DNA of 64,000 nt from a virus (IMGVR_UViG_3300032007_000017), one strand, 5' to 3'; shown: positions 1 to 64,000, counted from the first letter of the stretch. The notes: generated from the sequence alone by a model not told the origin. Made by a program: numbers and translations.

Positions 1-92
1 TTCAGGGCGATGGTTCTCTGAGACTCTGTGGTACATCGGTACTTCCTGATGGAAAGTCTCTTGAGTTCAAGACTGATGGGGAAACCCTTCAG

Positions 93-617
93 ATGAAGAA
101 CTTCGGTAAAGAGTATTATGCTTTCCATGATAAGGATACCATTATCGAAGGAGAAGACTGGGTTTATCCTACCGATATGCCTGTCATCTCCGATGAAATT
201 GAAGATGGTACTTATTGCCATGCTCATAATGGATCTATTATGAGTTGGTGTGTACTTGAAAATCGTATATGGGTTCTTGCCCCTAGAGACGGTCATCCTA
301 CTCCTTGGTATGAACTTACTGAGGGTTGGAAGGCTGGCCTTGAGCCTAAGGTTACAAGTAATGAAGGCGGCGAATTTGTCATTGCATGGTATGAGCCGTC
401 TAGTACCACTATAGAAGGACTCTCAAGCATAGTTGAGGGCCTCTCAGGAGAAGTAAGTGCTCTCAGTGAACGTGTAGCGTCCGTTGAGCAGAAGACTTTG
501 ACTCCTGATAACAGCACTATCTTTAAGACGAACACGAATGTGATTTACGTCAACGAGATTGAAACGTCTAAAGTTAAGGGTCTTAATGATACTTTAAGCT
601 GGAAAGACTATATGTAA
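93..617 (+). CDS. Probable virion structural protein; may be the C-terminal part of a gene starting before the window
   Basis: 174-aa ORF with a short coiled coil; ends LSWKDYM, like the LSWQTTM end of the next gene; followed by a hairpin at ~627-658. Confidence 0.5.
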   Translation: MKNFGKEYYAFHDKDTIIEGEDWVYPTDMPVISDEIEDGTYCHAHNGSIMSWCVLENRIWVLAPRDGHPTPWYELTEGWKAGLEPKVTSNEGGEFVIAWYEPSSTTIEGLSSIVEGLSGEVSALSERVASVEQKTLTPDNSTIFKTNTNVIYVNEIETSKVKGLNDTLSWKDYM

Positions 618-689
618 TCTATAGAGTCCTATACAGATAGTGATATTCTGTATAGGACTTTTTAGAAAAAAAGGTCGGATTTGTATTTC

Positions 690-701
690 AACAATATAAT
701 A
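690..701 (+). promoter_or_regulatory. AR9-type late promoter motif AACA-N6-TA (representative of about 15 copies)
   Basis: Also at 2124, 3727, 3901, 12604, 46954, 52958 (+) and 9701, 38392, 39162, 39268, 39485, 40157, 40954, 42434, 60892 (-), all intergenic; those upstream of genes are co-oriented with them. Confidence 0.75.
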
Positions 702-753
702 ATCCGATCAAGTAATTCGGAGTCCAAGAATAATTATAAGGAGGAATATACCT

Positions 754-2055
754 ATGCTTTCTTGGCACATTGTAACTGCTGCTACTTATTATGCTGCAGG
801 CACCTATGACGAGAACAAGCTGTACTTCCTGAGCGACACTGGCGAGATCTACAAGGGCGCTCTGCCGTTTAGTGAGGCAATTGCTTTCGTCGATGATACC
901 GCTTCGGGTGCTACTTTCGATACCGAGCTTGGTAAGATCACCAACCCGGCCCGTCGTAAGCTGTACGTCTCCAAGGCGACCCTGGCTGCTAAGACCTATG
1001 ATGGTACTGCTTGGCAGTGGGTCATCCATCCTGTCGTCGCTACTCTCGACGATACCAACACCACCGATCCCGTTTCCGGTAAGGCTGTTGCTGACTACGT
1101 CGCTGACGTTATCGGCGATTCCGAGACCTTCTTCCATGCTGTTGCCTATGATTCCACCTCGAAGGTTCTGTCCTTCACTGGTGGTGAGGACGGCAAGAAG
1201 CAGGTCACTCTGAATGGTCTGGCTTGCCAGATCACCTATGATGATACTACGGGCAAGCTTGCCATCAAGGACAAGGCTGGCACTGAGCTCTCTTCCATCA
1301 ACCTCGACCTCGAGCGTTTTGTGAAGAGTGGTACGTATAATGCCACGACCCGTAAGATCACGCTGTACTTCGATGATGCGAAGACCGACTACGTCGATAT
1401 CGATGTTGCCGACCTGATCAGCATCATTAGCGCTACCGATACCGATAGCGTTGACCTGACTGCTACCAACACCCAGCAGGGCACTGTCCTGAAGGCTGAT
1501 GTCAAGCTGGCCGCTGGTGCTGGTCATACTGATAACCTGATCAAGGTTATTGCTGGCGAGGGTCTGTATGTTGCTCCGACCGATCTGAGCGACTACATGC
1601 AGCTGGTCGATAATGCTACCAATGGTGACATTCTGACGGTTAACGCCAGTGGTCAGGCTGTTGATAGCGGCAAGAAGATCGGCGGCGGCACGATCAGCGT
1701 TGATCATGACGCTAACACCCTGGCTACCGAGGCTGCTGTTGAGGCCATTCGTGCTGCTCTGCAGACCAACATCGATGGCAAGATCGCTAAGGTTGCTGGC
1801 GCTACCGCTGGTAATCTCCCGACCCTGACCAACGATGGTCAGCTCTCCGACAGTGGTAAGGCTATCGGTGGTGCCACTCTGGCTGATACGCCGACTGCCA
1901 ATACCCTGGCTACTGAGGCTGCTGTCAAGAAGTATGCTGACGACCTCAAGACCAACTCCATCGTTCAGGATGTCGCTGCGAATGCTTCTGAGACCACTAA
2001 GGTTGCTAGCGTTAAGGCTATCGCCGATGCTCTCAGCTGGCAGACCACGATGTAA
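754..2055 (+). CDS. Putative virion fibre/decoration protein (Ala/Thr/Asp-rich, internal repeats)
   Basis: RBS AAGGAGG; AACA-N6-TA motif at 690-701; repeats GDILTVNASGQAVDSGK/GNLPTLTNDGQLSDSGK and ANTLATEAAV x2; terminator at ~2082-2112. Confidence 0.55.
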   Translation: MLSWHIVTAATYYAAGTYDENKLYFLSDTGEIYKGALPFSEAIAFVDDTASGATFDTELGKITNPARRKLYVSKATLAAKTYDGTAWQWVIHPVVATLDDTNTTDPVSGKAVADYVADVIGDSETFFHAVAYDSTSKVLSFTGGEDGKKQVTLNGLACQITYDDTTGKLAIKDKAGTELSSINLDLERFVKSGTYNATTRKITLYFDDAKTDYVDIDVADLISIISATDTDSVDLTATNTQQGTVLKADVKLAAGAGHTDNLIKVIAGEGLYVAPTDLSDYMQLVDNATNGDILTVNASGQAVDSGKKIGGGTISVDHDANTLATEAAVEAIRAALQTNIDGKIAKVAGATAGNLPTLTNDGQLSDSGKAIGGATLADTPTANTLATEAAVKKYADDLKTNSIVQDVAANASETTKVASVKAIADALSWQTTM

Positions 2056-2158
2056 TTCACTTACATCAAAAGTCAAACTTATCGAGAGGGACTTCGGTCC
2101 CTCTCGGTTTTTATTGTATAAAAAACAATAAAATAATTTATAGTATAGGGAGGATATT

Positions 2159-2344
2159 TTGATGATCATTGAAGTTCCTTATATGCCTGGTGAATCCAGG
2201 TTTTATTCTGATAAGGGAGTTAAGATCCAAAACAAAAAGACTGGTGAGATCTCTGATGAGATTATCTCCGATGAAAAGCTCGATCCTGCAGATTTTGTTG
2301 AATTGGATACTGCTGTTGACACTGATACTCCTATTGAGGAATAA
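2159..2344 (+). CDS. Small hypothetical protein
   Basis: RBS GGGAGG; AACA-N6-TA motif at 2124-2135. Confidence 0.6.
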   Translation: MMIIEVPYMPGESRFYSDKGVKIQNKKTGEISDEIISDEKLDPADFVELDTAVDTDTPIEE

Positions 2345-2398
2345 TTACACTAAATCAATTCACATCTTATTAATATCCTAAATAAGGAGTGTATTATT

Positions 2399-2968
2399 AT
2401 GCCGTTTTTCTTTAAGTTTAGAGACTGCTTAGAGTCTGAACTCGATTCTCAGTCTTTTATTTCCGGTACCTTCATTGTCACCAGAGATGCTGGTAATTTA
2501 TATTGCGATACATTAGCTGGTGATCGTTTACCTCTTGGACAGGTTGTTCATGTTGTTACTGGCTCTATTAGTAGCATTCTTTATCCTGAAAGTGGTCACT
2601 TCTATTATAGTACCACTGATAAGAATGTGTGCTTCTATTCTGATGGTACCTTCCAGCCGATCAATATGACCGTTGGCTATATTGATTATAAGAATATTCG
2701 TGTACCGGCTGCTGGAAGTGCTAGTGTTGCTATCAATACTGGCTATTCTGGAAGAATCATGTCTGTTGCTACTCTGAAGCTCGATACCGATATCTCGATC
2801 TATGATCTGGATGCAACACAATTTGTCGGAGCTGGTAAAGTTAGAGCTAACGCTGCTGTCAACACCAATGGAAGCTGGTCGATTCCTCTCGTCAACGAGA
2901 ATACCAATTATGATTGGCTTGGTGGAATTACCGCTGTTATCGTTCAGAGAACTGCACTGCCGTCGTAA
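2399..2968 (+). CDS. Hypothetical, probably virion-associated protein
   Basis: RBS AAGGAG; 189 aa; in a late gene cluster. Confidence 0.6.
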   Translation: MPFFFKFRDCLESELDSQSFISGTFIVTRDAGNLYCDTLAGDRLPLGQVVHVVTGSISSILYPESGHFYYSTTDKNVCFYSDGTFQPINMTVGYIDYKNIRVPAAGSASVAINTGYSGRIMSVATLKLDTDISIYDLDATQFVGAGKVRANAAVNTNGSWSIPLVNENTNYDWLGGITAVIVQRTALPS

Positions 2969-2980
2969 AGGGTGATATAA

Positions 2981-3709
2981 ATGGCTGAAAGACTTCCCAG
3001 TTTCGTTAAACGAGATGGTGAGTCCATCATATTCAATGAAGATGGAGAATTTATCTTCTATGTATATGATGAATTCTTTCAAAAAGAATATGCACAAGTT
3101 AAAGGAGATCTAGTTAATCTAATTGGTATCCTTGACTATGCTGTTTTCGATAAGAATGGTAAGAATAGTGGATTGAAGAGATTTTATTTCCCTTCTGTCT
3201 TTCTTACTAGACCTTATTCCATGGAAAAGATGAAAAACGTGAAGCTCACGAAAACTCAAGAGCCTCGCGACTATAGACTTCTTAGATATAAGAAAGGTGA
3301 TGCTATCATTGTCACTACAAAAGTTCCTCAAGAACTTCGTAGTGTGGAGGACTTTTATAAAGTCTTCTTATATGGTAAGCTTCCCACCACAATTCCTTAT
3401 GGAAAACTTCAAGATTACTTCCCTAAGAATATTGCCTTAAATGGCGGTAACTATGGAGTTAATCTTCAAGTATTCGGAATGGTTATAAGTGAAACATGTA
3501 GAGATCCTAATGACTTAAATAAGCCCTTTAGGATGACAAACTTTACAGATGAGACAGCTTATAAACCTATTTCGATTATTGATGTACCCAAATACATCTC
3601 TCCGCATCAATCTCTTACTTCCCAAAACTGGGATAGTGCTATTGTTGGTGCTATTATGCATCCGACTGATGTTGATTCTCCTTTGGAGAAGCTTGTTATG
3701 GGTCAATAA
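2981..3709 (+). CDS. Putative virion RNA polymerase small subunit (beta-prime C-terminal region)
   Basis: YFPKNIALNGGNYGVNLQVFGMVISETCR and SIIDVPKYISPHQSLTSQNWDSAIVGAI...SPLEKLVMG align by eye with the bacterial beta-prime C-terminal motifs ([47 protein letters not shown]). Confidence 0.55.
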   Translation: MAERLPSFVKRDGESIIFNEDGEFIFYVYDEFFQKEYAQVKGDLVNLIGILDYAVFDKNGKNSGLKRFYFPSVFLTRPYSMEKMKNVKLTKTQEPRDYRLLRYKKGDAIIVTTKVPQELRSVEDFYKVFLYGKLPTTIPYGKLQDYFPKNIALNGGNYGVNLQVFGMVISETCRDPNDLNKPFRMTNFTDETAYKPISIIDVPKYISPHQSLTSQNWDSAIVGAIMHPTDVDSPLEKLVMGQ

Positions 3710-3734
3710 GAAAAAATAAAGCCATCAACAAATT

Positions 3735-3875
3735 GATAAAGGACCAGCCAGTCCTGGTCCTTTATCTTTATTCATAAGCTTGTCGACTTAAGCTCATGAA
3801 TGATCCGATCGTCTAAACAAACCGGGATAGCTAAACGATCAGGAAGACGGGTAGCAGAAATGCTACCCGTCGTTC
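3735..3875 (+). other. Multi-hairpin non-coding unit between two promoter motifs (candidate sRNA or leader)
   Basis: AACA-N6-TA at 3727-3738 and 3901-3912; four consecutive stems including GACGGGTAGCA-GAAA-TGCTACCCGTC. Confidence 0.4.
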
Positions 3876-3980
3876 TATCTATGCCTCATTGCTGAAGTTT
3901 AACATAGCAGTAAAGCACAAATACCACATTAAGTATGTCATTTTTGTGGCTTAAAATTTGTTATAAAGGAGGAAACTTCC

Positions 3981-5861
3981 ATGATTCCTGGTACTTTCTT
4001 TGAATGGGATGACCAGAGTGAGATCATTAATCTTGATATTGTTCAAGTGAGAACAATGCCATTATTTGCTCAGGTCTTCACATCTGATAAGGGAGAGGAA
4101 GGATGGACTAAGCTTAGTGGCCAGGATTGGTTTGATATGTACGCTGTCAACAACACTGTTGACTTCTCGCGTCATGGACAGCCTCTCCTTCAGACGGCTA
4201 TGGCCGTTAATGCTGGTGCTGAGATCCTTAGCAAGCGTGTTGTTGCTGATGATGCGGCACTGGCTAATATTGCGGTTATTGCCCAGGTCGTTCCTGGTTC
4301 TACTTCTACGTCTCCGGCTACAATCTCTTATACTCTTAAATCTGCTTCTGGATGCAAGACTCAGGCTGAGATTATCTCTGCCATTAGTGCTGCAGTAAAA
4401 GCAGATAATGATGCAGAAGAGGCTGCAGCCGAAGAAGCTGGAAGAGAGCCCAATCTGTTCTATCCTCTGTGGATTTTCTTCGATAATGGTCGTGGTGAGT
4501 CGAAGAAGCGTATTCGCATTTCTCCGAACTACAACCTGTCGAAGAACTATACGAATTTCTTCATGTATGATCTTGACGTGCTTGAGAGCAATTCTGAGTT
4601 TGATACTCTGCATTTCTGCCTCAATTCCGACATGATCAATAATGGCGAGAACATCTCGCTTCAGTATGTTGTCCATACTCAGTCTAATCAGATCGATGCC
4701 TACCAGTATAGCGAAGATATCCGTAGCTTTATGGATGCTGTTATAGCTAAACTTCCCGAAGGCACTGAGAATCCTGAGGGACTCGATCTTATCTTTGCAC
4801 ATGATAAGAAGGGTCGTTCAATTAGTACTGTCGTTGTCAGTGATACCGATGTTGATCTTTCGATCAATTCTGGTACTCTGCTGATGAATGGTTCTAACGG
4901 CTCCTTTGGCGATTCGCCTATCACTGCAGAGAACTATGGTCTTATGCTTGCTAAGGCTTTTGCTGGTTATGTGCCGCAGGGTCAGCGTAGCTTTAAGATT
5001 CTGACAGCTAAAGATGGTTGCTATGATCCCATTATTTACAATGTCGATCGCTACTATATCGATGCTGTTATGGATGCAAACTATCCCGATGTGGTTAAGC
5101 GTGCTATCGAGCAGCTTGTTACCTATCGTGAGGATTGCTTCTACTTCCGCGATATGGGTACCGATAAGAACACGATTGATCTGATTCTGTCTGCTAATGA
5201 CGATATGATGAAGACCAAGTTCGCTGGTACTTATTGCACGTACTATGATGTCATCAACCCGTACTCTCGTAAGCAGATCACTGTTACGATGATGTACTCG
5301 ATGGCTCAGCTGGTTGTCCAGCAGTTCAACAATGGTCGTAACCTGCCGATGGCTGGTATCAAGTATGGTTTTACCATTACTGATGCTATCGAAGGCACTG
5401 TTGGCTTTACGCCGACTATCTGCCCGGGCCTCAATCAGAAAGAAGATCTGCTTGATGCTCGTATCAACTATGCGACCTATATTGACAATGCACTTGTTAT
5501 TGAGTCTCTGTATACCTCTCAGGAGAAGTACAGCCAGCTCAGTTTCATGAACAATGTCATTGCTACTCAGGAAGTTATTAAGGAGATCCGTCGTAGATGC
5601 CCGGCTCTGCGTTATAGCTTCATTGATGGCGATGATCTTGAGAAGTATCGTGCGGATGTTGAAGAGGTAATTGCTCCCTTTGTGTCTAACTTCAAGAGTC
5701 TGACACTCGAGTATAAGCAGGATCCTTATTACACTCGCAATAAGATCTTCTATGCAGTGCTTGCTGTTCGGTATCGTGACTTTGTCCAGACCGAATACTT
5801 CAAGATTACTGCCCTTAGCAGCGATACTAGTGTTGATACCACTAGCAGCGCTACTGTCTAA
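3981..5861 (+). CDS. Tail sheath protein
   Basis: 626 aa; MIPGTFFEWDDQS N-terminus and sheath-like C-terminus (LLDARINY..., QLSFMNNV, AVLAVRYRDFVQTEYFKI); followed by a tube-sized gene. Confidence 0.85.
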   Translation: MIPGTFFEWDDQSEIINLDIVQVRTMPLFAQVFTSDKGEEGWTKLSGQDWFDMYAVNNTVDFSRHGQPLLQTAMAVNAGAEILSKRVVADDAALANIAVIAQVVPGSTSTSPATISYTLKSASGCKTQAEIISAISAAVKADNDAEEAAAEEAGREPNLFYPLWIFFDNGRGESKKRIRISPNYNLSKNYTNFFMYDLDVLESNSEFDTLHFCLNSDMINNGENISLQYVVHTQSNQIDAYQYSEDIRSFMDAVIAKLPEGTENPEGLDLIFAHDKKGRSISTVVVSDTDVDLSINSGTLLMNGSNGSFGDSPITAENYGLMLAKAFAGYVPQGQRSFKILTAKDGCYDPIIYNVDRYYIDAVMDANYPDVVKRAIEQLVTYREDCFYFRDMGTDKNTIDLILSANDDMMKTKFAGTYCTYYDVINPYSRKQITVTMMYSMAQLVVQQFNNGRNLPMAGIKYGFTITDAIEGTVGFTPTICPGLNQKEDLLDARINYATYIDNALVIESLYTSQEKYSQLSFMNNVIATQEVIKEIRRRCPALRYSFIDGDDLEKYRADVEEVIAPFVSNFKSLTLEYKQDPYYTRNKIFYAVLAVRYRDFVQTEYFKITALSSDTSVDTTSSATV

Positions 5862-5884
5862 TCTGTAGAAAGGAGTATATAGAT

Positions 5885-6784
5885 ATGGGACAGTATTACA
5901 TGTTTAATGACCTGAAGTCCGCTCGTGATATTACCAAGTACACGTTATTCCGTGGTACTACCGACTGGACTCAGCTTGAACAGTTCGATATGTATGAGTC
6001 TGGCTATAACTATCTCGTCATGATCAGCATGCCTAAGTTCATTCGTGATATGGCTGAGCAGGATCCTGAGGTTGATAAGCTGGCTAAGGCTTATAAGCAT
6101 ATTATTGAACGTGACTTCCTTGGTTTCGACAGTGGTCTCGACAATATCAGTGTTGAAACTCAGGAGATCTCCAATAACGTTCAGTCTGTCAACGTTATCA
6201 CGAAGGTTAATGCACCTAGTGCTACCACCTTCTCTATGACACTGCGTGAGCGTAGTGGAACCCCGATTACGAGAATGCATGAGCTTTATCTGCGTTGTCT
6301 GAAGGATCCTGGAACTGAGTTTAAGACTTACAATGGTCTGATTCAGCTTCCTGGTATTACCACAGACAAGGAAGGATTCTATATCGATCCGAAGGATGCT
6401 GGATTCCATAAGGAATGCTTCTCCTTCCTCTATATGGCAACTGATAATACCGGTCTGCTTCTTGAGCGTGCTGTGTATTATGTTTGCTGCCAGCCTCAGA
6501 GTGCTAACCTTGAGATCTACAATGGTCAGCATGGTACTCCTGAATTCCAGCAGGTTTCCTGCGAGTTCAGTGGTCTGCCTCTGATGAGCGATAGGATCAA
6601 TGAACAGGCTAAGCGTATCCTTAACTGGATGAACAACAAGGCCAATGAGAATATGGTTCAGCGTAATAGCTGGAACTTCGATTATGAGCAGGTTGCTGGA
6701 CGCAGAATTGATGGAAACAGAATGGATGATTCTGCCGCACGTGATCATGGTCTGCTTCAATCCAGTCTTATTGGCAATCAGTAA
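5885..6784 (+). CDS. Tail tube protein (probable)
   Basis: 299 aa directly after the sheath gene; beta-rich tube-like pattern (FSMTLRERSG, QQVSCEFSG). Confidence 0.7.
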   Translation: MGQYYMFNDLKSARDITKYTLFRGTTDWTQLEQFDMYESGYNYLVMISMPKFIRDMAEQDPEVDKLAKAYKHIIERDFLGFDSGLDNISVETQEISNNVQSVNVITKVNAPSATTFSMTLRERSGTPITRMHELYLRCLKDPGTEFKTYNGLIQLPGITTDKEGFYIDPKDAGFHKECFSFLYMATDNTGLLLERAVYYVCCQPQSANLEIYNGQHGTPEFQQVSCEFSGLPLMSDRINEQAKRILNWMNNKANENMVQRNSWNFDYEQVAGRRIDGNRMDDSAARDHGLLQSSLIGNQ

Positions 6785-6789
6785 TAACC

Positions 6790-6822
6790 AAAAGAGAGTC
6801 CCATTTTGGGACTCTCTTTTTT
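6790..6822. terminator. Bidirectional intrinsic terminator
   Basis: AAAAGAGAGTCCC-ATTTT-GGGACTCTCTTTT between convergent genes. Confidence 0.75.
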
Positions 6823-7159
6823 ATTGGTTTTTAGAAACCCATACTCGTATTCCTGATAGAATCTTTTCGAAATCTTCATCGGACATATTGTATATCTGAT
6901 CTCTTGTATATGTGAGTCTTCTATCTGGACTATGCAAGATATGCATACTATCCTGATTCCAATTGGATGAATACAAAATTAATAAACGTTGTTTATATCT
7001 TGTACGCAGATCTTCAGCATTTTCCATTTTAATCTCTCTTTCTATTGCATCATAATCAATGTCTTTATTAGTTTCTTTTATGCATTTATCTACATATTCT
7101 AAAATAGATTCTGGGGTAGTAAGATATTTATCATAATAATTATCTGGTATTATTCCCAT
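6821..7159 (-). CDS. Hypothetical protein
   Basis: 112-aa ORF with RBS AAAGGATG. Confidence 0.6.
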   Translation of the reverse strand: MGIIPDNYYDKYLTTPESILEYVDKCIKETNKDIDYDAIEREIKMENAEDLRTRYKQRLLILYSSNWNQDSMHILHSPDRRLTYTRDQIYNMSDEDFEKILSGIRVWVSKNQ

Positions 7160-7220
7160 TTTATCACATCCTTTTTAATATAATGTATCCGAGGGTATCA
7201 AAAGATACCCTCGGTTTTTA

Positions 7221-9677
7221 TTATTGCTGGTCTTCTTCACCTTTTCTGGATACTTCGACAAGTTGTCTGGACTTTCTGAGAATCTCTTCATGACGAGAGA
7301 TATCAAGATGAGTACCAAGATAGAAGTAATAGAGTTGTCTCATATACTCATTCTTAATAGCCTCATCCTGCTCATTGGCGAGATCAAACTCAGTGACATT
7401 CTGAACAAACTGTTTTGTATTCTCTGCAATCTGATTGGTATTTGCAGTATTGATAAAGACAGGCGGCGGGAAACTAGCTTCAAGCTCAACATTCTCTTTA
7501 TATTCAAAGTTATAGATCTTAGTGCAAATCCTAGACACAAACGGGGAGAATACAGATTGTCTTGCATAGATCTTTCTTAAGAACTTAGAGTTTGCCATAG
7601 AAAGCTGAGAAGCATAATCTACAGACATACGAGACTGAATAATTTCAAAAGGCACGCCAATAGAATTGATTGCCATTTCTTTGACTTGTTCAAGTTGCTC
7701 TGAATTGTCTGTAAACTGTTGGCCAGGCATAGTTTGAATATCAATGGGAGAATTACCATCTGTGCCAACTGGGATAAAGAGGTCATTAAATTTACCAGTA
7801 ATATTTAAGACATTATTGATATTAGAGAACTGTCTAAAACCAAAATTGCCTTGCTTTACTTGGTTAATGACATTTAAAAGAGTCTGAGCTATATTGGTAT
7901 CAACCTGTTGTTTGACATAATAAACTCTCTTATCTTGTCCTCTCACAAGCCTACCAATAGCATCAGTGATATACATAGAAGCATAGATCTTAGCAGGTAC
8001 CATTGCCTTATCAAGATCAGAAATACCTCTATGAGTAATGGGATCGAGTTTAAAGTATACATGAACCATATCCTCAGGCGGAATAAAGGTAATTTTTACC
8101 TTATCGATAGCCGGAGTATTAAAGAGATCATTATACTTTAAAATCTGGTAAATCTCTTCTCTAAGATCCTGATTTGCCTGAATAAACTGCTTATCAATAA
8201 ACTGGGAAAGTTGCCCAGCGACATATTTTAGCAGTTCTTCTTGACGAGAAGGATCAACACAGTTAAACGGAGCATTCATACCAGAGTTAGATCCTCTAAG
8301 AGATGTAAGAGAATCGCTCATGATATAGTTCAATCCTCTGAAGTCTTCAAGAGCTTCATAAGATCTAAGCTCAATGTAATAATATCCTAAGCAGGTATTA
8401 TTAGATCCAATGTAAATAGGAATGACTTGTTCACGCTTAATACGAGATACAACGCAACCAGGAACATCGACAGTTATCTCAGGTCTATTATCTCTCTGAT
8501 TTGCAAATCCAATTAAGCCATCAGAAACAAGCTCATTCTTGTGGTTCGTCTCATCATCAATATCTTCTTCAATACCATCAACGACAAGCTTACCACTCTT
8601 TTTATCTTTCTTAACGATCTTAAGATCTTTCTTGCCTTCATTCAATGCTACTTCATTCAAGAATTGAGCTGAAGTAGATTCCATAAATCCTTTTCTCTTA
8701 TTGGTAATCTGAGCATTTCTAACTTCAGATTCGATAATACCACGACGGCAAATCTCAACCTGAAGATGGAAAGATTCAGACTGATTGAGAAGGGATTGCA
8801 TCTGCGGTTGATCAATACGATGTCCGGCCTTTACAGAAGAACCTTCTGTAACAACAGCGGATTCTATGACATATTGAGGGTTTGCAGACTCTAAGACAGA
8901 TGCTTTTGTATTATCGCTAATGACAGAACGTTTATTATCAATAGACAGCATGAATGTCTCATTAAGCCTATCATCGGTTCCAACAGCAGACTCATGCTCA
9001 ATATTAGCAGAAGTTATTGGATTAGTATAAGGCTTATCAGTAAGCAATCTACTTAAAGCAGTCTTATACGGGACAATGTAAACGAAGTCTTCACCATACT
9101 TAGAAGCATGGTAATAGACATCTTCTATAAAAGGAAGAAGATTATATCTCTTCTTGAGATCTTTACAACGTTCATCGAAAGTTGTATCATCATCTTCTCC
9201 AATAGACAGATTCTTTAAAGTCAAGAAATCTTTAGAGAAATAGTCAGGAGAGAGAACTCCTTCTTTAAGAATAAGAAGAGCTTCTTCAAGATCAGGAAAG
9301 TACTTACAAGTAGAATCAATCTCTGCGTCCATCTCCATAAGATATCTATTGGACTGGAAAACAGCAAAGAAATCATCATAATTCAGAGCATCATCAAAGA
9401 ATTTAGAAACGCCATTTTTGCCATTTATTCTTGATGTCTCTGTATCAAATTTAAACTTAAGCCTAGAATAAAGCTTCGAAACGCTAGGAATTCCCATAGT
9501 ATTGATATTCGAAGCGACGATATCATCCAAATTAGAACTGATATCTTTTCTAAGCCTATCTATATTAGCATTATTAGACGGGGATGTAAAGTACGTAGTT
9601 TGATAAAGAGATGACATAGATCGATTTACACGACCCATGAGACCTCTTAAACCACGTCTCTGGTCATTATCGGGCAT
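7221..9677 (-). CDS. Portal protein
   Basis: C-terminal half matches T4 gp20-type motifs by eye (GRLVRGQDKRVYYV; DLFIP..G.SPIDIQTMPG; AINSIGVP; SKFLRKIYARQ); AACA-N6-TA motif at 9701-9712. Confidence 0.75.
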   Translation of the reverse strand: MPDNDQRRGLRGLMGRVNRSMSSLYQTTYFTSPSNNANIDRLRKDISSNLDDIVASNINTMGIPSVSKLYSRLKFKFDTETSRINGKNGVSKFFDDALNYDDFFAVFQSNRYLMEMDAEIDSTCKYFPDLEEALLILKEGVLSPDYFSKDFLTLKNLSIGEDDDTTFDERCKDLKKRYNLLPFIEDVYYHASKYGEDFVYIVPYKTALSRLLTDKPYTNPITSANIEHESAVGTDDRLNETFMLSIDNKRSVISDNTKASVLESANPQYVIESAVVTEGSSVKAGHRIDQPQMQSLLNQSESFHLQVEICRRGIIESEVRNAQITNKRKGFMESTSAQFLNEVALNEGKKDLKIVKKDKKSGKLVVDGIEEDIDDETNHKNELVSDGLIGFANQRDNRPEITVDVPGCVVSRIKREQVIPIYIGSNNTCLGYYYIELRSYEALEDFRGLNYIMSDSLTSLRGSNSGMNAPFNCVDPSRQEELLKYVAGQLSQFIDKQFIQANQDLREEIYQILKYNDLFNTPAIDKVKITFIPPEDMVHVYFKLDPITHRGISDLDKAMVPAKIYASMYITDAIGRLVRGQDKRVYYVKQQVDTNIAQTLLNVINQVKQGNFGFRQFSNINNVLNITGKFNDLFIPVGTDGNSPIDIQTMPGQQFTDNSEQLEQVKEMAINSIGVPFEIIQSRMSVDYASQLSMANSKFLRKIYARQSVFSPFVSRICTKIYNFEYKENVELEASFPPPVFINTANTNQIAENTKQFVQNVTEFDLANEQDEAIKNEYMRQLYYFYLGTHLDISRHEEILRKSRQLVEVSRKGEEDQQ

Positions 9678-9757
9678 AATCTCACCTCGAAATCATTAAT
9701 TATTAAAGTGTTGAGGACAAAAAATAAAGCTAGAGATAACCCCTAGCTTTATTTTAA

Positions 9758-10570
9758 TTATGAATCCAAATGAATAAACGTAGCATACGTTGACTCTATA
9801 AACTGTCCAGGATAAATATATTTGAATGGATTCTTTTTATGAGTGACAATAAACTGAATCTCGAATATTTTGGGATTGTCCAATCTATCTCTCAGTTTAA
9901 TATCAAGAGAATCATCTTTATTTATCGGGAATAGAGTCTTAAACATAAAGAATCCATAATTCCTTTTATCGACTTCAAGATTTACATAGCTTTCTCCCAT
10001 CATAACCTTATTAGCTAGCACTGATGCAATGGTATCATTAAGATGCATAGCATAATAGGTCTTGATAGGTTCGGAAACTAATTGTCTAGAATGAAGAAAT
10101 CCGTTTACTAGACTGATTACATTCGGAAGCATAACAGATTTTCTACCATCTGGACCATACAAATCTACAAAATCAATTGGTTCATTGAGTCTAGTGTTTA
10201 CCAGACCCCAGAGAGATGCATCAGATATAGGTCTCCATACAGGTTGTATATACTTGAATTCTTCTCTCATAGATAATGGAACCATTGCCCATTGAAGATC
10301 TTCAAGTATTGCAAAGTCTATATATTTATTGACTATATCTGCATCTACTGTATCATATCTGAATATGAATGAGGATGGAACCTCTAGTTCTAGTGGGAGA
10401 GGCATCTCCCTAATGGAATGTATCTCATCTGGAATTCCATAGATAGCATGCCTCTCCGCACAAACGTAATAGAAGTGGCAACCTTTCATAGCTTTTGCGA
10501 TTGTGATAATAATATCAAATCGCTTTACTACTTTATAACTAGAAGGATTGATTGGGTGTGACAGCCACAT
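9758..10570 (-). CDS. Hypothetical protein
   Basis: 270-aa ORF overlapping the 3' end of the DNA polymerase gene; exact start uncertain. Confidence 0.6.
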   Translation of the reverse strand: MWLSHPINPSSYKVVKRFDIIITIAKAMKGCHFYYVCAERHAIYGIPDEIHSIREMPLPLELEVPSSFIFRYDTVDADIVNKYIDFAILEDLQWAMVPLSMREEFKYIQPVWRPISDASLWGLVNTRLNEPIDFVDLYGPDGRKSVMLPNVISLVNGFLHSRQLVSEPIKTYYAMHLNDTIASVLANKVMMGESYVNLEVDKRNYGFFMFKTLFPINKDDSLDIKLRDRLDNPKIFEIQFIVTHKKNPFKYIYPGQFIESTYATFIHLDS

Positions 10571-12533
10571 TTTCTTTCCACTCCTGCAGTTTCTGTATTA
10601 ATTCCTCAGACATTTCCACCTCATTAATGAATGGGCGATAATATCCTCCTTCTGTATGCTTTTCATACAGTGGGAAATAATACTTTTGATATTGGGTAAA
10701 CGGATATCTGCATCCATCATCCATGGTCTCAGGCAGCCTTGCAATAGGATGTCTGGGCTGGATTTCATAGGTGTAGAGATCTCGTATATATGTCACAAGT
10801 TGATTGAAGTTCGGCAATCCTAACCAGCGTGTACCGAATTCTAGCCACTGATGAGATTGTAGATCTTCACAGAATTGTCCTCCTGCTGTATAATGTTCAT
10901 AATGAGTCCTATTATGCTTATCATGGATCTTACCAGCAATAATAATAAGACCAATCTGGACATACGGGAAGACATTAAACTGACGCATAATCGACGGATA
11001 CAGAGATTTATAGTCAGAGTCGACTAGATTCTCAAATACATTCGTCGGATTACCGTTAAGAAATACTCTCGATTTATCGTTAACTTGAAGCGGATCAGCC
11101 ACAAAGGCCCCAGGATAGGGCTGAGCGACATTATCATAATTGATATTATTACCCTTTACGTAACCTCTATCCCAAAGAACTTGCTGACCGCGATTAGCAA
11201 GATATACAGTTTGACGATGAATCTTTGCATATCGAGTATTGTTCATCAAACACTTAGAGAATACATACTCTAAGTCTTGAGTATAATACTCAATACAATA
11301 TTGAACGATAGTATCACAGACGTTATAGAAGAAGAATGTCTTATAGTTTTTATAAGGCAGTAACTCAATCTGAGTTGTGATATCTTTATAGTCAAGCTTC
11401 TTCACCTTGGCTATAATTGTACCAATAGCATCCAATCCATAGGATAGGTACTTTGTCTGTCCTTTTCGTCTGGATGCAAATTGGATCATTTGATCGAGCC
11501 AGACTGTATAAGAAGAGCATGAGAAGAAATCGTTACGCTCATCAAATACATCTTTATTTCTATCGTCGACATAATAGAAGCATTCTTTGACCTTGAAATC
11601 TGGATGGCAGATTACATTTTCTGGTTTTCTACCAAGACGTTCAATTCTTGCAATCAGATATGGAAGGTCGAATGCTTCATTCCATGCCAGACAGAAATCT
11701 GGTTTATAGCTGTTTACCAGTTTAAAGAACTCACGTATCATTCTATATTCATCATCTTCATCATAGAATGCTACATTGAATTTCATATTCTCTAAACCAA
11801 AGTAAAATGGCTCCTTGGTTTCAGAGTTATGATTATTCTCTGAAACATGAGCCAATACAAATTGCTTTAATTCAGCAAGATTCTGCTGAATATTTGCTTC
11901 TAGTTCAGCAATTTGTGGATTCCTAGGATTCCTCAGAAGGAATGTATAGGTCTCCATTCTATCCTGAAAAACGATGGTAATTGCATTGACTGGTGCTTCT
12001 CCAGGTTCCGGAAAATCACCAGCAATATCGATACCATCGACCTCAATATCGAAGAAAGCTTTAGAGATCTGACAGATCTGGTTTGTATAGGTATTATTAA
12101 ACCAAAATCTATAATGATCTTCCAAAGTATTATCTGACATAAACACATCAGGGTGTTTATGAATATCTTTTATTTTTCTGAAATCGCCACTTCGAATAGT
12201 CTCTTTATACCAAGAAGTATATCCGAGCTTATCACAGATATCTGATTCAAGGAATAAATGAGGAGTATCATGGGCATCCACACTATTTAAAGGTGCATAA
12301 GTTCGATTATATGCTACCCGCTTATCAGGTTTTGCAATAAAATATTCATAAGCAGGATTCATAATCTCTTCTTTATGCTTCATTCCTGTTTTATTATCTT
12401 TATAGATAATAGTCATGCATTGAGTATATTTACTCTTTCCATTTTCATCTGGTGGCAACCTCCATTTCTTTACCATAGTATTCATAATGGTAAGATCATC
12501 ACCAGGTTGCCTTGCAGTAAGTTTCAATTGCAT
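10539..12533 (-). CDS. Family B DNA polymerase, N-terminal part (3'-5' exonuclease plus motif A) of a split enzyme
   Basis: ExoI FFDIEVD, ExoII AWNEAFDLPYL, ExoIII YNVCD, motif A DSDYKSLYPSIM; no motif B/C; start placed at MQLKL after AGGTGAG. Confidence 0.85.
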   Translation of the reverse strand: MQLKLTARQPGDDLTIMNTMVKKWRLPPDENGKSKYTQCMTIIYKDNKTGMKHKEEIMNPAYEYFIAKPDKRVAYNRTYAPLNSVDAHDTPHLFLESDICDKLGYTSWYKETIRSGDFRKIKDIHKHPDVFMSDNTLEDHYRFWFNNTYTNQICQISKAFFDIEVDGIDIAGDFPEPGEAPVNAITIVFQDRMETYTFLLRNPRNPQIAELEANIQQNLAELKQFVLAHVSENNHNSETKEPFYFGLENMKFNVAFYDEDDEYRMIREFFKLVNSYKPDFCLAWNEAFDLPYLIARIERLGRKPENVICHPDFKVKECFYYVDDRNKDVFDERNDFFSCSSYTVWLDQMIQFASRRKGQTKYLSYGLDAIGTIIAKVKKLDYKDITTQIELLPYKNYKTFFFYNVCDTIVQYCIEYYTQDLEYVFSKCLMNNTRYAKIHRQTVYLANRGQQVLWDRGYVKGNNINYDNVAQPYPGAFVADPLQVNDKSRVFLNGNPTNVFENLVDSDYKSLYPSIMRQFNVFPYVQIGLIIIAGKIHDKHNRTHYEHYTAGGQFCEDLQSHQWLEFGTRWLGLPNFNQLVTYIRDLYTYEIQPRHPIARLPETMDDGCRYPFTQYQKYYFPLYEKHTEGGYYRPFINEVEMSEELIQKLQEWKENVAVTPNQSF

Positions 12534-12636
12534 AATCTCACCTACTATCTTAATTATTGCACAGTTATAATATATTTTCAAATTGACTTTTAAAGATTAC
12601 ACTAACAGCAAATTATATTAGAAGGAGGATTTCAAT

Positions 12637-13632
12637 ATGGAATTCTATTATCCTTTCATAGGCACCGAGCCTACAGAAGAAATTTCTGCTAAGAAGAATG
12701 CACTCGATGGTTATACAGAATTCGATACGTCATTCTTCGAAGATGATGGTGCGAAAATCGTCCCCTCTGAACAAGAACTCGAGCTTGCAGATAAGAATAA
12801 TAAAGCTAAGAAAGCCCCTGAAAGACTTACCAAAGTCTCTCAAAAGGGTGGTCCTTTCGATGTACCAGTTCCTGTAGCATCTACAGAAGCTGTTGTAGAT
12901 CCTATGACTGTACCTTATGCTGATTCTTATCGTAGAACTAATTCATGGCTTGAGCAGTCTGTTCTTCAGACGGATGTACTTGCTAGTGAAGTAAAAGAAG
13001 ACTTGGATAAGATCCGTGCTTCCAATACCATGAAGTCTAAGTACACCTATATCTCTAATCTTGCTGGTGTTCAGGCTAGTTTGATTGGTACGAAGATTCA
13101 GGCTATTCGTGAAATCAATAACTCTATCAACAAGGCTCATGAACTTGAGCTTAAGAGAGCTAAGGATATCAAGGATGCTCAGAAGGATCAGCAGAATGAT
13201 GATTCTCGCATGATGGATATGTACAATGCCTTTATCAATTCTCCTATGGGCATGTACAATAATGCTTTGAATATGCCGACTGTCCCTGAAGCGATGCTTG
13301 GTACGAATGGTTTAAACCCCACTATCCAGGGTGTATCAATTGCTCCGAACGCTGGTCTGTCTTCCAATCAGTTGTCTCCCGAGCAGCTTCGCATGAGAAT
13401 GGAGGGCAACCCCAATATTGAAGAGGTTGTCATGTATGAACCTTCTACAGGTAGACGTTGGTTCCAGATTTTAGATAATTCGACAGGTCAACCTGTCCCC
13501 GGTATGCCTACAAGTGACGATTTCTTACTTTCGGATGTCACTATTGATGTCCGTAGTGGGACTGCTAAGAATCGTAACATTGACCGGGTTTGGAGGCTCG
13601 TAAACACCGAAAATACAGTTTACGAATATTGA
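12637..13632 (+). CDS. Hypothetical coiled-coil protein with N-terminal YYPF motif
   Basis: RBS AAGGAGG; AACA-N6-TA motif at 12604-12615. Confidence 0.7.
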   Translation: MEFYYPFIGTEPTEEISAKKNALDGYTEFDTSFFEDDGAKIVPSEQELELADKNNKAKKAPERLTKVSQKGGPFDVPVPVASTEAVVDPMTVPYADSYRRTNSWLEQSVLQTDVLASEVKEDLDKIRASNTMKSKYTYISNLAGVQASLIGTKIQAIREINNSINKAHELELKRAKDIKDAQKDQQNDDSRMMDMYNAFINSPMGMYNNALNMPTVPEAMLGTNGLNPTIQGVSIAPNAGLSSNQLSPEQLRMRMEGNPNIEEVVMYEPSTGRRWFQILDNSTGQPVPGMPTSDDFLLSDVTIDVRSGTAKNRNIDRVWRLVNTENTVYEY

Positions 13633-13639
13633 TGTGAAA

Positions 13640-14166
13640 ATAAAAGGGGGAGAGCCCCGATTGTGGGCTCTCCCAAGAAAGAGGAAGTTCGATGCATCTC
13701 TATCGCATGGGCGCATCGATTAATTATATGCTATCAACTATATAAAAAATAAATATAAGAGGACTTTTTGTCCTCTTATTTCTTTGCTAAAACTAATTAG
13801 ACAGTCATTATGACTGTCTAATTAGTACTATGGAGGAATCAATCAATGAAAACCAAAAAGAAATATAGAAATTGTGGCTTTACTTAATAGTTAGATAGAC
13901 TATATACAAGGGACTCGAAAGTCCCTTGTATATAGTTTTGAAAGAAGAAGTCAATCTGGGAAAAGTGTGGATAACATGTTGAAAAATCATAAGTTTCATC
14001 CAAAACCAAATAATGGTTTTACTTTTTTTGTTATATGCATAAAAAATAATACGAGGGTCTACCAGCCCCCCGTATTACTGTATGTAGTCATATAAGAGGC
14101 CCATCTCACAAACCTCTTACTGAGTACATACTAATGTGGACGTATTTCAGCCCACCATTAGTATGT
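13640..14166 (-). ncRNA. Cluster of candidate small RNA units (promoter motif, unstructured stretch, long hairpin)
   Basis: No long ORF; perfect hairpins at ~13792-13826 and ~13899-13936; AACT-N6-TA at 13881-13892 on the minus strand. Confidence 0.35.
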
Positions 14167-16905
14167 TCAGTTCGCATTAAAATCCCAAATTATATTATTG
14201 GTAGATTTATCAATATCAATACCATCAGATCTAAGAAGAATGATATCAGCATTTGATACAATCATCTCAGAAGAATGTGAGATCATAATGCACTGCTCAG
14301 TTTCCATAAGATCCATGATATTATCCATCAATAAAGCAAATGCTGCTCTATTAGGTTCATCAAGAGGATCATCAATTTCATCTACTTTAATGACATTATA
14401 CTCAGTAGAAGAAATCTTCAAAAGAGCAAATGAGATAATCATGGATATCATAGTCAACTGAGAGGAACTCATTGAAGATATATCATCATTCAAATATCCA
14501 TTACCAATGCAAGGAATTCTAAACTCATTTTCATTGATAACGAATGGTTGAAGTTGATACTGTCCTCCAAATAGATAAGACAATAACTTATTGGAGAGTT
14601 TCAGTATATTACCCATATAGAGTTCCATAAATACTAGCTGGATGCCAGTAGTAGGGGATGAATAGAACTTGACTTTTTCATACTTCTTAATCTCAGTTTG
14701 ATAAGACTCAAGAGATTTTTCATAATCTGCAATCTGTCCAAGCTTGTAAACCAAATCATCTCGTTCTCTATTTTTATGAGAAACATCATTCTCATAAACT
14801 TTCAAACGAGTAACCTCTTCTGCTCTTCTAGCTTCATGATTACGAATGAAATCTATCTGAGATTTATACTGATCAAGCTCATTCTTTGTAGAATCATAAA
14901 GTTGCATTGTTTGCAGTATCTGATCGACCTTGGGTATCAAATAATCGTTTATTTGATGAATTCTGTCTTCTGATACTGCTAAAGCCCTTTGAACGTGTTC
15001 TACGATCCTTTGGTTCGCCTCAGAGTGCCTAAATAAGGCGCTGAGAGAAGCTTCAAGTTGAATTTTCATGTCGTAGAACTTTTTCATGCCTTCTTTCATT
15101 CCAGCAAGAGAAGCTAGCTTAGCTTCATACTTTTGAATATTTCCTACTATGATTTGATATTCTTCAAAGTAATTGGCTAAGTCAATATATTGATAGATTC
15201 TATCAATATATTTCAATTCATCTCCTCCAAGAAGAGTCTCAAAGAACTCTGCTTTGGATTCGAATATTCCTCCATTTGGAAGTCTTGAAAGAATGGAATG
15301 ATTCTTATCAATAGAACGAATGATCGTTCTAATGGCATTTAAGCAAGCATTATGAACTTCTGCATGTTTAACCTCAGATTCATATTGATCTATTTGTGCT
15401 TTAAAAATATCATATGAATTGGTTAAGTCAGATAGAGTTTCTGCCGGATTAGTAGCAGCGGCTTTTACAGCATCTGATATAAAGAAGCATGAATCAATCT
15501 TACAACCACTAGGACGATTCTTTAACTTTTCTGCCAGCTTACGATTAGTATCTGCTTCAGCAATTGCTGTTAGATACTTTTCGTTATACTGGTCTTTGGT
15601 ATCAAGAACCGCCTGTTGTTTCGATGTATCAATAACAGAAGGCATGCCTATATAATTAATGGTAGCAAACTCATTGATACATTCTTGAATTGTATGATAG
15701 TCATACATAAACTTAAAATCTTCTACTAAGCGAGTAATCTCATGCACTGTCTCCAACGCAATAATATACTCAGCTTTTGTAAAAGAATTCGGATCAATAC
15801 CTGTAACAGATATTGTCTGGGCTATCTGTGCCGCATCTTGTTTAGCACTATTCAGATAGGATTCGACCTCATTATACTCATCAGACTTTAAAGAGGATAA
15901 CTGATTTTCAATATCATCAATCTGTCCTTTGATAGATTGAATTTGATTTATCAATCCATTATTAATAGATCTAATTCTCTCTATCTCAGACTTGAAATAG
16001 GTATTAGCAGCATAGTCTTTCTGAAGTTGCTCAGCCAATGCTTTTGCTTCCACTTCAGGAATAAACATCATCTGCATACCATCTCGATGATAACCAAAAA
16101 TCATCTCTTTAAGCTCTTTATTAAGCTTTCTGAGTTCAGATTCTTTGCTCTTATATGAAGTTTGAATAGAAGCATCGGGATCAATGTTTCTGATTTCTAC
16201 ATCAATCTCTGTAATGGTTCTTTTAACTTCATCAATGTTTCTTTGAATTTCATTTGTCTCTCGTTCTACAGAATCTTTTAAAGCCTCTAAACTTGCTTTA
16301 TCTCCAAGAGCTCCTAATCTAGTAGTGATACTAGACATAATAGCCTTAACAGCACTTACTTTCTTAGAAACTGTCTTGTAGATATCGTTATAGACTTCAA
16401 GAGATTCGATAATAGAATTAACAAACTTCTTTCTCTCAGCAGGCTTCTTATAACCAAGACCTCTATCATCCATGGATAGTTTAGAGAGAGCAAAGAAATT
16501 AGGATCAAGCTTAAATTCAGAATACAAAATGTCTCGATAACTCGTTACATTCCCATTCTGATTCATCTCAATCATAACTCCATTATCATTAGACTTTGAG
16601 ATAAATGCTTTAGTGGTTTCTCTTGTACCATTTGGTTTCAGTTCATGAAAGAACTGAATTAGATAGTTGTGTCCTTTGTGATAGACTCCTACTATTTTAC
16701 TAGCAGATCTATCAGGAATAAATGCATCAGTACTATCTGGAAATAAACTTAATGCATTCATAATAGTGGTCTTACCAGACCCATTGGTTCCTTTAATGAC
16801 TTGGACTCTATGTGTAGCAAGACTAAAATCTATCCTGATATTATAGAGACCCATTCCATTATAGATACCAACGTAGTTATTCAGTTCAAGACTTGTAAAT
16901 CTCAT
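14167..16905 (-). CDS. sbcC: SbcC/Rad50-like SMC ATPase
   Basis: Walker A GTNGSGKTT, long coiled coils, central Cys hook CKIDSC, variant signature MSSSQ, Walker B IIKVDEID. Confidence 0.9.
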   Translation of the reverse strand: MRFTSLELNNYVGIYNGMGLYNIRIDFSLATHRVQVIKGTNGSGKTTIMNALSLFPDSTDAFIPDRSASKIVGVYHKGHNYLIQFFHELKPNGTRETTKAFISKSNDNGVMIEMNQNGNVTSYRDILYSEFKLDPNFFALSKLSMDDRGLGYKKPAERKKFVNSIIESLEVYNDIYKTVSKKVSAVKAIMSSITTRLGALGDKASLEALKDSVERETNEIQRNIDEVKRTITEIDVEIRNIDPDASIQTSYKSKESELRKLNKELKEMIFGYHRDGMQMMFIPEVEAKALAEQLQKDYAANTYFKSEIERIRSINNGLINQIQSIKGQIDDIENQLSSLKSDEYNEVESYLNSAKQDAAQIAQTISVTGIDPNSFTKAEYIIALETVHEITRLVEDFKFMYDYHTIQECINEFATINYIGMPSVIDTSKQQAVLDTKDQYNEKYLTAIAEADTNRKLAEKLKNRPSGCKIDSCFFISDAVKAAATNPAETLSDLTNSYDIFKAQIDQYESEVKHAEVHNACLNAIRTIIRSIDKNHSILSRLPNGGIFESKAEFFETLLGGDELKYIDRIYQYIDLANYFEEYQIIVGNIQKYEAKLASLAGMKEGMKKFYDMKIQLEASLSALFRHSEANQRIVEHVQRALAVSEDRIHQINDYLIPKVDQILQTMQLYDSTKNELDQYKSQIDFIRNHEARRAEEVTRLKVYENDVSHKNRERDDLVYKLGQIADYEKSLESYQTEIKKYEKVKFYSSPTTGIQLVFMELYMGNILKLSNKLLSYLFGGQYQLQPFVINENEFRIPCIGNGYLNDDISSMSSSQLTMISMIISFALLKISSTEYNVIKVDEIDDPLDEPNRAAFALLMDNIMDLMETEQCIMISHSSEMIVSNADIILLRSDGIDIDKSTNNIIWDFNAN

Positions 16906-17234
16906 TATGTAAACTGTTTATATGCATATTTCTTTTCTTGTTGATTTACATCAGTAGGTTTCTTTTCTTTTACAATACCAATACGGATAAGGTCTTGAAA
17001 TTCTCCACTCATAATACTGATATCATCCGGTGTAGTGACACCAATATTCTTGCATACAGTTTCTACATCACTATATGTGAAATCATCAGTTAATTGCTGA
17101 AGAGTCAGATAAAGTAAACGACTTACACGTTCTTTATTCTGAAGGTCTGATCTCCAGCGACTGTTGATATATTTGACTTCGTTTTGATTAAGATCTTCAA
17201 TTATTTCTTGCATTGTCGTCATAATGGCAATCAC
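16905..17234 (-). CDS. Hypothetical protein
   Basis: Stop overlaps the sbcC start; AACA-N6-TA motif upstream at ~17248-17259. Confidence 0.6.
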   Translation of the reverse strand: MIAIMTTMQEIIEDLNQNEVKYINSRWRSDLQNKERVSRLLYLTLQQLTDDFTYSDVETVCKNIGVTTPDDISIMSGEFQDLIRIGIVKEKKPTDVNQQEKKYAYKQFT

Positions 17235-17290
17235 CTCATAATAAGATTAATGATCTGTTTTCATAAAGGTAATAAAAAGAAAAGAGAGAG

Positions 17291-17650
17291 CTATAAGCTC
17301 TCTCTTTTTCTCATAAGTTCTCTCTTCTTTCTCTGCTCAGTATCTGTAAGCTCTTTAAAAGCGCTTAAGAATATTTGAGAATTCAGAGGATTTGCATCAG
17401 GAATTGGAAAACCTCTATCCCAAAGTATAGGAAATGCCTTACCACACTTTATACATCTAAATGTATAGAATGGGGTTCTGGTATTAAATTCCATACAGTG
17501 GGCACCGGCCATGTATTGATCTGCGATCTTTCTATAACCCACTGGATCATTGAAATACTCGTAGAGTTCTATACTTCGATGAGATCTGCAATTAGGGCAA
17601 GTATCAATCGGATCAATCATAAGATTAATCTTTTTGATAAACTCACTCAT
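17291..17650 (-). CDS. Zinc-ribbon protein
   Basis: CPNC...CIKC; start MSEFI after GAGGAG. Confidence 0.65.
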   Translation of the reverse strand: MSEFIKKINLMIDPIDTCPNCRSHRSIELYEYFNDPVGYRKIADQYMAGAHCMEFNTRTPFYTFRCIKCGKAFPILWDRGFPIPDANPLNSQIFLSAFKELTDTEQRKKRELMRKRESL

Positions 17651-18377
17651 TTGTTTCCTCCTCATAATTAGGTGTAGGCGGTGCTACAGGTGGAACAGTA
17701 TTGCTGTATTTATTTCTCCAACGATTGAAAGACCCAAGAAGTTTATACTTATTGGGAAAGTCTCTCGAAAGAGTATCACAATACTTGAAATCTTCCTCAA
17801 AGAACTTATAGTATGTGTCGTTATCTATAGCAATGCCAGTATCAATAAACGCAACTCTGAATGTATCGGGCTTTGTCAGATTGATTCTGGTGTTATTATA
17901 GATATACCATGTGATGATGTGCATGATGGCGAATTTAATCTGGCACAGATATTCACCATCACATGCATCGTCAGGATAAATGATATCCAATAGAAGGTCA
18001 TGCATGACCTTGATAAACTTCATCGTATTGACGCCATCCGCTGTATTAACAGGCGGAATGACAATGATCTTACCTAGTTCGCGGAACAATTCAGAATACT
18101 TGGAAACAGTCTCTGACTTAGCTACACTAGGTTTATTGATATCTTCACAGATTCCGAGCCAATAGTCTCTGCCACGGAATTGAAGATAGTAAAACGAGGT
18201 ATGGTCGAGATCGAAAAGCCTACTACGATTAGCAGGCCCCTCGAAATCGATGATTGCTTGACGAATGGGCTCTTGACCCATGTGAGCAGGATAACTGCCA
18301 GAGATCGCTTTGTTGAAAAGCGTTACTGCGAATTCAAAAAGGTTAGTCGGGTTTTGCGGTGCGATAAACATATCCAT
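17643..18377 (-). CDS. Hypothetical protein
   Basis: RBS AAAGGAGG; ATATTAT-type motif upstream at ~18422-18431. Confidence 0.65.
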   Translation of the reverse strand: MDMFIAPQNPTNLFEFAVTLFNKAISGSYPAHMGQEPIRQAIIDFEGPANRSRLFDLDHTSFYYLQFRGRDYWLGICEDINKPSVAKSETVSKYSELFRELGKIIVIPPVNTADGVNTMKFIKVMHDLLLDIIYPDDACDGEYLCQIKFAIMHIITWYIYNNTRINLTKPDTFRVAFIDTGIAIDNDTYYKFFEEDFKYCDTLSRDFPNKYKLLGSFNRWRNKYSNTVPPVAPPTPNYEEETNE

Positions 18378-18440
18378 TTCCTCCTTTATAGTGATAGAGT
18401 ACTGCCAATACCCTACACTATTATAATATGTAACCAAATG

Positions 18441-19190
18441 CTAGATAACCCAAGGCAACTTAGCGAAGGATCCTTTCTCAACATCGTATGCATCGATGAG
18501 ATCTTCTGCAATCGGGGTGGTAGTCCTAAATGCATTGGCTACAATTTCAGGAGTAAGAGAAATTAATTGCTTAACTATGGATACAGTAAGCACATTCGTT
18601 AAAATATTCTTAGAGTTATCAGCCATGAGATTATCACCCATGCGAATATCAACAAAGTGCTTTATGCATCCACGGAAGTCAAGCAGATATACCTTAAGAT
18701 CATCACCAGATATATCTTTCGGATCCTTCTCAAGAAAATCCATTCTCAAGAAGAAATTAATGATATTGAGATGATCATCAAAACTCATGCAATATACAGA
18801 GTTATTGTTGATATTGAAGAGCTTCCCAGGAGTAAGATTGGCATACAGGCCTTGATCCTCATTCTCAACAACAGGAGCTTTAATGCCATAGATATTAAAG
18901 CTCATGGTAAGAGGACGACCAACTCCAAATACAGCATTTCCGATGTTTACTTTTGAATACGGATCTTCGTCTCTAATAATAGAGAAAATCTTCCATCCTG
19001 GATTTCTCTGACTGAATGTCTTAATGATCAAATCATTATCGATTCTATCAGCGATCATACGTTTAAGGTCACCGCTAAAAGATTCATCAAATTTACTTGC
19101 TAGATTATTGAAAACCAGATAGCTTTCATTGCACACATATGTATGTGCTTCTTGCAGTGATGATACCATCTTCTTGACAAAATTAACCAT
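18441..19190 (-). CDS. Hypothetical protein
   Basis: Start MVNFV overlaps the end of the upstream gene. Confidence 0.65.
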   Translation of the reverse strand: MVNFVKKMVSSLQEAHTYVCNESYLVFNNLASKFDESFSGDLKRMIADRIDNDLIIKTFSQRNPGWKIFSIIRDEDPYSKVNIGNAVFGVGRPLTMSFNIYGIKAPVVENEDQGLYANLTPGKLFNINNNSVYCMSFDDHLNIINFFLRMDFLEKDPKDISGDDLKVYLLDFRGCIKHFVDIRMGDNLMADNSKNILTNVLTVSIVKQLISLTPEIVANAFRTTTPIAEDLIDAYDVEKGSFAKLPWVI

Positions 19191-19542
19191 CTTCAAATCC
19201 TTTCTCTGTATCAACCAGATAATTTATCGCATTTGGATTATAGTCTCGGTTAAATCTTTTATACTTCTCTCTGAGGTACTCATCCTCACCAAAAGGATTG
19301 AATCTCCATCCAGAGTCTGTAAGTATAAATTTATCAGATGTAAATCCACACTCCAAGCAATGGAAGACGGTAGAAGTATCGACAACAAAGTTGCTAGGTG
19401 CTCCATCTTCATCCACCATTGCGAAGATGCTATCGCTCTGTTTATAGGCTAATGCAGCTTTAAAACATTGCGGGCAAACGCAAGGAGGAAGTTCCTTAAA
19501 AGGATGATAAAGTTTATTAGTATTTCTTGCCATCTCTATCAC
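19183..19542 (-). CDS. Zinc-ribbon protein with N-terminal LYHPF motif
   Basis: CPQC...CLEC. Confidence 0.6.
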   Translation of the reverse strand: MIEMARNTNKLYHPFKELPPCVCPQCFKAALAYKQSDSIFAMVDEDGAPSNFVVDTSTVFHCLECGFTSDKFILTDSGWRFNPFGEDEYLREKYKRFNRDYNPNAINYLVDTEKGFEDG

Positions 19543-19763
19543 CTACCTGTCGGAAGTGTGTATTTCATCTTAGTGTCATCACCCTCAGCAACAATCTTCA
19601 TATCAGAATATCTATTGCTGGGAGATGATGACATCTCAGTGAAGGATTTACGAGATCCTTTGTAGTACACGGTTCCAATGTTGAATGTTTTACCCATCTG
19701 CTCTTGGATTTTCCTCATGAACTTTTCTTGTTCAGAGGAATAAAGGAAATACTTATACGCCAT
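19539..19763 (-). CDS. Small hypothetical protein
   Basis: Start MAYKY after GGAGG, overlapping the end of the RNAP gene. Confidence 0.6.
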   Translation of the reverse strand: MAYKYFLYSSEQEKFMRKIQEQMGKTFNIGTVYYKGSRKSFTEMSSSPSNRYSDMKIVAEGDDTKMKYTLPTGR

Positions 19764-21729
19764 AAGGCATTCCTCCAACTTGACGGAATGGATAGTAATA
19801 AATCCCAGGCTCAACTGCTTCCATTGCAGTAAAGAGAATCTTTTGACAAGCAACAGCTTTCTCTTTCAATGTCTTAGCCTTAGTTTCACTACCCTTAATA
19901 TTAAGTAATTTCCCTTTTGCATCGAAAAGCTGAAGTTCTCCATTGGCTTTGATATAGTCGTCATAGAGATCTCTATACTTCTCTTCCCAGGTATCAGGTT
20001 CTTCATAGTCAGTAAAGTAACCATCAGTCATATGGTTAAACGGACTAATCAAACCAGTAACACCAGGATTATTATCTGAAGAAGCATCAAGGTCAATTCT
20101 GCCGACATGAGAAGGATGAACAAAACGAATAGATTCAGGAATACTATTGTTGTCATCTTCACCAATGCCAGAGATACCCTTCAAACTGAATTTCAATGCA
20201 AGCAAAGAGTCCATATCACTGACGATATTTCTATACGAAACAAGGTTCGATTTCGAAATAGCCTTCAGAAGGTACATAGGATCAGTTCTGATAGCTCTCT
20301 TAATTGATTCAACAGTGATACGATTATTCTGATCAGAAACACGATTGATACCACGTGCTACTTTATAGATATAGGTAGCAGCAACATACTGTCCGAAACG
20401 AATACGTTTGATACCTACATCATAATTGTCCTTCTTCTTCAGTTCTACGAATTCTCTCATGATCCATCGAAGAACTGAATACATGTCTTCTTTACTTTCA
20501 TCTTTAAGTCTCAGATCCTCTTTGGTAGCGATGTCATAAACGTTTTCGAAAGAATCTAAAATACTCATGCCTTTGTTGTACGTATCCGTAACAGCAGGAT
20601 CACCGGCAAACATAGCTAAGTATTTGTCATTTCCGCAACGATTAAACTCGCCACCAAGAGTCCTAATCCAGAATTCCTTCTTAAAAACTAATCTATAGTC
20701 CATTCCTGGTATCAGGTTAGTAAAGATGCATGTAATGAATCCCTGTGTAACAGGATCATTATCAGTTAAGTACTTATCAGCAATGACGTACAGTTTTCCT
20801 TCTTCTTTCTCGAAGCAATAAACTGATTCGTCAAGACAGGGTTTGTTAGAAACAGCAACTCCATGAATTCCAAGGAATTTCATAGTTCCTTCAAATCCCA
20901 TCTTTGCTAAGAAGTACTTATCAACGCAAACAGTCTTGTTGAAGATATTTGCTCTATAGTTTAAGAGTTTAATCTCTTCACCAGTCCTCATGTCAAATAA
21001 GCCTATCGTATAACGGAAGACTCGAGCGGCCATGAAGATGATCTTGAATGAGATATTCGGGATCTTACTGTTTGTGTAGTTATTATTGTAGGTAGAACCA
21101 TCCACAATCTGGTAGAGAGTGGATCTCACAATACCATTGATTCTAAAGTAGTACTTGTCAATCACTCTCGGAACACAGATATATACATCGAATGATTCTT
21201 CAGAAACTACTTTACCAGCAGCCAGATCTTCAGGACGAATCGAAAGATTATTCTCAAGATTAACTGCAACATGGTATGTCACAATCAGAAGTCTGATATC
21301 CGACTGATTCATATTGATGTATTCATATGGATTATCACGCTTCTTGGTCTTTGTCTTATTACGAGCAAGATACTCATAATAATTAAACATGATCTTCTTA
21401 ATCTGATCATAGTCATCTACAACTCTAAACTTCTCCACTTCGATGGAGAAGTAGTTATTATGTCTTTCACAAGACTTAATAACCTTTTGGAGTTGATCCA
21501 TAACTTCATCATCAGAACGCACAAAAAGATCAGGGTTAAATTGTTCTTTATAGAACTGGTTGAATTGAGACAGAAACTGTCTCTGATTCATTGCATTGAT
21601 AGGAGGCATATCAGGAGGCATAAACCTAGTCCTAGTTGTCTCCTCTACATACTTCAAATAGTCTGTGACTACTTGATCAACTACTACTTTAGAAGTAGTT
21701 TCATTTTTCTTATTCTTCTTCGTCGCCAT
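19753..21729 (-). CDS. Non-virion RNA polymerase beta subunit, N-terminal part
   Basis: YYFRING..STLYQI and RFVHPSHVGRIDLDASSDNNPGVTGLISPF (bacterial [24 protein letters not shown]); ends where the beta-C gene begins. Confidence 0.85.
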   Translation of the reverse strand: MATKKNKKNETTSKVVVDQVVTDYLKYVEETTRTRFMPPDMPPINAMNQRQFLSQFNQFYKEQFNPDLFVRSDDEVMDQLQKVIKSCERHNNYFSIEVEKFRVVDDYDQIKKIMFNYYEYLARNKTKTKKRDNPYEYINMNQSDIRLLIVTYHVAVNLENNLSIRPEDLAAGKVVSEESFDVYICVPRVIDKYYFRINGIVRSTLYQIVDGSTYNNNYTNSKIPNISFKIIFMAARVFRYTIGLFDMRTGEEIKLLNYRANIFNKTVCVDKYFLAKMGFEGTMKFLGIHGVAVSNKPCLDESVYCFEKEEGKLYVIADKYLTDNDPVTQGFITCIFTNLIPGMDYRLVFKKEFWIRTLGGEFNRCGNDKYLAMFAGDPAVTDTYNKGMSILDSFENVYDIATKEDLRLKDESKEDMYSVLRWIMREFVELKKKDNYDVGIKRIRFGQYVAATYIYKVARGINRVSDQNNRITVESIKRAIRTDPMYLLKAISKSNLVSYRNIVSDMDSLLALKFSLKGISGIGEDDNNSIPESIRFVHPSHVGRIDLDASSDNNPGVTGLISPFNHMTDGYFTDYEEPDTWEEKYRDLYDDYIKANGELQLFDAKGKLLNIKGSETKAKTLKEKAVACQKILFTAMEAVEPGIYYYPFRQVGGMPYGV

Positions 21730-22396
21730 CTACTCTCGTCTCCCTATCACCATAATTCAGAGGATAAGAAATCTCATGTCCCATAGGATTAGCAACATCA
21801 TTTGTTGCATCAGACAGTGTCAGAGTAGCCTTGATGTCAAGAGCGTTACAATATGTAACGAGTTTCTTAAGAGAAATAGAATCTTTCTTAAGAAGTCTCT
21901 TATCGTTTGGGAAATTAGACTGTCCAAAACGATAATCATAACTATCAAGATCAATATGCTTTGCAACAATAGCTTCTTTCAAAGCAACCATTGCAGGTTC
22001 ATCACTCTCACTAATAACTGGGACTGTAAGAGAGTTAATCGTAGTCAGAATAGATCTCTCTTCTCGATTCAATCTATCCTGAGTAGCAATGACATCTCTA
22101 AGAGTTCTTGCTTCAGAGAAGTCAATAATATTAGACTGAGAGTATTCAGCAGTCTCATACTTAGTAGCAGGGGATTTGAACCAATCAAATCCAAGACCAA
22201 GACAATAGAGACCAGGACGAATATCATAATTGGGATTACGAATTGGATAAACAAATCCATCGCCAGGCATAACGGCAATAGATTCAGGATATGTCAAGTA
22301 TAATGCACGATTGTGACAAAACTCTTCATAGGTAACGACATCATAAAGAGCGTCACGAATCTTCATTTTCCTCATTGTGTGTCGACTCCTTTTCAA
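21710..22396 (-). CDS. Hypothetical protein with possible C-terminal XRE-like HTH
   Basis: ISLKKLVTYCNALDIKATLTL resembles an XRE-family C-terminus. Confidence 0.55.
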   Translation of the reverse strand: MKRSRHTMRKMKIRDALYDVVTYEEFCHNRALYLTYPESIAVMPGDGFVYPIRNPNYDIRPGLYCLGLGFDWFKSPATKYETAEYSQSNIIDFSEARTLRDVIATQDRLNREERSILTTINSLTVPVISESDEPAMVALKEAIVAKHIDLDSYDYRFGQSNFPNDKRLLKKDSISLKKLVTYCNALDIKATLTLSDATNDVANPMGHEISYPLNYGDRETRVDGDEEE

Positions 22397-22487
22397 AAAG
22401 TAAATGCGGGGGTGGGGTACACCCCCGCATCCTATTTTTTCTTAATTCACTGAAAATAAATCAAGTGTATTAAAAAGGAGCATCTTC

Positions 22488-23189
22488 TTAGGAAATGCGC
22501 AACTGGAAGATAGGCAGATACGGACTATTGCGAGACATTGCAGCCTTAGCAGCAACTGCCACGTCGTTCTTCTCAGTAGCATCATCGTTCTTAACGATCT
22601 GCTTGACAGAATAGCCAGGAACGATGGAGTATACCTTAACACCGCCCTCAAAGCTAACACTAGCCTCGAAGGTGGATTCCATCTTAAGGACAACCTCTTC
22701 CTCAGAATCGTTGGAGTTCGCATCGAGGAAGTTCTTGATCTGATTGATGAACTCTGTTATGATACGAATCAGATCAGAGTTAGAGTCGCAATGCGTACGA
22801 ATGTCAGTGAACAGTTCGGACTGAACGATCGTCAGGAATGCATCGCTGAAGGTATTCAGATTCTCATCACAACCTTCCATATCCTTCTCGTCGAAGGTCA
22901 TGGAGAGAACCCAGTTACCCTCATCTTCGGAATCATCAACCGGAGGCTCATAGTTGAGGATGGTGCCGATCACGAAGTTACCCTTATCATCATTAAAACT
23001 AAATCCAATCTTATGGACATTTTTCTTAGCATGATACTTAGTCATGAGTGCAAAGGAACGGAAGAAGACTCGATAGAGTCCACCGACCATGTACTCGGGG
23101 ACAATCATACTATACTTATCCTTAAGCTTCGTACGGATGTCATTGTTCAGGGTGCAGTTCTTGTCATTCAAAAAATCGAATGTCTTCAT
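22488..23189 (-). CDS. Hypothetical acidic protein (possible HU/IHF-like fold)
   Basis: RBS AAGGAG; codon usage like the major structural genes; weak HU-like pattern at the C-terminus. Confidence 0.55.
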   Translation of the reverse strand: MKTFDFLNDKNCTLNNDIRTKLKDKYSMIVPEYMVGGLYRVFFRSFALMTKYHAKKNVHKIGFSFNDDKGNFVIGTILNYEPPVDDSEDEGNWVLSMTFDEKDMEGCDENLNTFSDAFLTIVQSELFTDIRTHCDSNSDLIRIITEFINQIKNFLDANSNDSEEEVVLKMESTFEASVSFEGGVKVYSIVPGYSVKQIVKNDDATEKNDVAVAAKAAMSRNSPYLPIFQLRIS

Positions 23190-23311
23190 AGTGGTACTAC
23201 TCTCCTTACATCTTAAAAAATCTTATAATTAAACGATCTCTCGTTTAACCCAAATTAATAATATCTAGTTACTCTCGAGTTTAACCGTTTGTAATTTTTT
23301 ACATTAACTTG

Positions 23312-25657
23312 TTATATCTGAGAAAGATACCAGTCAATGTTTTTACGAAACTCCTCGATAGCAACTATCTTTGTTTGTGGGCCAATCTTAGTCAACTTAG
23401 TGCTGGTATATCCTGTATAAGGAACAATCAGCAAATCAGTTGCTTTGGTTACACCAGATTTAGAATTAGCATCATAACCTCTTCTAACGAGATCATCTTC
23501 TAATGTCTTATCTCTGCAACCAGTCCATCTTATTTGTTTTTGTTTTACTCCATAAGTGACCTGACAATTAGGCATATGCCTAATGATATTCAAATCCTCC
23601 ATGAAATAAGGTCTTTCCTTAATGATGATATCAGCAGTCTTCTGTCCGATTCCTTTAATACAACGAAGTCTAAAGGAAAGATCATTCGGAGTAGAATTCA
23701 TGATAGCATCAATAGGAACTTCTATCAAAATCTTTTTCCATGTCTCGGCAGCAATATCTGTAAAACCGAGAGCTCCTACCATACGATAGTCAGGAATAGG
23801 ACTATTCAAGAATAATTCTCTGGCTTCTACAAAGTTCTTTGCATTACCAGGCCCTAACTTTAATGCAACATCTGCAGGTTGAATGGTAAGATAATCTTTA
23901 AAAGATCTCAACTTAAGTTTCTTTACTGCAGATTCTGCAAACCCTCTAATGGTTAATTTATCAAGCATATTGGCAACTCTAGAGATTTGTCTTTCAGGAC
24001 AAGTAAAGTTAGGACAATATGCTGAATCTGCCGTACCATCATCCTTATAGAAGAATGTGAGCGGAGATCTACAGAAGGGACAAACAGTCGGAAAAGGTAT
24101 TACTTGTCCAACATGTTCAAAATACTCATCGATATCATTATATCCACCAGGTCTCTTTGTAAGATAAGGCATTACATCATTCACATATGTGAGATAGACT
24201 GGATCACCTTCACAAAGAGCTAGGTCTTGAAATCTACCATAAGAGTGACAAGAAGATTTTGTATGAATAGTACCAATAAATTCCACAGGATCATAATGAG
24301 CCATCGGAATTACAATACCATTCTGTCCTACTTCAAAACTCCAACCTCTAAAGATAGATCTCTTTGTAAGTGGATTGAACTTAATTGCCATAGAGAATTG
24401 ATCTACAGAGTTCTTGGTTCCAAGAATATCTCTAGCATTTTTATCTGCGATATGAACAACCACACCGTCATACATAAAGTTAGAGATCTCTCTCATAGAC
24501 TCTGCTTCTTTTACAAACTCATATACTTGATATAGGACTGTATTATAGTCTCCTTCAATAACAGCATACGGAAGAGCAACATCTTTCGTATAATACTGAT
24601 TCATGAACTTGACTTCATCTACAGGATCTATATCAAGAGAAGTCTTTAATGGAACTAATGTGATAAAGTCACGATACTTATAAGCATCGGTTCCTTTCAT
24701 AATTCCAATGACTCCATTACGAGCATTCTTATAAGACTTTCCTTTAAGCCGTCCAACAATCTCAAGATTAGTCTTTGTAATGATACATTCAAAGAGCATA
24801 CCAAAAGATTCTGTAACAGGAACAGCTCTAGGGAATTTATAATCTTTGAAGATGACAGTCAGATCATCAGCAATATCTGTATTTGCATCACCTCTAGATC
24901 TGGCTCCATGAATTCTATCAGTAACTTCAGTTTCAACAGAGAATCCATCCATCTTAAGCTCTACTAATAGCTTAATATGATTTGGATTTAAAGCTCCCAT
25001 AGAAACTAGCTTACCTAAGAAATCTCGTTCAAAGATCTTAATTGTTGGATCATTAAGAATATCTGGATTGCTTTCAAGAACTTCTTTGATAAGTGTAAAC
25101 TTGCACTTATCGAGAGTTCCACTAAGCTTCCGATATCTTCTCTGTGCATTGATTGTTACACTTCTATACTCTGGATAATCTTTAGGAGGTTTAATCTCAT
25201 AGAAAGCAGGATTGACTGGAGGTTGATTGAATAATTGGTCTCTGAATATCCACTGATCTACTGGCTTTCTAGATTCATCAATCAATTTGAATGGATAATA
25301 ATACTGAGTAGCACTTGTAGTATTATTTCTCTCACTTGTATAATCAATAGGTACAAAATCTGCACCAACTTGATATACATCTGGATAGATTTGCTTATAC
25401 ATATTCATAAGCATATCATAAATTCCATCATCTACAAGTGGTTCTGCATCAAAGTTATTATAGATGATATTGAAGATTCTCATCAATGTATCGAGATCTT
25501 CATTATACTTATCGTCATAGGTATTATTCTTATATGCATCTAAAAGAAACATTACAAAGTTTTGAATGATTCCTTTATTTGCATAAAGTTCTTCCATAAC
25601 AGATCTATCACCGGCAAGCAATCGCTGGTGAGCTTGTTTAATGTCAAATGTTTGCAT
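23312..25657 (-). CDS. ligA: NAD-dependent DNA ligase
   Basis: Motif I ELKMDG, SRGD, DGVVV, AIKF, Zn finger CPFC..CPNFTC, HhH GIGQKTA, C-terminal BRCT. Confidence 0.92.
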   Translation of the reverse strand: MQTFDIKQAHQRLLAGDRSVMEELYANKGIIQNFVMFLLDAYKNNTYDDKYNEDLDTLMRIFNIIYNNFDAEPLVDDGIYDMLMNMYKQIYPDVYQVGADFVPIDYTSERNNTTSATQYYYPFKLIDESRKPVDQWIFRDQLFNQPPVNPAFYEIKPPKDYPEYRSVTINAQRRYRKLSGTLDKCKFTLIKEVLESNPDILNDPTIKIFERDFLGKLVSMGALNPNHIKLLVELKMDGFSVETEVTDRIHGARSRGDANTDIADDLTVIFKDYKFPRAVPVTESFGMLFECIITKTNLEIVGRLKGKSYKNARNGVIGIMKGTDAYKYRDFITLVPLKTSLDIDPVDEVKFMNQYYTKDVALPYAVIEGDYNTVLYQVYEFVKEAESMREISNFMYDGVVVHIADKNARDILGTKNSVDQFSMAIKFNPLTKRSIFRGWSFEVGQNGIVIPMAHYDPVEFIGTIHTKSSCHSYGRFQDLALCEGDPVYLTYVNDVMPYLTKRPGGYNDIDEYFEHVGQVIPFPTVCPFCRSPLTFFYKDDGTADSAYCPNFTCPERQISRVANMLDKLTIRGFAESAVKKLKLRSFKDYLTIQPADVALKLGPGNAKNFVEARELFLNSPIPDYRMVGALGFTDIAAETWKKILIEVPIDAIMNSTPNDLSFRLRCIKGIGQKTADIIIKERPYFMEDLNIIRHMPNCQVTYGVKQKQIRWTGCRDKTLEDDLVRRGYDANSKSGVTKATDLLIVPYTGYTSTKLTKIGPQTKIVAIEEFRKNIDWYLSQI

Positions 25658-25732
25658 ATAAACACTCCTTTCTCATAATAATAATATCTAATTTCAGAGT
25701 GTATTGAAGAGGGGATTGCTCCCCTCTTCAAA

Positions 25733-26854
25733 TCATTTCATAGCTTTTCCAACAGCATTAATTGTTTGCAAAGTTCCATATGAAACCTGTTGATTGTTTT
25801 CTATAATAGCCTTTGCAAGTGCTGCTTCCTCATTATGACGATCAGTATCACGTATCTGATTAATACGTTCAATCATTTCGTCCTGAGAAATATCAAACTC
25901 AAGCGGAGATCTCAAGAAAGGATACTTATACTTTCTATTGAACTCTGCCCTCTCCATAACTGCTTCATGATCAACATATTCACCATCCTGATATTCAATA
26001 AACGGATGATAATAGGTCTTATCAGAAGCAAAGAACTTAAAGGGATTTCTAAGGAAAGGTTGAGCTTTGATTTTAGGAATCTTCATGAACTTAAGAGCTA
26101 ATCCAATTGTCTTTAGATAAGTCGAAAGGATTTCAGCTCCAATGTTTCGTGAATTGTTTTCAAGTTGAATGTCTACATTATATGGGTTGTTTGTCATTGC
26201 AGATTCACAAAGCATTCTAGCTTCAGGAGAAGAAGAATACAACATGAGAACCTGAATTACCAAGTCAATACCCATATGGCTCAGATCACCTAATTCCATG
26301 TCTCCGAATCTAATCGGAGTTCTAGAGAATTGAGCCTTGTATACTTTACTAGCCTTATTACGACTATTCTCATTCTTGATATTAGTTGCAGAAAGACTAG
26401 TAACTGAGAATTTCTCTTCTGCATGCTGCTTCAATCTATAATAATACACATATCCGCAGACAACAGGACGACGAGAAGTGACATATCTAATATTTCCGTT
26501 GGAGTCTTCAAGAGGCATAAGAATATGCTCTTGCTGAATCCAAGGAAATGCGTGTTGTAAAGCTCTGATAGTCTCCAAAGAAGGAGTATCAGTGCCAGGA
26601 TCTACATTGATATACAGCATTCCATCATCAATGATACTACTGATATATTGGGCAACTGTATCATCAGAAGCATTAGAGATAAACTCAGAAAGTACCTGAT
26701 ATTCTTTAGGAGATACAATCTGATAGAATGTCAGAATATTTCTGATATTATCTTCAATACTACTAAATTCATTGCATAATGATTTTACGATATTTTTAGC
26801 CTTATGTGTGTAAGACAGTTCAAATAGCTGACCGCCATTTTCACGTCCGTATAC
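25733..26854 (-). CDS. Non-virion RNAP beta subunit C-terminal part, exon 3
   Basis: VYGRENGGQ completes DIQVNMCG|VYGRENGGQ (bacterial DIVLNPLGVPSRMNIGQ); GYVYYYRLKQH, RFGDME. Confidence 0.9.
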   Translation of the reverse strand, partial: VYGRENGGQLFELSYTHKAKNIVKSLCNEFSSIEDNIRNILTFYQIVSPKEYQVLSEFISNASDDTVAQYISSIIDDGMLYINVDPGTDTPSLETIRALQHAFPWIQQEHILMPLEDSNGNIRYVTSRRPVVCGYVYYYRLKQHAEEKFSVTSLSATNIKNENSRNKASKVYKAQFSRTPIRFGDMELGDLSHMGIDLVIQVLMLYSSSPEARMLCESAMTNNPYNVDIQLENNSRNIGAEILSTYLKTIGLALKFMKIPKIKAQPFLRNPFKFFASDKTYYHPFIEYQDGEYVDHEAVMERAEFNRKYKYPFLRSPLEFDISQDEMIERINQIRDTDRHNEEAALAKAIIENNQQVSYGTLQTINAVGKAMK

Positions 26855-27255
26855 CATATTTTACAAATTATAATATTATAATTTATAAAATCTTTATCTA
26901 TATTCGTTAGATATAGATATAGTCATATAGACTATCTCATACTTTCATATGAGTGGAGATCATTTGTTCATCCTATTTCTAGGAGTCGGATTTTTCGAAC
27001 TCACTTAAGTCCTACTCTCCCGCAAGGAGATGACCGTTGAACCTTCACCATTTTACAGGTGAGTGGCTGCTAAACACCCATTTACTATCATTTAGGATTT
27101 GACCATGTGATAATCCTAATCTCTTTTTTCTGCTTTCGCAACTATCACGCTTACTGTTTCCAGTTACGTTGTAGTGGATTAGGCTTTAGGGTTTCAAAGC
27201 AATTAACCCGAAGTACTTGCATATTACTATACAAGCAGTGCATACTTTAATTTAC
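26855..27255 (-). ncRNA. Group I intron (ORF-less, 401 nt) in nvRNAP beta-C; boundaries may be shifted by 2 nt (26853-27253)
   Basis: Minus strand: P TTAATTGCTTTGAAAC, Q TTTAGCAGCC, R GTTCAACGGTCA, S AACAAATGATCT; P2 and P9 GNRA hairpins; removal restores the frame and a conserved motif. Confidence 0.9.
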
Positions 27256-28365
27256 ACCACACATATTGACTTGAATATCAACAACTTCACCGTCATAGGT
27301 TTTAGGCATCAGATTATCGGGTTTAACCCTAGAAATGACACCTTTACCCCCATAGCGGTTGGTCAACTTGTCGCCAGCACACGCTTTGATATTTTCAACA
27401 ACGGTAATGGTGATTACAGTACCGGAGAATACCCTCTCATTCAAGAACTTATCACCTTTCAGCTCTGCTTGACAATTGCTGTAAAGCTTCTGAAGGTCAT
27501 AAGTCATAGATACATGAGATCCATCTCCACGATATTGATCTACTACATCAACAATTTCTTGGCACATACGCATATGCTCTGCATGATACCTAGCAATCTG
27601 TTGATAGTAGATCTCATCAAAGACTTCAGGATTATTACATTGCACATCAATATCGACTACTTTACCAAAGACGGTAATCTTCTCGTCAGACATAAATGCA
27701 GTAGACAATCTATTGAAGTCTTGAGAATAGAATGCTTCTTCTTTTTTCTCTTTGCGAACAGCACAGAGAATATCATCTTTTGTCATCTCTCCAATATCAG
27801 GAAAGATCTTATAATTATTTGCATCGCCAAAGAGATTCAAAGGAATATCATTTACGTTGAAAGTGATATTAAACTTATGGATCAAAGGAGATGCAAGCTT
27901 TTCAGAGGCTGATTCAGAGATAATGATAGAGTCTTCCATTGTCTCTTCAGAAGCATTGAAGAGAACGAGAAGATTCTTACCATCCATTCTGTTATTGTAT
28001 TCATCAAATGCTCTTGATTTGTGAAGAACGGTTCCCTTAGGAACCCCTCCTCCAACTACAATAGCATCAAGCTCTGTATTATCATTGATGTATCCAAATG
28101 TTTCAGTAATATGCTGATATTCGGATCTTTCAATAACATCAAGCTTTTTACCACTCTCATCTAAGAGAATGATATAGTAGTGATCATAAGGACGAGAACT
28201 ATACTTAGGAATAATTCCTACTGCAGTATAATCCTGATCTGCTATTCTAAAAGAAGATGAATACTGACCAAACTGATTTTCAAAACCAGTAGATACATAG
28301 GGGACATCTGGATTACATAATGCCAATCTCTGCTCAAGGTTAGTTGAGAACATTAACTTCCGCAC
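27256..28365 (-). CDS. Non-virion RNAP beta subunit C-terminal part, exon 2
   Basis: RKLMFSTNLEQ, GKNLLV, EDSIIISES, GDKLTNRYGGKGVISR. Confidence 0.9.
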
Positions 28366-28560
28366 CATATTCTATAGTATTGTAAAATACTCTAGTTCCT
28401 AGTTCACTGAATCCCTACTAGTTTAATACTAGATTTCTTATACTAATATTTCCGGAAGTTACACAAAAATACTAATATAAGAGCGGAATTCTCCGAAGGC
28501 TTAAACTCCCATGTATGGATCATGGTACATAAACACAGCAAAGTATAGAGAACTCTTTAC
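28366..28560 (-). ncRNA. Putative TnpB omegaRNA scaffold
   Basis: Directly downstream of tnpB: TATGTACCATG..CATGGGAGTTTAAGCCTTCGGAG..long hairpin..GGGATTCAGTGAACTAGGAA; resembles right-end RNAs of Firmicute TnpB elements as I recall them. Confidence 0.65.
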
Positions 28561-28564
28561 TTAT

Positions 28565-29821
28565 TTATGCTATGTCTTTAAGTAAGAGTGTTTCTCTTCC
28601 CTCGGAAGTAACTAGGGGTTGTTGATATGCCAAATTCCGTAAATTATAAGCGGCATTAAGGTCTCGATCTTCTGTATATCCACAAATTGGGCATACAAAA
28701 GTTCTATAGCCATTAATATAGTAACCCTTAGATCCACAATGACTACATTGTTTTGAAGATGGAAAATATTTATTAGCAGTAATGACAGGAATATTTCTCC
28801 ACCTAGCTTTATACTTTAGCTGACGATGTATTTCACAATACATCATTTGATCATTATATGATCGTAAAGCATAATTATTGTGAAGCTGTTCATTAACAGA
28901 AATCGACTCGATTACTATTGCTTCTGGATTTCTATCAACAATTTCTTTTGTGGCTTTATTGATGTCATTTTTGCGTATATTTACCATCTTTTTAATGAGC
29001 TTAAGGCGTTTATTTTTTCGCTTATAATGATTTATAGATTTTGGCACATCCTCGTACTTGGTTCTCGTAGCGAGTCTGATCTTATTATACTTTTCATAAT
29101 CCTTACTTAATCTACGATCTAATTTTCTTCTACGTTGCTCAAGCTTTGATGTATCAGTAAATTTGTAGAATTTACCATATGAAGTTGTGATCATATTTAT
29201 AAGTCCTACATCAATACCAACAGGTTCAGTTTTTGGTTTATCTTCCATAGAAATATGTGTTTTATCATAATTTTCATATGAAGCCCCAAACCAAAAATTC
29301 AATCCATCATAATGAACTGAACAACGATAGAATTTGGTTCCTTTAGGAATTTGATGATCTTTTGCAAGTACCTTCAAATCCTTAATACCAGAAATGCTAA
29401 TATAATCTCCTATAACCCTAGTTCTATCGTGTCTAGGAGAAAAAGACCTGGATTTATATTCATTTTTTCTAGACTTAAACTTTGGGTATCTGTTTGGATT
29501 CGATTTATCAAAAAATCCTTGGAATGCTTTATCTAGATGGTCAAGGGTTTCTCTCATACATCCAACAGTTGATTCCTTAAGCCATTTATATCTAGAATCA
29601 TGATTCCGCATATTAGCAAATTTTGTTATTAGATCATAGTAGCTAATGTATGGATTTCCATCAGCATGATTATTATTTTGTATCTCAAGACCAAGATTAT
29701 AGATAGCTCTAGCCAATTGAATTTGGCGCATAAGCTGTTTTGCTTGCTCTTCTGTAGGATAGAGCTTAATTCTGACGCCTACAAGATTTTCCTCATTTAC
29801 ATTAGGTGGTTTTCGACCCAT
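28565..29821 (-). CDS. tnpB: TnpB RNA-guided nuclease
   Basis: HTH KLYPTEEQ, YPKFKSRK, RuvC-I GIDVG, RuvC-II IVIESI, Zn finger CSHC..CPIC, RuvC-III DRDLNAAYNL; RBS AAAGGAGG before ATG 29821. Confidence 0.93.
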   Translation of the reverse strand: MGRKPPNVNEENLVGVRIKLYPTEEQAKQLMRQIQLARAIYNLGLEIQNNNHADGNPYISYYDLITKFANMRNHDSRYKWLKESTVGCMRETLDHLDKAFQGFFDKSNPNRYPKFKSRKNEYKSRSFSPRHDRTRVIGDYISISGIKDLKVLAKDHQIPKGTKFYRCSVHYDGLNFWFGASYENYDKTHISMEDKPKTEPVGIDVGLINMITTSYGKFYKFTDTSKLEQRRRKLDRRLSKDYEKYNKIRLATRTKYEDVPKSINHYKRKNKRLKLIKKMVNIRKNDINKATKEIVDRNPEAIVIESISVNEQLHNNYALRSYNDQMMYCEIHRQLKYKARWRNIPVITANKYFPSSKQCSHCGSKGYYINGYRTFVCPICGYTEDRDLNAAYNLRNLAYQQPLVTSEGRETLLLKDIA

Positions 29822-30215
29822 CGAATACACCTCCTTTCTATAATGATTTACATATTAGTACGATGAATATTATTTTACAATACTTTCGAACACCTTTGTC
29901 TATATTCGCAACTTATAGACCCTTTCGGCTCATACTTTCATATGAGTGGAGATCATTTGTTCATCCTATTTCTAGGAGTCGGATTTTTCTTCCACCATAA
30001 GCTTGTGGTTCTACTCTCCCGCAAGGAGATGATCGTTGAACCTTCACCATGCTAATCGTTTAGGTGAGTGGCTGCTAAACATCCCAATCTCTATACTTTT
30101 TATATCCATCACGCTTATCGTTTCCAATTACGTTGTGGATATAGAGCTCTAAGGGATATGTCAAAGCAATTAACCCGAAGTACTTATAGATTACTCTATA
30201 AGCAGTGCGCTATAC

Positions 30216-30320
30216 ACCGGAGTTTGTGCAGTTGAATGGCATTAAGGTTCCTTTACCAAAAAGATGTTCTGGTGTAGGAAGTGGTGCATTTCTAATCTGT
30301 TCTACAAGTTCACTTGCCAT
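30216..30320 (-). CDS. Non-virion RNAP beta subunit C-terminal part, exon 1 (35 codons; spliced protein ~778 aa)
   Basis: RBS AAGGAGG, then MASELVEQIRNAPLPTPEHLFGKGTLMPFNCTNSG; absent from the ORF track. Confidence 0.85.
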
Positions 30321-30438
30321 GATTTATTCCTCCTTCATGTATTGTGCAGTTGAATGGCATTAAGGTTCCTTTACCAAAAAGATGTTCTGGTGTAGGAAGT
30401 GGTGCGCTTCTAATCTGTTCTACAAGTTCACTTGCCAT
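30224..30438 (-). repeat. 97-bp tandem duplication of the RNAP beta-C gene start
   Basis: 30224-30320 and 30342-30438 differ at 2 nt; each copy has its own RBS. Confidence 0.95.
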
Positions 30439-30522
30439 AATGAAATCTCTCCTTACATGTGTGCGTCATTTAAGAAGAAGCCAGTCTAGAAATGTGTCTA
30501 TTTCTAGACTGGCTTTTGATTA

Positions 30523-31785
30523 TTACGCTGCGTCTTGAATTACGGATTCATTCATGATTTCGGCATTAAGCATATTAATAATGCTTATGGATGCCTTACG
30601 ACTCTTAGCCGATTCCTCAGCAAGCTGATCATCAGAGTTGAGAATAGATCTGAGATATTTTGTAGCAGCTCTACTGAATGCTTCTGCAAACTCAGGATCA
30701 TTCTCAAGCTTATCTTTAAAATCTTTCTGATAGAATTTCTTATCGTATCCATCGAGAGAAAGATAAGCACCAGACTGATTGATTACTTTAGCAGATCTCA
30801 TTGCTACAAACAATGAAAGATCTGCATCGAATCCATGCTCATAGTCAAAGACAAGAGTACAGATTCTACCAGCTCTGCCAGTACGAGACTTACAGATCAT
30901 AGCATCAACAATGATACCATTGATACCAAGATCTTTGTCTTCGCTAAGCTTGGTATTTTCATCCATACGAATGATCAGATTAGGAGTATATTTCCAAATA
31001 CGACCACCAGGAAGAGTTTCTCCTTGCTTAAGCCAAGCCATATCAGGCTTCTTAGGCATGAAAGATACATCATCATTGATATGATTGATTGCAATCAGAA
31101 TGATATTAGTAGCCTTCAGCATAGGAATAACTCTCTTCAGAGTAAGTGTATTCGTTTTAGCTGCAGCAGTAGCAGACATAGAACCACTAAGTTCTTCCTC
31201 TTCAGTAAGCTTATCGGGAATAAGCATAGGAACTGAATCAAGAAAATAGATATCAGGAATCAGCTTAGTGATCTTATTTCCATAAGTATCATAAAGACCA
31301 GTATCATAGCTCATCTCATCGTAGTTAGCAAGCTTAACATCATGAAGAGCTTTGATTGACTGATAGAAATTCTCTACAGTGATACCAGAGTTACGATAAC
31401 GATACTTTGCCTGCATTGTATCATTATCCCATCCAGTAAGAACTTTCTTACGAATATCATTTGTACCACCTTCAATATCATCATGATAGATTGAAGAACC
31501 TTCGAATCTCTCAGTGATACGAGCAGCAATTTGGATGGACAGAGTAGTCTTACCACAACCAGGACGACCTAAGATTTCCATACAGGCTCCATCAGTAATA
31601 CCAAGGGATACATATGAAAATGGAGGTCTTCCATCTTGAGGTTTAACGCTCATAATACATCCATTTGCAAAGTCAAGGGTTAAAAATCCAGTAGGATACT
31701 GAATATCAGGCTCTCCCTCTTTCTTCATTCTAGGATCTTTGAATTTGGAGACTTCTTCGCGATAACGTTGGACTGTTGAAAGCAT
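30523..31785 (-). CDS. recA: RecA/UvsX-like recombinase
   Basis: YPTGFLTLD, Walker A GRPGCGKTT, Walker B YFLDSV, LIAINH, PGG, KSR. Confidence 0.88.
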   Translation of the reverse strand: MLSTVQRYREEVSKFKDPRMKKEGEPDIQYPTGFLTLDFANGCIMSVKPQDGRPPFSYVSLGITDGACMEILGRPGCGKTTLSIQIAARITERFEGSSIYHDDIEGGTNDIRKKVLTGWDNDTMQAKYRYRNSGITVENFYQSIKALHDVKLANYDEMSYDTGLYDTYGNKITKLIPDIYFLDSVPMLIPDKLTEEEELSGSMSATAAAKTNTLTLKRVIPMLKATNIILIAINHINDDVSFMPKKPDMAWLKQGETLPGGRIWKYTPNLIIRMDENTKLSEDKDLGINGIIVDAMICKSRTGRAGRICTLVFDYEHGFDADLSLFVAMRSAKVINQSGAYLSLDGYDKKFYQKDFKDKLENDPEFAEAFSRAATKYLRSILNSDDQLAEESAKSRKASISIINMLNAEIMNESVIQDAA

Positions 31786-31971
31786 TTGTATCTCTCCTTA
31801 ATCGCGTTATTAATACGTAATGTATAGTTGACGTTTGAGTAAAAAGAAACTAGTATCAATAAAAGTCCCCTCTCTTCCAAAAGGAAGAGAGGGGTTATCA
31901 TCTCTTCTCTAAACCAAATGTTGTTATGCAATGAGCGTGGTTTAGAGAACAAGATTTCTCCTTAATAGCAT

Positions 31972-32874
31972 TTACGGAATATAAATATTGTTTTGATCAT
32001 ACATTCTATCGACCACGTCTCTAATACGACCAAAATCTCTAGATAATGCACGAAGGGAGAATCTTACAGGAGGTCTGGTATTTGACCAGGCATCCAAGAA
32101 TATCTTAATGAGCCTGTAGATATCGCCGCTTGTCATGTTATTTGTAAGAGTTAGAACGGCAAGTGTGATATTGCTAAAGACATCATGAATATCTTGCTCA
32201 TCAAACGCATTATCAGAAGCAATACCATGCTGTTTAGGATCATAGTCGAACATGGTAGCCATAAACAAATAACGCATTTGATCAAAGAGCTTTTCATAGA
32301 TATAGATGATGGTCTGCTCTGTCATAATCTTATCACTGCAAGTGCAGATATAGAAATTAACTCTTACTGCATTCTGATATTCATCAGTAGAGCTATATCT
32401 GCACATTGCAAGATAAACCGCATTCTCTTCAGGTAAGCCTTCAATAGTTAACAGATTGCCAATCGTTCTAGAATTGACAATCTTAGATATCTCGAGCATT
32501 TCATGAAGAACTTCATGAGTTGCAGCTCTATAGTAGAGATATGAATAGCAAAGCTTATTCACAAACAGTCTACGAGACTCAGTGATTGGCATAGTAGAAA
32601 GAACATCTTTCAAGACTCTTAAGAAATCCATATCACCGAGCTTCTTAGCATACTTGCAAGTCCCATCGATAAATTGCTTAGCAATGAAATCGATATTGGA
32701 CCTTACAAAATTATGCATATCATGATCATTCATGGCAGAGAAATTATTGATCATTTTATAGAAGTAATCTAACTGCCATGCATCAAAAGAAGGTGTATAT
32801 TCAGGTTGCGGATCGGGTGGAAGACTATTGATTTCAGTCATAAACTGAGGGATCTCATAACCATTAATGTCCAT
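31972..32874 (-). CDS. Hypothetical alpha-helical protein
   Basis: Start MDING after AAGGAGG. Confidence 0.65.
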   Translation of the reverse strand: MDINGYEIPQFMTEINSLPPDPQPEYTPSFDAWQLDYFYKMINNFSAMNDHDMHNFVRSNIDFIAKQFIDGTCKYAKKLGDMDFLRVLKDVLSTMPITESRRLFVNKLCYSYLYYRAATHEVLHEMLEISKIVNSRTIGNLLTIEGLPEENAVYLAMCRYSSTDEYQNAVRVNFYICTCSDKIMTEQTIIYIYEKLFDQMRYLFMATMFDYDPKQHGIASDNAFDEQDIHDVFSNITLAVLTLTNNMTSGDIYRLIKIFLDAWSNTRPPVRFSLRALSRDFGRIRDVVDRMYDQNNIYIP

Positions 32875-32884
32875 TATATCCTCC

Positions 32885-33208
32885 TTATAAAACAAACTTT
32901 GTTCCAAGATAACTGTTGAAATATTCAGTTATTGGAATCTGATATTTTCGTTGTATGATCGAAAATGGACCACTAAATGTATCACTTGCAATAGTGACTT
33001 TCTTTACAAATCCATTTGGATCTACTCTAAATGAAACATAGGTGCGATTGAATGCACTAAGAGTGATCATCTCATCATCATCGATTGTCACTCCGGTTTT
33101 AATGAGGTAAAGACTCACTCCAGGGTTTAAATAAGATTGAATGTCCTCCTTTAATTGAGAATTAAAATTGGTGTAGCGACGAGTCTTGATTACAATATTA
33201 TCTTCCAT
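32885..33208 (-). CDS. Hypothetical protein
   Basis: RBS AAAGGAG; ATATTAT-type motif at ~33241-33250. Confidence 0.6.
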   Translation of the reverse strand: MEDNIVIKTRRYTNFNSQLKEDIQSYLNPGVSLYLIKTGVTIDDDEMITLSAFNRTYVSFRVDPNGFVKKVTIASDTFSGPFSIIQRKYQIPITEYFNSYLGTKFVL

Positions 33209-33288
33209 TGTATCTTGACTCCTTTCTTGTACTTCACTATTATAATATGTGGTTGAAGTGAAAGTTATTAATAAAAAAGAAAAGAAGG

Positions 33289-33939
33289 CTAGGCCTTCTT
33301 TTCTCTTAGTTTGAACTCTGTTCCTATAAATGTTACTACTGGATCACCACGTTGAATAGAATTATGCTGAGACCAGGCATCATTAGTTGCTTTCGCTAAC
33401 TTCTCTTCATTTCTTTTCTTAATGAGAGAAATCATTCGTTCTTTAACTTTAACTAAATTTGCATGTTGGGATCTCTCTTCTGTGCAAACAACGAATTCTC
33501 CAGTAGGTTTATAGATACAGCGAATTCCAGTTTCTACCTTATTGACATTTTGTCCTCCAGGACTCCCACTATGCAAAGGTTCATAAGAAAACATTGATTC
33601 ATCAAATTCTTCTTTATTAACTTCATTGATTCCAACTCGTTGAAATGAAATAAACCAATTCTTTCTCTTATGATTCTTCCTATAAGGACTTTTACAGATC
33701 CATTGAATCGTACCAATATACTTATCGAGATCATCAGGAGTTTCGAAAATAACCGATTTCAAATCTCCAGAATTTTCTCCATCTACTTTAATAGGATCAT
33801 ATATCGGATGATTCATGACAAGATAATGAAAGAATAAACCAGCAGCACATTCACATTCTACGGGAGCATGAATTCCAGCAGAAATCTGATATTGATTGTA
33901 CTTCTTAGCATATTCTTCATCTCTATTCGTTTTTCTCAA
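33289..33939 (-). CDS. prfH: Peptide chain release factor H-like protein
   Basis: QISAG..APVEC, GTIQWICKSPYRKNHKRKNWF, SGSPGGQNVNKVETGIR, ERSQHAN; directly downstream of rtcB. Confidence 0.88.
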   Translation of the reverse strand: MRKTNRDEEYAKKYNQYQISAGIHAPVECECAAGLFFHYLVMNHPIYDPIKVDGENSGDLKSVIFETPDDLDKYIGTIQWICKSPYRKNHKRKNWFISFQRVGINEVNKEEFDESMFSYEPLHSGSPGGQNVNKVETGIRCIYKPTGEFVVCTEERSQHANLVKVKERMISLIKKRNEEKLAKATNDAWSQHNSIQRGDPVVTFIGTEFKLREKKA

Positions 33940-33942
33940 TGT

Positions 33943-35049
33943 TTATCCTCCAGCTTTGAAGTTATATACCGGTCGAATGATATTCTGAATTTCCACAGTA
34001 GGTTCAATGAGTCTCTTAATATAATCAGAATCTTTATATGCCATAGGAGATTCATCAAGAGTATTCTTTGCAACCGTAGTAGAATAAATACCTTTCATCT
34101 CAGATTTAAACTCATTCAATGTATGGTGTTGTGCAATATCAGATCGAGAATACTTACGACCGGCACCATGAGGAGCGGAGCAATTCCAATCCACATTTTC
34201 TTTGCCAACTCCAATAATGCAACCATCTCTCATATTGAGAGGAATAATCACATTATCATCCTTCCCGGCTTTAATAGCTCCCTTACGAAGAATATAATAA
34301 AGCTTTCCATCAAGATTAATATGACCGATATAATTGTGGGGTACAGAAATACACCAGTCAATGTCCCACTTCATTGCCTTGCAGATCGTATACATAATAG
34401 CATATCGATTCAGCTTAGCAAACTCTACACCAATCTCTTGATCATGTATATACATCATACGCAAAGAATCTTCGAGATAGGTGTATGGATGGGGAACTTC
34501 ATCAGACAGTGTAAGCTTATCTGCAGTATTGTGATAGTGCTCTTCAATAGCATATCCAAGAGAACGACTACCACTATGAACCACAAGATAGAAATCATCT
34601 TCTTCATCTTTATCAAGTTCGATGAAGTGATTTCCACTACCAAGAGTTCCAATAGCTCTTTTAGCCTTCTCTAAATCAATCGACTCAGCACAAGCGAGTT
34701 GTTCGAGATCGATATCATCATCAAAGGGACCACTCTTATCTCTATTCTTAGTACCAGATGGAATCAACTCCCTAACTACCTTATCAAGATGATCCATCTC
34801 AATATGCTTCTTGACTTTGATCTTTGCATAGGTCATTCCGCATCCGATATCAGGACCAATCAGTCCAGGACAAATCTTATCATTACGGATGATCATAGAG
34901 AGGCCAACAACTGATCCTTTTCCTGGATGGCAATCGGGCATAATACGAATAGTATTGCCATCAAATACAGGAGATTCGATCATTGTATTGATTGAACCAA
35001 AGGTTGATTTCTCCAAATTTTCTGCAAAGATTTTGCAATCAGCAGGCAT
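33943..35049 (-). CDS. rtcB: RtcB-family RNA ligase
   Basis: MPDCHPG, GPDIGCGM, GTLGSGNHFIE, VHSGSR, HN, RKGA, HGAGR, DESPMAYK. Confidence 0.93.
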   Translation of the reverse strand: MPADCKIFAENLEKSTFGSINTMIESPVFDGNTIRIMPDCHPGKGSVVGLSMIIRNDKICPGLIGPDIGCGMTYAKIKVKKHIEMDHLDKVVRELIPSGTKNRDKSGPFDDDIDLEQLACAESIDLEKAKRAIGTLGSGNHFIELDKDEEDDFYLVVHSGSRSLGYAIEEHYHNTADKLTLSDEVPHPYTYLEDSLRMMYIHDQEIGVEFAKLNRYAIMYTICKAMKWDIDWCISVPHNYIGHINLDGKLYYILRKGAIKAGKDDNVIIPLNMRDGCIIGVGKENVDWNCSAPHGAGRKYSRSDIAQHHTLNEFKSEMKGIYSTTVAKNTLDESPMAYKDSDYIKRLIEPTVEIQNIIRPVYNFKAGG

Positions 35050-35059
35050 AAAAATCCTC

Positions 35060-35194
35060 CTATTTTATTCTACTTCCATTTGAGTTAATACTGGAAAGAA
35101 TTCTTTTGATATCATCATTTTGGCGAATGACTTTATCAAGCTTTCCATTAAGAGCTTTGATCTCATCTAAAAGCTCTTGTTCAAAATTACTCAT
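35060..35194 (-). CDS. Small coiled-coil protein (44 aa)
   Basis: MSNFEQELLDEIKALNGKLDK..; overlaps the upstream stop; below the ORF-track cutoff. Confidence 0.5.
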   Translation of the reverse strand: MSNFEQELLDEIKALNGKLDKVIRQNDDIKRILSSINSNGSRIK

Positions 35195-35564
35195 TCTTAT
35201 CACTTTCTTTCATTTGTTCTACTTTCACAAAATGAGAAGGAGCCCAATCAGGAGTGTTGAAACCCATAATATTTTCTTGAAGCTCCGTCATCTGATCATA
35301 TGATAGATTCTCAAATATGATTGACAATTTGTATGTTGCATTAAGATCTTCTTTTTCTTTCTCACTCATATCATCGTAGAACTTTTTCATACATTCCTCA
35401 GAGCAGAATGGAGCTTCAGACACAATATCAATAAAATGTGTAGGCTCTTTGCATAATAAGCAAGGTTCACTCTTATCTGTATAGAGAAGTCCTTCTTCCT
35501 CGAGGTCACTCATACGACTATTCCAAGCACTAGTAGCATTCGGATATTTTTCTGCGTATTTCAT
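35187..35564 (-). CDS. Small Cys-motif (TRASH-like) protein
   Basis: CLLC...FCSEEC; RBS GGAGG. Confidence 0.6.
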   Translation of the reverse strand: MKYAEKYPNATSAWNSRMSDLEEEGLLYTDKSEPCLLCKEPTHFIDIVSEAPFCSEECMKKFYDDMSEKEKEDLNATYKLSIIFENLSYDQMTELQENIMGFNTPDWAPSHFVKVEQMKESDKNE

Positions 35565-35622
35565 AATAATACCTCCATAAAAATAAAAGAAAGAGGGGAC
35601 TTAATGTCCCCTCTTCTCGATT

Positions 35623-36774
35623 TTAATAATCAGCTTCGTTGACACCTTTTTGAAAGGACTTGGTTCCAAAGCTATCGAAGAAATCTGAATCGCTTCGACT
35701 GTTTTCCTTCTGGGTTCCCATCATGTCGAATCCGTCATCTTCGAGCTCACTAACCATACCGCCAATGGCATCGAAAAATCCATCTTTGGTTTTATCGACT
35801 TTTGCAGTCTTTTCTTTATAGGACTCAAAGATCTCCTGAATCTCTTCTGTCGGCATCTTCATGCCGCTTGCGATAAAGGAAATCTTGTATTCCTTTGAAT
35901 CGGAATTCTTATGAATGAAGAACTCAAACGGTTCGCCATAGAAGCTTCTCAGATCATTGCCATTATAATCAACAGTATCCTCATCATTGGGAACGTCGAA
36001 GATCATAGCAAGTCTCTTGGCACCAGGATTCACACTGGGAGTGATGAATCCTTGTGATCTGATGAAGTTGCTGAATCCCTTATGGAAATCTTCAGCAGTT
36101 GTTCTTTTAAACCGATAGGTATTGGCTGCCATAAATCCGGGGGTTGTAGCAGCCTTATATAAATCGGTGTCATCCATGACTTGGGTTCCAGTCTGATTAT
36201 AGGAACCGGTCAGGATCCGCATTACTTCGATGAAAAGCTCATTGGCAAGCTTTTCGGCCTTGAACTTATTACCGTTTGCTTGGTCAAGGAACTTCGCATT
36301 CGAAATTCCAATGATAGTAAAATCATCCGAGAGCTCCTGGCAGATTTCGAGACTGTTCTTCATACCTCTGGCATCGTCACCGAAACCAAAGAATAGAACA
36401 ATTATAACGTTCTTTCCTTTCTGCTCATGGAAGTATCTTGCAAGAATGGGAATGCTGGAACTACCGGTACCACCTTCGGTAGCACCGACAAGCACTATTG
36501 CCTGATCATCGTCGTTAACAATGTGATTGATATCAATCTTACCTCCTCTAAGATCGGAGATAAGCATCTCTCTACCAACGGATCTTTCCTTTCCACAACC
36601 ACCCAGGGTTCTGTTTCCCTTACCAAAGATGATTGTATCGAGACCTGTGTTCTCGATATCTTTATCCGTACTATTGATAAGATGGACTTTTTCGGGTTTA
36701 TACCCGCTGCGGACCAGATCTGTGGCAACCTTGTTACCACAAGCGCCACACCCTACGACAGAAAAACTAAGCAT
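35623..36774 (-). CDS. Tubulin/FtsZ-family GTPase (PhuZ/TubZ-like)
   Basis: VVGCGACGNK, GCGKERSVG, signature GATEGGTGS, MDDTD, acidic tail. Confidence 0.88.
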   Translation of the reverse strand: MLSFSVVGCGACGNKVATDLVRSGYKPEKVHLINSTDKDIENTGLDTIIFGKGNRTLGGCGKERSVGREMLISDLRGGKIDINHIVNDDDQAIVLVGATEGGTGSSSIPILARYFHEQKGKNVIIVLFFGFGDDARGMKNSLEICQELSDDFTIIGISNAKFLDQANGNKFKAEKLANELFIEVMRILTGSYNQTGTQVMDDTDLYKAATTPGFMAANTYRFKRTTAEDFHKGFSNFIRSQGFITPSVNPGAKRLAMIFDVPNDEDTVDYNGNDLRSFYGEPFEFFIHKNSDSKEYKISFIASGMKMPTEEIQEIFESYKEKTAKVDKTKDGFFDAIGGMVSELEDDGFDMMGTQKENSRSDSDFFDSFGTKSFQKGVNEADY

Positions 36775-36807
36775 GATAATTCCTCCTTGTGTATTATATG
36801 AATTTAA

Positions 36808-37608
36808 TTAGTCGACAAGATATACGTTTACGTTGTTTCTTGTTATGGCATAGCATTCGTCATGGCTATGGCATGCTATATCAATTGTAGTTCCATTCAT
36901 ATTACCTGTATCATCTACACGATAGTATCCATAACCCTCAATGTAAAGCCTAGTACCGAATTTAACACCATTTAATGCACATGTGGTGCCAATTTCGGCA
37001 GGTCGACCACTGGCTGTAATGCCATTGGTCGTTGTACAACAATGAGCACAATATGGATCGTACCCAGTAATGCGATACGATCCCAGATATGTCATACCAC
37101 TTGTATCCGCGGACGTATTATTACGGATAGATATAGTGGTCGTCTTCTTTGGTCTACTGGCTTCAATCTCTTCAATCTTATCCAGGTCAAGCGGATAAAT
37201 CTTCAGGATCTTACCAATTAGCAATTCTTTTCCTTGAAGGCCGTTGTCGTACTCGATCTGCGGCCAATAAATACCATTTCCATAGTATCTCTCGGCTAAG
37301 CCCCAGTATGTATTTCCGGACTGAACTTCGAATTCTTCATATTCTCTTCCATCCCAGTATACATATTCAGGCTCTGGATCATTGATAACCGCAGTACTTG
37401 TTTCTTCTTCTTCAATCCCATCAATCATTGGATTGTATTGAGGGATTTTGGTTTTGAGATATTCTATTTCAATCTCATATTGTTCAATTTTCTCGTTATT
37501 TTCTTCAATCTCCTTTTCGTAATTCATTGCTCCTATATAAGTACCAATAACAGTCATAAGTACAATAGCTGTCATAAGTCTCAACAGTATCGATTCACTC
37601 TTTGTCAT
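36808..37608 (-). CDS. Membrane-anchored LysM plus 3D-domain cell-wall protein
   Basis: N-terminal hydrophobic helix, LysM (VQSGNTYWGLAERYYG), 3D domain (ITGY..GITASG..VDDTG..IDI). Confidence 0.85.
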   Translation of the reverse strand: MTKSESILLRLMTAIVLMTVIGTYIGAMNYEKEIEENNEKIEQYEIEIEYLKTKIPQYNPMIDGIEEEETSTAVINDPEPEYVYWDGREYEEFEVQSGNTYWGLAERYYGNGIYWPQIEYDNGLQGKELLIGKILKIYPLDLDKIEEIEASRPKKTTTISIRNNTSADTSGMTYLGSYRITGYDPYCAHCCTTTNGITASGRPAEIGTTCALNGVKFGTRLYIEGYGYYRVDDTGNMNGTTIDIACHSHDECYAITRNNVNVYLVD

Positions 37609-37665
37609 TCTTGTCCTCCAAAACGCTGGATACCACCTAGAGGGTGGTATCCATAAGGTTTATAC

Positions 37666-37800
37666 TTACTTCTTGTTTTTCTCTGCTTCCTTCTTGGCGA
37701 AGGCAGCCTCAATCTCCTGTCTCTCAGCCTCGGAGATAGGCTTGTACCCGAACTGACCAGCAGGATAGCCTTGTTCGGTAATGACTCCAATGTTTGCCAT
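37666..37800 (-). CDS. Small protein (44 aa)
   Basis: RBS AAAGGAG, then MANIGVITEQGYPAGQFGYKP..; ATATTAT-type motif at ~37838-37847. Confidence 0.6.
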   Translation of the reverse strand: MANIGVITEQGYPAGQFGYKPISEAERQEIEAAFAKKEAEKNKK

Positions 37801-37849
37801 AATAGTTAAACTCCTTTCCTTATGGTTTCTCCATTATTATAATATGTAA

Positions 37850-38239
37850 CTAAAAAAGTTCTTTCAAGCGATCTGCATCGTTTAAATATTGGTTCCATAT
37901 TTCAGTTACATCTCTGACACCAAAATAATGGTCTCCAACAGATATACATTCAAAAAAGCATACATTCATATGCTCAGATTTTGCAAGTGTTCTATAATTT
38001 CTAGCCTCATTTAACAATGTCTGAGGCTGCATAAACCCATAATACAGAATACATTCAAGTGCTACTTTCTGATCTTCAGAAGTTTTAATCATCAGAAGAG
38101 CACCAATCATATCTTTATCAGTTTGATCAGCAGAAATAATCTTAACTTTCTGATCAATAACATGAGAAGCAACATTTGTAGGATTGTTGGCTTTCATATA
38201 ATCATCGAATGGAATAATCTCTCGTTTCATAAGTATCAT
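37850..38239 (-). CDS. Hypothetical protein
   Basis: RBS GGGAGG. Confidence 0.6.
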   Translation of the reverse strand: MILMKREIIPFDDYMKANNPTNVASHVIDQKVKIISADQTDKDMIGALLMIKTSEDQKVALECILYYGFMQPQTLLNEARNYRTLAKSEHMNVCFFECISVGDHYFGVRDVTEIWNQYLNDADRLKELF

Positions 38240-38419
38240 TCCTCCCTTATTAATATGTACTTTTCAAGATAATATTCCCCAGGTATAACCTGGGGAATAT
38301 TATCAAGAGTGATGTAAGGATGGTCTTTTTACATTTACGACACTTGACACGAAAAGATATAGAATGACACACAATACCGGCTAAGCCGATTTACTTGTAT
38401 GTTTATGAGAGATATTTAT

Positions 38420-39145
38420 TTATACTTCTCTTACAACTCTACGTTCTTTATTACGAACTGTAATCGGAAGCATATAATCCTGATTAATAATATTCGTATA
38501 AATACAAGATCCTAAGAGATAATAATTCAATGTGTTTTTAGACGTAAAATCATCTTGATCAATGGGAATATCTTTCTCAGACAGAGTACCAGTAGTGGCA
38601 ATTGTTGCATAAGCAACAGACTTTGCATTCATAGCATCTGCTCTGAATGTAGATAATTCCTTCATTGTATGATCCATATTCATGGCAATTAATCCTTCCA
38701 TTTCACGGTCGGATTCTTTACCACCTTTATCATGATACACAAGAAGACCAGTCTTATAATCACGATCATTAATTCCTGTAGTAGTATGATTCTTCTTAAC
38801 GATAAACTGTTTCATTTTCTTAATATGAATTGGAACTACTACAGCTTCTTTAGATGTAATAGGCTCTCCCTTAGAGTTCTTATACATATAAGGAAGATAT
38901 ACTTTCTCAGTAAGAGGAACTCCAAGTACATCTAACCCTTCTTTGATATCTTCCATCTTAGGTTCTACTACCCAAGGTTTTACATGAAAACGAAATGGAA
39001 GAGGTCTATTACAAAATGTTTTAAATTGAGTATCACTCATTTTAGAAAACAGATTCTTATAATATGCTGTATTTGATCCAGTCTTATCAACTGCATCAAA
39101 ATATTTATAGATTAATTCTTCAGCTTTTTTACGTTGCGGAGTCAT
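38420..39145 (-). CDS. Virion RNA polymerase beta subunit, extreme C-terminal part
   Basis: PIHIKKMKQFIVKK..DYKTG..KGGKESDREMEGLIA..KELSTFRAD, a second copy of the beta C-terminal motifs distinct from the nvRNAP gene; AACA-N6-TA motif at 39162-39173. Confidence 0.8.
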   Translation of the reverse strand: MTPQRKKAEELIYKYFDAVDKTGSNTAYYKNLFSKMSDTQFKTFCNRPLPFRFHVKPWVVEPKMEDIKEGLDVLGVPLTEKVYLPYMYKNSKGEPITSKEAVVVPIHIKKMKQFIVKKNHTTTGINDRDYKTGLLVYHDKGGKESDREMEGLIAMNMDHTMKELSTFRADAMNAKSVAYATIATTGTLSEKDIPIDQDDFTSKNTLNYYLLGSCIYTNIINQDYMLPITVRNKERRVVREV

Positions 39146-39172
39146 TTAATCACTCTCCTTTTAATAAAGTGT

Positions 39173-39790
39173 TGATGATCACAGGGTTTTACCCCTGTGA
39201 TCATCATTGCAAGAAGAGACGTGGATGCTTGATAAAAGCAACAGGATATAAGAAATCAATCTAACCCTAATAAATTGTTTATTCTTTAAAAATAAAAATA
39301 AAGGTGATTAGAGGGGAAAGATTCCCCTCTAATCTATAGAAGATTGTGAAGACATGATGATCAAGCAATTAACAACGTCTTTTCTTGCATTTTCATAAGA
39401 TTAAACTCCTATATTCATTAAAGCGATAGACTCGCTAAAGTCTTAGTTTTACTTATGATAAAACGAGTATCGCTTAGATCATCCTAATAAAATGTTAAAG
39501 ATAGGGAGCATAGAGCTCCCTATCTTTATGCCTTTGTTATACCTGTTAGAAAAAGCAAATGATACACTTTTAAACAGAAGATAGACGAATTGGAAATCCT
39601 AGACGATGTTTTGCCTTTGTTGCCGAGAAGAATTACTTGGTAGCATATGATACTTTCGTTTTACCAGTGGGGCGATGATATGATTACATAAACTCTATAG
39701 AATTCTAATTATATTTTCTTTTATAAGCGATAACTTCGCTAAAGGTTAATTAGATTATATAGAAGGTATCATATCATTTTTTCAAATTCC
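39173..39790 (-). ncRNA. Three tandem candidate structured ncRNAs with mutual complementarity
   Basis: Promoter motifs at 39268-39279 and 39485-39496; hairpins at 39173-39206, 39306-39334 and 39496-39528; shared CTTTAGCGA-N5-TCGCTT motif; no ORFs. Confidence 0.5.
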
Positions 39791-39794
39791 TGTG

Positions 39795-40860
39795 TTCTAA
39801 GTACTTAAGGGGAAATGATTAAGTACTTAAGAGTGGGGAAACACTCTGCTCGCAATTACGGACCACAACATATTGTGCATCATTCTACACTATATTGAGT
39901 GGATTATTCATTTATCTCTTCAGATTAAATATTTTTTATTTGAACTACTATATACCAACATTACAATATTCAATTTTTGAAAGTTTCTACAGTTGGCGTT
40001 GTACAAACACATTAGCTAGAGAAGTTAACAAATTCATACACTTAGTAGCACAGGTTTTTTTGTATATAGGAGTTCTTTATATTATAGAGAGTAAATTCTC
40101 TTTATTTAATTATAGAGATAGAAGTTTACCGCTCTCAATATAAATATAGACTGATTTACTAATATGTTTTTGACAGATATATTTATATAATTTTTATAAG
40201 AAATTCATAGAACTAAAAATCTAAAGAGACTAGAGCGTTAGCTCTAGTCTCTGATTTTAATTAATTGAATTATTCTCTTTCTTATGATTTGTTCTAGGTT
40301 CTTTTCCCATATATATTTAAAGTTATTTACCTGGAGAACGCCGAGAACCCGCCCTTATTCGGGTTCTCCGCCATAACTTAAATAAAAAGAACGTCTTACG
40401 ACGAATTTAGATTAAAATAGGAAGGTCAAATTTTCTCAAAAATTTCGAAAAATTGGCAAAAAATAAACCCCGTAGCCTCAGCTACGGACAAAAAAATATA
40501 CCCATGTTTAGATTAAACATGGTTAAATAAATTAAGTTAATTTAGATAAACTTAAATGAAATTTATTAAACTTAAGATATAGATTTAATAAACTTTTTTG
40601 AAATGTATAAACATTTCATGTTTATATTATGTGTTTATTTTCAAGTTTACTCAGGTAATTTTTCAGAAAAATATATTTTCTATTGCCCCATGTATCCTTT
40701 TTCTTTTTTTTATTATATATAATTTATTTATATATAATTTATATATATTTAATTTATTTATTTTATTTAATTTATATATATTATATTTATTTTCCTTCCT
40801 TCTTCCAAGCCCCCTTTATTAGTAATTTTGTTAGTTTTGTAAAAAATTATTTTACATTTT
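39795..40860. other. Long AT-rich non-coding region, candidate replication origin
   Basis: Nearly pure A/T at ~40700-40790, several palindromes, AAGTACTTAAG x2. Confidence 0.35.
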
Positions 40861-41161
40861 CGGATTTATAGAGAGGGGAAGCAACCCCCTCTCTATAAAC
40901 AGCCAAAAGAAAAGGAAACAAGAGATGGAATAAGAAAGAATGATTCATATGAGTAATTTATTGTTAGTGAATTATGAAAAATTACTCAAAAGCCAAATGC
41001 TGAATATAATTCCAAATATTCCAACTGGTGGTAAAAATGGAAGCCAGAAAAAGATACTAGATAGCAATGTAATTATTCCTATAAGTTTAATCATGATAAT
41101 AGCCTCCTTTAATGTATTGGTCATTTTAATAATATGTAGATGAGTGGGAATTTAATCCCAC

Positions 41162-42424
41162 TCATCTATTAGCATTATGGATAGACAATGCGAAATACAT
41201 CTTGATTGCTCTTTCAAAAGAATTCTTAGTAGCAAGACGAGATCTTCTACGGATATATGCAGGAGAATTCTCAGAAAGTAAAGATTCAATCAACTCCTGA
41301 GTCTTCTTTAACTCAGGTTGTTTGGCATTTGGTTTTGGAGAGATCGTATAAGTAATAAACTTAGGATTTCTCACATCTTTATCCTTACTATCGCTATAAT
41401 TACAATATGCCGTAATCATAAGCATAACAAGCTCTCTGATCTTGATAGTACTTCTAGGATCACCAAAGAGAGATTCCATAATAGACTTCATCTCTTTTGT
41501 AGTGATATTAGAATCTGAACAAGCTCTACAGATAGCATAGTCAACACCAGAACTCAGCATGTAATTGACTGCTTTCTCTGTCATTTTCTGAATTCGTAAA
41601 GAATCTGAATCAGCAAGTCTATAACTATCTTCTTCAACAGAATCAGAGTTATAGTTCATATATAACTGATCTCTCTTCTCCCAATTCTTATAATACTCAT
41701 TTGCAATATTACGAAGGAAGGAACGAAGACGAGATTGAAGCTGGTTAATCATGATATAAACCACATCTTCATCAGTAAAGCTTTTAAGATTCTTTGAATA
41801 TGTAGTATACCAAACATTTGAAATCTTTCTGACAGCTCCAATAACAGATCCTTCAGAAACAATATCAAACTTAGTATTCAGAGAATTATTGACGGTATAC
41901 TCCATAATATGTCTTGCAGGAAGTACTACTTTCCATTGATTATAGTGAATAGAAGGATAGAATTTACCAGAGAATGCAAGATGAATACAAGCAAGCTCTG
42001 CTTCTTTCTGCATTTTCTTGAGATAGAAATAACGAATGACACACATCATCGTTACTGTAAATTCATCTTTAGCAGCTAGAGGAGAGAAATGAGGTTCATT
42101 ACCATAATAGGTCTTTTGAATACACTCTGTTACAAAGCTCTTATCAATATCAAGAGCTTGAAAGAGTGCATTTGCATCATCTTCTCCAAAGACAATTCTA
42201 GCGCAAGGAAGTGTATCATAAAGATCATCTGATCTCTTTTGAATAAAATTAGATACAAGTTGCTTATACTTTTGCTTACCATTAGGTCTATCGAGCTGTT
42301 TCTCTACTAATGGATAGAGTTTGTCTCTAAAGACTGTAGTATCTGCATCAATCTTATAAGCAACTTCATTGAGAGGACTAAGAGACATAAACATAGTCTC
42401 TAATAATACATTATTAGGCATCAT
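41162..42424 (-). CDS. Hypothetical protein (420 aa)
   Basis: AACA-N6-TA motif at 42434-42445; RBS GAGGTG. Confidence 0.7.
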   Translation of the reverse strand: MMPNNVLLETMFMSLSPLNEVAYKIDADTTVFRDKLYPLVEKQLDRPNGKQKYKQLVSNFIQKRSDDLYDTLPCARIVFGEDDANALFQALDIDKSFVTECIQKTYYGNEPHFSPLAAKDEFTVTMMCVIRYFYLKKMQKEAELACIHLAFSGKFYPSIHYNQWKVVLPARHIMEYTVNNSLNTKFDIVSEGSVIGAVRKISNVWYTTYSKNLKSFTDEDVVYIMINQLQSRLRSFLRNIANEYYKNWEKRDQLYMNYNSDSVEEDSYRLADSDSLRIQKMTEKAVNYMLSSGVDYAICRACSDSNITTKEMKSIMESLFGDPRSTIKIRELVMLMITAYCNYSDSKDKDVRNPKFITYTISPKPNAKQPELKKTQELIESLLSENSPAYIRRRSRLATKNSFERAIKMYFALSIHNANR

Positions 42425-42466
42425 ATCACCTCTTACTAAAATGTTTCAGGTAAAAAAGAAATCGCC

Positions 42467-42733
42467 TTAGCGATTTCTTTTCTTCGTCAGCTTCTCAATA
42501 AAGCACAAAGCCTTATAAAGAACCCAACGTGCAGGGACTGACAGCATTGCCAGAGTCATAAACCCGGCAAATGCTACCATGATGAGCATCCCAAAGAACT
42601 GGGATTCGGTAGGATCGGTCATGAAATGTGCCAGAATGAAGTTTGGTGCCCAAATGATATAGGGCACTAAAAATGCCATTCCGGCAAGAATGCCGATGCT
42701 GTGGTAGATGGCTTTTGCAATCAATTTCTTCAT
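42467..42733 (-). CDS. Small membrane protein
   Basis: Start MKKLI after AAGGAG; two hydrophobic helices. Confidence 0.6.
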   Translation of the reverse strand: MKKLIAKAIYHSIGILAGMAFLVPYIIWAPNFILAHFMTDPTESQFFGMLIMVAFAGFMTLAMLSVPARWVLYKALCFIEKLTKKRNR

Positions 42734-42770
42734 GTTCTTTTTCTCCTTTTTATTTTTATATTTGGTATAA

Positions 42771-42995
42771 CTAACTATTGACAGGACTATATCCTGCCAG
42801 GAACTGATGCAATGCATCAATCGAATACTTGCCTAATGCCATGGGTGCAATTCGATTAGTATGCAGAGCGATCTGAGATGGAGTCAGTGGTGATGACTCC
42901 ATCTCACTCTCTTTGACAAACGTAATACGTCCATCATCGAGAATAAAGTAGCAGCCAGGATCTTGTGTCGTCCTACTGCAATATAGAGACCTCAT
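42771..42995 (-). CDS. Small hypothetical protein
   Basis: RBS AAAGGAG; ATATTAT-type motif at ~43060-43069. Confidence 0.55.
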   Translation of the reverse strand: MRSLYCSRTTQDPGCYFILDDGRITFVKESEMESSPLTPSQIALHTNRIAPMALGKYSIDALHQFLAGYSPVNS

Positions 42996-43142
42996 AGCTC
43001 TACTCCTTTCTTCTAGAATTCAAGTGGGGGTGAGATATAAGTATCTCTTTATTCATAATTATAATATGTAATTGAAAATGATAACTTTTACGGATCATCG
43101 AAATCAACAAACCCCACACCAAAACTGGTGTGGGGTTACATT

Positions 43143-43721
43143 TTATGTAGAAGCTTGTTGTTCGTCTTTTTTGACTTTGGATAATGTATACAGATCAATG
43201 AGTTTATCAACAATTTCTTTTGTTTTATCATTGATTAGTTTCTTATCCTTTCTACAAGCCCAATACTTGTCGGCTGGCATATACTTGCTGTTTTCTCCAA
43301 CAGCAATCCAATCCAGTACCATTTCTACAATGGATTCTGGATCCATTTCCAAAGCAACAAATTGTCCATTGCTCATATCTATCCAGTGTTCTAGATAATA
43401 TGAATTCTCATGATAATGAGCTAATAGACTACGCTGATACATATATTTTCTACGAGGAGAATCTATTGGTAGATCTTCTGTAGGGAATCTATAGAAATAA
43501 GCCATAATACCAATAGTTTCAATCTTGTTTGATAATTTAGATAGGTCATGTGCTGTTATCCTAGCTTCTACAGTTGAATAATCGGCGCCTGCCACTTTAC
43601 AAAATACCTCGCCATATTTATCAAATGCCTTCTTGATCAATTCTCTGTGATTTGATACATCTCGCAGGAATGCATCACGTGCCTCTTCCTTTGTGTCAAA
43701 TGTTTGAATATTACTTTTCAT
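43143..43721 (-). CDS. HD-like (DUF5662-type) protein
   Basis: NH..HDLSKL..HYHEN..EMVLDW pattern. Confidence 0.55.
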   Translation of the reverse strand: MKSNIQTFDTKEEARDAFLRDVSNHRELIKKAFDKYGEVFCKVAGADYSTVEARITAHDLSKLSNKIETIGIMAYFYRFPTEDLPIDSPRRKYMYQRSLLAHYHENSYYLEHWIDMSNGQFVALEMDPESIVEMVLDWIAVGENSKYMPADKYWACRKDKKLINDKTKEIVDKLIDLYTLSKVKKDEQQAST

Positions 43722-43799
43722 GATGACTCCAAACAGCCTCCTTTCTCTAGGCTCATTAATGGTATGTTTCAGGTAAAAAATAAAGGGCCCTTAGGCCCT

Positions 43800-44363
43800 T
43801 TATCTTCTTTTATCTTTATAGAAATATGTAGCAGGATCTCTTTTCCATTCATTATAATTATTATAGATATCTTCAGCTATTTTTTCGGGAGTTTTGGTAG
43901 GAGCTCTATTGTTTATAACAGCATAATTGCATAAAGAGTGATAGAATGGATATCTGATATCTGCAAGTTTTCTTTTTGACTTTATATTGATACTCATGGT
44001 TCTGGGGTCTCTGACGTATTTGAGATCACATTTGACCCAGACGATAAATGTATCTGTCATTGTACGAAGCAATTGTCTACAATCTTCGCTCATAACAATG
44101 CCACCACCAGTATCGATAATAAATTCTTCACCTATAAATTCTCTACTGCTACATATATTCTCAATAATACTTAATGTATCATGCTGAATTCTATTTCTAT
44201 AGTATTCTGTAATATTACTTACATCTCCACAAATTCCTTTAATTACCTGATCCATACGTGTATAATTAACCATAGTTTTAGGATCATCTAAAACATCTTG
44301 CAATGCATTTGCAATTGTTGACTTACCTGCTCCAGGCATACCAATTAAAATGATTTTAGACAT
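43800..44363 (-). CDS. Shikimate kinase-like P-loop kinase
   Basis: KIILIGMPGAGKSTIA, IIDTGGGIV, R..FY. Confidence 0.7.
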   Translation of the reverse strand: MSKIILIGMPGAGKSTIANALQDVLDDPKTMVNYTRMDQVIKGICGDVSNITEYYRNRIQHDTLSIIENICSSREFIGEEFIIDTGGGIVMSEDCRQLLRTMTDTFIVWVKCDLKYVRDPRTMSINIKSKRKLADIRYPFYHSLCNYAVINNRAPTKTPEKIAEDIYNNYNEWKRDPATYFYKDKRR

Positions 44364-44409
44364 AATAAAACCTCCTATAAAATGTAAAGAGGCCCGAAGG
44401 CCTCTTTAT

Positions 44410-46788
44410 TTAATTGATCTGTGAATATATGATTTGATCATTCTTTAAATTCAATACCTTATCTCCACCAGATACTGAACTACCAATGGTAATTCCTTTA
44501 ACAGGGAATTGTAGTTCTCCAGCATTAAAGCATCGAATTGTAAGAGTCTGAGAATCATCAGCACAAAGAATATTCTGAATTGTATCATCTTTTGATAAAC
44601 GAATCAGAGAGAATTCTTTCTTTTCCTTATCAACACCAGGAATACTATTAAAGGCAACTTTATTCAGTTTACCCATCTTAGTAACACAGATCAGATAAGG
44701 AGCATGCTTAGCATTTAATATAATCATTCCATCAAGATTTCCAGACTTAAGAGTCTTATTACCCCTAGCAGCTCTTTTCATAGTAGAAATAGAGTTGACA
44801 GGAATAGTCATGACTCTCTTGTTATTGAAAACCAAGATAGAGCAATTAGAGAATGCTATATTCAGATCCTGAATATAATCACCCTTATCAAGCTTTGCAT
44901 ACAAGAGACCAGAAGAAGGAATCGTAGTAAACTCATCCAACTCCATCTTCTTAATAAAGCCAGACCTTGTAATAGATACAATGTGATATCTTACAGAAGT
45001 CTTATCTTTATTTCTCATCTTCTTCAAAAGATCCTCAGAAAATACTTTAACGCAATTTCCAGAGAATGTCTTAAAGATAAATCTAAGATCAGTTCTTGCA
45101 TCAAACGGGAGTTTATTGACTAAGAGCTTAAATACCTTACCAGCTCCATCAAAGATAATCAAATGATCAGCATTATCAATTTCGATAATCTGTTTGATTA
45201 CATCATTCTTGATAGAGTTGAACTTAGAACCAGCAGGTACTTTAGCAATGAATCCTTTTTCAGTAATAGCTACATACATCGGACCAGTAGGAATGAAATC
45301 CTTAGCAGAACTCATATGAATGAGTTTAGAATGCCTAGGACAACCATACTTCTGCTTGATTGTAAGTAGCTCTTGTCGAATATATTCAGTGATAGCATTA
45401 TCATCAGTTGTAAGCATAAAATACTGATCTCTCATCTGATAGAGCTGAGCTCTTTCTTCCTTCAGCTTCTTCAGATATGCAGGAGTCAAATTTCCAAGGT
45501 TTGCATTGATGATATACTTTGCTTGAAGATCGGTAACATCAATCATCTTAATGATATACTCGATCAATTCATTACTATCTTTTGTATTATCTTTACGATA
45601 AGACCGAATCTTAGCGATTACTTGATCAATTTTGCCAGACTCCATCAGTTTAATGAAAGCTTCCTTTTCATGAAGCTTAGTATTAATCTGCTGAAGACGA
45701 TTGACAAAGAGTCTATACTTAACCTTCTTACGATGCTCAATAAAGAACAGAAGATAATCACGATAAGAAGGTCTAATCAGATCCAAACCATTCAGCATCT
45801 CAAAGTTAATTCTTTGAGTAGACTGAATAGAAGTATTCTGATAAAGTACATTCTTGATATATTCAGGATCAGTTCCTGATTTCAAGATATACACGTATTC
45901 AAGATTGTCTCCTTTTGATTCATCGAACTCAGAGTCAATCTGAATGATCTTCTTTTTAGCAACAAGCATATTGACCTGATTAATAATGGTATCCAGAAAG
46001 ATTCCATCAGGAATACTATGGATAATCACTGCAGGTCTATGCTTGAAGTTCTCATTAGAATAATCCTGAACGGTTTCGATGATTCCTCTTACAGTAAAGA
46101 ATCCAAAACCGGTCTTAGAAATCTCTGCCCAGTTAGCATCATCAAAGATTTCACAATGCTGACAAGTATCAGGAATCAAGACAATATTGGCTTTAGGATT
46201 ATCCATAAGAGTAAGAATAGCATCGATTACTTCATTGGTATTATGACAAGGAATCTCTGCTTTCTTACCAACACCAATACCAAAAGAACCATTGATCATT
46301 GCCATCGGTAAAGCTGAAGACAAATATTCAGGTTCTTTACGAGTATGGTCATAATTGTCAACCCAGTTGACTGAGTCAGATGCTTCTCTCATATCTCCAA
46401 CGATATATTCAAGAGCAAAGTCACTAAGTCTTACCTCATTATATCGAGGAGCTGCCATAGGATCACCTTGAATATTACCAAAGGATCCTTGCTTTGCACA
46501 AACTGGAAGATATGACTCAAACCAGTTTACCATAGGCTTTACAGATCCAGCAAGAGATTGATCACCATGACCATGATATCTCATTGCTGCACCAGCAATG
46601 GTAGCTGTCTTTATTGTATGAGTCGTAGCACCTTCTTCAAGCATAGTATATAATAATCTACGCTGAACAGGTTTGAATCCATCCTTAATGTCAGTCATGA
46701 TTCTATCATAAGTGACATATAAGGCATAACGTTGATAATCTGATTTAAATTGCTGTGACAGATTAACAGGAATTATTTTTTCCGACAT
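44410..46788 (-). CDS. gyrA: Type IIA topoisomerase / DNA gyrase subunit A
   Basis: DGFKPVQRR, HGHGD, AAPRY catalytic Tyr, GIGVG..IPCHN, C-terminal pinwheel repeats; start placed at MSEKI after AAGGAG. Confidence 0.92.
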   Translation of the reverse strand: MSEKIIPVNLSQQFKSDYQRYALYVTYDRIMTDIKDGFKPVQRRLLYTMLEEGATTHTIKTATIAGAAMRYHGHGDQSLAGSVKPMVNWFESYLPVCAKQGSFGNIQGDPMAAPRYNEVRLSDFALEYIVGDMREASDSVNWVDNYDHTRKEPEYLSSALPMAMINGSFGIGVGKKAEIPCHNTNEVIDAILTLMDNPKANIVLIPDTCQHCEIFDDANWAEISKTGFGFFTVRGIIETVQDYSNENFKHRPAVIIHSIPDGIFLDTIINQVNMLVAKKKIIQIDSEFDESKGDNLEYVYILKSGTDPEYIKNVLYQNTSIQSTQRINFEMLNGLDLIRPSYRDYLLFFIEHRKKVKYRLFVNRLQQINTKLHEKEAFIKLMESGKIDQVIAKIRSYRKDNTKDSNELIEYIIKMIDVTDLQAKYIINANLGNLTPAYLKKLKEERAQLYQMRDQYFMLTTDDNAITEYIRQELLTIKQKYGCPRHSKLIHMSSAKDFIPTGPMYVAITEKGFIAKVPAGSKFNSIKNDVIKQIIEIDNADHLIIFDGAGKVFKLLVNKLPFDARTDLRFIFKTFSGNCVKVFSEDLLKKMRNKDKTSVRYHIVSITRSGFIKKMELDEFTTIPSSGLLYAKLDKGDYIQDLNIAFSNCSILVFNNKRVMTIPVNSISTMKRAARGNKTLKSGNLDGMIILNAKHAPYLICVTKMGKLNKVAFNSIPGVDKEKKEFSLIRLSKDDTIQNILCADDSQTLTIRCFNAGELQFPVKGITIGSSVSGGDKVLNLKNDQIIYSQIN

Positions 46789-46990
46789 AATTTTAGATAA
46801 CTCCTTTGCTAGTTTCAATCTTATGTTTATTCATCATTTAAAGAGCGATGTCAGAAACTCTGATATTGTAATAATGAAATTCATATAATCACCTCAATAT
46901 AATAATATCCAACTGAAAGACATATTATTATTATGAGAGTTTATGACCCTTTAAACATTTGATTAGCAATAACACAAGGAGTTGAAACTA

Positions 46991-48532
46991 ATGGCTGATA
47001 AAAAGAAAGTGAATCAAACCGATTTCAAATCCAATATTGAAAACTATTATGACGAATTTAAGTCATATGAAACTTTCGCTGATGCTGTGCGTCATTTGCC
47101 AGGCAACTATTTAGGAGCCATCGGAAATACTGGATGGAAAGCAATGGTTCGAGAAATATTTCAGAATGCTACAGATGAGGCTATTAAAAATGAATCCCCA
47201 TGCAATTATGTCATTCTGAAATATAATGAGAGTGATCAGTCTGCAGAAGTTATTGATAATGGTCGTGGTATTCCGCATAATCACATTATCGATATCTATA
47301 CATCTGCACATGTATCGACTAATTTTATCGAATCGAAAAAGCTATACGAATATTCCTCTGGTGCACATGGCGTCGGCGGTGGCGTTGCAATGGCATTGTC
47401 TGAATTCATGTCCATTGAATCTTCTGTCCTAGGTGTATGCCATCGAGTAGAGTTCAATAGAGGTATTCCTTGGAAATATGGAGAAAAGAAAGTCAAGTCT
47501 GATATCCAACAGGGTACCAGAATATTTCTGACTCCTGATAGAGATATTGTGGGTCAAACTAATCTTACTTCTGATGAAGTATTGAATGGATTAGTTCTAA
47601 AAATCTTCCCACTGATTCCCATTGGATATACTATCGAGTATATTGGTACTAGATATGATGGATCAGTAGATCATCAGATTCTTACCAATAAAGATGGTAT
47701 CATGTTCAATCTGAATAAGAAGGTTGCAAAACCCCTTATTCATCCGATTGAAATCTTTGAAGACAATGGCACCATGAAGTTCCATGCTGTATTTACCTAT
47801 GATCCTACAGCTATGGAAGACTCCGAAGATATCGATGCATTTGCAAACTATACGCCTTGCGTGGGCGTGAATCAAACGAAGTTCTTAGAAGCTCTTTGTT
47901 CATTCTTCACTCAGTATATGAATAAGATCTTCTTAAAAAATCAGAAGATTACTGTTACTCAGGCTGATATTAAGACTGGTCTTAAAGCAGTAGTTGATGC
48001 TGCACATTTGCATCCAATTTTCGAAGGACAAGGTAAAGTGGCAATCAATAATCCTGACTTAGGAAAGTTCATTTATGATCTTACCAAAAAGTCTCTCGAG
48101 AATTGGGCAAAGGTTAATCCTACTGAGCTTGCTAGACTCTGTAAATACTTTAAAGATATTGCAGAGATCAGGTCTAAGCTTGAGAATGGAAAGACCAAGC
48201 TTAGTAATCAATATGCAAAGTCTATAATTTCTGGTGATCCTGAAAAGTATTTGAAAGCCTCCGGCAAGAAAGGTGTAGAGCTCTATATAGTCGAGGGAGA
48301 TTCAGCATTTGGATCTGCTCGTTCTGGTAGAGATCCAGTACACAATGCCGTATTCCCCATACGTGGTAAGATCCTTAATGTATTTGGCAAGGTTAAATCA
48401 GAGGTTTTCAAGAATCAAGAAATAGCATCGATTACCAAAATTATTACAGGTCTTGATCATTATGATAAAGACTTCGATCCTGCAAAATCTAGATTTGATA
48501 AGATTATATTTATGGCTGATGCCGATCCGGAT
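46991..48532 (+). CDS. gyrB: Type IIA topoisomerase / DNA gyrase subunit B, exon 1
   Basis: EIFQNATDE, DNGRGIP, GAHGVG, VEGDSA, PIRGKILN, MADADPD. Confidence 0.92.
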
Positions 48533-49685
48533 AAATATGTGTTGCTGTCCGGCCCAGTGGTGACACTGGTGAACAAAATCCCTTTAATTGCTGGAAACTC
48601 CTTACATCAAGCAAACTACAACGTGGCTAGCAATAGCGAGCGTGAATGTTTGAAAATTGCTTGATTTGGACAATCAGCAGCTAAGACCAATTATAATACC
48701 ACTATTTAAAGAAAGGAGTATAAAATATGTATTATCCATTTATAAGAAATGATATACAGTGGAAACCAATAACTGATGATATGGTACCAAATATAGAAAA
48801 AGATAGATATCTGATTTCTAATGCTGGTACGATATACGATAAATTACAAGATAAAATACTAAGTGTCCATAATTGTGGCGAAGGATATTTAAGTGTATCT
48901 CTTGCAACTATTGATGAATCTGGTTTAAGACACCGTAAAGGAATGCTTGTCCATCGTTTAGTTGGAATGGCATTTATTGATGGTGATTGGAATAAACAGA
49001 TTAATCATAAAGATGGAGATAAAGTTTATTGTGAAGAAGAAAATCTAGAGTGGGTTACACCAAGAGAAAATTTAATGCACGCTTTAGATATGGGTCTTCA
49101 TAAATCCGGCGGAGATAGAATAACGTCACATTTGACAAATGAACAAGCCGTTATTGTTAAACAAGACTTAGCTAATAGAATGACTATTAGCCAGATACTA
49201 AATCACATAGGTCTTGAAGATAATAAAAGAAATAGGGGTTTGATCATTGATATTAAACGTGGAAAAACGTATACTAGAGTGGGCACCGATATATCATATT
49301 CTGTCGAAAAATTATGTGAACGAAGACTAGATAGAAATACTGTAATACAGATATGCGAATATATGCAAGCAAATCCGAATATTACATATGGCTATTATAG
49401 TAGACTTATTGATATGCTTGGGATACCTTGCTATAATCAAGAAGAGCGTTCAATGATTAGAAGTATGATAGGTAGTATTTATCGTAGAAAAGCATATACT
49501 GATATATCTAAAAATTATAATTGGTAAAGTTCAGAGACTATCGAAATGGCGAATAATATTCGTACAGAGTAGAGTAGGATTGTATGATTGCATAAGTTGC
49601 TCTAAATTTATGCAATCATATGATTCGAAATGGGGGACTCTCATATATGTATATGAGATGAAGATATAGTCCAACCGCCTGAAAG
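48533..49685 (+). mobile_element. Group I intron in gyrB with an HNH homing endonuclease in the P6 extension
   Basis: P1 CCGGAT/GTCCGG with U-G at the splice site; P AATTGCTGGAAAC, Q AATCAGCAG, R GTTCAGAGACTA, S AAGATATAGTCC; ends in G; removal restores DADPD|GKHI; ACCAATTATAAT/ATTATAATTGGT stem flanks the ORF. Confidence 0.92.
48727..49527 (+). CDS. NUMOD4-HNH homing endonuclease (I-HmuI-like)
   Basis: WKPI..YLISNAG, VHRLVGMAFI, INHKDGDK..NLEWVTPREN. Confidence 0.9.
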   Translation: MYYPFIRNDIQWKPITDDMVPNIEKDRYLISNAGTIYDKLQDKILSVHNCGEGYLSVSLATIDESGLRHRKGMLVHRLVGMAFIDGDWNKQINHKDGDKVYCEEENLEWVTPRENLMHALDMGLHKSGGDRITSHLTNEQAVIVKQDLANRMTISQILNHIGLEDNKRNRGLIIDIKRGKTYTRVGTDISYSVEKLCERRLDRNTVIQICEYMQANPNITYGYYSRLIDMLGIPCYNQEERSMIRSMIGSIYRRKAYTDISKNYNW

Positions 49686-50615
49686 GGTAAACACATTCGA
49701 TCTCTTCTTTGTAGACTCTTCGTCGTGTATTTTCCGAAATTCATTGAAGCTGGAAAAGTATATGCTGCTGTACCTCCTCTCTTTGGTCTATATCAAGGAG
49801 GTAAAGTAGTACAGTACTTTACTGACAATAATGAAGTATCTAGATACGTGAAAGATCAGTTTACAAAAAGATATGAGCTTAGAGATAAAGATACTGGTAA
49901 GAAGCTTACTAGTAATGATATCATTAAGCTCTTCTCTACAAATCTAGATTATGTAGAACTTCTGGAGAATACAGCTAAAATTGTTGCTGTTCATCCGAAA
50001 CTTCTTGAGGATATTCTTATTCAGGTCGCTGATGATATTGAACTTACGGTTGCACGTACCAAGCACGCAGCGGCAACAAAGGCAATGATTAGCATGAGTA
50101 TGGTTAATCAGGATACTCTTAAGGGTATGATTGATACCAATGTCAGTTTCTCTTTGAAGAAGCTCAATCTCAAGGCTCTTAAACAGAGACTTGAGAAAAA
50201 GTACAGATTCATTAAAGTTGATATTGACAATGGTAATATCGTCATTAGAGGTCTTGTATACGAAAAGACTCAAGAGATTGCAATTGGGCCTAGGTTTATC
50301 AGTAGCTGCTATGATGTCATTCATCTTCTCAGCAAGAATGAAAGAACTTATTTCAGTGTCAATGGAGAGACAAAGTCCTTGTATGAAGTCATGATGCTTG
50401 TAGCAAAACTGTTGCCTAATCTGAAGAGATACAAAGGTTTGGGCGAACAGAATCCTGATGAGCTTTATGATAGTACAATGAGTCCAGATGGACGTGTGCT
50501 TCTTCAGTATACAATGCAGAGTGCTAAAGAAGAGATTGAGAATATCAGAATTATCGATAATGATAGATCTGCTATTCTGAAAGGTCTCTCTGTTACACGT
50601 CAAGATATTGAATAA
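49686..50615 (+). CDS. gyrB: Gyrase subunit B, exon 2
   Basis: GKHIRSLL..PPLF..RYKGLGEQNPDEL; in frame with ORF 49725-50615. Confidence 0.9.
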   Translation, partial: GKHIRSLLCRLFVVYFPKFIEAGKVYAAVPPLFGLYQGGKVVQYFTDNNEVSRYVKDQFTKRYELRDKDTGKKLTSNDIIKLFSTNLDYVELLENTAKIVAVHPKLLEDILIQVADDIELTVARTKHAAATKAMISMSMVNQDTLKGMIDTNVSFSLKKLNLKALKQRLEKKYRFIKVDIDNGNIVIRGLVYEKTQEIAIGPRFISSCYDVIHLLSKNERTYFSVNGETKSLYEVMMLVAKLLPNLKRYKGLGEQNPDELYDSTMSPDGRVLLQYTMQSAKEEIENIRIIDNDRSAILKGLSVTRQDIE

Positions 50616-50627
50616 TAGGAGAACACT

Positions 50628-50804
50628 ATGGTCACTAATTCAGAGAATAAAAGTACAACTCTTATATCCGATTGGATTGATAGTTTACCGTATGATAGGA
50701 AACCTAAAATCCTTTCATTTTCAAGAATTACACAAAAGGAATTCTCTGTTATTAATTCTCCTATTAAAATCAAAGAAGATGTAAATCATCATCTCTTTGG
50801 ATAA
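50628..50804 (+). CDS. Small hypothetical protein (58 aa)
   Basis: RBS AGGAG, then MVTNSENK; followed by a terminator. Confidence 0.5.
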   Translation: MVTNSENKSTTLISDWIDSLPYDRKPKILSFSRITQKEFSVINSPIKIKEDVNHHLFG

Positions 50805-50806
50805 AA

Positions 50807-50834
50807 GAAAAGGGCTTCGGCCCTTTTCTTTTTT
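50807..50834 (+). terminator. Intrinsic terminator (identical copies at ~52910 and ~56474)
   Basis: GAAAAGGGC-TTCG-GCCCTTTTCTTTTT. Confidence 0.85.
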
Positions 50835-50912
50835 GTCATATATAGGAATTATAATTGCATATTATTATTGTGATGATGGCCAAACAAAAATTTATAAAAG
50901 GAGGAATTTACC

Positions 50913-52190
50913 ATGTTTGAAATAACTGGTATTCTGGTCATTAATGAAGATAAGGTCCAATACAAACAATCGTTAAAACTGGGCTTTATTCCCGGTAGGT
51001 CCACATGTTGTTCAAATTTTAATTGGCGATTTGCAGATTGCTTATTAGATACAATCTGTATAATCAATGGTATCATCAGAGGAGAATTTGCAGAGCTTGG
51101 TCCATCTATAGAAAGATTAAACAGTTATAAAGGAACAATTATCACATACACACTCGATGAAGATCAGGTCGTATTTCGATTCATCGGCAATGATGCTATC
51201 TATATTGAGATCAAGAAACAAGATAAATTTATTTGTATTGATAGGTGCTCTTATAATGGAAATGCCCAATTTAATGGGATAATAATGAACGCAGCACCAA
51301 TCATTATTAAACATGCACCTAAGATTCATAACGAAATTGACAAGAGATTTATAGTTGCTGATGAGATTATAAACAGCTTTTTCTCAACTGGATCTATAAT
51401 CAATAAATCTAGAAAGTTTGCCAATGATGTATTGAATCCAATGCTTGAATCCAATGATATTGTGTTTTCGGATACCTTTACCGGAAACTTCGTATCTGCC
51501 ATGTGTAATGGTGATGTCCTTGCTATTTTATTCAGATATGAGACAAAGTTAGATAATAGATCGAGGTTGAAGAATAAATATGAATCAAAAATGAAGTCTG
51601 ATCTTGACTTAGGAGTATTTTTAAATAATAACCTTAGACGACAAATGTCTCAATATACATCCGATAAAGGAATATGCTATCTTAATATTCGTAAAGAAGA
51701 TTTCCCGAATAATATGGTAGTAACTAATGATTTTGGGCATCATTTCGATAAGACTATAAACAAACCTTTATTGGTGGAATCAGATAACTATATTGGCACT
51801 GCTATTCCTCTTACTGCCAACAAACCAACTCAAGAAATCATGGATACTGTTGGTGAAGTAATGACTTATGTCATGCAAATTAGAACAAATGAAATTACAA
51901 TCGATGAAGTGCCTAAAAAATATCGAGATACAGTCCAAGAGATGATTGATTTATCTAAGGATGAGAATTCATTCTGCCTGGGATTGGCATTTGATCCTGT
52001 TATCAATAGAATGATTCCTCTTACTCCAGATAGGCTTGAATCTTTACATAAGATTGGTGCTATTGATGAATCTACATATCAAACAGCGCAGCAACTTATA
52101 AAAGAGTTTAAATCAATGAGTGAATCCTATCAAGAAGACGATGACGACGACAATTATTATGAGGAGGACGACGACTATGCCAACAATTAA
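50913..52190 (+). CDS. Hypothetical protein with acidic tail
   Basis: RBS AAGGAGG; CATATTAT motif at ~50858. Confidence 0.7.
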   Translation: MFEITGILVINEDKVQYKQSLKLGFIPGRSTCCSNFNWRFADCLLDTICIINGIIRGEFAELGPSIERLNSYKGTIITYTLDEDQVVFRFIGNDAIYIEIKKQDKFICIDRCSYNGNAQFNGIIMNAAPIIIKHAPKIHNEIDKRFIVADEIINSFFSTGSIINKSRKFANDVLNPMLESNDIVFSDTFTGNFVSAMCNGDVLAILFRYETKLDNRSRLKNKYESKMKSDLDLGVFLNNNLRRQMSQYTSDKGICYLNIRKEDFPNNMVVTNDFGHHFDKTINKPLLVESDNYIGTAIPLTANKPTQEIMDTVGEVMTYVMQIRTNEITIDEVPKKYRDTVQEMIDLSKDENSFCLGLAFDPVINRMIPLTPDRLESLHKIGAIDESTYQTAQQLIKEFKSMSESYQEDDDDDNYYEEDDDYANN

Positions 52191-52908
52191 ACTATTTCTC
52201 TGCCCGAAAGACTATAAACCCAATTTCTACGATGGAATCAAAGATGACTGGGATGAAGATGACTGGGATGTCGTATTTACTGAGAAAAAGACTCATAATA
52301 AAGCATTCATTTGCTTGAGTTATGAATCCAGTGTTAATGAATACGGCACTGCGCTCAAAAACCTTGCAGTGCGTTCCAAAGCAACCAAATTTAATTCCTA
52401 TAAACCCCAAGCTCCGTTCGAAACTAACTCCGTCATGCATATTGATGTAGAAGGAATAGAAAGAGCAGCGATTCCTTGCACTGGAGTTGAGCCCTTTGGT
52501 AAGGGAGATATTAAGTCTGATGAGCTTAGACAGTTTATTTATAAACTCGTCTATGTTGATCTCGACAAATTCAAAATCTATGCTCCGTATCTTCCTATGA
52601 TTGGAAAGCCTGAATTTATCAAAGACGATATGTCTTGGGATCTCTTTGCAAATCATCTCAATATCCCTGGCGTCGAATATATCAATGAAACCAAATTCAG
52701 GATCGATGGTATCGAGTATACAGACGAAACTCTAAAAGAATGCCCACGTTACACCGAGCTATTCATAAGGATTCTATATCATGTATACGCAGACGACTAT
52801 ATATTCATCAAAACCACGAAAAACGACCAGGAAAAACTTCCTGTGTTTGGTGATTTTGAAGATTATAAATGGGAGCCTGAACACATGGTAACAGTAATCT
52901 GCATTTAA
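52177..52908 (+). CDS. Hypothetical protein
   Basis: Likely start MPTIK after GAGGAGG. Confidence 0.65.
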   Translation: MPTIKLFLCPKDYKPNFYDGIKDDWDEDDWDVVFTEKKTHNKAFICLSYESSVNEYGTALKNLAVRSKATKFNSYKPQAPFETNSVMHIDVEGIERAAIPCTGVEPFGKGDIKSDELRQFIYKLVYVDLDKFKIYAPYLPMIGKPEFIKDDMSWDLFANHLNIPGVEYINETKFRIDGIEYTDETLKECPRYTELFIRILYHVYADDYIFIKTTKNDQEKLPVFGDFEDYKWEPEHMVTVICI

Positions 52909-53023
52909 AGAAAAGGGCTTCGGCCCTTTTCTTTTTTGTAAAATATAAAAAATCTATAACAAAATAATAGTTTAATTGCAGAAATGCAATAACCCCACAT
53001 TTTATTTTGGAGGAATCATCATC

Positions 53024-53491
53024 ATGTATCAGAACAATAATCGTAACTACAACAATCGCAGTAATTACAAGAAGGATTCCAACAATCAGCCCCAGCGTCC
53101 TAAGAAGGCAAATATGCTCTTCCCGATCGTCGACAAGTTCAAAGTCGTCAACACCAGAGATGATTCCGTTACTGTTGTTGATAAGGATGTCGTGTTCGAT
53201 AAGCTGCGCAGTCTTCAGGACAATGGCGTGTTTGGCATTCTGACCGAGAATGTTCAGGTTCCTAAAGAACTGATTCTCGGGCCTGGTAAGAAGGGCTTTG
53301 GTGTTTGTGGTTTCATCAACAAGTTCGATTTCGAGAACAATACTGTTGAGCTGACCATCTATGCCAATGCTGTTGAAAAGGTTAAGGAATTTACTTCTGC
53401 AAAGAAGTATGCTCTCGAGCCGAAGATCATTCTGTTTAACGGTGAGTTTAAGAGCTTTAATGGCTTTTATCTTACTGAGGTCAATGACTAA
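53024..53491 (+). CDS. Hypothetical protein with Asn/Arg-rich N-terminus
   Basis: RBS GGAGG before MYQNN; AACA-N6-TA motif at 52958-52969. Confidence 0.7.
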   Translation: MYQNNNRNYNNRSNYKKDSNNQPQRPKKANMLFPIVDKFKVVNTRDDSVTVVDKDVVFDKLRSLQDNGVFGILTENVQVPKELILGPGKKGFGVCGFINKFDFENNTVELTIYANAVEKVKEFTSAKKYALEPKIILFNGEFKSFNGFYLTEVND

Positions 53492-53570
53492 ATTAATATT
53501 AAGACAGGGAGTAATCCCTGTCTTAATTTTTACTCAAATATATATTATTATATTAAGAGGTGATGAATAA

Positions 53571-55193
53571 ATGTATACGGCAAATGATTATTATGATACG
53601 TATTTATCCCAATCTAGCAATGTACCTCCTGCTAATTATTCTGGAAGTTTAGCAGATTGGAAAAAAGAAACAGAATCTATTACTATGAGTGGAGAAAATC
53701 CTCTTGTTGGAGTTACTGATCCCTCTAATTGGATTGAAGATTTTGATAATAAATATAATGATGAAGCTCTATTTAATTTAGCATATAATTCGGTGATTAA
53801 TGATCCAGATAAATTTTCAGTAATTTTCGAATCTATGATAAATATGCTATATAGACTTAGAACTTCTAATGATTCTGCATATAGTGATTATTATTATAAA
53901 TTCAAAAGATTTATGTTTTTGAATATAGATGGTTGTATGATGACTAGTATGTATAAGATCATTAATAGCCATGAATTAGAGACTAAATATAATCATCATA
54001 TGTGCAGTACTCCATTTGGATATTTATACATTGTGATAGATACTCAAAAAGTGTATCATGATTCATCTAATGGCAATAGATATTGTTTGAAAGATGGTAT
54101 TAATAATTATACCAAATTTGCAATGAATGCCTTAATGGAACCTGGTAACCCTCACTATACGGATTATGTCGACGTTTATAAATTCGATAATAATCCCAAT
54201 GATGAGTATAGAATGAGTGATGATGATCGATATATAGCAAAATCCTATATCAGTCATATTAAAGAGATTGGAAGAAATAAACTCCTTGTAATGACAATGT
54301 CATCAGAAGAATTTCTGTTGTCTGCAAATCTTTCTATTGATAAATTCAATTTTGGTGTTGTATATAAAGTAGTGTATAGCTATGGTGCTACTGAATATTA
54401 TATGAAAACAATGTATAGAGGTACCACAGCAATGACTAGATTAGATGAAGAATTCCTTAAATCTCTATCTAATGATATTGCACGTACCAATGATATTAAA
54501 GCTGGTACTGGTGGTACAGGTGGTGGTTCTACCACTGAATATTATTGGAATCATACCAAGTCTAATGATTATAATGATATTCACAATATCAAGAGAGAAT
54601 ATATAAAATCCATTCAAACTCAGCCTATTGAACTTTATTTCCCAGAATTAAAAGGAAAGAAGATTTTTGATAGACCTATAGTTGCTGTTACTCTTGATAA
54701 GGATAATGTATTCAATACATATGTCAATAAATCATATAAAGATATAAGAGAATACTATATTTATCGATATAATAAACGTATTGATGGAGAAATGATATGC
54801 TATAATACTAAAGATCCTCATAAGATCTATATTCTTAACCAAACACAATTCAATGAAGATCTGTTTATTATTGGAGGGGATTTTAATTCCAATATTAGAA
54901 ATGGATCTATTTGTGTTATTGGAGAGAGATTATCAGAATTATGCGAAGGATGTATTAGAGATGAATATCCTCATCATTTTGGCATTCGTAATGGGTATTA
55001 TTGTAGAGTGATACCATTTAGTCTAAATGATGAAGAAGGTTTATCAGTTGAATACAAAACAAAATTCAGAACTTATAGTATTGTAATTATTACATCCGAG
55101 ATATGGACTAGTAATAAGGTTGTCACTTATGTAGATAACTGGCATTTCAATAATGCTTTTAGAGAAGAGATCCATCAAATGTTTGGAATATAA
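53571..55193 (+). CDS. Hypothetical protein
   Basis: 540 aa; RBS GAGGTG; TATATTAT motif upstream. Confidence 0.7.
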   Translation: MYTANDYYDTYLSQSSNVPPANYSGSLADWKKETESITMSGENPLVGVTDPSNWIEDFDNKYNDEALFNLAYNSVINDPDKFSVIFESMINMLYRLRTSNDSAYSDYYYKFKRFMFLNIDGCMMTSMYKIINSHELETKYNHHMCSTPFGYLYIVIDTQKVYHDSSNGNRYCLKDGINNYTKFAMNALMEPGNPHYTDYVDVYKFDNNPNDEYRMSDDDRYIAKSYISHIKEIGRNKLLVMTMSSEEFLLSANLSIDKFNFGVVYKVVYSYGATEYYMKTMYRGTTAMTRLDEEFLKSLSNDIARTNDIKAGTGGTGGGSTTEYYWNHTKSNDYNDIHNIKREYIKSIQTQPIELYFPELKGKKIFDRPIVAVTLDKDNVFNTYVNKSYKDIREYYIYRYNKRIDGEMICYNTKDPHKIYILNQTQFNEDLFIIGGDFNSNIRNGSICVIGERLSELCEGCIRDEYPHHFGIRNGYYCRVIPFSLNDEEGLSVEYKTKFRTYSIVIITSEIWTSNKVVTYVDNWHFNNAFREEIHQMFGI

Positions 55194-55312
55194 AGAAAGG
55201 GCTTTGCCCTTTCTTTTTTAATTGTAAAACTATTATATTTGGATTACATATTATAAATATGAATAGAGGTAGTGATGGACCTCTATATCTTAAATTTAAA
55301 GGAGATTTTACC

Positions 55313-56473
55313 ATGAAATACTTCAAAGAAGGACTTAGTTCCGAGGAATTAAAGCGCGAGTATCGAAAGCTTGCAAAGCAGTACCACCCCGATCTCAATA
55401 AGCAGCAGGACACTACCGATATCATGAAAGCGATCAATCAAGAATACGACACGTACTTTACTAGTATTCGTTACTGCGAAATCGGGTATAACCCCGATGA
55501 TATCAAAGCGAGCTATGAGAGAGCTCGCAAAGAACGTGAAACAATTTTGGTATTCCTGCGTAGGGATAAGAAGGAAGGCGGCAAAAACTGGTTCACTAAC
55601 AATCGTTACGGAAAGATTGTTAGCGATGACAGTGAATCCTGGAAAGGCTTCCATGGAGGATTCTCGGTTGTAGAGTTAACTCGTGTCGTTGAAGGTGAAA
55701 GGTCCTTTGTCGACATCATGTTTAACGAGTATTCAAACGTAAAGGAGCAAAAAGCTCGGCGTATTCCAATGAATATTACTTTCCCATCATATGCCGAGAT
55801 GTACTTTGGCCTCCAATATGGAGCTTTTGGAAACTCCACGGATTTGACCACTACAGCTACAGCACCGATCAAAAATGCTCGTATGGATGAGTATGATGAT
55901 TATATTCACATTCGTCATAAGATTTATGGTGATATGTGGATCACAAACCAGGGCCGTATAACTCCATCTTTGTTCGGACCTGTAACTAAGCAGTATCGTA
56001 CTGGATATATGACATGCGGGAACCGCATTATGGAATGCGGAGTTCCGAATATCGGCGAATATGAAGTTGTTGAGAAGGTCAACGCTGATGAATTTGGATT
56101 TCGTGCATTTCAGGATTGTTCCAAAGCGGAATTCGAGAAATATCATGATACAGAATTTCATAAATTTCATAAAGCACTCGGTTGCAAAGAAATCACGCGA
56201 AACAGATATGGTGAGTGGGATTCATTATGGTGGATCGATGATCCCACTGTTAGTTACTTTGCCCGTAAGGGCATCGTAAAGTTTTATCAGTCCGAATATA
56301 ATTTCAAAATGCGGTATGGTGTATTCGATATGGATAGCTTAAAGAAAAACATCCATTTAATCACCATTGAAGAGGCTGAGATTATTCAGGACTTCCTGGA
56401 TGACCTCTATAGGGACTTTGATGATCACGTGAAAGCGATGATCAAAAAAGGAAAGATAAAGATCAATATCTGA
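55313..56473 (+). CDS. J-domain (DnaJ-like) protein
   Basis: ELKREYRKLAKQYHPDLN; start MKYFK after AAGGAG. Confidence 0.8.
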   Translation: MKYFKEGLSSEELKREYRKLAKQYHPDLNKQQDTTDIMKAINQEYDTYFTSIRYCEIGYNPDDIKASYERARKERETILVFLRRDKKEGGKNWFTNNRYGKIVSDDSESWKGFHGGFSVVELTRVVEGERSFVDIMFNEYSNVKEQKARRIPMNITFPSYAEMYFGLQYGAFGNSTDLTTTATAPIKNARMDEYDDYIHIRHKIYGDMWITNQGRITPSLFGPVTKQYRTGYMTCGNRIMECGVPNIGEYEVVEKVNADEFGFRAFQDCSKAEFEKYHDTEFHKFHKALGCKEITRNRYGEWDSLWWIDDPTVSYFARKGIVKFYQSEYNFKMRYGVFDMDSLKKNIHLITIEEAEIIQDFLDDLYRDFDDHVKAMIKKGKIKINI

Positions 56474-56544
56474 GAAAAGGGCTTCGGCCCTTTTCTTTTT
56501 TATCTTGAACTTTTTAGTAATACTTGAATTAAGGAGGAACTACT

Positions 56545-56856
56545 ATGAGTTTCTATAAAGATATGATCCTTCAAGAAGGTATGAAGGATGTTGCTAAGAA
56601 AGCAGTTGAAGTCGCTAAAGACTATGGTCGTACTGCTATTGGATCAAAAGATCCTGCATATAAAGCTATTCGTGCTCCTTATGATAAAGAGATTGCTAAG
56701 TATAGAGAAGCAATTAAGAGATGCAAAGAGCGTGGAGATAAAGAGGGAGTTGAGCAGTACCAAGATAGAATTAAAGAGGCTAATGCTGAGTTCCAGAAAA
56801 AGATGAAGAAGTATCGTGATGCTAATAATCCAAAGCAGGAGATTGCATTTATCTAA
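56545..56856 (+). CDS. Small helical protein (possible internal head protein)
   Basis: RBS AAGGAGG; N-terminal MILQE shared with the next gene. Confidence 0.6.
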   Translation: MSFYKDMILQEGMKDVAKKAVEVAKDYGRTAIGSKDPAYKAIRAPYDKEIAKYREAIKRCKERGDKEGVEQYQDRIKEANAEFQKKMKKYRDANNPKQEIAFI

Positions 56857-56888
56857 TCGATTACATATTATCTATATGAGGTGATTAG

Positions 56889-57590
56889 ATGAAAGGTGAA
56901 TATGGAATCTTTACAGAGATGATTCTTCAAGAGAGATATCTCTTAAATGAAGAAGATCTTTACTATAATAAAGATAAATGGGATAAAGGACAAACCAATC
57001 TTTGTTTTATTACTGGTCATAGTGGATCTGGTAAATCTACAATGGGATCCAATATGCAAAAAGGTAATATTACATGGATAAATCTAGATGATCTTCAGTG
57101 TGTAAAAGATCATTTTACAATGGCAAATCTTAAAGAATACTCGAATCTTATCTATAGTTTCTTTGCTGGTCCTGGAAAGAAATGGTATGTTGGATTTAAT
57201 GATGGTATTCCAGAAGAATTTCAAAAAGAGGGAGAATATGAACGAGCATTATTTAATGATTTCATTGACTATGCTATTCAATATTCTAAATCTCATAAGA
57301 ATGAAAGATTTGTCATAGAAGGAATTTGGCTATTTCTATTTATCGATCCTTCTAAACTTAAAGATTATGCTGTTTATGTAAAAGGAACTAGTATGATTAT
57401 AAGTAAAATTAGAGGGATTAAGAGAGATGCTAAGAATGATTGGAAAGAAGCAAAAGATAATAAAGAGAAAGCCAAAATTATAGTATCTACTCTTAGAAGA
57501 CTAATAGTCAATAATCAATATACTGATTTTGAAGGTAGAATAAGAACCTTTAGAAAGTACTTTGAAAATTTAATAAAGAGAGCCCATTAG
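56889..57590 (+). CDS. P-loop NTPase/kinase
   Basis: CFITGHSGSGKST, FVIEG. Confidence 0.7.
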   Translation: MKGEYGIFTEMILQERYLLNEEDLYYNKDKWDKGQTNLCFITGHSGSGKSTMGSNMQKGNITWINLDDLQCVKDHFTMANLKEYSNLIYSFFAGPGKKWYVGFNDGIPEEFQKEGEYERALFNDFIDYAIQYSKSHKNERFVIEGIWLFLFIDPSKLKDYAVYVKGTSMIISKIRGIKRDAKNDWKEAKDNKEKAKIIVSTLRRLIVNNQYTDFEGRIRTFRKYFENLIKRAH

Positions 57591-57643
57591 GGCTCTCTTT
57601 ATTTTTTATGCTGAGTGAGATGATTATCTATATTTATATATCT

Positions 57644-58807
57644 TTAAGTATAATATTGAATAATACAAATACCATCTCCACCATCATGAATCATAATTCC
57701 AGCACCTTGTATAAGACCACTACCTCCACCACCAAATCCAGCAGAATGGCAATTTTCTCCTCCTTTTCCATAACTAGCTCCACCCCCACAATAGTTTCCT
57801 CCTTTGCTAAAATATCCACCTCCACCACCAAATACTTCTCCACCATCTCCGCCTCTTCCATATCCACCACCTCCACCACTAGCCGCACGCCAACCAGTAC
57901 TACTACCAGTAGAATAAGACCAATATGTACTATTTCCTCCATTTCCACCATAACCCCCACCACCTCCTACTCCGCTATATGATACCTGCTGAGTGCTATA
58001 ATTTCCTCCACCACCATTACCGCCGAATCCTCCCCCTCCTCCACATATTCCATTTTTATTTGATACATTTTTGGTACCCAATAATCCCCAACCTCTACAA
58101 TCACTAGGAACACGCGAATTACTCATAGTATTTGTTCCATTAGTTGCTGATTTTGTATTATTACCTCCATTACCTCCATAAGTACCACCAGTTCCACCAG
58201 TATATAAAGCTCCACCACCACCTCCATAAGTACCACCACTACCACCAGTAGCATAAGTGCCACTACTTCCTCCACCTCCTCCCCATGTTCCTCCAGCACC
58301 TCCATATTCTCCCCCTCCACCGCCAAACTGATATCCTATCCCTCCACCACTAGATCCACCTCCACCGCTTCCACCATTACCACCATATCCATATGTATGA
58401 GAACCACCGCTACTATCTTGTATTGATCCTCCTTTTCCACCATTGGCACTTAGATTACTACTACCACATATAAAAGAAGATGTACCACCGGTTGTTCCAT
58501 TATAATAATTGCTACTAATCGAATAATTATTTCCTCCTCTTCCAATAATAATATTTGCAGTGTTTCCACTTTTAATATCAAATTCTCCATTATTCATCCA
58601 TCCTCCGCCTCCACCAGCCATAGCAATATCTGATGATAACCATCCAATTCCAGCCCCTCCACCTCCAAATATTCTTACACTAATATTTCCAGTATGCTGT
58701 GGTATAACCCAATTATTTGTATTGGATATTATAACTTCTGTTTTTAAAACACCAGTACCCCCACCAGATCCAGAACCACCTCTACGAGAAATTATACCTT
58801 CAGACAT
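57644..58807 (-). CDS. Glycine-rich protein, paralogue A1
   Basis: MSEGIISRRGG...GGDGICIIQYYT; GGxGG repeats. Confidence 0.8.
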   Translation of the reverse strand: MSEGIISRRGGSGSGGGTGVLKTEVIISNTNNWVIPQHTGNISVRIFGGGGAGIGWLSSDIAMAGGGGGWMNNGEFDIKSGNTANIIIGRGGNNYSISSNYYNGTTGGTSSFICGSSNLSANGGKGGSIQDSSGGSHTYGYGGNGGSGGGGSSGGGIGYQFGGGGGEYGGAGGTWGGGGGSSGTYATGGSGGTYGGGGGALYTGGTGGTYGGNGGNNTKSATNGTNTMSNSRVPSDCRGWGLLGTKNVSNKNGICGGGGGFGGNGGGGNYSTQQVSYSGVGGGGGYGGNGGNSTYWSYSTGSSTGWRAASGGGGGYGRGGDGGEVFGGGGGYFSKGGNYCGGGASYGKGGENCHSAGFGGGGSGLIQGAGIMIHDGGDGICIIQYYT

Positions 58808-58811
58808 AAGA

Positions 58812-58900
58812 AATGCACCTTCCTTGTGAGGAAGGTGCATTATATGCGCCCTCCTCGAATTTGTAGTTTTTAACTACACTTCCGGGGGGGGGGGCAAACT
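58812..58900 (-). promoter_or_regulatory. Structured leader with G11 tract and SD-sequestering hairpin (homologue at 62234-62318 with G10)
   Basis: CCCTCCTCGAATTTGTAGT..AACTACACTTCC-G10/11-CAAA repeated; SD inside a 12-13-bp hairpin. Confidence 0.7.
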
Positions 58901-58958
58901 GAATAAGGTTACCCCTATAATTATGATTCATCTTCATATTAGATTATACTCTTTTCTT

Positions 58959-60257
58959 TTAAGTATAATATTGAATAATACAAATACCATCCCCACCATT
59001 CCCACCAACATCTCCCCATCCTCCACCTCCAAACATTCCAGTTTTATGACCACTGTTTCCTCCCATTCCATATCCACCACCGCCTCCTCCTCTCCCACCT
59101 GAACTTCCGCCTCCAGGAGCAAAATATCCACCTCCACCTCCACCACCATTTCCGCCTTTAGCTTTTTTTCCATATCCTCCCCCACCCCCACCACCTTCTG
59201 TAGTTCCTTCTCCGCCATCTCCGCCATATCCACCACCTCCACCTCCACCACCATTACCCCAAGTTAAAGCACTGCAATAGGCATTTCCTCCATTGCTACC
59301 ATATCCACCACCTCCACCTCCACTTACCATAATATGATACCAAGTATCTTCATCATGTTCTACATAAGTATTTGTATATGAACTACCGCCATTTCCGCCA
59401 TATCCTCCCCCTCCTCCATAATTATTGCCTCCTCTTCCTTCTCCTCTTAATAATACTCCTCCTACATTATCTACATTAGTCCAAGTAGAGGTATTAGTAC
59501 CATCTTGAGAATTAGTAAAATTATTATTTTTACTATTATATATTCCACCGTTTCCGCCATAAGTCCCTCCTCTTCCACCATTAACGCAAGCAGAGATATT
59601 TGAGTATAAAGATATGCTCGTGATCCTAATACTTCCTCCCCCTCCTCCACCATAAGTTCCTCCGTTTCCACTTAAACTAGTTTTGAGATTATTTCCACCA
59701 AGTTCACTAATATGTATATATCCACCACCTCCGCCTCCATAAGTTCCTCCATTTCCACCATACCAACCTCCTCCCCCACCACCCCATATACCACCATTGC
59801 CTCCAGATCTATTTCTATTAATATCAAAATGTGTTTGGCCTCCTCCCCCAAATTGGTATCCACTTCCTGCATTAGGTCCTCCACCTCCAGATCCTCCAGA
59901 TCCTCCAGTTCTAGACTCTCCACCCCCTCCTCCATTGGCACTTAAATAACTACCAAAAGAAGTAGTGCCACCACTATTACCTCCAGCACTTTGATTTTTT
60001 CCAGAATTTCCACCTAACCCAATTTGTACTGATATATTGGTTCCATTAGGAATATCAAATTCTCCATTATTCATCCATCCTCCTCCCCCTCCTCCACAAT
60101 TGCCGCCTCCACCTCCACCACCAAATAATCTTACACTAATATTTCCCTTATGATCAGGAACAGTATAAGTTTGTGATTCAAATATCATATCCGTAAATAA
60201 TGCGCTTCCTCCTCCTGATCCGCTTCCTCCTCGCCGACTGATAACCGCCTCACTCAT
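58959..60257 (-). CDS. Glycine-rich protein, paralogue B1
   Basis: MSEAVISRRGG...GGDGICIIQYYT; in-frame upstream extension open to 60476. Confidence 0.8.
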   Translation of the reverse strand: MSEAVISRRGGSGSGGGSALFTDMIFESQTYTVPDHKGNISVRLFGGGGGGGNCGGGGGGWMNNGEFDIPNGTNISVQIGLGGNSGKNQSAGGNSGGTTSFGSYLSANGGGGGESRTGGSGGSGGGGPNAGSGYQFGGGGQTHFDINRNRSGGNGGIWGGGGGGWYGGNGGTYGGGGGGYIHISELGGNNLKTSLSGNGGTYGGGGGGSIRITSISLYSNISACVNGGRGGTYGGNGGIYNSKNNNFTNSQDGTNTSTWTNVDNVGGVLLRGEGRGGNNYGGGGGYGGNGGSSYTNTYVEHDEDTWYHIMVSGGGGGGYGSNGGNAYCSALTWGNGGGGGGGGYGGDGGEGTTEGGGGGGGYGKKAKGGNGGGGGGGYFAPGGGSSGGRGGGGGGYGMGGNSGHKTGMFGGGGWGDVGGNGGDGICIIQYYT

Positions 60258-60929
60258 ATATTTCAGCACTCCTTTCATTTTCGAGGAGAGCGCTGACAAA
60301 ATTAAGAAGAAGTAGCAATTCCTTGCTACTTCATATTTATTACAGTCTTCTTTATCATCAATCCTATTATCAAGATGATTACTCTCTAGATCTCTATATC
60401 GATTACTATTATCAACCCCATGATAATAGTCATACTGTCGTCTTCTTCTCTTCAACAATAACAAGATAATTGCCACCTCCTTATTGTAGAATATATTTCT
60501 ATATCTATATCAAATAAATTTATTTTTTACAAAACTTCGCATATATGGGAATTTATAAGAAACGGCGACCCGTTTGATAGCATCCACCCTGCTATCGTTC
60601 GAGTCGCCGTCGCCGTTTTGTAAATGAATTTTCTTTATACTTTCTCTTAGTAAATATAAAGAAAAGAAGAGACATGACCCGAAAGTCATGTCTCTTATTT
60701 AGATTACATTTATTAGAAGAGATAAATGTATTAAGAAAAGGCAAAGATATACATGGAGTTACCAAGCCTTAAAGTTTCAGATAAGAGACACCTCTCTCCT
60801 CCCACCTCCCTATCATCCTAGGGGGGGGGGCATCTCAGGTTGTCTGTTGTAGAAAACTACCTTTCTCTGGCCTGGGAAACTCCACTTTCTTTATCTGAAT
60901 GTTTAAAGTGTTGAAAAATATTACAATGA

Positions 60930-62228
60930 TTAAGTATAGTACTGAATGATACAAATTCCATCTCCACCTCTATGCCATGGATAAGAAATCCAAGTAGACT
61001 CACTATTTGATCCACCTCCACCTATACCGGCGCTTACCATATATTCTGCTCCGTTTCCATAACTACCTCCACCTCCTAAATATTCATTATTTCCATCTCC
61101 TCCTTTTCCATACCATCCACCTCCACCACCTCCATTATTTCCACCACGCGCTGTTTTTCCATATCCACCACCCCCACCACAATTAAATCCTCCATCTCCA
61201 CCATATCCACCACCTCCGCCTCCACCCCAATAATTATTATATGCATCTCCTCCATTACTTCCATATCCCCCACCGCCTCCACCGCCAAATGCTCCTCCAT
61301 TCCCTCCATTTCCGCCAAATCCACCACCTCCGCCTCCACCGCCTTGATAACTATTTTTACCATTTACTCCACCTCGTCCTCCTTTTCCCCATCCTCTTAA
61401 ATATTCTCCAGTAGCTGGATCTTTATCTACATTAGTCCAAGTAGAGGTATTAGTACCATTATTACCATTTGTAAAAACTCCTTTATAAGAATCACTTCTA
61501 TAATATCCTCCATTCCCTCCATTTCCACATAATCCAGAATTACCCTCAGAACTATTTTGCGTATTAATACATCCACCATATCCTCCTTTATCTCCTTTTT
61601 TTCTATAGATGCTGGCACTACCACCCCCTCCCCCTCCACCACCATAATACCCGCCATTTCCACCATTTGACCATCTATCTTCATCATCTACTGCTCCTCC
61701 CCCTCCACCTCCGCCATAATATCCGCCATCTCCTCCAGTACAATACCTCCATGTTCCTCCACCACCTCCTCCACCATAAGTTCCTCCATTTCCGACATAG
61801 AATCCACTTCCTCCGCTTCCCCCGCCACATTGAAAATTACTTCCACCACAATTTGCTCCCCCACCGCATCCTCCTCCATCTCCACCACCATTTGCTGACA
61901 CATAACTACCAAAGGAAGTAGTTCCTCCAGCTTCAGAACTCATTATTCCGCCTTTACCAACAACTATTTCTATTTCTTGACTAGGAATAACTTCTATTTG
62001 TTGTATATTTACATTTCCTCCATTTCCAGATTTCCATCCATATCCTCCTGTATTATAAGTACCAAAAGCTCCTGCTTGACCTCCTCCGACACATATAACT
62101 GTAATAGTATTATTTTTAATATTTTTTGGAATAATAAAATTAGTATTTCCGAAAAATGATTGTGTGATTAATTCTCCACCGCCACCAGATCCAGAACCAC
62201 CACGTCTAGAAATTACTGCCTCTGACAT
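60930..62228 (-). CDS. Glycine-rich protein, paralogue A2
   Basis: Same termini as the paralogues. Confidence 0.8.
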   Translation of the reverse strand: MSEAVISRRGGSGSGGGGELITQSFFGNTNFIIPKNIKNNTITVICVGGGQAGAFGTYNTGGYGWKSGNGGNVNIQQIEVIPSQEIEIVVGKGGIMSSEAGGTTSFGSYVSANGGGDGGGCGGGANCGGSNFQCGGGSGGSGFYVGNGGTYGGGGGGGTWRYCTGGDGGYYGGGGGGGAVDDEDRWSNGGNGGYYGGGGGGGGSASIYRKKGDKGGYGGCINTQNSSEGNSGLCGNGGNGGYYRSDSYKGVFTNGNNGTNTSTWTNVDKDPATGEYLRGWGKGGRGGVNGKNSYQGGGGGGGGFGGNGGNGGAFGGGGGGGYGSNGGDAYNNYWGGGGGGGYGGDGGFNCGGGGGYGKTARGGNNGGGGGGWYGKGGDGNNEYLGGGGSYGNGAEYMVSAGIGGGGSNSESTWISYPWHRGGDGICIIQYYT

Positions 62229-62367
62229 ATAAAAGTCACTCTCCTTAGAGGAGAGTGACTAATAGCACCCTCCTCGAATTTGTAGTGTTTAACTACACTT
62301 CCGGGGGGGGGGCAAATTGACTAATATGAAGATGAATCATAATTAGATACCCCTTTATTTAAAAGAT

Positions 62368-63594
62368 TTAAGTATAGTATTGGACAATGCAGATACCATT
62401 ACCACCTCTACCAGGATATACTCCAGAAGTAGCATTACAAGCTCCTCCACCAGCTCCTATACCACCATTTTTTCCATTACCAATAGTAGTATAAATTGTT
62501 CCATGACCACCATTTTCATAACCTCCCCCTCCACCTCCATCACTTCCGCCACAACTAAAATATCCTCCGCCACCTCCACATCCGCCTCCTCCACTAGCTC
62601 CTTTTCCATATCCTCCACCTCCACCACTTCCAGATTGTGAAGAATCCCCACTACTACCATTTCCTCCATTTCCTCCATATCCACCACCACCTCCACCAGC
62701 AGGATAAGTTGTAGATGTATATGATCCTCCATCTCCACCATATCCTCCTCCCCCACCATATCCATACCAAGAACTGTTTTTATACCATCCATTTCCTCCA
62801 TTTCCTCCAAACCCTCCTCCACCACCAAATGCATGATTTGCAGTATTTATTACATTGCTTGAATTTCTCATATATCCTCCTCTTCCCCATCCTCTTAAAT
62901 ATTCTCCTGTCTTAGGATCTTTATCTACATTAGTCCAAGTAGAGGTATTAGTACCATCGGTAGCATTAATACTGAGATTTCCTCCATTTCCTCCATAAGT
63001 ACCACCTATTCCTACATTACTACTATACATCCCACATCCTCCACCACCTCCATATGTTCCACCATTCCCACCATTACCATATCCTCCCCCTCCCCCTCCA
63101 TAAGTACCACCATCTCCACCATTTCCATCGCATCCTCCTCCTCCGCCACCCCATATTCCTCCGCCCCCACCATGTGTTCCTCCTCCTCCTCCAAATTGAT
63201 ACCCATACCCACCATTTGACTTACCTCCCCCACCACTACCTCCATTGCCACCAGTTCCAACTGATCCTCCCCCTCCTCCATTAGCACTTAAAAAAGTTCC
63301 AAATGTTGTTGTTCCACCACTACTACCACCATAAGCGTCATGCCCATTTAAACCTCCATTTCCTATAGTAATACTTACAATAGTCCCATTAGCTATATCA
63401 AATTCTCTATTATTCATCCATCCCCCACCTCCCCCACCACGTCGAGCTCCTCCACCTCCACCTCCAAAAATAAATACGCTAATATTTCCTATATGAGATG
63501 GAATAGCATAAAGATTATTTTGCCTAATAATATCAGTGTGCAACTCTTTTCCGCCAGATCCTCCACCACGCCTACTAATTACCGCCTCACTCAT
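62368..63594 (-). CDS. Glycine-rich protein, paralogue B2
   Basis: Same termini; in-frame upstream extension open to 63711. Confidence 0.8.
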   Translation of the reverse strand: MSEAVISRRGGGSGGKELHTDIIRQNNLYAIPSHIGNISVFIFGGGGGGARRGGGGGGWMNNREFDIANGTIVSITIGNGGLNGHDAYGGSSGGTTTFGTFLSANGGGGGSVGTGGNGGSGGGGKSNGGYGYQFGGGGGTHGGGGGIWGGGGGGCDGNGGDGGTYGGGGGGYGNGGNGGTYGGGGGCGMYSSNVGIGGTYGGNGGNLSINATDGTNTSTWTNVDKDPKTGEYLRGWGRGGYMRNSSNVINTANHAFGGGGGFGGNGGNGWYKNSSWYGYGGGGGYGGDGGSYTSTTYPAGGGGGGYGGNGGNGSSGDSSQSGSGGGGGYGKGASGGGGCGGGGGYFSCGGSDGGGGGGYENGGHGTIYTTIGNGKNGGIGAGGGACNATSGVYPGRGGNGICIVQYYT

Positions 63595-64000
63595 ATATTT
63601 CAACGCTCCTTTTCTTGAGGAGGGCGCTGACAAAATTATAAAGAAGTAGCATCCCATGCTACTTCTTTCTTTCTTTCTATATCCATTAGATGATAACAAC
63701 AAGAATGCCACCTCCTTGTCTATATTTATATACCTATATCATTTAAATACCCTTAAAATGCACGATAAAAATCCTATACCATTCTTGGTATAGGATTGTA
63801 ATGTCATATTCAATATAACAAAGATCAGTTATTAGTATTCTTTACATTATTCCTAAATAAAGAATATTAATAAAAATGATTAAAGAGAGAGATTAGAATG
63901 ACATTCATCTTATATCCAAGATAAAATCTCACCCACCTCCTCTCTCCTCCCTAGGTAACTAGAGCGAAAATGCTCTTCTATTATGGGCCTTCCTTAGGGG

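Follow-up and report, generated by a model that had tools for sequence, protein, structure and literature searches.

In a phage of ~270 kb, glycine-rich tail-fibre-like genes are arranged in pairs (B then A), and the four such genes in the window (the whole stretch of DNA analysed here, 64 kb) have their Shine–Dalgarno sequences (SD) closed in RNA hairpins. The locus raises the question of how these ribosome-binding sites (RBS) are opened, and whether the two genes of a pair are translated in alternation. The first-pass annotation had proposed a selector, in which one activator strand located between B and A, element E, frees the RBS of either the A or the B gene.

Paired glycine-rich genes

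The two pairs are encoded as follows.

62368..63594, minus strand: gene B2, glycine-rich paralogue, 408 aa from the conserved MSEAVISRRGG start
60930..62228, minus strand: gene A2, glycine-rich paralogue, 432 aa
58959..60257, minus strand: gene B1, glycine-rich paralogue, 432 aa, with a PF21722 match above threshold
57644..58807, minus strand: gene A1, glycine-rich paralogue, 387 aa, with a predicted fold similar to phage tail-tip and fibre proteins

All four are clearly paralogous; identity to A1 is 49–58%. In a search with the PF21722 (Gly_rich_2) profile, B1 exceeded the cut-off of 24.3 bits with a score of 29.7, B2 (23.1) and A2 (20.8) scored below it, and A1 gave no hit. The structure model of A1 is confident (pLDDT 90.4) and matches the tail-tip chains of Bxb1 (E = 1e-5), the fibre of cyanophage Pam3 (E = 3e-3, TM by target 0.49) and also the glycine-rich domain of ALK/LTK. 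Searched against BFVD, it gave 228 hits at E <= 1e-3, many of them phage ‘glycine-rich domain’, ‘tail fiber repeat’ or ‘minor tail’ proteins. Judging from the modelled fold, the paralogues are probably tail fibres or other virion-surface proteins. A head-tail joining gene precedes the B-A pair in one relative.

Hairpins over the ribosome-binding sites

The location of the SD in a hairpin was confirmed for all four genes, and it recurs in every related phage contig fetched.

63600..63630, minus strand: B2 leader hairpin, anti-SD (63628-63617) and SD arm; bulged, –12.4 kcal/mol
62234..62260, minus strand: P2 hairpin of A2, sequestering the SD; 12 bp, about –20 kcal/mol, with a terminator-like score as well
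60263..60296, minus strand: B1 leader hairpin, anti-SD (60293-60280) and SD arm; –16.7 kcal/mol, z = –3.1
58812..58841, minus strand: P2 hairpin of A1, sequestering the SD; 13 bp, about –21 kcal/mol

In the A leaders, P2 is a perfect stem of 10–16 bp (–18.5 to –23.4 kcal/mol) whose arms covary, at least ten different stem sequences being found. The B hairpins hold CCUCCUC and its 3' flank mostly in the loop, and are always bulged because the B anti-SD fits E better than its own SD. Taken alone, the B2 hairpin is not significant against shuffles (z = –1.1), yet it is conserved across all relatives. Since the leaders of 47 other ORFs in the window have a median energy of only –5 kcal/mol, the SD hairpins are particular to the glycine-rich family.

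The B genes possess an in-frame open extension of 43–113 codons that passes through their own hairpin, which the selector model ignores. For B2, the upstream frame contains no stop as far as 63711. The extension of B1 contains a terminator-like hairpin (60332-60309), and a further structured unit is found between the two pairs; it closes with a strong terminator (60696-60667), and no reading-frame logic was found at this unit.

60655..60903, minus strand: structured unit between both pairs, with a C10 tract (60830-60821) paired with a G-rich strand
60258..60476, minus strand: B1 in-frame open extension or leader ORF, starting after a strong SD (AAGGAGGTG)

An upstream ORF ending at the A start codon

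A short upstream ORF (uORF) encloses element E and runs across a poly-C tract. The uORF around E, its open frame to the A start and the variation in tract length were missed by the first reading.

62293..62340, minus strand: uORF of A2, OFF frame, 15 codons; crosses C10 (Ala-Pro-Pro-Pro) and meets a TAG stop before E
62303..62312, minus strand: poly-C tract of the A2 leader, 10 C’s (12 C’s in the near-identical contig L007)
58800..58937, minus strand: uORF of A1, ON frame, 45 codons; runs across the C11 tract and E1 and through the SD hairpin
58884..58894, minus strand: poly-C tract of the A1 leader, 11 C’s

Slippage is expected of uninterrupted homopolymers from about 8 nt upwards. Homopolymers of this kind in the window are C10, C10 and C11, with none elsewhere (0.23 expected), and the poly-C tracts of relatives comprise 8–34 C’s. 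An ATG-started uORF, with a weak SD of its own (AAAGGGG), extends to the tract in every A leader and encodes Ala-Pro-Pro-Pro at every tract length. In the A1 leader its stop is a TGA that follows the first base of the A1 ATG by 5 nt (ATGTCTGA).

Reading frame was examined in 23 A leaders, of which 16 are distinct. Post-tract frame 0 is open to –4, –2, +1, +5 or +13 relative to the A ATG in all 23, so that the read-through frame ends at the A start codon (TAATG, ATGA or ATGNNTGA); the other two frames stop 2–28 nt past the tract, one leader excepted. This frame logic is kept despite tract-to-ATG distances of 67–85 nt that fall into all three classes modulo 3. It arises in 11.5% of dinucleotide shuffles per leader, compared to 16/16 observed, a count that represents fewer than 16 independent trials because the leaders share ancestry (~7 lineages).

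The frame in which the uORF enters this region follows from the length of the tract, a consequence visible in 33 contigs. With 11 C’s the uORF is in the read-through frame in 13/13 leaders, and with 9, 10 or 12 C’s in 0/10; with 9, 10, 12 or 13 C’s it stops before E. The uORF has independent support. A tract-less relative (L008) has kept a 32-codon uORF that ends in TAATG, which would make it a fixed-ON form. The read-through uORF is called by gene callers as a gene of 40, 57 or 32 aa that overlaps the A start.

Tract-length polymorphism

Ten contigs from ten samples, with leaders that are otherwise identical, carry 13, 12, 11, 10, 12, 10, 12, 10, 10 and 12 C’s. Among six cross-sample comparisons with exactly matched flanks, A-type tracts were unequal in four. 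B-type tracts, which are longer, had the same length in 3/3 flank-matched comparisons, and also in the contigs L005 and L006.

These differences bear on the reading that nothing specific is encoded here, the observations being due to generic SD/anti-SD-like complementarity in a G-rich gene family combined with homopolymer assembly noise. Homopolymers are error-prone in short-read assemblies, and part of the length differences could be consensus or assembly noise. However, the longer B-type tracts are constant while the shorter A-type tracts vary, which argues against simple assembly error, and neither the frame logic (16/16 leaders, against 11.5% in shuffles) nor the lack of SD hairpins at other genes of the window fits such a reading. 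It appears hardly credible, also in view of the covariation described below.

Element E and its pairing partners

On re-checking, E and the anti-SDs were found to have the coordinates and sequences given in the first-pass annotation.

62264..62278, minus strand: element E2, TTCGAGGAGGGTGCT; 3' strand of helix P1, complementing anti-SD(A2) and anti-SD(B2)
58846..58859, minus strand: element E1, TTCGAGGAGGGCGC

E consists of a GAGGAGGG core with flanks, and is nucleotide-invariant across three different uORF reading registers. In the A leaders, the poly-C tract together with 3–5 flanking nt is predicted to pair with the flank and the core of E, forming a helix termed P1 that is present in 16/16 minimum-energy folds. 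RNAalifold analysis revealed compensatory changes at three flank pairs of P1 (UA/GC, GC/AU/GU and AU/UA). The minimum-energy fold comprises P1 followed by P2, and this four-segment topology is found in 16/16 leaders. The main role of E is presumably that of a partner for poly-C.

The selector interpretation holds in part. The pairings on which it was built are real and conserved, but E is not the free activator strand that was envisaged, as it is paired with poly-C in every minimum-energy fold. Nor is the proposal that E opens A supported: the A hairpin (–18.5 to –23 kcal/mol) exceeds the E:anti-SD(A) pairing in stability, and uORF ribosomes that end at the A start would be a simpler opener.

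E complements both the adjacent anti-SD of the A gene and the anti-SD of the B gene 1.3–1.4 kb upstream, as had been claimed, and does so in every related contig fetched. Anti-SD(B1), GCGCTCTCCTCGAA (60293-60280, minus strand), forms 14 bp with E1, and anti-SD(B2), AGCGCCCTCCTC (63628-63617, minus strand), 12 bp with E2, one G.U included in each case. The pairings survive sequence change between the two copies, both deviations in the window being G.U on the sense strand.

Whether this is merely what SD-like and anti-SD sequences would give by chance receives a divided answer. Since the 8-nt core GAGGAGGG is repeated within the glycine-rich ORFs, the core is generic here, which favours the reading that nothing specific is encoded, and only the flanks set E apart. 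The flanks are specific: hits to the E complement number 9 compared to 3.3 expected from shuffles, and on the RNA-sense strand, only the two B anti-SDs match with <=2 mismatches, and 3 mismatches must be allowed to recover the A anti-SDs. In 12 of 15 B-A pairs of relatives, the longest perfect complement that the locus offers to the B anti-SD region (12–16 nt) is the E of the next A leader. The flanks of E and anti-SD(B) also covary between clades (TCGAA/TTCGA, TCTGAAA/TTTCAGA and CTG/CAG), with compensatory pair types at four flank positions, and cognate partners exceed permuted ones in permutation tests (P = 0.0018 for one side, P < 5e-5 for the other), with values inflated by clade relatedness. 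Together with the covariation of P1 and P2, these flanks speak against a generic origin.

The same inverted repeats had been put forward in the first-pass annotation as possible sites of DNA inversion, with anti-SD(B) and E as recombination sites and flipping of B as the switch of expression. Invertible tail-fibre segments are well known from the Gin system of Mu, the Cin system of P1 and the Hin system of Salmonella. Like these, the present locus has inverted repeats around a variable fibre-gene segment, B being flanked by perfect repeats of 12–16 bp in most relatives, and a second inverted repeat of 23–26 bp links the uORF starts of different A leaders. However, B and A have the same orientation in 24/24 contigs with a B-A pair and the inverted form was not seen; no recombinase Pfam family was found among called genes within 10 kb at any locus; and the repeats are short, each repeat in the window having a DNA mismatch that is a G.U in RNA. 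Unlike in Gin, Cin and Hin, the gene geometry gives no alternative product: an inverted B would end antisense to its own leader, and A would gain no promoter. DNA inversion is thus very improbable.

Proposed phase-variable translational coupling

We propose that A is probably gated by phase-variable translational coupling, in which the length of the poly-C tract in the uORF sets A to ON or OFF. The proposal draws on the observed architecture and frame logic, on the variation of tract length among samples and on the covariation of P1 and P2; that translation of A follows the uORF frame is predicted from the sequence. Of the three post-tract frames, a single one remains open across E and P2, and it terminates on the A start codon. 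With 11 C’s the uORF would be in this frame, and its ribosomes would melt P2 and terminate at the A start, where A would be translated via termination-reinitiation (ON). With 9, 10, 12 or 13 C’s the uORF would stop a few codons past the tract, leaving P2 shut and A OFF or low. As coupling requires, the read-through stop lies within a few nt of the A start in 16/16 distinct leaders, and P2, which closes the A RBS, is situated inside the upstream ORF. Since tract length sets the uORF frame, slipped-strand changes would turn a virion-surface paralogue on or off among members of the phage population. P2 may double as a weak terminator.

Two effects could make the switch less sharp. Ribosomes in an OFF frame, located on poly-C, could free E and open P2 in the manner of ermC, blurring ON and OFF, and slippage of RNA polymerase on C10-11 could make all genotypes leaky.

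Attenuation of the ermC/cat type can also be considered as the main mechanism. In ermC and cat leaders, 1:2 and 3:4 pairing competes with 2:3 pairing, the leader ORF lying over segment 1 and the SD in segment 4. The A leaders have the same four-segment pairing in 16/16 cases, with the leader ORF on segment 1 and the SD in segment 4, and the OFF-frame stop follows segment 1 and precedes segment 2, an arrangement shared with ermC leaders. A pause at Pro-Pro-Pro (segment 1), which is encoded after Ala irrespective of tract length, would free E (segment 2) to bind the A anti-SD (segment 3), leaving the SD (segment 4) accessible, so that A would respond to polyproline stalling (EF-P or Pro-tRNA status) and not to tract length. 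An E:anti-SD(A) hairpin of 10–13 bp can be formed in 16/16 leaders when pairing of both poly-C and the SD arm is blocked; when only poly-C is blocked, P2 still prevails in 15/16. This mechanism also leaves unexplained the exact open frame to the A start and the read-through uORF of the tract-less relative. Here, unlike in ermC and cat, no inducer is indicated, and one frame of the leader ORF continues as far as the beginning of the regulated gene. We consider such attenuation improbable.

A possible long-range contact between E and the B leader

Under translational coupling alone, the sequence invariance of E and its perfect match to the B anti-SD would be needless. Since E is invariant in three registers and perfectly matches the B anti-SD, something beyond coupling appears to be encoded. 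The complementarity between E and anti-SD(B), with 12–16 perfect bp and covarying flanks, is real, and the contact may contribute a reciprocal switch between A and B.

A modified form of the selector can be formulated on this basis. Ribosomes on an out-of-frame uORF would halt before E, covering poly-C and freeing E from P1, and E would bind the B anti-SD exposed in the loop, over a distance of 1.1–1.5 kb, and so open the weak B hairpin; in-frame ribosomes would cross E and open A instead. One poly-C tract would then pick B or A, which extends translational coupling and excludes nothing of it. The E:anti-SD(B) duplex has an energy of –24 to –29 kcal/mol in 15/15 pairs, similar to the sum of P1 (net) and the B hairpin (–7 to –17 kcal/mol). 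The loop-exposed CCUCCUC of the B hairpins would be a natural toehold, and the bulge of these hairpins, whose anti-SD is better suited to E, is in keeping with such an exchange, as are the E of the next A as longest perfect B anti-SD complement (12/15 pairs), the covarying flanks with their preference for cognate partners, and the two G.U deviations on the sense strand.

Several observations point the other way. The contact would span a translated ORF of 1.3 kb, and cognate specificity is absent within the genome, E1 in the window fitting B2 better than B1. A singleton B gene without A or E downstream has the same anti-SD, and the B leaders already have E-like G-rich strands of their own upstream. 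Ribosomes of the B in-frame upstream ORF would cross the B hairpin anyway, and the covariation between clades could reflect a common ancestry of E and the SD(B) arm. We regard the modified selector as possible but doubtful, and it is rather unlikely that slippage swaps the tail-fibre paralogue that is made (A in frame, B out of frame), instead of only silencing one, via RNA strand exchange over about 1.3 kb.

Comparison with known systems

In the RNA phage MS2, translation is coupled by structures that sequester the RBS, and the coat and replicase genes are connected by the Min Jou long-distance interaction. The proposed coupling resembles MS2 in that a downstream RBS is shut by RNA structure and would be opened by ribosomes of an upstream frame, with complementarity of kilobase range reaching the RBS region. 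MS2 has no hypermutable tract, and its long-range partner lies within the translated upstream gene, whereas here both pairing partners are outside the canonical B ORF.

Homopolymer slippage is a classic means of phase variation in bacteria, and pilC of Neisseria is a genic poly-G/C contingency locus. In phages such variation has, to our knowledge, been documented mainly in Campylobacter phages, with the tract inside a receptor-binding gene. In Fletchervirus phages of Campylobacter, hypermutable poly-G tracts are described in receptor-binding-protein genes (Sorensen et al. 2021, Cell Rep 35:109214, as cited in PMC10877375). As in Fletchervirus and pilC, the present tracts are slippage-prone G/C homopolymers of ~10 nt, here also next to phage tail-fibre-like genes, with lengths that are unequal between otherwise identical genomes and a frame change that is predicted to give ON or OFF. 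In those systems the tract is within the structural gene and truncates the protein, whereas here it lies in a separate uORF, where it would act by coupling onto a hairpin-locked SD, and doubles as a strand of a conserved RNA helix.

In the tlpB-hp0102 leader of Helicobacter pylori, a G-repeat is the target of the small RNA RepG (PMC8295292). Both systems have a phase-variable homopolymer in the leader of a bicistronic mRNA and a C/U-rich:G-rich pairing, and in both, repeat length sets post-transcriptional output (a prediction in our case). RepG acts in trans and in a graded manner, without uORF or frame logic, whereas here the tract is translated and has its partner, E, in cis. The layout of P1 is that of the hairpin in the 5'-UTR of hmw1A in Haemophilus influenzae, which combines a simple-sequence repeat with a G-rich arm and is required for expression and for changes in repeat number (PMC12721329). 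Unlike the present leaders, hmw1A has heptanucleotide repeats and RNase III processing and lacks a uORF.

In this family of large uncultured phages (~240–270 kb), the tract is placed in a tiny upstream ORF. If the proposed coupling is correct, a population would keep several fibre paralogues and stochastically vary their display, with the proteins never truncated, which would matter for host range and for evading receptor-based resistance. The system would be a compact link of DNA slippage, uORF translation and RNA structure, and an RNA contact of kilobase range in a DNA phage may be part of it. For genome annotation, the leaders account for the ‘genes’ of 30–57 aa called before such fibre genes, and for the inconsistent start calls of the B genes.

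Genomic context and gene pairs

With genes for a family-B DNA polymerase, gyrase A and B, an NAD-dependent ligase, an SMC-like ATPase and TnpB, the window seems to come from a large phage genome. The same genes are found on an ENA contig of 270,305 bp and on a JGI contig of 67 kb (L007). Its four glycine-rich, tail-fibre-like paralogues form two B-A pairs, and a third B-A pair past the window end is visible in L007.

Glycine-rich paralogues of the window
63594-62368, minus strand, B2, glycine-rich paralogue
62228-60930, minus strand, A2, glycine-rich paralogue
60257-58959, minus strand, B1, glycine-rich paralogue
58807-57644, minus strand, A1, glycine-rich paralogue

An Rfam search of the whole window returned zero families, and no tRNA was detected in the window. 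Matches in a sigma-70-type promoter scan were no more numerous than in shuffles; the sequence AACA-N6-TA has a single intergenic occurrence in the region (60903-60892). A strong bidirectional terminator hairpin (57572-57603) separates A1 from a convergent ATPase-like gene (56889-57590).

The Pfam family Gly_rich_2 was matched above threshold by B1 and slightly under it by B2 and A2, and a PDB sequence search gave zero matches. A confident AlphaFold model was obtained for A1 (pLDDT 90.4, with 47 homologues as input), which is similar to Bxb1 tail-tip chains, the cyanophage Pam3 fibre and the ALK/LTK glycine-rich domain, and also matches many phage models named 'glycine-rich', 'tail fiber repeat' or 'minor tail'. 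In one relative, the B-A pair sits after a head-tail joining gene. These fold likenesses and this neighbour make a virion-surface role plausible for the paralogues.

A protein search identified hundreds of homologues, and many of these lie on ~240-275-kb contigs; contigs were fetched from at least seven lineages. Near-identical DNA was not found in the phage collection, nor were relatives found in IMG/VR by protein patterns or DNA motifs, and the matches listed by a metagenome pattern scan were chance ones, with no family member among at least 120 loci. Wherever an A gene is present in the relatives, it follows B on the same strand after a gap of 130-150 nt, and poly-C tracts precede A-type and B-type genes alike. 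The first-pass annotation had suggested, as an alternative to RNA control, that the inverted repeats flanking B are DNA inversion sites. Such a switch is highly improbable, given that B and A are co-oriented in 24/24 contigs holding the pair, that no recombinase family is listed within 10 kb of any locus, and that a flipped B would be antisense to its own leader.

SD hairpins and the fold of the A leaders

The same annotation had described an SD locked in a hairpin at each of the four genes, and before each A gene an element E (E1, 58859-58846; E2, 62278-62264) complementary to the anti-SDs of both A and B; all the features it described were found where it had placed them. The hairpins of the A genes contain 12-13 perfect bp (about -20 kcal/mol), and those of the B genes are weaker and bulged (-16.7 and -12.4 kcal/mol). 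The leaders of 47 other ORFs in the window have open SDs and fold at a median of -5 kcal/mol; SD-sequestering hairpins are not a genome-wide habit. On the sense strand, the complement of E (≤2 mismatches) occurs at the two B anti-SDs only. As its 8-nt core GAGGAGGG is common within glycine-rich ORFs, the specific information in E lies in its flanks only. A role for E as the SD of an alternative in-frame start was rejected: the only case is A1, with an ATG at 58840 (minus strand) 9 nt 3' of E, and neither A2 nor the relatives share it. This extra ATG of A1 is the one chosen by gene callers, giving a 398-aa product.

A two-domain fold was obtained for 16/16 distinct A leaders. In the first domain, the helix P1, the poly-C tract and 3-5 flanking nt are paired with E and its flank, with two C.A mismatches and a variable hairpin enclosed, and RNAalifold revealed compensatory changes at three flank pairs (UA/GC, GC/AU/GU and AU/UA). 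The second, the hairpin P2 that buries the A SD, is built from at least ten different stems, each perfectly complementary, and was rated terminator-like by a terminator scan. Because poly-C pairs with E in P1, the proposed activator strand is not a free one, and its default partner is the tract. Pairing of E with anti-SD(A) was able to form in all leaders once poly-C and the SD arm were blocked; with poly-C alone blocked, P2 still prevailed in 15/16 leaders. The simplest opener of P2 would be a ribosome translating a short upstream ORF (uORF).

A uORF crosses the poly-C tract

Every A leader contains an ATG 25-46 nt 5' of poly-C, preceded in most by AAAGGGG, which opens a short ORF in which the tract is read as Ala-Pro-Pro-Pro. 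The frame starting directly after the tract is open through E and both SD-hairpin arms in 23/23 A leaders (16 distinct), with its stop at -4, -2, +1, +5 or +13 relative to the A ATG, as TAATG, ATGA or ATGNNTGA; the two other frames end 2-28 nt past the tract in all leaders except one. In dinucleotide shuffles, the frame was open to the A start in 11.5% per leader (16/16 observed), and both off frames stopped early in 30% (15/16 observed). The tract-to-ATG distance ranges over 67-85 nt, with each of the three classes mod 3 represented, so the open frame is not simply inherited spacing. The first-pass annotation had overlooked this uORF together with the hypermutable tract it crosses. A tract of 11 C's puts the uORF in the read-through frame (13/13 contigs), and one of 9, 10 or 12 C's does not (0/10 contigs). 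The window holds one leader reading through to the A start (ON) and one stopping before E (OFF).

uORFs of the A leaders in the window
58937-58800, minus strand, A1 leader uORF, 11 C's, ON
62340-62293, minus strand, A2 leader uORF, 10 C's, OFF

In gene-caller annotations, the read-through uORF is given as a gene of 40, 57 or 32 aa that adjoins A. In a relative where CTCTCTCTT replaces poly-C, a 32-codon uORF is retained and ends in TAATG; this is a fixed-ON form.

The uORF start regions of A1 and A2, 3.4 kb apart, are joined by a 25-nt perfect inverted repeat (58918-58942 and 62321-62345) that supplies an in-frame ATG in either orientation. Other clades have the same layout with clade-specific sequence (23 nt at 100% in contig L002, 26 nt at 96% in L005). 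Leader-leader RNA pairing, a palindromic protein site or old inversions are possible explanations; the core of the candidate palindromic site, ATGAWTCAT, occurs in B leaders too.

Tract-length polymorphism and probable translational coupling

In ten contigs from ten samples with the rest of the leader identical, the tract contains 13, 12, 11, 10, 12, 10, 12, 10, 10 and 12 C's. Among other near-identical contig sets, A-type tract length differs in 4/6 exactly flank-matched comparisons, and an A-type tract has 10 C's in the window versus 12 in L007. The B-type tracts, which are longer, are identical in 3/3 flank-matched comparisons and also in L005 and L006. A pattern of variable short tracts and constant long ones runs contrary to what assembly error by itself would predict. 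Overall, the ON frame is present in 14/33 contigs. Two further runs vary between samples: a poly-A just past the B stop, ~150 nt 5' of the A start (A7 versus A10 in L143-L152), and the run after the leader terminator in L149 (T6 versus T8).

The mechanism with the best support is a translational coupling of the A genes that depends on the uORF and is phase-variable; we regard it as probable. The earlier proposal, that E frees either the A or the B ribosome-binding site, stands in part: its pairings are real and conserved, but E is predicted to pair with the tract and the uORF was left out. Nearest among the known kinds are the hypermutable poly-G tracts of Campylobacter phages, which lie inside receptor-binding genes (work listed in the references of PMC10877375). 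Next comes the Helicobacter pylori tlpB leader, whose G-repeat is read by a C/U-rich sRNA (PMC8295292), and third the Haemophilus influenzae hmw leader, in which a hairpin between the repeat tract and a G-rich arm is needed both for expression and for repeat change (PMC12721329). The A-leader system combines the ideas of these three systems with classical translational coupling and is not a new category.

Long-range complementarity and the B leaders

The complementarity of E to anti-SD(B) is real and conserved: in 12/15 B-A pairs of relatives, the B anti-SD region has its longest perfect complement within the locus (12-16 nt) in the E of the A leader that follows, 1.1-1.5 kb downstream. In the window, the two pairings span 12 and 14 bp, each including one G.U. 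For the duplex, -24 to -29 kcal/mol is predicted, about equal to P1 (net) plus the weak B hairpin. When covariation was checked across clades, the flanks of E and anti-SD(B) covaried, own-partner perfect extensions being longer than permuted ones (P = 0.0018 on the stem side, P < 5e-5 on the loop side), values that are inflated by clade relatedness. In B hairpins, CCUCCUC and its 3' flank are mostly in the loop, a plausible toehold.

A reciprocal A/B switch through this duplex would be an attractive extension of the coupling model, one that we rate as less likely than not. A dedicated contact is at odds with the lack of cognate specificity inside a genome, with a singleton B that has no downstream E and retains the same anti-SD, and with the G-rich, E-like strands that B leaders hold beside their own poly-C tracts. 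Specificity of E for the B of its own pair was rejected, since cognate and same-locus non-cognate extensions are about equal (4.4 versus 3.8 nt). Also against a dedicated contact, 15/15 B genes have an open in-frame extension crossing a terminator-like hairpin and then the SD hairpin. It runs 43-113 codons 5' of the conserved MSEAVISRRGG start (median 69; medians of 2 and 14 for the other frames). The extension lacks amino-acid conservation and suggests either a longer isoform of the protein or an attenuator leader that is translated.

In-frame extensions of the B genes in the window
60258-60476, minus strand, B1 in-frame extension, crosses a conserved hairpin-plus-T-run at 60332-60309
63595-63711, minus strand, B2 in-frame extension, crosses a conserved hairpin-plus-T-run at 63668-63640

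A uORF-type action of the B poly-C tracts was rejected, as 14 B leaders gave no consistent frame, start or stop pattern.

Between the gene pairs lies a highly structured unit of ~240 nt (60655-60903; MFE -84.9 kcal/mol, z = -5.7), in which the B-type poly-C tract at 60821-60830 is paired with a G-rich SD-mimic strand and a strong terminator stands at the end; the window end truncates a second copy (about 63770-64000). The poly-C tracts of these units are constant between samples, and the unit may represent a small RNA of its own or the 3' terminus of the transcript from upstream. In one relative, an extreme B-type element (L138:12791-12870) has C34 followed 21 nt later by G26, which would make a long perfect hairpin unless it is an artefact of assembly.
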